Positions 1-18,079 of a DNA stretch of 18,079 bases are shown here, one piece after another. The translations under genes were made by a program, and so were the position numbers. The notes below the pieces were generated by a model. That model was given only the letters and a program-made list of their open reading frames with translations. It had not been told where the DNA came from and did no database searches. How positions within the stretch are numbered: the stretch's first letter is position 1; every line of letters begins with the position of its first letter. The stretch covers positions 1-18,079 of IMG/VR virus record IMGVR_UViG_3300045988_034844, one strand, 5' to 3'. This DNA is from a virus.

Positions 1-122
1 TTAATGGTATGACTATTGAGGGTTATGATGATTGTGATTCGTTCCCGAATGATGATTTTATTGAGGCGTTTGAGGAGGCGTGATAGGTGATAAGTAAAGC
101 CCCTAGGTTTATTGCCTAGGGG
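1..122. repeat. Left inverted terminal repeat (122 bp), pairs with 17958..18079
   Basis: The reverse complement of 17958..18079 matches 1..122 at 121 of 122 positions. The single mismatch is at position 100. Identity ends abruptly at 123. The repeat starts at base 1 of the window. Confidence 0.95.
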
Positions 123-125
123 CTT
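97..125 (-). terminator. GC-rich hairpin at the end of the leftward transcription unit, possibly bidirectional
   Basis: The 11-bp perfect stem is aagcccctagg (97..107) with cctaggggctt (115..125), around a 7-nt loop. It lies 18 nt beyond the endolysin stop. The U-tract is weak on the minus strand (UACUUAUC) and strong on the plus strand (ATTTTTAT). Confidence 0.55.
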
Positions 126-142
126 ATTTTTATGCCGTCAAT

Positions 143-820
143 TTATGCGAATACGAGGTACCATGCTGATTTGTCGGCTGGGGCTAGTGCGACGTATCGG
201 GTTGCGCCGGAGCTGCCGGTATAGTGTGCCCAAATGTATCCGTCTGCGATTACGCCACCTTCGGCGAGGTTGACGGTTTGGCCGTAGTGATACTGTGCGA
301 CTACCTGTGCTGAGGTGGATGGTGCCGATCGCACGTTGAGCACGTCGACGTTGACCTTGTAGGTGCGTGGGATAATGGTTACATTATTGTTGTTTGGTGC
401 TGGGGCTGGCGTGGTTGCCGTGCGTGGGTGGAAGTATCCGATGATTCCGGCCTTGCTGAGTGTGACGTATCCGGCCTTGTTTGGGTTTTGGCTCATGGTG
501 TTGAGCGTGCCGTTGCCATTGTCTCGTACTACGATGGCGACATGGTTCATGCCGTTTCCGTTCCAGAATGCCACATCACCATATGCGGGGGTGTAGTTGC
601 CTGCTTCGCGGGTGAAAGCGTTTTGCAATGCTTGGGAGCGATCGTATCGTGTAGTGTAGACGCTTGCGGCGTATCCGTCTACGGTGTTGGTGTCGGCGGC
701 TGGAATGCCGTATACGTTTCGAGCGTATGAACTCCATAAGTCCCAGCATTGCCCGCCATATGCACCGTCCATGTCTACGACTTTGCCGTTAACGTTGTTC
801 ATCCATTCTTGAATATTCAT
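143..820 (-). CDS. Endolysin with an N-terminal CHAP amidase/peptidase domain and a C-terminal SH3b cell-wall-binding domain (225 aa)
   Basis: CHAP signatures are present: GAYGGQCWDLW contains the catalytic Cys, and NHVAIV the His. The C-terminal YKVNVDVLNVRSAPS...GYIWAHY is SH3b-like. I chose the ATG at 820 (MNIQEW) because it follows AAGGAA and sits 1 nt after the holin stop. The longer track ORF starting at 868 would overlap the holin. Confidence 0.85.
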   Translation of the reverse strand: MNIQEWMNNVNGKVVDMDGAYGGQCWDLWSSYARNVYGIPAADTNTVDGYAASVYTTRYDRSQALQNAFTREAGNYTPAYGDVAFWNGNGMNHVAIVVRDNGNGTLNTMSQNPNKAGYVTLSKAGIIGYFHPRTATTPAPAPNNNNVTIIPRTYKVNVDVLNVRSAPSTSAQVVAQYHYGQTVNLAEGGVIADGYIWAHYTGSSGATRYVALAPADKSAWYLVFA

Positions 821-821
821 G

Positions 822-1193
822 TTAGTTTTCCTTCTTGTGTTTGGGGGTGTTGTTTTGTGCGAACACACTCATGAAGGGTGCGTCCGCTAGCTCGGGGTTG
901 ATTGCTGTGATATTTTCGAGGATTGAGGTGAGTTCGATGAGACTGATACCGCCTACGGTGCAGACGAACACGCTTACTGGCAGTCCGAGATCTACATGGA
1001 GGTTGATCATGTCCACAAAATAGGCCACCAAAGTGAGTATGAGATATGCGAACTTATGCCATAAGCCTTCTCGCATTTTTTGCGAGCTGAGCGTGTCGTT
1101 GAGTATGGCTTTAGCAAGTCCGGTAACGTAGTCTACGATGATGAAAAAGACTACCGCAAACACGCACCACACGTCCGTTGTGGTCATTGTCAT
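822..1193 (-). CDS. Holin (phage_holin_4_1 / TcdE-like, 123 aa)
   Basis: There are three hydrophobic segments. The family-like pattern is DYVTGLAKA...S..MREGLWHK...LIELTSILEN. The C-terminus is charged (KHKKEN). The gene lies immediately upstream of the endolysin. GGAGG sits 8 nt before the ATG. Confidence 0.8.
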   Translation of the reverse strand: MTMTTTDVWCVFAVVFFIIVDYVTGLAKAILNDTLSSQKMREGLWHKFAYLILTLVAYFVDMINLHVDLGLPVSVFVCTVGGISLIELTSILENITAINPELADAPFMSVFAQNNTPKHKKEN

Positions 1194-1205
1194 AGATATT
1201 ACCTC

Positions 1206-2273
1206 CTATTTTCCTAACAGTTCGCCGATAATCGATCCAAAATCGGCTTTTACCTGCGAATCGTCGAATCTGATTTTACCAAGTCGGTAGCCGGTGGTGA
1301 GTCTTCGTATGATATCGTCTGATTTTTTGACATACCATGTTTTTTCGTCAACATGATTGGGGTCTAACGTATAGATAGGGCGAGTATTGTCCTTCGGGAT
1401 ACGACGTGAAACATATTGCGAAACGTGCCCGTCACGTTCGGACACGGAAACCCATATGCCGAAACGAGCATAGTCGGTAGTGTCTAGAATGTATGATAGT
1501 TCGCCGTCTGTAGGAATGGGGGCTAGCAGCGTGTCGGATTCGTCACGGAATTTATTGCGTATTGCATAATCCGCATAGTCGCCGTCGTACTGCTCTAGAA
1601 ATCTGCCGAACTTGGATTTTGCGACTTTCGCGCTGAATCCGCCGTAATCAGCCAATTCCAAGCACACGAACCCCCCGCAATAGAGTTTGTATTGTTGCTG
1701 ATTCGCTTGCTGTGCGCCAATGTCCAAACGGTATTTCGCAAAATAAGGATTAGCCTTTTGCACTGCGTTGGACAAAAACAGTACTTTTGTTCTGTCCTGC
1801 CAACGATCAACGGTGTTGTAAAACTCAGAAAACGAGTTTACCTCATTGCTGAGGAAGCGTAGGTTGTCTGGAAATATTTCGTCGAAAATAATCAAGTGCA
1901 CTTTAGGGTAGGCTACCGATTTTAGCCCGCCTGCTTGGGAGAGTGCGACGAAGTAGCAGCATGTGCGCCAATCTTTTTCATCCCACGAAGTCTTATGCAC
2001 CTGTCCCTTTTCGCCATTCACCCGAAACTCGTAGGATGGAAAGAATTCTTGAATGTCTTTGAAGAAGGTTTCTTTGCGGTGTTGTTCCACGTCCGTTCGA
2101 CGTAGGTAGATGAACTCATATCCGTGCTTGAGATATTCTTTGATGCCGTATCGTTTTGCGGCGAACGTTTTGCCTAGTCCACGTGCGCCGATAATGAAAT
2201 TCCACGGCGCGTTACGGGTGAGCAGATTATGCAAGTCGTAGTAATCATCTTCGGCCAATGTCTGTAATGCCAT
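1206..2273 (-). CDS. DNA encapsidation ATPase (phi29 gp16-like, 355 aa)
   Basis: Walker A is NFIIGARGLGKT, compared with phi29 NFVIGARGIGKS from memory. YEFIYLRR, Walker B LIIFDEI and FLSNAV..ANPYF also match my memory of gp16. I chose the ATG at 2273, which is preceded by GGAGGTGAGCGC. The track start at 2360 lies inside a hairpin/promoter region. Confidence 0.9.
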   Translation of the reverse strand: MALQTLAEDDYYDLHNLLTRNAPWNFIIGARGLGKTFAAKRYGIKEYLKHGYEFIYLRRTDVEQHRKETFFKDIQEFFPSYEFRVNGEKGQVHKTSWDEKDWRTCCYFVALSQAGGLKSVAYPKVHLIIFDEIFPDNLRFLSNEVNSFSEFYNTVDRWQDRTKVLFLSNAVQKANPYFAKYRLDIGAQQANQQQYKLYCGGFVCLELADYGGFSAKVAKSKFGRFLEQYDGDYADYAIRNKFRDESDTLLAPIPTDGELSYILDTTDYARFGIWVSVSERDGHVSQYVSRRIPKDNTRPIYTLDPNHVDEKTWYVKKSDDIIRRLTTGYRLGKIRFDDSQVKADFGSIIGELLGK

Positions 2274-2295
2274 GCGCTCACCTCCATTATAAATA

Positions 2296-2335
2296 ATGGG
2301 GAGTATGACGTCATAACCACCGTCATACTCCCCAT
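2296..2335 (-). promoter_or_regulatory. 15-bp perfect hairpin in the leader of the ATPase gene (attenuator/terminator or 5' stabiliser)
   Basis: atggggagtatgacg (2296..2310) pairs perfectly with cgtcatactccccat (2321..2335) around a 10-nt loop. On the minus strand it is followed by UAUUUAUAAU, then GGAGG and the ATG. Confidence 0.6.
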
Positions 2336-2388
2336 CTGTCTGTGGTATTAGTCGGCTCAAGGGAAGTCATCACATGCCGACATGTCCT

Positions 2389-2397
2389 ATTATATCA
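2389..2397 (-). promoter_or_regulatory. Extended -10 promoter element TGATATAAT (late type) upstream of ATPase-holin-endolysin
   Basis: The minus strand reads TGATATAAT, identical to the 9-mer at 11956..11964. It lies 6 nt after the tail-lysin stop. There is no convincing -35. Confidence 0.45.
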
Positions 2398-2402
2398 CAC
2401 GT

Positions 2403-3617
2403 TTAGAATGCGGGTGGGTTCGATTTTCCATCCCACACGCTCAACAACGAATACGCCTGATTATAGCGATTCGTATACGGCCCGAACGGATATGTACCTA
2501 AGATGTTGGCCTTGAGCTGTGCGAGGTTTGATGCTTTTGGCACTTTGAGCGCATTGGCTGGCGATTGGTGATATGCAGTAACCCATAAGATTTGCATTTT
2601 ATTATCCTCATACTCTTGTGGATATCCGGCGTAATCTTCTGCAAACTGTTTGCGCTGTCCCTCATGGGATTCACTGCGCCGTGCCCACGCCTGGAATGCG
2701 CTAGATTCCGCTTGTGTAAGGTTCCGTGTAAACTCTCCTCCCGACTCCATTAATGCGGCGATCTGCGGGGCGGCGGTTTTGAATGCCGTATAGCCAGTCG
2801 GGTCTGCCGTCTTCATGGCATTCAACACTTGCAAACGTCTGCCGAAGCTCCATTGGGCTATTCCAATGCCCTGCAAGTTGGCGGCTTCCACCGCATCCCA
2901 GCGCAAACCGGCTTCCACCGTTCCAACCATGTATAAGGCGTACGAGTTTTCCGCGCTCACCGATCTGGATGGGTGGCCTTGCCCTTGCGAGTCGGACGGC
3001 TGTGATTGTGACGCTTTTTCCGAAAAATTATTGGCCGTGGTTTTATAGAAGATACGGGTTCGCGCGCCGCTATTGTCCGTCTCATGAAGATACAGGTTGT
3101 CGCCCTGCCAGTGTATCCACGCCCCACCCCGTCTGGTGTCGGGGTGTCCTTGGTTGTTGTCTCCGGTGGGATTGTCCACGTCCGGCTTAGTCATGGTACG
3201 GGGGTGCAAGTAGCCTAACAGTCCTACGGTGGTAAACCATTTGAGCGCGCTTGCGTCCGGATTTTGCGTGATCACGTAGATTCTGCCGTCTTTTACCCCA
3301 TCGTTGCCGGCGACTATGGCGACATGCGTGTAGGGGGTGTACGTGCCGTAGCCCCATATTGCCACGTCCCCCGCTACTGGCGAGTATCCGTTTGCTGGAA
3401 TTCGCTCGTACACCTGTTCGCACCGTGCGGACACGGGGTATGACGTGTACAATCCTCCCGCATAGCCGGTTGGGGTTATGCAGTCCTGAATGGACATGCC
3501 GTACATGTCCATGCTGTATTTCGCCCACAGGTCCCAGCATTGCGCGCCGTACGCGCCGTCCATATCCCAGTACCGGCCTTGCGTCTGTTTTATCCACTTG
3601 TCAAAAGTAATAGCCAT
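2403..3617 (-). CDS. Tail-associated peptidoglycan hydrolase with N-terminal CHAP and a C-terminal lysozyme-like domain (404 aa)
   Basis: The N-terminal 140 aa are paralogous to the endolysin CHAP domain (GAYGAQCWDLW, THVAIV, GYLHPRT). A low-complexity linker (SQSQPSDSQGQGHPS) follows. The C-terminal GIGIAQWSFGRR...L resembles my memory of the phage tail lysozyme family. Its position is analogous to phi29 gp13. Confidence 0.75.
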   Translation of the reverse strand: MAITFDKWIKQTQGRYWDMDGAYGAQCWDLWAKYSMDMYGMSIQDCITPTGYAGGLYTSYPVSARCEQVYERIPANGYSPVAGDVAIWGYGTYTPYTHVAIVAGNDGVKDGRIYVITQNPDASALKWFTTVGLLGYLHPRTMTKPDVDNPTGDNNQGHPDTRRGGAWIHWQGDNLYLHETDNSGARTRIFYKTTANNFSEKASQSQPSDSQGQGHPSRSVSAENSYALYMVGTVEAGLRWDAVEAANLQGIGIAQWSFGRRLQVLNAMKTADPTGYTAFKTAAPQIAALMESGGEFTRNLTQAESSAFQAWARRSESHEGQRKQFAEDYAGYPQEYEDNKMQILWVTAYHQSPANALKVPKASNLAQLKANILGTYPFGPYTNRYNQAYSLLSVWDGKSNPPAF

Positions 3618-3644
3618 ATCCCTTATTATAAAGGATATGGCTAT
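3610..3644 (-). promoter_or_regulatory. 12-bp hairpin that sequesters the tail-lysin start codon
   Basis: atagccatatcc (3610..3621) pairs with ggatatggctat (3633..3644) around an 11-nt loop. The ATG at 3615..3617 lies inside one arm, and the only SD-like AAGGG is partly paired as well. Confidence 0.55.
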
Positions 3645-3661
3645 ATGTGTGGCTAACGTCG

Positions 3662-5068
3662 TTAGAACGTGTTGAATGTAACATTCATCAGTGCATGTAA
3701 AACCTCTCCAGCGGATGGTTGCGACGTCTTGACTTGATAATAATTGTAATTTAAACTATTTCTATGTTTGTTTTCGGACGTAATGCCACTTAAGGAAACG
3801 AAACCCATTATAGGGTTGATGTAAGAAGTCCCCCTTCCAGCTGGAGTGAGCGCATATGTTGCGAATGGCGTTCGATTGGATGGGAGTACTGTCCCGAGCG
3901 TGAATCTTAGAAGATAGTCGGCTCGTTCGTCTTCTGTGATGGTGTGTGCGAAATTTCGGACGATATGGACGTTGGCATAGTCTATGCTCACGTCCGTATT
4001 GTCATCAGCGTTCTCCCATATATCCGCCTTGCTCATGGTTTTAAGCTGCGTGTCGTAAGGGATATGAGTTCCGGCGACTGCGCTTGCCATGAACTCGCTG
4101 ATTAGCGCATATCCCGCATCGTTGGGGTGCAGTCCATCATCAGACGAATAGGATGGATTTACGGACGTCATATAATATCCGGCCATAATCTCACATCCTA
4201 AGCTTGCGGCCTTTTCACAAAGGGTGGAATAATAACGCATTCTCTCTTTCATTGGTTTGTTGGAGGAGTGTAGTCCTTTTTCCATAGTGCCAGATAATCC
4301 GATGGTCACGATGATTCGAGCCAGCGGAAAAGCGGTCCTCACCTTGGAAACGGTTGATTCGAGCACGCTTGCACCCAATTGGATATTGACCGATAGGTCA
4401 TTGACTCCGCCGGAGATAAACACGATACTTACGGGTGCGTTCTCGCCAACCACCGCAACAAGTTTGTCTGCCTGTCCGTCGAACCTGTCTGATTGGGGAG
4501 ACGTGGTGAAACCGGTACCGCCTACCGCAACGTTTTTTTCCGTCGCTCCGAAGATTCCGCTCACAAGCGTAGACCAACGCTTCGCACTGGAAGTTGCGCG
4601 ATATCCTTGCGTGATGGAATCGCCGATGAAACCGAATATGGTGCCCTCATAGTTCCGACACACTCCACCGCGGTAGACTTTCGCAATATTCTGGGAGGTA
4701 AGTCCAAACTCGTTGACATTGTTGTTTACGGTGTCGATTTTAGTTTGCAATGCGGTGCCGGCTGTGGAGTCGGTCACTCCCATTGACGTTAGGAGGGCGA
4801 TCGAATCAATTGCGTCCGCACTTGCCTTGTCCCACTTGGTTTTCGCAGCGGTCGCATTATCCACCGTATTGTCGCCGAGCAGTGCTTTCATCACTGCTTC
4901 GTCATGGGTTTCGCGGGATTCCACGCCTTCGATGCGGTTCAGATGTTTTTCAAGCGTATCGTCAATGGTGCGCATGGAACCGTTATAGCCGTCTCGCAGA
5001 TCGGCGGGGTCACTGTCGCCATACAAATTCAGGCTGTAATTATCGGTTTTATCGTAGATGGTGCTCAT
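3662..5068 (-). CDS. Tail appendage/fibre protein with a central SGNH (GDSL) esterase domain (468 aa)
   Basis: SGNH blocks are present: FIGDSITQGY (block I, Ser nucleophile), AVGGTG (block II), ISGGVNDL (block III) and DGLHPNDAGY (block V, DxxH). The N-terminal LNLYGDSDPADLRDGYN anchor-like motif is followed by a coiled region. The C-terminal ~130 aa are unassigned. AAAGGAG sits 7 nt before the ATG, and an ATGA overlap joins it to the upstream ORF. Confidence 0.75.
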   Translation of the reverse strand: MSTIYDKTDNYSLNLYGDSDPADLRDGYNGSMRTIDDTLEKHLNRIEGVESRETHDEAVMKALLGDNTVDNATAAKTKWDKASADAIDSIALLTSMGVTDSTAGTALQTKIDTVNNNVNEFGLTSQNIAKVYRGGVCRNYEGTIFGFIGDSITQGYRATSSAKRWSTLVSGIFGATEKNVAVGGTGFTTSPQSDRFDGQADKLVAVVGENAPVSIVFISGGVNDLSVNIQLGASVLESTVSKVRTAFPLARIIVTIGLSGTMEKGLHSSNKPMKERMRYYSTLCEKAASLGCEIMAGYYMTSVNPSYSSDDGLHPNDAGYALISEFMASAVAGTHIPYDTQLKTMSKADIWENADDNTDVSIDYANVHIVRNFAHTITEDERADYLLRFTLGTVLPSNRTPFATYALTPAGRGTSYINPIMGFVSLSGITSENKHRNSLNYNYYQVKTSQPSAGEVLHALMNVTFNTF

Positions 5069-5232
5069 TGGTTGGCTCCTTTGGTTTCGCGGATAAGGGT
5101 TTCCAGCTGGTTGATTTTTTTATCGAGAATACGCATTGCCTCATTGTACCCATCCCGCAAGTCCATAGGCGTATCGTCCGCATAGAGGGGTAGTGCGAGG
5201 TGTCGTGTCCTCTTGTATGTGTCATTGTTCAT
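5065..5232 (-). CDS. 55-aa protein duplicating the fibre N-terminal anchor motif (mini-fibre stub or module remnant)
   Basis: LALPLYADDTPMDLRDGYN matches YSLNLYGDSDPADLRDGYN of the next gene at 12 of 19 positions. A short helical segment follows. The ATG at 5232 overlaps the upstream stop (ATGAACAATGA). The SD is weak (GAGAAAG). It falls below the track cutoff unless the spurious N-terminal extension to 5322 is included. Confidence 0.5.
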   Translation of the reverse strand: MNNDTYKRTRHLALPLYADDTPMDLRDGYNEAMRILDKKINQLETLIRETKGANQ

Positions 5233-5749
5233 TGTTGTTCGTTCTTTCTCGTGGGGTGACTCTCGGCTCTTCGTTTCCGAAAATATCATGATTGCCCAAT
5301 ACCGCCCAAGTGATGCAATCATACTGTGCGGCCCGTTCGGCGGTCATGGTTGCCATCTGGTCTACGTGTGCTCCGAATACCGCGAGTTCGCGGTACATGT
5401 CACGGTTTGTGTTTTTTGAGTCTTCGTACTGTCCGGTGGTCGGGTTATAGGTGAGTGCCGAGGTTTGGTATTGGTCGACTTTTTTCGTAAGGTCATCCAG
5501 TGCGGTGTCGACTGAGGTTTGCCATGCTGCGATCTCGGAAAGGACCTTGTTGATCGCTTCGATGTCGGCGTTTTCGTCTTTGGCGAGATTGTCCAACTGT
5601 TCGCGCAGCTGGTCCAAGTGTTCGGCCACCTCCTGCACATACCCGAGCACGGTGAGCGTATCACGATATGAAAACGGTTGCACCGTCGTAAAATATCGTT
5701 GCCTTGGGTCGATATCCAAGGGGGCGGCGCATAGGTTTGTTCCGTCCAT
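5222..5749 (-). CDS. Structural protein of unknown function with a coiled-coil region (175 aa), between lower collar and fibre genes
   Basis: The ATG at 5749 is preceded by GGAGG at a 5-nt spacing. The track's TTG start at 5761 contains that SD. A heptad-like acidic helical segment is present (LDQLREQLDNLAKDENADIEAINKVL). No family is recognised. Confidence 0.6.
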   Translation of the reverse strand: MDGTNLCAAPLDIDPRQRYFTTVQPFSYRDTLTVLGYVQEVAEHLDQLREQLDNLAKDENADIEAINKVLSEIAAWQTSVDTALDDLTKKVDQYQTSALTYNPTTGQYEDSKNTNRDMYRELAVFGAHVDQMATMTAERAAQYDCITWAVLGNHDIFGNEEPRVTPRERTNNNEQ

Positions 5750-5783
5750 AAAATCCTCCAATCTGTCTCAAATCAAGTATACT

Positions 5784-6596
5784 CTAATGGCCGAGATTGT
5801 AGGCGAGACTCGTGCTGTAGAGTTGCGGTACGTTGGTCATGTTGTCACCGCTACCCCACATGCCCATAAAAAGATCTTCCAGCGAGTTGATTACCATCAT
5901 GTCGATATTAAGCATGGTGTTACGCCAGTCGAGCAGCAATTGTGATTGTGACCCGCTGGTGCCGAGCGTATGCGACACGCTATTGCCCTTATCGGAAGAA
6001 TGCGCATAGTCGGTATTGCTGGTGGAAGTCGCCGTGGCGGTGCTGTCCTGCTGAGTGCTGGTATGCGTATTGCCGGTCGAGTCGGTCTGTGACGCGGTGG
6101 TGGCGTATTTGCGGAAATCGTCAATACGGGTCTGCGGAAACTCGCTATTAAACGTCATGCTGGAATTGTCCGCCTTAGTGTCGGACGTGCTGTTCGCGGT
6201 GGACTCGTTGGATTGCGTGCCCGAAGATTTGCCCGAAGATTCGTTAATGCTGGTTGAGTCCATCTCCTGCCGAATGTCGGACGTGATGAAAGGGTCGAAT
6301 TTACGTTGCGCGGAAACGTACAGCTGATTAAAATAGTCCATTTGTTCGCGCATGGTACGCCCCAAATAAAATACGAACATTTGCGGCGTTTCACTACCAA
6401 TTTCGCGTAATGCGTAGTGGGCTACGATTTTCTCATTCAATTTCGCCCTATAGTTTTCGTCGAAAATCGGATAATATTGTGCGCTCAAGTGTAGTTTTTC
6501 GTCCGTATTGAAACCACGGTCGATCAGATTACCTAAGGTCAACGTATAGTCCGCCATACTGTCTTTGACGGCGTACATGCTCAAGTCCTGTGTCAT
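5784..6596 (-). CDS. Lower collar protein (phi29 gp11-like, 270 aa) with a Ser/Thr-rich insertion
   Basis: The N-terminal YYPIFDENYRAKLNEKIVAHYALREIGSETP...YFNQLY pattern is typical of lower collar proteins of phi29-like and 44AHJD-like phages, from memory. The gene follows the portal directly with a TAATG overlap. GGAGGAGG lies upstream. Confidence 0.75.
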   Translation of the reverse strand: MTQDLSMYAVKDSMADYTLTLGNLIDRGFNTDEKLHLSAQYYPIFDENYRAKLNEKIVAHYALREIGSETPQMFVFYLGRTMREQMDYFNQLYVSAQRKFDPFITSDIRQEMDSTSINESSGKSSGTQSNESTANSTSDTKADNSSMTFNSEFPQTRIDDFRKYATTASQTDSTGNTHTSTQQDSTATATSTSNTDYAHSSDKGNSVSHTLGTSGSQSQLLLDWRNTMLNIDMMVINSLEDLFMGMWGSGDNMTNVPQLYSTSLAYNLGH

Positions 6597-7534
6597 TATT
6601 CCTCCTCCTTGGTTCCGTCAACGTCCAATAGTCCGCCGGACGTAGTGTCGTTCCATTCGATGCCGATAGGGTATCCCGAGTCGGCCATTTGCGGCCATAG
6701 TCGGTTGATCGTATCGCATGCCTGCTGCCTTGCTTTGAGATAGCTTAGTCGGAACACGTTCGTGCGCGAATTGCCTGCCGTCACTTCGCTTTCAAGCAAT
6801 CGTTCTTTTTTTTCGGTGGTGCTGTTATCGATACCTAGATAGTTGACTAATTCGTTCCAAATCTGCGTTTTCGTCGTGATAATCTTATCAGCCAAAAAGG
6901 GGGTGACGTTGGGGAATGTCTGGAACATGCCGGTAATGTCAGCCGAGTCGTATGTGTAAATATAGGGGTCGCCGTCTTCGCGCGCCTTCATAAGATTTTG
7001 CGCGGTGAGCTTGTTGGTTTCGGACGTGGCGATAATCAACGGCACACTAATGTTGTCCAAATTTACGTCCAGTGCTCGGTCTGCGATGGCGAGTCGTGTC
7101 GCATAATTCCACATCACATCAATCATGGTGCACCTGAGCTGATTATCCCAAATGGGTACGCATTCCTTGCTTCCGATCTGCGGGTGCGAATAGCTGGTAG
7201 CAACCGGCTGGAAGCTGGTTGGATTATTGTAGTTATTGACACCGCCAATGTTGCCGGAAGTGACCATAAAACGGTTGACCCCCTTGCGTTTATCGGGGAA
7301 AAACAGCGCGAGACCGTTTTCAAATAAAGTCAGTTCCAAATATCTTTCGTCAATGTACGGCGGGAGGTTAATCCATTTAAAGCGACTTACGGCCAGCATT
7401 TCGATCAATTTCATATACTGGTTGATTCGTAAGCTTTGCCTCATTTCGGGGAGGTTCAGATTGCCCCACATCGAACCCAAGACGCTCTGATTGTCCCAAT
7501 GCGCGGCCTTGCGAGCATTATTGCGTTTACCCAT
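6596..7534 (-). CDS. Portal / upper collar connector (phi29 gp10-like, 312 aa)
   Basis: [23 protein letters not shown] corresponds to phi29 [49 protein letters not shown] corresponds to [26 protein letters not shown]. Both comparisons are from memory. The start is either the ATG at 7534 or the GTG at 7540. Confidence 0.9.
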   Translation of the reverse strand: [312 protein letters not shown]

Positions 7535-7546
7535 AATCACCGTCCT

Positions 7547-7584
7547 AAAAATAATGGAGAGAGTTAATATGCTCTCTCCATTAT
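7547..7584 (-). terminator. Intrinsic terminator between the tail knob and portal genes
   Basis: The 13-bp perfect stem is 7551..7563 with 7572..7584, around an 8-nt loop. On the minus strand it is followed by UUUUAGG. It begins 7 nt after the knob stop and ends 12 nt before the portal ATG. Confidence 0.7.
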
Positions 7585-7590
7585 ATCCAA

Positions 7591-9831
7591 TCAGTACGAG
7601 ATACCGGCCAGTGGCACATTGTCCGCATAGTCGGTGACGCCGATCTTATCGGGGTCAGTCCATACGGTCACGCCGGACTCAAAAATACCCTTGACGGTCA
7701 GACGGTATTCTTCTGGGCATGTGCTCGAACGTACATACAACTCATGGAGCCTCCAATATGTGAAATTACTCATGGCCATGAGGTTCGCTGGAAGTTTCAT
7801 AAACCGCTGCACGTAATATCCGTACCTTAACCACACCTCACCGATGGCTTGCATGGCTGCTGGTGGTATCTGCCGGTAACGCACCATGACACCAATCAAC
7901 CCGTTAGCAAGATTGAAAGCGTCACCGCCCAACGCGCCCGACGTGGTAGGGGGTACTGTTTGGGTCTGTTGCACTTGGGCGTTGATGCCGGCGATGGTGT
8001 TTTCGTAATCGCCTTGCGCGGTGGCCTGTGCAAGCTGTTTGTTCATGTCGGCCAGCTGCATGGTCTGCTGGTTGCTGAGGTTGGTTTGCGCAAGCGAGTA
8101 GGCGTTGGCTTGTGAGGTGGTTGCGGCGTTGGTGGTAAAAGTGTTCGAAAGCGCTTGCGAATTGGACGAAACGCTATTGTCGTATGATTGTTGGTTTGCC
8201 CATGCGCCGATGGCGGTTCCTGCGATAGTGCCCACCGCACCCCCCACATTGCCGGTTGCGAGAGAGCCGATAGCGTTCGCGGCACCCGAGCCTACCGTGT
8301 TGATCTGGTTCATGCGATTGCTGAAACTCAGGTTTTTCAGCGCTAGGTCGGAAGACATTTGAGCGCTTTGATTGTTGATCGCCATCATGGCGTTACGGTT
8401 CGCGGTGCCGAGCTTGTTTTGCTCGCTCGCATACTGCGTGCCGACTTGTGACTGAGCGTAGGCATTGTTGATGCCCATCTGGGTTTTCTGATACCCCCAG
8501 TCCGCGCTTTGCTGTGCGTACTGGCGCATGTAGGCACTGTTCGCAAGCGCTAGAGCACTGCCGTTGTTGACGGCCATGAACGTTGGGAAATTGGTGATGC
8601 CAAAACTCGCGTTGAGCATTTCGCCCGTATCGATGGGCAATCCTTTGCCGTCCGGCAATGGTTGGCGATCACCGAGATTGCCGGCATGATATCCTCGCGC
8701 GTAAAAATTCAAACGTGGGGACGGGGGCGCATAATTCCATGTCTCCCTGATAATCAGATCGGCAGACGGAATCTGTTCAGGCTCATACGTAATCACCGTG
8801 CCATTCAAGCAACTGCACTCAACGTAAGCGTAGGGGGCGGTAAGGAATTTCTTCAAATATTTATATCGTTCGGGCAAAGTGAAAGCGTCGCGGAAATTTT
8901 TGAGGTTGACAATATCCGTGTAGCGTGCGTTGGAATTGTCGTTTCGCTTGCGTAATTCCCAACAATTTCCGGTAAAGCTGACTGAATGGCCGAACAGTTC
9001 CGTTTTTTTCGGCTGACCGTCAAGCAAGGCTTGCGGCAGATGTGGTACGGCATAGATACCGCAAATGCCTTGCGTGACCCATGGGGCATTCATGCCCTCA
9101 GTGAAAAATGTGACAATATCGGCGGGAGTGTCCAAATAGTACATGCTGGTACCGTTGAGCTGGCTTTCGAAAGCGCTACCGGTGGCGGTGTTGACTACCG
9201 GATTATCCTTGGTGCCCGTGTCCGCTTCAAGATCGGTGGTGCTTACGATGATAAGTCCGTAGGATGTGTATTTTACCCCGTCGCGTTCGCCCACGTCCAT
9301 CAATGGTTTCCATAATTCGTTGGTGAGTACGGTGCATTTGCCCGTGTCCAGTCCTTCGGGAAGGTCGAGATAGGTTTTCCCCCAGTCTTTCCATGCGTTT
9401 TTGTTGGCAACCCCCACATGCCCCCTTTCAACATAAGCGTTGCCCAACTGGATATCGTGCTGAAAACTCTGCCACACGTCCAGCTGGATATTGAGCTGTG
9501 TAGTGTTGGCATTGATATAGTCGCACGTCTGGACAAAATAATACCAACTGCGGGGGGTATCAAAATCGTAGTCATTCGTTGCGATCAGATAATTATATTG
9601 CGACGCTTGCGCGAATGGTACCGGCAACCTCACCGGCAAGCCGTACTTGGCCATAGTGCAGTCGGTAAACTCGATGCCGTCCAAACGGTCGAAATACTCT
9701 TTTTGAGACTGTCTATCCCATTTGACAATATCCCTATACCCCATATCCCACGGGACATTACACAATTTAAATCGAGTGTTCGGCGTCCATTTCGCGTACG
9801 AGAAATTAATCGGTAGGTCATTTGCGCTCAT
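7591..9831 (-). CDS. Tail knob protein (phi29 gp9-like, 746 aa)
   Basis: The N-terminal block YNYLIATNDYDFDTPRSWYYFVQTCDYINANTTQLNIQLDVWQSF...AYVERGH parallels my memory of gp9 ([45 protein letters not shown]...FIVREH). There is a Q/N/S/A-rich central region with a Gly/Ala hydrophobic segment. AGGAGG sits 5 nt before the ATG. Confidence 0.85.
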   Translation of the reverse strand: MSANDLPINFSYAKWTPNTRFKLCNVPWDMGYRDIVKWDRQSQKEYFDRLDGIEFTDCTMAKYGLPVRLPVPFAQASQYNYLIATNDYDFDTPRSWYYFVQTCDYINANTTQLNIQLDVWQSFQHDIQLGNAYVERGHVGVANKNAWKDWGKTYLDLPEGLDTGKCTVLTNELWKPLMDVGERDGVKYTSYGLIIVSTTDLEADTGTKDNPVVNTATGSAFESQLNGTSMYYLDTPADIVTFFTEGMNAPWVTQGICGIYAVPHLPQALLDGQPKKTELFGHSVSFTGNCWELRKRNDNSNARYTDIVNLKNFRDAFTLPERYKYLKKFLTAPYAYVECSCLNGTVITYEPEQIPSADLIIRETWNYAPPSPRLNFYARGYHAGNLGDRQPLPDGKGLPIDTGEMLNASFGITNFPTFMAVNNGSALALANSAYMRQYAQQSADWGYQKTQMGINNAYAQSQVGTQYASEQNKLGTANRNAMMAINNQSAQMSSDLALKNLSFSNRMNQINTVGSGAANAIGSLATGNVGGAVGTIAGTAIGAWANQQSYDNSVSSNSQALSNTFTTNAATTSQANAYSLAQTNLSNQQTMQLADMNKQLAQATAQGDYENTIAGINAQVQQTQTVPPTTSGALGGDAFNLANGLIGVMVRYRQIPPAAMQAIGEVWLRYGYYVQRFMKLPANLMAMSNFTYWRLHELYVRSSTCPEEYRLTVKGIFESGVTVWTDPDKIGVTDYADNVPLAGISY

Positions 9832-9842
9832 AAAATCCTCCT

Positions 9843-9882
9843 AAAAAACAATAGGTGCGAGAATTATCCTCTCGCACCTATT
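9843..9882 (-). terminator. Intrinsic terminator between the major capsid and tail knob genes
   Basis: The 13-bp perfect stem is aataggtgcgaga (9850..9862) with tctcgcacctatt (9870..9882), around a 7-nt loop. On the minus strand it is followed by GUUUUUU and then AGGAGG. Confidence 0.8.
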
Positions 9883-9902
9883 TTACCTGCTATCGCCTAA
9901 TG

Positions 9903-11618
9903 TCAGGCGGTGACGGTGATCTGCGCCGTCCCCTTCGCTCCTGCAAACTTTACAGTGACGTTGGCCGCTCCTTCGCCGGTTCCGGTCAATACGCCGTTAG
10001 GGGCGATAGTCGCATGCTGGTCTACTGACCACATGGCGAGATTGGTCACGTCCGCGGTGTTACCGTCCGTCTTGGTGGCAATGGCCTTGAGCGCGATATG
10101 CTCGTTAACCTTGACCGCCTTTTCGCCCTGAATTTCAATGGATTCGATGGCTCCCGTCTTCCAGCCGCCAAGCCAAGCGCCGACAACCGGCACGCTCAGT
10201 GCTGCGGAAACCGTCTGGTCGATTTCGGGGTGGGCTGGGTCGATGTAGGTTGCCTGAGCGGTGACCTTGAGGATTTCGGCGGTTTCGTCGAGACCGCAGC
10301 GCAGAATACCCCCGTTGTCGATCGAAGTGAACTGTGAGGTCGCACCTTCGACGGCATACTTGATGCCGACTGGCTGGAAGCTTGCCGTGTCCTTGTTGGC
10401 GCTTGTGATCTCAGACTCGACTTGTACCAAGTCACCGCGAGACACGTTCTTGGGGGTAACCGATGGCTGACCATATTTCATTACACGCAAAGTGAACTTT
10501 GGCGTGGATGTGGTGAGCGTATCCGGCAACGTCACGGACTCAGAGGAGCCTTCGCCCGTCCAAAACAGCACGGCATTTGCAAACGGGTTAGGGGTGATGG
10601 AGCCGCGGTGCTTATAGAAAATGTTCCGCGTGCCGTCAATCGGATTGACGGGGGAGTTCGTCGTTTCGAGCATTTCATCCCAGCAAAAGAAGAAATCTTC
10701 GGTGGTCAGCACGGCCTGAACCTTGCCACCGGCACCACCGATACCGAACATATCCTCCGGAATCGGAATGATACGATACGGCACATTGACCTTATCAATG
10801 TTAAATGCTGCGGCCAATGCTTCCACGTTGAGCGCTGCGATCACCTGTGGCGTGGCGAAGAGGATTGCCTCCGAATCTCGCCATGGAGTGACCCAGCTCA
10901 TGGCGTTATATCGCGGCATGGCCGACATTGGAGACGCCTTGAGCTCGTTCGCGGTCTGCTGAATAAGTCGCAAAAGATTCTTGGCGTCCGCTTCAGTGGA
11001 GTCAGCCGCGCCAACGTCCTTGGTGTGGACTCGATAGAAACCGCCCTTACGAGCATACTCAGCGAAACACTGAGTCTTCATCAGGTACATATCATTACGG
11101 TCAGACAAGATCGGCGCGTTCATGATTTCCGCGATATAATCCGCCATGCCGGACTCGCCGTCGAACGCCGTCAGCAAAGCGTCTTCAGGAATGGTGACCG
11201 GATAGTAGTGGTCGAACGTTAGGGGGTGGAATACGGAAGCAGTCGGCAGCGAGTAACGCCCGTACACATCGTCCCCGAGATACTCTTTGTTAAAATTACG
11301 GGTGCGTGCCTTGACCAAGCCAACCGCGGCCTGCTCGTACGTGCTGCCGTAACGCTTCAGGGTGCGTGGGGAGCCAATCAGCTTCAAGGGGTCATCCCAG
11401 TCTGCGTGCTGAATGTACAGGCCGATCAAACGCTGGATAAGTACCCCCGTGAATTCGTCGCGCAAGTACGGGAAATTGCGCATGGTATCCACCGCATTGC
11501 GGATATTACCCTGTGTCGCAGCCGGGATGCGCACCTGAAACTGGGGGGAAGTGGCGTTGCGGACGGCGTTGAAAATCTCAACGTCACCCTTACCGGCCAA
11601 CGGTCGAATATTAGACAT
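9903..11618 (-). CDS. Major capsid protein with C-terminal bacterial Ig-like (Big_2-type) domain(s) (571 aa)
   Basis: The gene sits directly after the scaffold gene. Its length and architecture resemble phi29 gp8. The last ~85 aa (IEIQGEKAVKVNEHIALKAIATKTDGNTADVTNLAMWSVD...ANVTVKFAGAKGTAQITVTA) form a typical Big_2 pattern. A second Ig-like stretch lies upstream of it. AGGAG lies upstream. Confidence 0.85.
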   Translation of the reverse strand: MSNIRPLAGKGDVEIFNAVRNATSPQFQVRIPAATQGNIRNAVDTMRNFPYLRDEFTGVLIQRLIGLYIQHADWDDPLKLIGSPRTLKRYGSTYEQAAVGLVKARTRNFNKEYLGDDVYGRYSLPTASVFHPLTFDHYYPVTIPEDALLTAFDGESGMADYIAEIMNAPILSDRNDMYLMKTQCFAEYARKGGFYRVHTKDVGAADSTEADAKNLLRLIQQTANELKASPMSAMPRYNAMSWVTPWRDSEAILFATPQVIAALNVEALAAAFNIDKVNVPYRIIPIPEDMFGIGGAGGKVQAVLTTEDFFFCWDEMLETTNSPVNPIDGTRNIFYKHRGSITPNPFANAVLFWTGEGSSESVTLPDTLTTSTPKFTLRVMKYGQPSVTPKNVSRGDLVQVESEITSANKDTASFQPVGIKYAVEGATSQFTSIDNGGILRCGLDETAEILKVTAQATYIDPAHPEIDQTVSAALSVPVVGAWLGGWKTGAIESIEIQGEKAVKVNEHIALKAIATKTDGNTADVTNLAMWSVDQHATIAPNGVLTGTGEGAANVTVKFAGAKGTAQITVTA

Positions 11619-11638
11619 TATATATATCTCCTAACTAT

Positions 11639-11920
11639 TTAGTCGAACAAATCTTCGATTGACTCGCTATCATTGTCACCGTCATTATCATTGTCGGACG
11701 GGGCGGGGTCAGTGTACCCGAGGGTATCCATCATGGCCTTAAGCGCGGCCAATTCCTTTTCGATCGAATCAAGTCGCGCGCTCACGTCCGGTTCGGACGG
11801 TTCCGGTTCCTGCTCAGGCTCTTTCGGCTTGATTTCATCATCGACGGTTTCAGTCCGCTTCTCTTCTTCGGTAGGCGGCGGGGTAGTGTTTTCGTCGCTC
11901 TCACTGTTTGGGTCTGACAT
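11639..11920 (-). CDS. Putative scaffolding protein (93 aa, extremely acidic)
   Basis: It is the first gene of the late operon, immediately upstream of the capsid gene as phi29 gp7 is. It has Asp/Glu/Pro-rich tails flanking a helical core (RLDSIEKELAALKAMMDTL). GAGGAG sits 6 nt before the ATG. Confidence 0.65.
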   Translation of the reverse strand: MSDPNSESDENTTPPPTEEEKRTETVDDEIKPKEPEQEPEPSEPDVSARLDSIEKELAALKAMMDTLGYTDPAPSDNDNDGDNDSESIEDLFD

Positions 11921-11955
11921 GCAAGCTCCTCACGATAGGCAATATTTCCACCAAA

Positions 11956-11964
11956 ATTATATCA
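11956..11964 (-). promoter_or_regulatory. Late promoter, extended -10 TGATATAAT
   Basis: The minus strand reads TGATATAAT, 36 nt upstream of the scaffold ATG and directly downstream of the early terminator. No -35 match is present; the hexamer at 17-bp spacing is CATTTT. Confidence 0.6.
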
Positions 11965-11971
11965 TACGGCG

Positions 11972-12007
11972 GGAAAATAAAATGACCCCCGCAATCACGC
12001 GGGGGTC
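11972..12007 (-). terminator. Rho-independent terminator ending the early/replication transcripts
   Basis: The 9-bp GC-rich perfect stem is GACCCCCGC / GCGGGGGUC (11984..11992 with 11999..12007), around a 6-nt loop. On the minus strand it is followed by AUUUUAUUUU. Confidence 0.85.
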
Positions 12008-12143
12008 TGACTGTCCTATCAGAGCGCAAAAGTGATGATCGTAGGGCACTACCGCCACGATAGTGATTCCATGGCCGGCGGCATTCTCAGCCGTGGCAAT
12101 CCAGCCTATGTTGCTCCCAGTCGAAAATCGACGCTCACAAGAC
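11972..12143 (-). ncRNA. Candidate ~170-nt structured non-coding RNA (possible pRNA analogue)
   Basis: This is the largest internal non-coding gap in a tightly packed genome. It is bounded by an extended -10 element (12150..12158) and the intrinsic terminator (11972..12007). There is no SD-preceded ORF. Several helices are visible by eye. See the findings for detail. Confidence 0.4.
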
Positions 12144-12149
12144 ACAACT

Positions 12150-12158
12150 ATTATAGCA
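12150..12158 (-). promoter_or_regulatory. Extended -10 element TGCTATAAT overlapping the DNA polymerase stop codon
   Basis: The minus strand reads TGCTATAAT, and the polymerase TAA stop forms part of the TATAAT. The same 9-mer occurs at 14759..14767 and 17902..17910. Confidence 0.45.
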
Positions 12159-13602
12159 TGACCAATGTACTGTAATCATCCATGACTTGCACGCCATGTC
12201 GAAACTGCTCGTAAGGGATGGGCTGCGAAAACATGCTTCCGGCCATGCAGATATCAACGCCCCCATCATCCTTCCACCCTTGATATCGGTTCATTCCGAG
12301 TATGGTCAGTTTTTCGTACCTGGCTGCGATCTTCCATTTGCCCAATTCGGTAGGGTGGATTTCGCATGAGTCTACCGGCTCCCAGCCGGATAGGATGCAC
12401 CCGTCCGTATTGGCATACAGCAATCGGCCAGAATTGGCGTAACAAACGTCCATGAGTTTGCGACGGGCATAGGCATTGACCCATACGGGCACGGGAAGAA
12501 AATCGGTTTTCAGATTCGATTCCTCTCTCTGTGCGATATCCCAGTCCAAGGCGATACCGTCTTTGGAGAGGGGGAGCATGACGGCACCTTTGGGTAGACT
12601 CGCCATTTTGCCTACGAGCGCGTTCATGACCAATTTTGCCATTTGCCGCTTCTCGCCCGTCGCCTTCTGCTTCAAGTCCCCCCATTCATCGACAAACGAT
12701 CGGAAAAACCCCTTGCTTTGCCGGAACTTCCACCCCCTAACATGCCTGTATACGCTCACTTCGTAATTCTCATAGAGCAGTTTTTGGTCAATGTCAGTCA
12801 ATACTCTTGTAACATACCCCCTTGTGCTGGTGAGTCGATTGAGTCCATACACGCTACGATTATCTAATAAAAAGGGGTATCCGTCCGGTTTGAGTTCCGC
12901 ACGAAACGTAAGTTCATCGCAATGCAACGGCATGTCATCATCCTGTTCATACTCGCCGTCATACGGTTCGGGTAGCCCCCATGGCAACCATTCATCTCGT
13001 AATATGCTCGGGTACATGCTATTGCAGTCAACGTCGATGGCCTTACCGTATGTCCCCTCTTTAGCCACCATAAATCCGCCGATATAGGCGTCATGCAATG
13101 ATTTTTTGGTTTCGGGCTTCAGTTGTGGGAATTTGTCGTAATACCATTCCCACTCGCCGGACACGAACGCCTCCATACTCGCCCCACCGGCAGTGATCTT
13201 GCACAGGCCGTGCCGATCGTATTCGCACAAAATGTTGAGCAGCTGAGCATCAGTCATGGTAAGCTTGCAGTTTTCGCGCAGCAAATTCGATACGTCGAAA
13301 AAGCGTGCGGAATTCTCACGGTCAATACGCACCGTAAAACTAAAAAACTTGCCCTTTTTGGAAACGATAGCATCCCAGCTCAAATTCGAATTGTGTTCGC
13401 TGTGGGGAAGTGAATGTACGACATGCGCTATAAACGGGTCGAGTAGATCGGGGCTTGTCATGTAGACGGTGAGTTTGCCGCCCGTCATGATGGACGCCAA
13501 AAGGCGATTGGGTTGAATGACATCACGTAGCACGGTGCCGTCCGTGCAGCGTATGACGTTATCCATACACCATAATCCAACTCTATTGTCATGCACTGTC
13601 AT
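12151..13602 (-). CDS. Protein-primed family-B DNA polymerase (phi29 gp2-like, 483 aa)
   Basis: Motif A is DCNSMYPS, motif B KLVMNALVGK, motif C YANTDG. Long colinear similarity to my memory of phi29 includes ITAGG, AYIGGF, LPWGLPEPYDGEY..DMPLHC, FRSFVDEWGDLK and ELGKW. I chose the ATG at 13602 after AAGGGAAG. The track's GTG start at 13662 overlaps the upstream gene by 31 nt and has no SD. Confidence 0.9.
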   Translation of the reverse strand: MTVHDNRVGLWCMDNVIRCTDGTVLRDVIQPNRLLASIMTGGKLTVYMTSPDLLDPFIAHVVHSLPHSEHNSNLSWDAIVSKKGKFFSFTVRIDRENSARFFDVSNLLRENCKLTMTDAQLLNILCEYDRHGLCKITAGGASMEAFVSGEWEWYYDKFPQLKPETKKSLHDAYIGGFMVAKEGTYGKAIDVDCNSMYPSILRDEWLPWGLPEPYDGEYEQDDDMPLHCDELTFRAELKPDGYPFLLDNRSVYGLNRLTSTRGYVTRVLTDIDQKLLYENYEVSVYRHVRGWKFRQSKGFFRSFVDEWGDLKQKATGEKRQMAKLVMNALVGKMASLPKGAVMLPLSKDGIALDWDIAQREESNLKTDFLPVPVWVNAYARRKLMDVCYANSGRLLYANTDGCILSGWEPVDSCEIHPTELGKWKIAARYEKLTILGMNRYQGWKDDGGVDICMAGSMFSQPIPYEQFRHGVQVMDDYSTLVML

Positions 13603-13631
13603 AGTATAACTTCCCTTTGCACCTATGGTGG

Positions 13632-14687
13632 TTATGCTAGTGCCGCTGCTTCCGCCAGCCACCTGTCAAACTGCCGCCGCGAACGCCAGTATCCCTCATT
13701 GTTGCCGCGGAATACCGAGCGAAACCTATGGTGGGTAGGGTCATAATCCGTCCAGTCAAAAACAATGCGGGGAGCGTCCGTCATTTCAATGAACGCGCGT
13801 TTTTGCGCGGCGGTCAGACTACGGAACTGCTTGAGTCGTTTTGAGCCGAGCGTGGTAGCCAAGATTTTTTCGAACACTTCGTAGCGCCCGCGACTCATAT
13901 AGGACGGCCACTCGTGCTCGCCGTACAGGTCTTCACTCTTTTTACCCATCCCCTGTTTTTTAGACTTGCGTTTCTGTTCGGTGCGCAATCCTAATATTTC
14001 GGCTGCGTCATGCATTTGCTCAAGCAGCTCGTTACGCCGTCCGCTCTCCAATTGGGAGCGCACGAATGCTTCGTCACTCAGCACGTTCGTCATCTGCAAA
14101 AAATCAGTGAGCTTTGACGGGATGATCTGAGTGCGCCCGAAACCCTCACCGGTAGTGCCGGTGATTTCGGCCACGCGCTGATCGTACACGCTGCGTTGTG
14201 GCATGGCCTGTTCTCGGTTCCATTCGTTGATTTTCCGTCGTGCCGCATTGATTTTCCGTTGTTGCTGCCGTAAGAGTTTGCGTCGTTTCGCCACGGGTTC
14301 CGCTTCTATCTGAGCATTCGTGATGGGCGTGCGTTGGGCAAACATAATGTCTTTTTTCGTCGGCTTCTCCACGGCGGTGGCATGGTATGGCGTGCTTTTC
14401 GCTGCCGCTATGGTCTGTTTCTTCTGCCGCTCCCACTCTTTGCCTAAGGTTTTGGCGATATTGACCAATTGTTTGTCGGCGGTTTTTGCGAGATTCGTGT
14501 GAGAGTATGTGCCAAGTTTGCTAATGTTGCGGGCGGCACGTGCTTCCGCAGCCTGTCTTGCCTTGACGTGCTTGCGTGCCTTGCTGTCCGCCTTGATGGC
14601 TACCGTGCCAATACCGGTATTGCTGGCATGAGGAGTGTAGTGTTGACTTGCGACTGCTCGGGATGATTTTCTTTTCTTACGTGACAT
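13632..14687 (-). CDS. Putative terminal protein (351 aa, highly basic)
   Basis: It lies immediately upstream of the protein-primed polymerase, as phi29 gene 3 does. It has Lys/Arg clusters (SRKKRKSSR, KRRKLLRQQQRKINAARRK, KRKSKKQGMGKK). The genome has ITRs. I cannot assert sequence-level similarity to known terminal proteins. Confidence 0.55.
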   Translation of the reverse strand: MSRKKRKSSRAVASQHYTPHASNTGIGTVAIKADSKARKHVKARQAAEARAARNISKLGTYSHTNLAKTADKQLVNIAKTLGKEWERQKKQTIAAAKSTPYHATAVEKPTKKDIMFAQRTPITNAQIEAEPVAKRRKLLRQQQRKINAARRKINEWNREQAMPQRSVYDQRVAEITGTTGEGFGRTQIIPSKLTDFLQMTNVLSDEAFVRSQLESGRRNELLEQMHDAAEILGLRTEQKRKSKKQGMGKKSEDLYGEHEWPSYMSRGRYEVFEKILATTLGSKRLKQFRSLTAAQKRAFIEMTDAPRIVFDWTDYDPTHHRFRSVFRGNNEGYWRSRRQFDRWLAEAAALA

Positions 14688-14706
14688 GTGCAGTCCTTAA
14701 GATGGC

Positions 14707-14732
14707 GAGAGCACCCAAGATTGGGTGCTCTC
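14707..14732 (-). promoter_or_regulatory. 11-bp hairpin in the leader of the terminal-protein gene
   Basis: gagagcaccca (14707..14717) pairs perfectly with tgggtgctctc (14722..14732) around a 4-nt loop. It sits between the TGCTATAAT element and the AAGGA SD. No U-tract follows. Confidence 0.55.
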
Positions 14733-14758
14733 TATGTGTGAACGAACGCTACTTAACG

Positions 14759-14767
14759 ATTATAGCA
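14759..14767 (-). promoter_or_regulatory. Extended -10 element TGCTATAAT upstream of the terminal protein and polymerase genes
   Basis: The minus strand reads TGCTATAAT, 3 nt after the stop of the SSB-like gene. Confidence 0.5.
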
Positions 14768-14770
14768 AGT

Positions 14771-15208
14771 TCACTTCGCCTCTTCGCCGCCCACCGGCTC
14801 AATGCTGAAAAACTTGAAGCCACGACGGGAACGACGTTCCACCACCTTGATAGCAAGCGGTGCCTCCCAAGTGTTCGGCGTTCCGAAGATGCCGAACATG
14901 GTGTTCAATCCAGCTGCGAGAGTGGGGGAGGTGGCCGCATACGCCTTATTATCGTCGGTTACGATGATGACGCGCACGGTGTTGGAGATTTCGCCCGTCT
15001 GATCGTCCGTCACCTGTACGGCCTGTGCGACGGCATTCACCATGTTCAGCGTTTCGTTCAAATGTTCATCAAGCTTTTCGGCATTCTGCAATGCCGAGTA
15101 GAGCTTGATCTTACCTTCGCGGGTGGAAGTGTCGATGAAATGCTGGACGGTGCCGAGTTCGGTGCTTTCGGTGTTGAATGCGACGAGTGCGGTGTTGGTG
15201 TTTTCCAT
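14771..15208 (-). CDS. Putative single-stranded DNA-binding protein (145 aa)
   Basis: The position matches phi29 gene 5, upstream of the terminal protein. The segment VRVIIVTDDNKAYAATSPTLAAGLNTMFGIFGTPNTWEAPLAIKVVERRSRRGFKFFSIE resembles my recollection of the lactococcal phage p2 ORF34-type Phage_SSB family. I could not verify this by search. AAGGGAAGG lies upstream. Confidence 0.45.
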   Translation of the reverse strand: MENTNTALVAFNTESTELGTVQHFIDTSTREGKIKLYSALQNAEKLDEHLNETLNMVNAVAQAVQVTDDQTGEISNTVRVIIVTDDNKAYAATSPTLAAGLNTMFGIFGTPNTWEAPLAIKVVERRSRRGFKFFSIEPVGGEEAK

Positions 15209-15268
15209 GATATTACCTTCCCTTATAATGTTGTTGTTATTTTGTTTTTAGGCTTATGCCTAAAATCT

Positions 15269-15277
15269 TTTATATCA
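15269..15277 (-). promoter_or_regulatory. Weak extended -10-like element TGATATAAA
   Basis: The minus strand reads TGATATAAA. Its TGA is the stop codon of the 104-aa gene. The hexamer is imperfect, and an AT-rich hairpin starts only 3 nt downstream. Confidence 0.25.
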
Positions 15278-15589
15278 CATGCCGTCATTATTTTCAATGT
15301 CGGCGTGTCGTTTTGTATGTTCTTCGGGGTCCCATTCTTTCGGCTCCTCAAAAGTCGCATACTTGTAAAAAGTTTCCTCATTCATGGAAACTTTTTGCGA
15401 AAAAATATTAATGGAACGTGGAATGAAGTTCGGAAACAGTTTCTTCGCGCGAATCGAATAGGAGCGCGCGTCCTTAAGTCGCCCGTCAATGACATGCTCG
15501 GCTTCCATAAAGTCACCGTCCACTAATTCCATGCCCTTGAGCACGGCATACACTCTCGTACGAAAAATGTCGGTTTTGGTTCTAGCCAA
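15275..15589 (-). CDS. Early protein (104 aa), possible p6-like dsDNA-binding replication accessory protein
   Basis: The TTG start is preceded by GGGAGG at a 5-nt spacing. Its length, acidic C-terminus (EEPKEWDPEEH..DIENNDG), position two genes upstream of the terminal protein, and a loose pattern (VDGD..E, AKK, EETFYKYAT) recall my memory of phi29 p6. The sequence evidence is weak. Confidence 0.6.
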   Translation of the reverse strand: MARTKTDIFRTRVYAVLKGMELVDGDFMEAEHVIDGRLKDARSYSIRAKKLFPNFIPRSINIFSQKVSMNEETFYKYATFEEPKEWDPEEHTKRHADIENNDGM

Positions 15590-15591
15590 CT

Positions 15592-16110
15592 TTACCTCCC
15601 TTGTAATAAGATTTTTTGCAATTCAATGTCATTATACCGTGTCGTGTCCAGTCTGTCAAAATTTTTAAACACGGCAATAATGAGATTTTGAGCTTGTGGA
15701 CTATCAAAGATCGTGCAGCAATCATATGACGTGCACCCTTTGACGGCGCAGACGGCACACCATGCGATCAGGTTAGGCGGGTTGACGGTACCGTCCAAGT
15801 ATTCCACATCATACACACGGGATAGGGCGGCGGAAAAACCGTCCGATATGGTCATGCTTCCGCAAATCTGCGATACGACAATTATTGCCTGTGTAAACCA
15901 TGGACTAGCCCCGTCGCGCCACAATTCGCATAGCATGGTAACCGCACGACAACATGTCTCAAAATCGCCATACCCCTTATCATAGCGTTTCAGATTCAGG
16001 TCACGTTTTCGGCCTTTCGTAGCCTTGGTGATACGGGGTGATTCCATGATCGCGTCATCAAACCGGCGCATGCGATAGATTGGTGTCCTATCGTTGCCAC
16101 GGTTAAACAT
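15592..16110 (-). CDS. Early hypothetical protein, Cys-rich (172 aa; 186 aa if started at 16152)
   Basis: The long ORF has 11 Cys residues, including two CC pairs. The ATG at 16110 overlaps the stop of the 58-aa ORF (ATGTTTAA). The alternative ATG at 16152 lacks a good SD. No family is recognised. Confidence 0.65.
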   Translation of the reverse strand: MFNRGNDRTPIYRMRRFDDAIMESPRITKATKGRKRDLNLKRYDKGYGDFETCCRAVTMLCELWRDGASPWFTQAIIVVSQICGSMTISDGFSAALSRVYDVEYLDGTVNPPNLIAWCAVCAVKGCTSYDCCTIFDSPQAQNLIIAVFKNFDRLDTTRYNDIELQKILLQGR

Positions 16111-16279
16111 AATAGCGCCTTTCGACCCTGAAGTATGCAATGTTGCGTACATGTGTGGGTACTGCCGCCCACTTGCGAATCAGCTCGGCGGCTTTATCGT
16201 ATGACGTGGCATACCCCACTTCGATAGGGGGTTTATCGCCATGCTTCAAATATGCCAGTGCAACAAATGTCTCATACAT
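16103..16279 (-). CDS. Small early ORF (58 aa), absent from the ORF track
   Basis: My hand translation gives MYETFVALAYLKHGDKPPIEVGYATSYDKAAELIRKWAAVPTHVRNIAYFRVERRYYV. It starts 2 nt after the upstream stop and fills an otherwise 129-nt gap in a tightly packed operon. The only SD-like element is GAGGAA, 14 nt upstream. Confidence 0.4.
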   Translation of the reverse strand: MYETFVALAYLKHGDKPPIEVGYATSYDKAAELIRKWAAVPTHVRNIAYFRVERRYYV

Positions 16280-16281
16280 GA

Positions 16282-16470
16282 TTAAAATTCCAATTCCTCA
16301 GATTCAGCGCCAAATTGCCACATATCATGCCATAGTTGGAAGTCGGGACACCGTTTCGGCATACCCTGTTTGCGTTTCATTCCCGCCCAAAATGCTCTCA
16401 GCCGCCAATACGTATCAGCATAAGGACAATCCCTACAGACCCAAGAATGCAACCAACCACGAAAATACAT
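16282..16470 (-). CDS. Early hypothetical protein, Trp/Cys-rich (62 aa)
   Basis: The ATG at 16470 is preceded by AGGGA at a 6-nt spacing. The track's TTG start at 16476 overlaps the upstream stop. It contains a CxxC pair plus a third Cys, and 6 Trp. Confidence 0.55.
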   Translation of the reverse strand: MYFRGWLHSWVCRDCPYADTYWRLRAFWAGMKRKQGMPKRCPDFQLWHDMWQFGAESEELEF

Positions 16471-16472
16471 GA

Positions 16473-16718
16473 TCAATCCCTATCCAACAATGGCGTGCGC
16501 GCGATATCGATAGCGTCCAGCACGAGAGCCGCGACCTGAGCGCTATCACTTGCACTATATGAGGTCAATGCAGTAGCCGAACACAGCCCGTCCGGCGAGT
16601 AAAACGCTATATCATATCTCAATTCGTACGAAGAGGAATGCGGGCAATACCACAATTCAACCTCACCTCCAAGGTGTTGAGAGGAAAACGTAGCAACTTT
16701 CATATCACAATAAGCCAT
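16473..16718 (-). CDS. Early hypothetical protein (81 aa)
   Basis: The ATG is preceded by AAAGG at an 8-nt spacing. It begins 1 nt after the stop of the upstream small membrane ORF. No family is recognised. Confidence 0.6.
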   Translation of the reverse strand: MAYCDMKVATFSSQHLGGEVELWYCPHSSSYELRYDIAFYSPDGLCSATALTSYSASDSAQVAALVLDAIDIARTPLLDRD

Positions 16719-16719
16719 T

Positions 16720-16887
16720 TCAAAAACCTTTCATGACAAAAATCAAAACCATAGCCACACTTACCGCAAGCATGACCAAAAAACAAAACGTGTCACGCCA
16801 GTCACGCGGCAGTTCGCAAAACACCGTAGCAGCCATCGTGAGAAACAGTACGGAGAGCACGCAGACGGCAACAATCATGCCAACCAT
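16720..16887 (-). CDS. Small early membrane protein (55 aa, two predicted TM helices), absent from the ORF track
   Basis: My hand translation gives MVGMIVAVCVLSVLFLTMAATVFCELPRDWRDTFCFLVMLAVSVAMVLIFVMKGF. GAGGTGG sits 4 nt upstream of the ATG. The ORF exactly fills the gap between flanking genes. Confidence 0.55.
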   Translation of the reverse strand: MVGMIVAVCVLSVLFLTMAATVFCELPRDWRDTFCFLVMLAVSVAMVLIFVMKGF

Positions 16888-16896
16888 TATACCACC

Positions 16897-17154
16897 TCAG
16901 AACACATGAAAATCTCTGTAAAAATGCCTAAAATCATAATTGCGGCAGTACTCAATACCGTCGTCCAAGTCGATAAAATCCGCGATCTTGTCATACTTGC
17001 CACAGAGTCCACAATACAGTTGGAATTGGTAATCAACCCCGCTCGGACCGCTAAAATCACATGGCGCTCCACGCCAGCGAAACTTCTGATATATTCCAAG
17101 ATACTCGTCAAGGACATTAAAATAATGCCATTTCACAATATGACCTCCAATCAT
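16897..17154 (-). CDS. Early hypothetical protein with four Cys residues (possible zinc ribbon, 85 aa)
   Basis: An ATGA start/stop overlap joins it to the upstream gene. An internal GGAGG followed by GTG offers an alternative start 6 codons in. It contains a CGLC pair plus two flanking Cys. I preferred it over the overlapping 76-aa frame, which has no SD. Confidence 0.5.
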   Translation of the reverse strand: MIGGHIVKWHYFNVLDEYLGIYQKFRWRGAPCDFSGPSGVDYQFQLYCGLCGKYDKIADFIDLDDGIEYCRNYDFRHFYRDFHVF

Positions 17155-17384
17155 ACCAACACCGCCTTAACTAGACCAACCATAATCCGACCCATATTAA
17201 CAAACGTAGCGTTATCAATATCCACGGTAACATTCCTACCCGCATATGCATGACGGACGTGAGACAGAACACCATCCAGTGACGCTTTCAGCGACGCCGT
17301 ATGAAACACGCCACTAGGCTTCACACAGTCAGGCAAAATCTCAAACACCTGAAAACCATCATCGGTGACAATAAAATACCACAT
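17151..17384 (-). CDS. Early hypothetical protein (77 aa)
   Basis: The ATG at 17384 (MWYFIVTDDG) is preceded by GGAG and lies 1 nt after the upstream stop. The track's extension to 17447 overlaps the upstream gene. Confidence 0.55.
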   Translation of the reverse strand: MWYFIVTDDGFQVFEILPDCVKPSGVFHTASLKASLDGVLSHVRHAYAGRNVTVDIDNATFVNMGRIMVGLVKAVLV

Positions 17385-17385
17385 A

Positions 17386-17625
17386 TCAATACTCCTTTTC
17401 AATACGGTTGGCACGAAGAAAATAAACCGAACTAGTAGCCATCTCAAGCTTCATACGAGAGAGAGCAATACCATGCTTGTAAAGCATTTCGCGTCGAATA
17501 AGAGTTCTTGCTCCCCTAAAGGATGTAACCTTGCCAAGGTCTAACGTGTAATATACACCCTCAATGTCAGTAAAGAAGACAGTAACAGTTCTGGCCCACC
17601 AACTGATAATAATTACAGTATTCAT
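17386..17625 (-). CDS. Early hypothetical protein (79 aa), paralogue B of a tandem pair
   Basis: The SD context is GGAGGTAAATAAATG. It aligns with the 17640..17870 product across MNT.I.I.W....V.FTD.E.VY...LG.VT...L...G...SRM..E..T....R.NR.E. Confidence 0.65.
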   Translation of the reverse strand: MNTVIIISWWARTVTVFFTDIEGVYYTLDLGKVTSFRGARTLIRREMLYKHGIALSRMKLEMATSSVYFLRANRIEKEY

Positions 17626-17639
17626 TTATTTACCTCCAA

Positions 17640-17870
17640 TCAGCTCTCAACACGATTAGAGCGGTAATAGTCAATATCATTAGTAGACCGCTCAAACCTC
17701 ATACGAGAAATCGTGACGCCATACTGTTTGAGCAGTATGCGACGAACACGAGCTTTCGCCTCACTCAAGGTAGTGACTTCACCAAGACAGAACGTATAAA
17801 CATTCTCAACATCAGTAAAAGCAACTACAACCCAATCACGAGCCCAGTCGATAGCAATTATAGTGTTCAT
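17640..17870 (-). CDS. First early gene (76 aa), paralogue A of a tandem pair
   Basis: The ATG at 17870 (MNTIIAIDW) is preceded by GGGAGGTAAATAAA, nearly identical to the leader of paralogue B. The track's start at 17942 would place 24 extra codons over the promoter region. Confidence 0.65.
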   Translation of the reverse strand: MNTIIAIDWARDWVVVAFTDVENVYTFCLGEVTTLSEAKARVRRILLKQYGVTISRMRFERSTNDIDYYRSNRVES

Positions 17871-17901
17871 TTTATTTACCTCCCTTGTGATTGATATTTT
17901 T

Positions 17902-17910
17902 ATTATAGCA
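17902..17910 (-). promoter_or_regulatory. Early promoter, extended -10 TGCTATAAT
   Basis: The minus strand reads TGCTATAAT, 32 nt upstream of the first early ATG and just inside the right ITR boundary. The -35 is poor. Confidence 0.55.
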
Positions 17911-17957
17911 TAAACAAAACGACAACACGCCGTAAAAAACAAACGACATACAAAACC

Positions 17958-18079
17958 CCCCTAGGCAATAAACCTAGGGACTTTACTTATCACCTATCAC
18001 GCCTCCTCAAACGCCTCAATAAAATCATCATTCGGGAACGAATCACAATCATCATAACCCTCAATAGTCATACCATTAA
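17958..18079. repeat. Right inverted terminal repeat (122 bp), pairs with 1..122
   Basis: See the left ITR entry. The repeat ends at the last base of the window. The single mismatch is at 17980. Confidence 0.95.

What the first reader, a model, noticed from the sequence alone, without database searches (positions are those of the whole stretch)
11972..12158. Candidate ~170-nt structured RNA with its own promoter and terminator between the polymerase gene and the late operon, a possible pRNA analogue
Sequence observations come first. A TGCTATAAT extended -10 (12150..12158) overlaps the polymerase stop codon. It is identical to the 9-mers in front of the early block and the terminal-protein gene. 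About 170 nt downstream lies the strongest terminator in the genome (11972..12007). The interval has no SD-preceded ORF. Its only ORF is a GTG-initiated 62-codon frame that runs through the terminator and the late promoter.

The interval shows helices by eye. There is a local hairpin, GUCGAUUUUCGAC (12120..12132). An 8-bp helix, UUGCCACG/CGUGGCGG, pairs 12092..12099 with 12052..12059. A long-range closing helix, GAGCGU/GCGCUC, pairs 12131..12136 with 12022..12027. Palindromic CCAUGG and GCCGGC lie in the enclosed region and could support intermolecular loop-loop pairing.

Established knowledge adds context. phi29-type packaging motors, built from a gp10 connector and a gp16 ATPase, use a 174-nt pRNA ring. 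Both proteins have clear homologues here. In phi29 the pRNA gene lies downstream of the polymerase gene in the same transcriptional direction. This is the only internal non-coding stretch long enough to hold such an RNA.
Basis: partly seen in the sequence, partly recalled or inferred. Interest (0 to 1): 0.75.

Follow-up and report, generated by a model that had tools for sequence, protein, structure and literature searches.

The report
Packaging-RNA look-alike in Bifidobacterium phage
Between the DNA polymerase gene and the late genes, this small Bifidobacterium phage encodes a conserved ~170-base non-coding RNA whose fold matches, element by element, the "prohead RNA" that phage phi29 uses to build its DNA-packaging motor, an RNA so far established only in Bacillus phages.

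Summary
The window is a complete phi29-like Bifidobacterium podophage, 99% identical to phage BP1. On the minus strand an extended -10 promoter (TGCTATAAT, 12158..12150) overlaps the polymerase stop codon. About 7 nt downstream a 131-nt core RNA begins (12143..12013). It is followed by the best terminator match in the genome (12007..11984 plus U-tract).

All 97 relatives examined carry the element. In 84 distinct sequences 98.3% of proposed pairs form, and 22 of 43 pairs show compensatory double changes. There is no codon periodicity and no conserved ORF.

The covariation-supported fold is a long helix closed by the 5' and 3' ends, leading to a three-way junction. One arm has 9 bp, a 7-nt 5'-only bulge and a 4-bp hairpin. 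The other is a 7-bp hairpin with a 5-nt loop. The last four bulge bases (GCCA) complement the last four loop bases (UGGC).

The phage has Gp16-type ATPase and GP10-type connector genes. Rfam's pRNA model does not match, and no sequence homology to phi29 pRNA is detectable. The best reading is a pRNA-type packaging RNA, which remains unproven experimentally. It is a new variant of a known kind.

The parts
12150..12158 (-). Predicted extended -10 promoter TGCTATAAT, overlapping the DNA polymerase stop codon (12153..12151). No good -35 element.
   Evidence: 6 matches against 0.68 expected, all on the minus strand at gene-block starts. Mean column identity across relatives is 0.955, against 0.43 for the 6-nt spacer that follows.
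12013..12143 (-). 131-nt conserved core RNA. RNA position p equals 12144 minus the window coordinate. The predicted 5' end is G at 12143, 7 nt after the -10 element.
   Evidence: Covariance model R1 matches this stretch once in each of the 97 relatives tested, at 90-151 bits. Conservation is 0.84 with no codon periodicity.
12131..12143 (-). 5' strand of the outer 'A-type' helix: GUCUU (12143..12139) and GAGCGU (12136..12131).
   Evidence: Pairs with 12013..12017 and 12022..12027. Compensatory changes include GC->AU in 8-12 sequences, UA->CG, GUUUC/GAAAC in L211 and AAGUGU/AUACUU in L200.
12116..12129 (-). 5' strand of the inner part of the A-type helix: GAU (12129..12127), UCG (12124..12122) and GGG (12118..12116), separated by nearly invariant internal loops.
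   Evidence: Pairs with AUC 12036..12034, CGA 12041..12039 and CCC 12046..12044. The pairs are invariant in most relatives. They are supported by three double changes in L200/L211: A-U->G-C, U-A->C-G and C-G->U-A.
12101..12110 (-). 5' strand of the C-like helix, CAU[A]GGCUGG: 9 bp with one bulged A.
   Evidence: Pairs with CCGGCCAUG 12078..12070. 7 of the 9 pairs show double compensatory changes. L200 has UGAUGUUGG/CCAACGUCA.
12094..12100 (-). 7-nt bulge AUUGCCA on the 5' strand only. Its last four bases GCCA (12097..12094) are the proposed 'right-hand' loop.
   Evidence: GCCA is complementary to UGGC of the D loop in 75 of 84 distinct sequences; the other 9 keep 3 of the 4 pairs. G->A in the bulge is always accompanied by C->U in the loop.
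12079..12093 (-). E-like hairpin CGGC-UGAGAAU-GCCG: 4 bp with a 7-nt loop.
   Evidence: Almost invariant. One GGC/GCC->GAC/GUC double change is seen. The loop is UGAGAAU or UGAAAAC.
12047..12065 (-). D-like hairpin CACUAUC-GUGGC-GGUAGUG: 7 bp with a 5-nt loop. The loop bases UGGC (12057..12054) are the proposed 'left-hand' loop.
   Evidence: 6 of 7 stem pairs show double compensatory changes and 99.8% of cells are paired. In L200 the stem is fully replaced (UAUGGG/CCCGUA) while the loop keeps UGGU.
12013..12046 (-). 3' strand of the A-type helix: CCC, CGA, AUC, GCGCUC and AGGAC. It begins directly after the D hairpin.
11974..12007 (-). Intrinsic terminator: stem-loop GACCCCCGCG-UGAU-UGCGGGGGUC (12007..11984) followed by AUUUUAUUUU. 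It forms the 3' hairpin of the ~169-nt primary transcript.
   Evidence: It has the most stem pairs and G-C pairs (10 and 8) of the terminator-like sites listed. 4 of 6 counted stem pairs show double compensatory changes, for example CG->UA in 23 and GC->CG in 24 sequences. The 5-nt linker 12012..12008 is poorly conserved, at 0.53.
11956..11964 (-). Context only: the next promoter, TGATATAAT, for the late operon. It lies downstream of the terminator and is followed by a Shine-Dalgarno GAGGAG and the ATG at 11920.

Best explanation
The locus is a separate small transcription unit that makes a non-coding RNA of about 169 nt: a 131-nt core plus a terminator hairpin.

Fold. The core folds like phi29 prohead RNA (pRNA).
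- Its two ends pair into a long, interrupted helix.
- That helix leads to a three-way junction bearing two arms.
- The first arm is a 9-bp helix, a 7-nt one-sided bulge and a 4-bp hairpin.
- The second arm is a 7-bp hairpin with a 5-nt loop.

Proposed mechanism, inferred by analogy with phi29. The bulge tetrad GCCA of one molecule pairs with the loop tetrad UGGC of the next. This closes a ring of RNAs around the narrow end of the GP10-type connector on the prohead. The junction-proximal domain binds the prohead. The long end-to-end helices project outward and dock the Gp16-type ATPase subunits, assembling the motor that packages the terminal-protein-linked genome. The RNA is expected to leave after packaging.

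What is shown: the RNA-level structure, its conservation, the promoter and terminator signals, the topological identity with pRNA, the loop complementarity, and the presence of the partner proteins.

What is inferred: transcription itself, intermolecular rather than intramolecular loop pairing, prohead binding, and a role in packaging.
For: 1. Real structured RNA on the minus strand.
- 98.3% of 3609 pair cells are standard pairs, against 32-52% when the partners are slid.
- 22 of 43 pairs show double changes, and 0 of 500 shuffles reach any measure (similar on the MAFFT alignment).
- Three positions are mostly G.U pairs, which would be A.C mismatches on the other strand.

2. Presence and conservation.
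- The element occurs once, in the same place, in all 97 relatives tested, down to 65% polymerase identity.
- Conservation is 0.84, against 0.80 for the adjacent coding DNA.
- Phase values are 0.84/0.83/0.85, against 0.87/0.93/0.59 in the polymerase gene.
- Conservation drops sharply at the predicted 5' end and after the last pair.

3. Transcription signals. The promoter class is enriched about 9-fold and is strand-specific. The terminator stem covaries.

4. Element-by-element match to the Rfam consensus of phi29 pRNA, given as phi29 versus this RNA.
- C helix: 9 bp with a 1-nt 5' bulge in both.
- 5'-only bulge: 9 nt versus 7 nt.
- E helix: 4 bp in both.
- E loop: 6 nt versus 7 nt.
- C-to-D junction: 3 nt versus 4 nt.
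- D stem: 6 bp versus 7 bp.
- D loop: 5 nt in both.
- The D hairpin abuts the A helix 3' strand in both.
- The level-3 abstract shapes are identical.
- Tree-edit distance is 45, against 100 +/- 18 for folds of shuffled sequence; 0 of 1000 are as close.

5. Loop complementarity.
- The complementary tetrads are the last 4 nt of the bulge and the last 4 nt of the D loop in both RNAs: AACC/GGUU versus GCCA/UGGC.
- 97.3% of cells are paired, against 2-74% in other registers.
- ACCA always occurs with UGGU. This is seen in BD811P2, L106/L113/L258, L200 and L347. Fisher p = 0.003 on the distinct sequences of alignment A4, which do not include L258 or L347, and it is not corrected for phylogeny.

6. 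Partner proteins.
- Pfam Podovirus_Gp16 scores 151 bits across the whole profile.
- Pfam Phage_connector GP10 scores 136 bits.
- The polymerase is the protein-primed-type DNA polymerase B.
- The ATPase is 28% identical to phi29 gp16, E = 4e-34.
- The genome ends in 122-nt inverted terminal repeats.
- The connector N-terminus is basic, MGKRNNARKAAHW. This resembles the RNA-binding N-terminus of phi29 gp10, a comparison made from memory.

7. Position. As in phi29, the gene lies downstream of the polymerase gene, in the same orientation, with its own promoter.
Against: - The Rfam RF00044 model finds nothing in the window, even at E <= 10 on a 451-nt slice. It scores 145 bits on phi29.
- The family model R1 gives only a non-significant, mis-registered match on phi29 (5.6 bits, E = 1.5). 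Homology is therefore not demonstrable, and the resemblance could be convergent or coincidental.
- Three-way-junction RNAs are common. The shuffle null for tree distance is weak. My descriptor was written after seeing both RNAs, and it still hits about 0.6 times per shuffled genome.
- Covariation for the loop-loop pairing rests on one pair and 3-4 lineages. The tetrads are otherwise nearly invariant, which is also what a protein-binding site would show.
- 9 of 84 sequences have a mismatch at the terminal A-U pair.
- The pairing could be intramolecular, that is, a pseudoknot.
- Related Bifidobacterium asteroides phages (BadAztec) have a different RNA at this site that does not fit the pRNA descriptor.
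- There are no transcript, prohead or packaging data.
Confidence: 0.6

Rival explanations
1. A phage-encoded structured non-coding RNA with some other trans-acting role, such as sequestering or recruiting a host or phage protein, regulating early/late gene expression, or countering a host defence. On this view the pRNA-like shape is coincidental or convergent, and the GCCA/UGGC contact is an intramolecular pseudoknot that compacts a monomer.
For: - There is no detectable sequence or covariance-model similarity to pRNA.
- The most conserved parts are unpaired or invariant motifs (GAUUUUCGACUGGG, CCCUACGA, the E loop UGAGAAU), which look like protein-binding sites of unknown partner.
- The complementary tetrads are nearly invariant, and a 9-bp arm beside a 7-bp hairpin could plausibly touch in cis.
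- The field reports at least one phi29-like phage with no evidence for a pRNA (asccphi28; PMC7823558).
Against: - It does not explain why every dimension of the junction domain and the placement of both tetrads coincide with pRNA.
- It does not explain why this occurs in a phage with Gp16 and GP10 homologues.
- No target or partner can be named.
- No extended single-stranded seed is conserved, apart from loops that the pRNA model also explains.
Confidence: 0.22
2. A cis-acting element of the early operon: a structured 3' untranslated region plus terminator. It would insulate early from late transcription, stabilise the polymerase mRNA against 3' exonucleases, or act as an attenuator or riboswitch-like leader controlling read-through into the late genes.
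For: - The element sits exactly at the early/late boundary and ends in the best terminator match.
- Early transcripts must read into it.
- Other actinobacterial phi29-like phages (Fairywren, Anjali, Voltaire, Av-1) also have a non-coding gap with a very strong terminator at this junction.
- A closing helix plus three-way junction plus terminator resembles a riboswitch layout.
Against: - A conserved promoter of the same class as the other five lies directly upstream. The first paired base is about 7 nt after it.
- The late operon has its own promoter after the terminator, so read-through control is not needed.
- The terminator stem changes freely (CCCCG/CGGGG to CCCUC/GAGGG), and the linker is poorly conserved (0.53). 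Meanwhile the core 3' strand stays constant. There is therefore no conserved antiterminator alternative.
- A simple stabiliser would not need 131 nt of covarying three-way junction with invariant loops.
Confidence: 0.12
3. A small protein gene (the 62-codon GTG frame 11957..12145), or a chance set of helices in an ordinary spacer.
For: An ORF of 62 codons exists in the window.
Against: - There is no Shine-Dalgarno sequence, and the frame runs through the terminator and the late promoter.
- The longest ORF in relatives varies from 18 to 69 codons.
- Core length varies from 128 to 133 nt.
- There is no third-position relaxation: 0.84/0.83/0.85.
- Chance is excluded by the covariation statistics.
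Confidence: 0.01

Closest known systems
phi29-type prohead/packaging RNA (pRNA; Rfam RF00044) of Bacillus phages phi29, PZA, B103/Nf/M2, SF5 and GA-1
   Same: - The host genome type is the same: a small podophage of about 18-19 kb with inverted terminal repeats, a protein-primed-type DNA polymerase B, a Gp16 ATPase and a GP10 connector.
- The gene is downstream of the polymerase gene, in the same orientation, with its own promoter and ending at a terminator.
- Sizes are similar: about 169 nt versus 174 nt overall, with a core of 131 nt versus about 118-120 nt.
- The topology is the same: an A helix formed by the two ends, a three-way junction, a C helix of 9 bp with a 1-nt bulge, a one-sided bulge, a 4-bp E hairpin and a D hairpin with a 5-nt loop that abuts the A helix.
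- Complementary tetrads sit at the 3' ends of the bulge and of the D loop.
   Different: - There is no sequence or covariance-model similarity.
- The RNA is G+C-rich (55% versus 41%), and the tetrads are GCCA/UGGC (3 G-C pairs) instead of AACC/GGUU.
- Complementarity extends to 8 nt if the helix ends open.
- The A-type helix is broken by several nearly invariant internal loops instead of the CCA bulge.
- The junction between the A and C helices is 5 nt instead of 1 nt.
- The 3' domain is just the terminator hairpin.
- The gene lies inside the genome at the early/late boundary, not near a genome end.
- The host is an actinobacterium.
- Function is untested.
Putative 'packaging RNAs' proposed for non-Bacillus phi29-like phages: Streptococcus phage Cp-1 (mentioned in PMC6266182) and Actinomyces phage Av-1 (misc_RNA 16295..16402 in DQ123818)
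   Same: These are claims of pRNA-like RNAs outside Bacillus phages, based on predicted structure. Like this RNA, neither is recognised by pRNA covariance models (for Av-1; PMC6266182 for Cp-1).
   Different: - The Av-1 RNA is annotated near the right genome end, overlapping ORFs on the opposite strand.
- To my knowledge neither proposal has covariation support.
- My pRNA descriptor gave no match anywhere in Cp-1 and no match on the annotated (plus) strand at the Av-1 site; its only nearby Av-1 match was on the opposite strand.
- The present RNA is intergenic, has promoter and terminator signals, and has covariation from about 90 sequences.
The conserved RNA at the same junction in Bifidobacterium asteroides phages BadAztec1 and BadAargau2
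   Same: - Same position, between the polymerase gene and the late operon.
- An extended -10 promoter (TGCTATAGT) overlaps the polymerase stop codon.
- The same outer helix sequence, (G)UGAGCG/CGCUCA(C).
- A rod-like lower part with 2 compensatory pairs, and a 3' hairpin.
- It is probably a diverged homologue.
   Different: It is not matched by model R1 or by the pRNA descriptor. The interior fold is unresolved with only two distinct sequences. No clear bulge/loop tetrad pair is visible.

Membership tests
phi29-type pRNA (Rfam RF00044 Phage_pRNA) | Scores at or above the family's covariance-model gathering threshold | tested here: not met
   No match in the whole window at gathering score. No match at E <= 10 on 11850..12300 with permissive filters. 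Positive control: phi29 scores 145.4 bits against a threshold of 100.
phi29-type pRNA (Rfam RF00044 Phage_pRNA) | Encoded by a phage with a Gp16-type packaging ATPase, a GP10-type connector and protein-primed replication | tested here: met
   Pfam PF05894 Podovirus_Gp16 151 bits, PF05352 Phage_connector 136 bits and PF03175 DNA_pol_B_2 92 bits. tblastn to phi29 gp16 gives 28% identity, E = 4e-34. The genome has 122-nt inverted terminal repeats. The terminal protein is not identified by any profile: the ORF at 13632..14687 has no hits.
phi29-type pRNA (Rfam RF00044 Phage_pRNA) | The 5' and 3' ends pair to form a long A helix interrupted by bulges or internal loops | tested here: met
   There are 20 pairs in five segments, 1-28 with 98-131, 99-100% paired. 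Double changes occur in P1a, P1b and P2.
phi29-type pRNA (Rfam RF00044 Phage_pRNA) | A three-way junction carrying a C/E arm (C helix, 5'-only bulge, E hairpin) and a D hairpin that abuts the A helix 3' strand | tested here: met
   The covariation-supported pairs give exactly this arrangement. The level-3 abstract shape is identical to the Rfam consensus. Tree-edit distance is 45 against a null of 100 +/- 18.
phi29-type pRNA (Rfam RF00044 Phage_pRNA) | Four bases of the C/E bulge are complementary to four bases of the D loop | tested here: met
   GCCA (12097..12094) is complementary to UGGC (12057..12054). All 4 pairs form in 75 of 84 distinct sequences, and 3 of 4 in the rest. The register is specific. 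G-C->A-U double changes occur in 3-4 lineages.
phi29-type pRNA (Rfam RF00044 Phage_pRNA) | The loop-loop pairing is intermolecular and yields an oligomeric ring | not testable with these tools
   This needs native gels, analytical ultracentrifugation, cryo-EM, or trans-complementation of loop mutants.
phi29-type pRNA (Rfam RF00044 Phage_pRNA) | Binds the prohead at the connector, is required for DNA packaging, and is absent from mature virions | not testable with these tools
   There are no experimental data. The only indirect hint is the basic connector N-terminus, MGKRNNARKAAHW.
phi29-type pRNA (Rfam RF00044 Phage_pRNA) | Its own transcription unit downstream of the early replication genes, ending at a terminator | tested here: met
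   This rests on sequence signals only: a conserved extended -10 element and a covarying intrinsic terminator. The phi29 layout was checked. No transcript data exist.
Riboswitch / transcription-attenuator leader | The structured domain competes with the terminator through a conserved alternative pairing, and the regulated genes depend on read-through | tested here: not met
   The terminator stem covaries independently of an unchanged core, and the linker is poorly conserved. The late operon has its own promoter after the terminator.
Small protein-coding gene | A conserved reading frame with codon-position pattern of substitution | tested here: not met
   No periodicity (0.84/0.83/0.85), ORF length 18-69 codons among relatives, and indels that are not multiples of 3.
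tRNA / tmRNA / any other Rfam family | Recognised by ARAGORN or by an Rfam model | tested here: not met
   ARAGORN finds 0 genes. Rfam finds no family at gathering score. Sub-threshold matches are driven by the terminator only.

The most novel reading that the evidence does not exclude
Prohead RNA is not a peculiarity of Bacillus phages. It would be an old, widespread component of phi29-type packaging motors that has diverged beyond sequence recognition. The differently folded RNAs at the same junction in other actinobacterial phi29-like phages would be further variants.
Probability: 0.45. Interest if true: 0.85.

Novelty: new variant of a known kind. Interest (0 to 1): 0.75.

Why it matters
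pRNA is the only known RNA that forms a structural part of a viral DNA-packaging motor. Reviews describe it as unique to phi29 and related Bacillus phages (PMC11476376). At least one phi29-like phage is treated as lacking it (PMC7823558). Whether pRNA is ancestral to the whole phi29-like group or a late Bacillus-lineage addition is open.

A covariation-supported RNA with the pRNA fold, in phages of a different bacterial phylum, makes that question testable. BP1 and BD811P1-3 are cultured phages with cultured hosts.

If the reading is confirmed, three things follow:
- It would give a second, independent sequence solution for the same ring-forming three-way-junction scaffold. That scaffold is used in RNA nanotechnology.
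- It would provide a covariance model to annotate an unannotated gene in many gut phage genomes. The four isolate records whose annotation I read (BP1, BD811P1-3) list no feature there.
- It would show that Rfam's pRNA model is too narrow to answer presence/absence questions.

Even if the packaging role is wrong, this is a new, well-supported family of phage non-coding RNA.

Tried and rejected
1. Rfam at gathering score and at E <= 10 gave no pRNA or other family. The only matches were driven by the terminator (isrJ, leaders).

2. Searching phi29 with my family model R1, filters off, gave a best hit inside the pRNA gene. It scored 5.6 bits (E = 1.5) and was mis-registered, so it is not evidence.

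3. R1 on BadAztec1 and Av-1, filters off, gave nothing at the syntenic sites.

4. I wrote a pRNA structure descriptor in Python.
- It finds phi29 pRNA and the candidate, plus the homologues in L210, L347, L003 and L194.
- It finds nothing in Cp-1, and nothing at the syntenic junction in BadAztec1 or BadAargau2. It missed L211, L287 and L258.
- It gives about 0.6 hits per shuffled genome.
- It was designed after the fact, so I use it only as a rough specificity estimate.

5. The single metagenome scan used CGGCTGARAAYGCCGCC. Almost all of the 120 loci were chance matches from environmental samples. Only L258, L287 and L347 are family members.

6. The BadAztec polymerase in IMG/VR returned only the phage itself, so there is no extra diversity to resolve that RNA. 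RNAalifold on two sequences left its interior undecided.

- The local hairpin 12120..12132. Its G covaries with 12023, and L200/L211 compensate the long-range partners.
- The palindromes CCAUGG and GCCGGC as kissing sites. They are helix strands, and they change to CCGACC, GUG and so on in relatives.
- The single-sequence MFE interior. It differs from the covariation-supported fold; the proposed fold is -40.7 kcal/mol against an MFE of -44.3 for the core.

8. I rejected the coding, tRNA/tmRNA and attenuator readings.
Full report
**What the window is.** The 18,079-bp window is a complete linear phage genome with 122-nt inverted terminal repeats. All major genes lie on the minus strand. It is 99.3% identical over the region to Bifidobacterium phage BP1 (PQ571273) and 72-74% identical to phages BD811P1-3 of B. 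dentium.

The protein set is that of a phi29-like podophage:
- PHROG and Pfam profiles identify a packaging ATPase (1206..2360, Pfam Podovirus_Gp16, 151 bits).
- They identify an upper collar/connector (6596..7540, Phage_connector GP10, 136 bits), a lower collar and a major head protein.
- They identify a type-B DNA polymerase of the organellar/viral kind (12151..13662).
- The ATPase aligns with phi29 gp16 at 28% identity, E = 4e-34.

**Checking the observation.**
- Read on the minus strand, TGCTATAAT (12158..12150) overlaps the polymerase stop codon.
- The best terminator-like site in the genome follows at 12007..11984 with AUUUUAUUUU. Then come TGATATAAT (11964..11956), a Shine-Dalgarno sequence and the ATG of the next gene at 11920.
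- TGNTATAAT occurs six times, always on the minus strand and always at the head of a gene block. The chance expectation is 0.68, and 0 of 200 shuffles reach six.
- The only ORF in the interval is the 62-codon GTG frame.
- The 172-nt stretch folds at -67.9 kcal/mol, z = -3.5.

**Relatives.**
- The GenBank records of BP1 and BD811P1-3 all leave a gap of about 230 nt here with nothing annotated.
- A polymerase-based search of IMG/VR returned 80 loci with 65-99% polymerase identity.
- Together with GenBank and pattern hits, this gave 91 distinct copies of the region.
- A covariance model (R1) built from 45 representatives found exactly one match in every one of 94 sources, at 116-151 bits for most. 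The most distant polymerase relative, L200, scored 90 bits, although blastn had found nothing there.
- L211 and three metagenome contigs (L258, L287, L347) were added later.

**It is an RNA-level structure, not a protein or DNA element.** On the MAFFT alignment, 97.6% of 4456 pair cells are standard pairs. 19 of 49 pairs carry changes on both sides (155 cells). No shuffle in 500 reaches any of the five measures. Sliding the 3' partners by 1-3 columns drops pairing to 35-51%.

On the model-based alignment, which includes L200, the figures are 98.3%, 22 of 43 pairs, and 32-52% after sliding. That alignment leans towards the structure, but the MAFFT result agrees.

Three positions are predominantly G.U pairs. 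These would be A.C mismatches on the plus strand, so the folded strand is the minus-sense transcript.

Conservation across 93 distinct extended sequences behaves as follows:
- The polymerase 3' end averages 0.80 with clear codon phasing (0.87/0.93/0.59).
- The -10 element averages 0.955.
- The six bases after it average 0.43.
- The 131-nt core averages 0.84 with no phasing (0.84/0.83/0.85).
- The 5-nt linker averages 0.53.
- The terminator averages 0.82.

The functional unit therefore starts about 7 nt after the -10 element, at the G of 12143, and ends with the last pair at 12013. Core length varies from 128 to 133 nt, and the longest ORF in relatives ranges from 18 to 69 codons. ARAGORN finds no tRNA or tmRNA.

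**The fold.** RNA positions are given as p = 12144 minus the window coordinate.
- P1a pairs 1-5 with 127-131 (GUCUU/AGGAC).
- P1b pairs 8-13 with 117-122 (GAGCGU/GCGCUC).
- P2 pairs 15-17 with 108-110 and 20-22 with 103-105.
- P3 pairs 26-28 with 98-100 (GGG/CCC).
- A 5-nt junction follows.
- The C-like helix pairs 34-36 and 38-43 with 66-74: 9 bp, with A37 bulged.
- A bulge, AUUGCCA (44-50), lies on the 5' strand only.
- The E-like hairpin spans 51-65: 4 bp with loop UGAGAAU.
- A 4-nt junction follows.
- The D-like hairpin spans 79-97: 7 bp with loop GUGGC. It is followed directly by the 3' strand of P3.

Every helix except the invariant P3 has compensatory changes. The divergent L200 and L211 are especially informative:
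- P1b becomes AAGUGU/AUACUU.
- P2 becomes GGCUG.../...UAGCC.
- The C helix becomes UGAUGUUGG/CCAACGUCA.
- The D stem becomes UAUGGG/CCCGUA.

This fold differs in its interior from the single-sequence MFE: -40.7 kcal/mol against -44.3 for the core.

- The closing helix is confirmed.
- The local hairpin 12120..12132 is displaced by P1b and P2.
- The palindromes are merely strands of the C helix and are not conserved as palindromes.
- The 8-bp UUGCCACG/CGUGGCGG complementarity is real and conserved, at 89-100% per position. It joins the bulge plus the first E pairs to the D loop plus its closing pairs.

**Comparison with phi29 pRNA.** As a control I ran Rfam on the phi29 left end. RF00044 matched at 201..318 with 145 bits, and Rfam printed its consensus structure.

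The phi29 consensus is:
- an A helix, then a 1-nt junction;
- a C helix of 5+4 bp with a 1-nt bulge on the 5' strand;
- a 9-nt bulge on the 5' strand only (GAUUAAACC);
- an E helix of 4 bp with a 6-nt loop, with the 3' strands of E and C contiguous;
- a UUU junction;
- a D helix of 6 bp with a 5-nt loop (UGGUU);
- the A helix 3' strand, with no spacer.

The candidate has:
- an A-type helix, then a 5-nt junction;
- a C helix of 3+6 bp with a 1-nt bulge on the 5' strand;
- a 7-nt 5'-only bulge;
- an E helix of 4 bp with a 7-nt loop, with contiguous 3' strands;
- a 4-nt junction;
- a D helix of 7 bp with a 5-nt loop;
- the A helix 3' strand, with no spacer.

The level-3 abstract shapes are identical. 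The tree-edit distance is 45, against 100 +/- 18 for MFE folds of 1000 shuffles, none as close. That is a weak null.

In phi29 the bases that pair between neighbouring molecules are AACC and GGUU. This is established knowledge recalled from memory, and it is consistent with the Rfam consensus. They are the last four bases of the bulge and the last four of the D loop. In the candidate the same two positions hold GCCA and UGGC, which are complementary.

- Across 84 distinct sequences, 75 keep all four pairs and 9 keep three.
- Other registers pair 2-74%.
- The observed combinations are GCCA/UGGC 59, GCCA/UGGU 9, GCUA/UGGC 4, ACCA/UGGU 3, GCCU/UGGC 6, GCCA/CGGC 2 and GCCU/UGGU 1.
- An A at the first bulge position is always accompanied by U in the loop. 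This holds in BD811P2, L106/L113/L258, L200 and L347 (ACCG/UGGU).
- Fisher p = 0.003 on the distinct sequences of alignment A4, which do not include L258 or L347. It is not corrected for phylogeny, with roughly 3-4 independent events.
- This covariation is suggestive rather than conclusive, because the tetrads are otherwise nearly invariant.

**What speaks against membership.** The Rfam pRNA model does not match the window, even at E <= 10 on a 451-nt slice. My model does not significantly match phi29.

There is thus no evidence of sequence homology. The claim rests on architecture, genomic context and partner proteins. Other authors have also found that pRNA covariance models do not reach beyond Bacillus phages. 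[quoted passage not shown]

A structure descriptor that I wrote covers both RNAs and hits shuffled genomes about 0.6 times per 36 kb. It was written with both RNAs in view, so it gives only a rough idea of how rarely the combined features arise.

**Mechanism proposed.** By analogy with phi29, the RNA would be made from its own promoter, and probably also as the tail of early transcripts. It would fold into the three-way-junction domain and oligomerise by bulge-to-loop pairing between neighbours. It would bind the prohead around the protruding connector, whose N-terminus here is basic (MGKRNNARKAAHW). Its long A-type helices would present a scaffold for the Gp16-type ATPase subunits.

In phi29 the pRNA acts as the scaffold for assembly of the ATPase ring and has a prohead-binding domain and an A-helix domain (PMC7823558, PMC8104870).

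- Shown here: the structure, conservation, transcription signals, topology, complementarity and partner genes.
- Inferred: transcription, trans rather than cis pairing, prohead binding, and necessity for packaging.
- I put this reading at about 0.6.

**Rivals.**
- A trans-acting RNA with another role, with the loop contact as a cis pseudoknot, at about 0.22. This cannot be excluded, because nothing computational distinguishes cis from trans pairing. The invariant loops could also bind any protein.
- A cis-acting 3' UTR or attenuator, at about 0.12. This is weakened by four observations: the RNA has its own promoter, the late promoter lies beyond the terminator, the terminator stem covaries independently, and the linker is poorly conserved.
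- Coding or chance, at about 0.01. This is excluded by the phasing, ORF and covariation data.

**Novelty.**
- No Rfam family matches.
- Full-text searches found no paper linking pRNA to Bifidobacterium phages other than a review. That review lists BD811P1 among phi29-like phages and states that pRNA is, to current knowledge, unique to phi29 and related Bacillus phages.
- Putative pRNAs have been suggested for Cp-1 and Av-1. The Av-1 GenBank record carries a 'packaging RNA' feature that Rfam does not match. The Av-1 feature lies near the right genome end, overlapping ORFs on the opposite strand.
- I therefore class the present RNA as a new variant of a known kind. It works like, and is built like, a pRNA, but it fails the family's sequence-model test and differs in several features.

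**Wider context seen in passing.**
- BadAztec-type phages of B. asteroides have a different conserved RNA at the same junction, with the same promoter arrangement and the same outer helix sequence.
- Several actinobacterial phi29-like phages have a non-coding gap with a very strong terminator at this position.
- Whether these are diverged versions of the same RNA is open.

Noticed in passing
window 1-122 and 17958-18079: 122-nt inverted terminal repeats, 99% complementary. The window is therefore a complete linear genome of the protein-primed type. Each repeat contains a terminator-like hairpin (97-125 on +, 17980-17958 on -).
   Followed up: partly
window 17902-17910, 16886-16894, 14759-14767, 12150-12158, 11956-11964, 2389-2397 (all minus strand): There are six TGNTATAAT extended -10 motifs against 0.68 expected, each at the start of a gene block. 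One lies just upstream of the packaging ATPase gene (2389-2397). This suggests the whole genome is transcribed from -35-less extended -10 promoters, with the ATPase on its own late unit.
   Followed up: partly
L206 (BadAztec1, NC_048858) 12733-12851 minus strand; L209 (BadAargau2) 449-567: Bifidobacterium asteroides phages carry a different conserved structured RNA at the same polymerase/late-operon junction. TGCTATAGT overlaps the polymerase stop codon. The outer helix is GUGAGCG/CGCUCAC, as in the window RNA. Two compensatory pairs are seen in the next helix, and a 3' G+C-rich hairpin lacks a U-tract. The interior fold is unresolved, and neither my covariance model nor the pRNA descriptor matches it.
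   Followed up: partly
L207 (Actinomyces phage Av-1, DQ123818) 16295-16402: The GenBank record annotates a 'packaging RNA' that overlaps ORFs B and C on the opposite strand near the right genome end. Rfam's pRNA model does not match it. My descriptor found no pRNA-like fold on the annotated (plus) strand; one weak match lies nearby on the opposite strand (16221-16104).
   Followed up: partly
L350 4079-4261 (Fairywren), L351 4993-5294 (Anjali), L352 4769-4930 (Voltaire), L207 4471-4611 (Av-1): In these actinobacterial phi29-like phages the polymerase gene is followed by a small gene (annotated as ribbon-helix-helix in Anjali; hypothetical in the others). Next comes a 140-300-nt non-coding gap ending in a very strong terminator hairpin, immediately before the late operon. 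Fairywren has a TGCTATAGT motif inside the gap. I have only single-sequence folds and did not analyse them for conserved RNA.
   Followed up: no
window 13632-14687 (minus strand): The 351-aa ORF upstream of the polymerase gene sits where phi29-like phages encode the terminal protein. It has no PHROG or Pfam match, and BP1 annotates it as hypothetical.
   Followed up: no
window about 16280-16472 (BP1 17329-17521): This is a second unannotated gap of about 190 nt in the early region of BP1. The window has only a TTG-initiated 64-codon ORF there (16282-16476, minus strand). I did not examine it for RNA structure.
   Followed up: no
window 12092-12099 with 12052-12059: The bulge/D-loop complementarity extends beyond the free tetrads to 8 nt, and all 8 positions stay complementary in 89-100% of relatives. 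The loop-loop contact could therefore be longer than phi29's 4 bp if the ends of the E and D helices open.
   Followed up: partly
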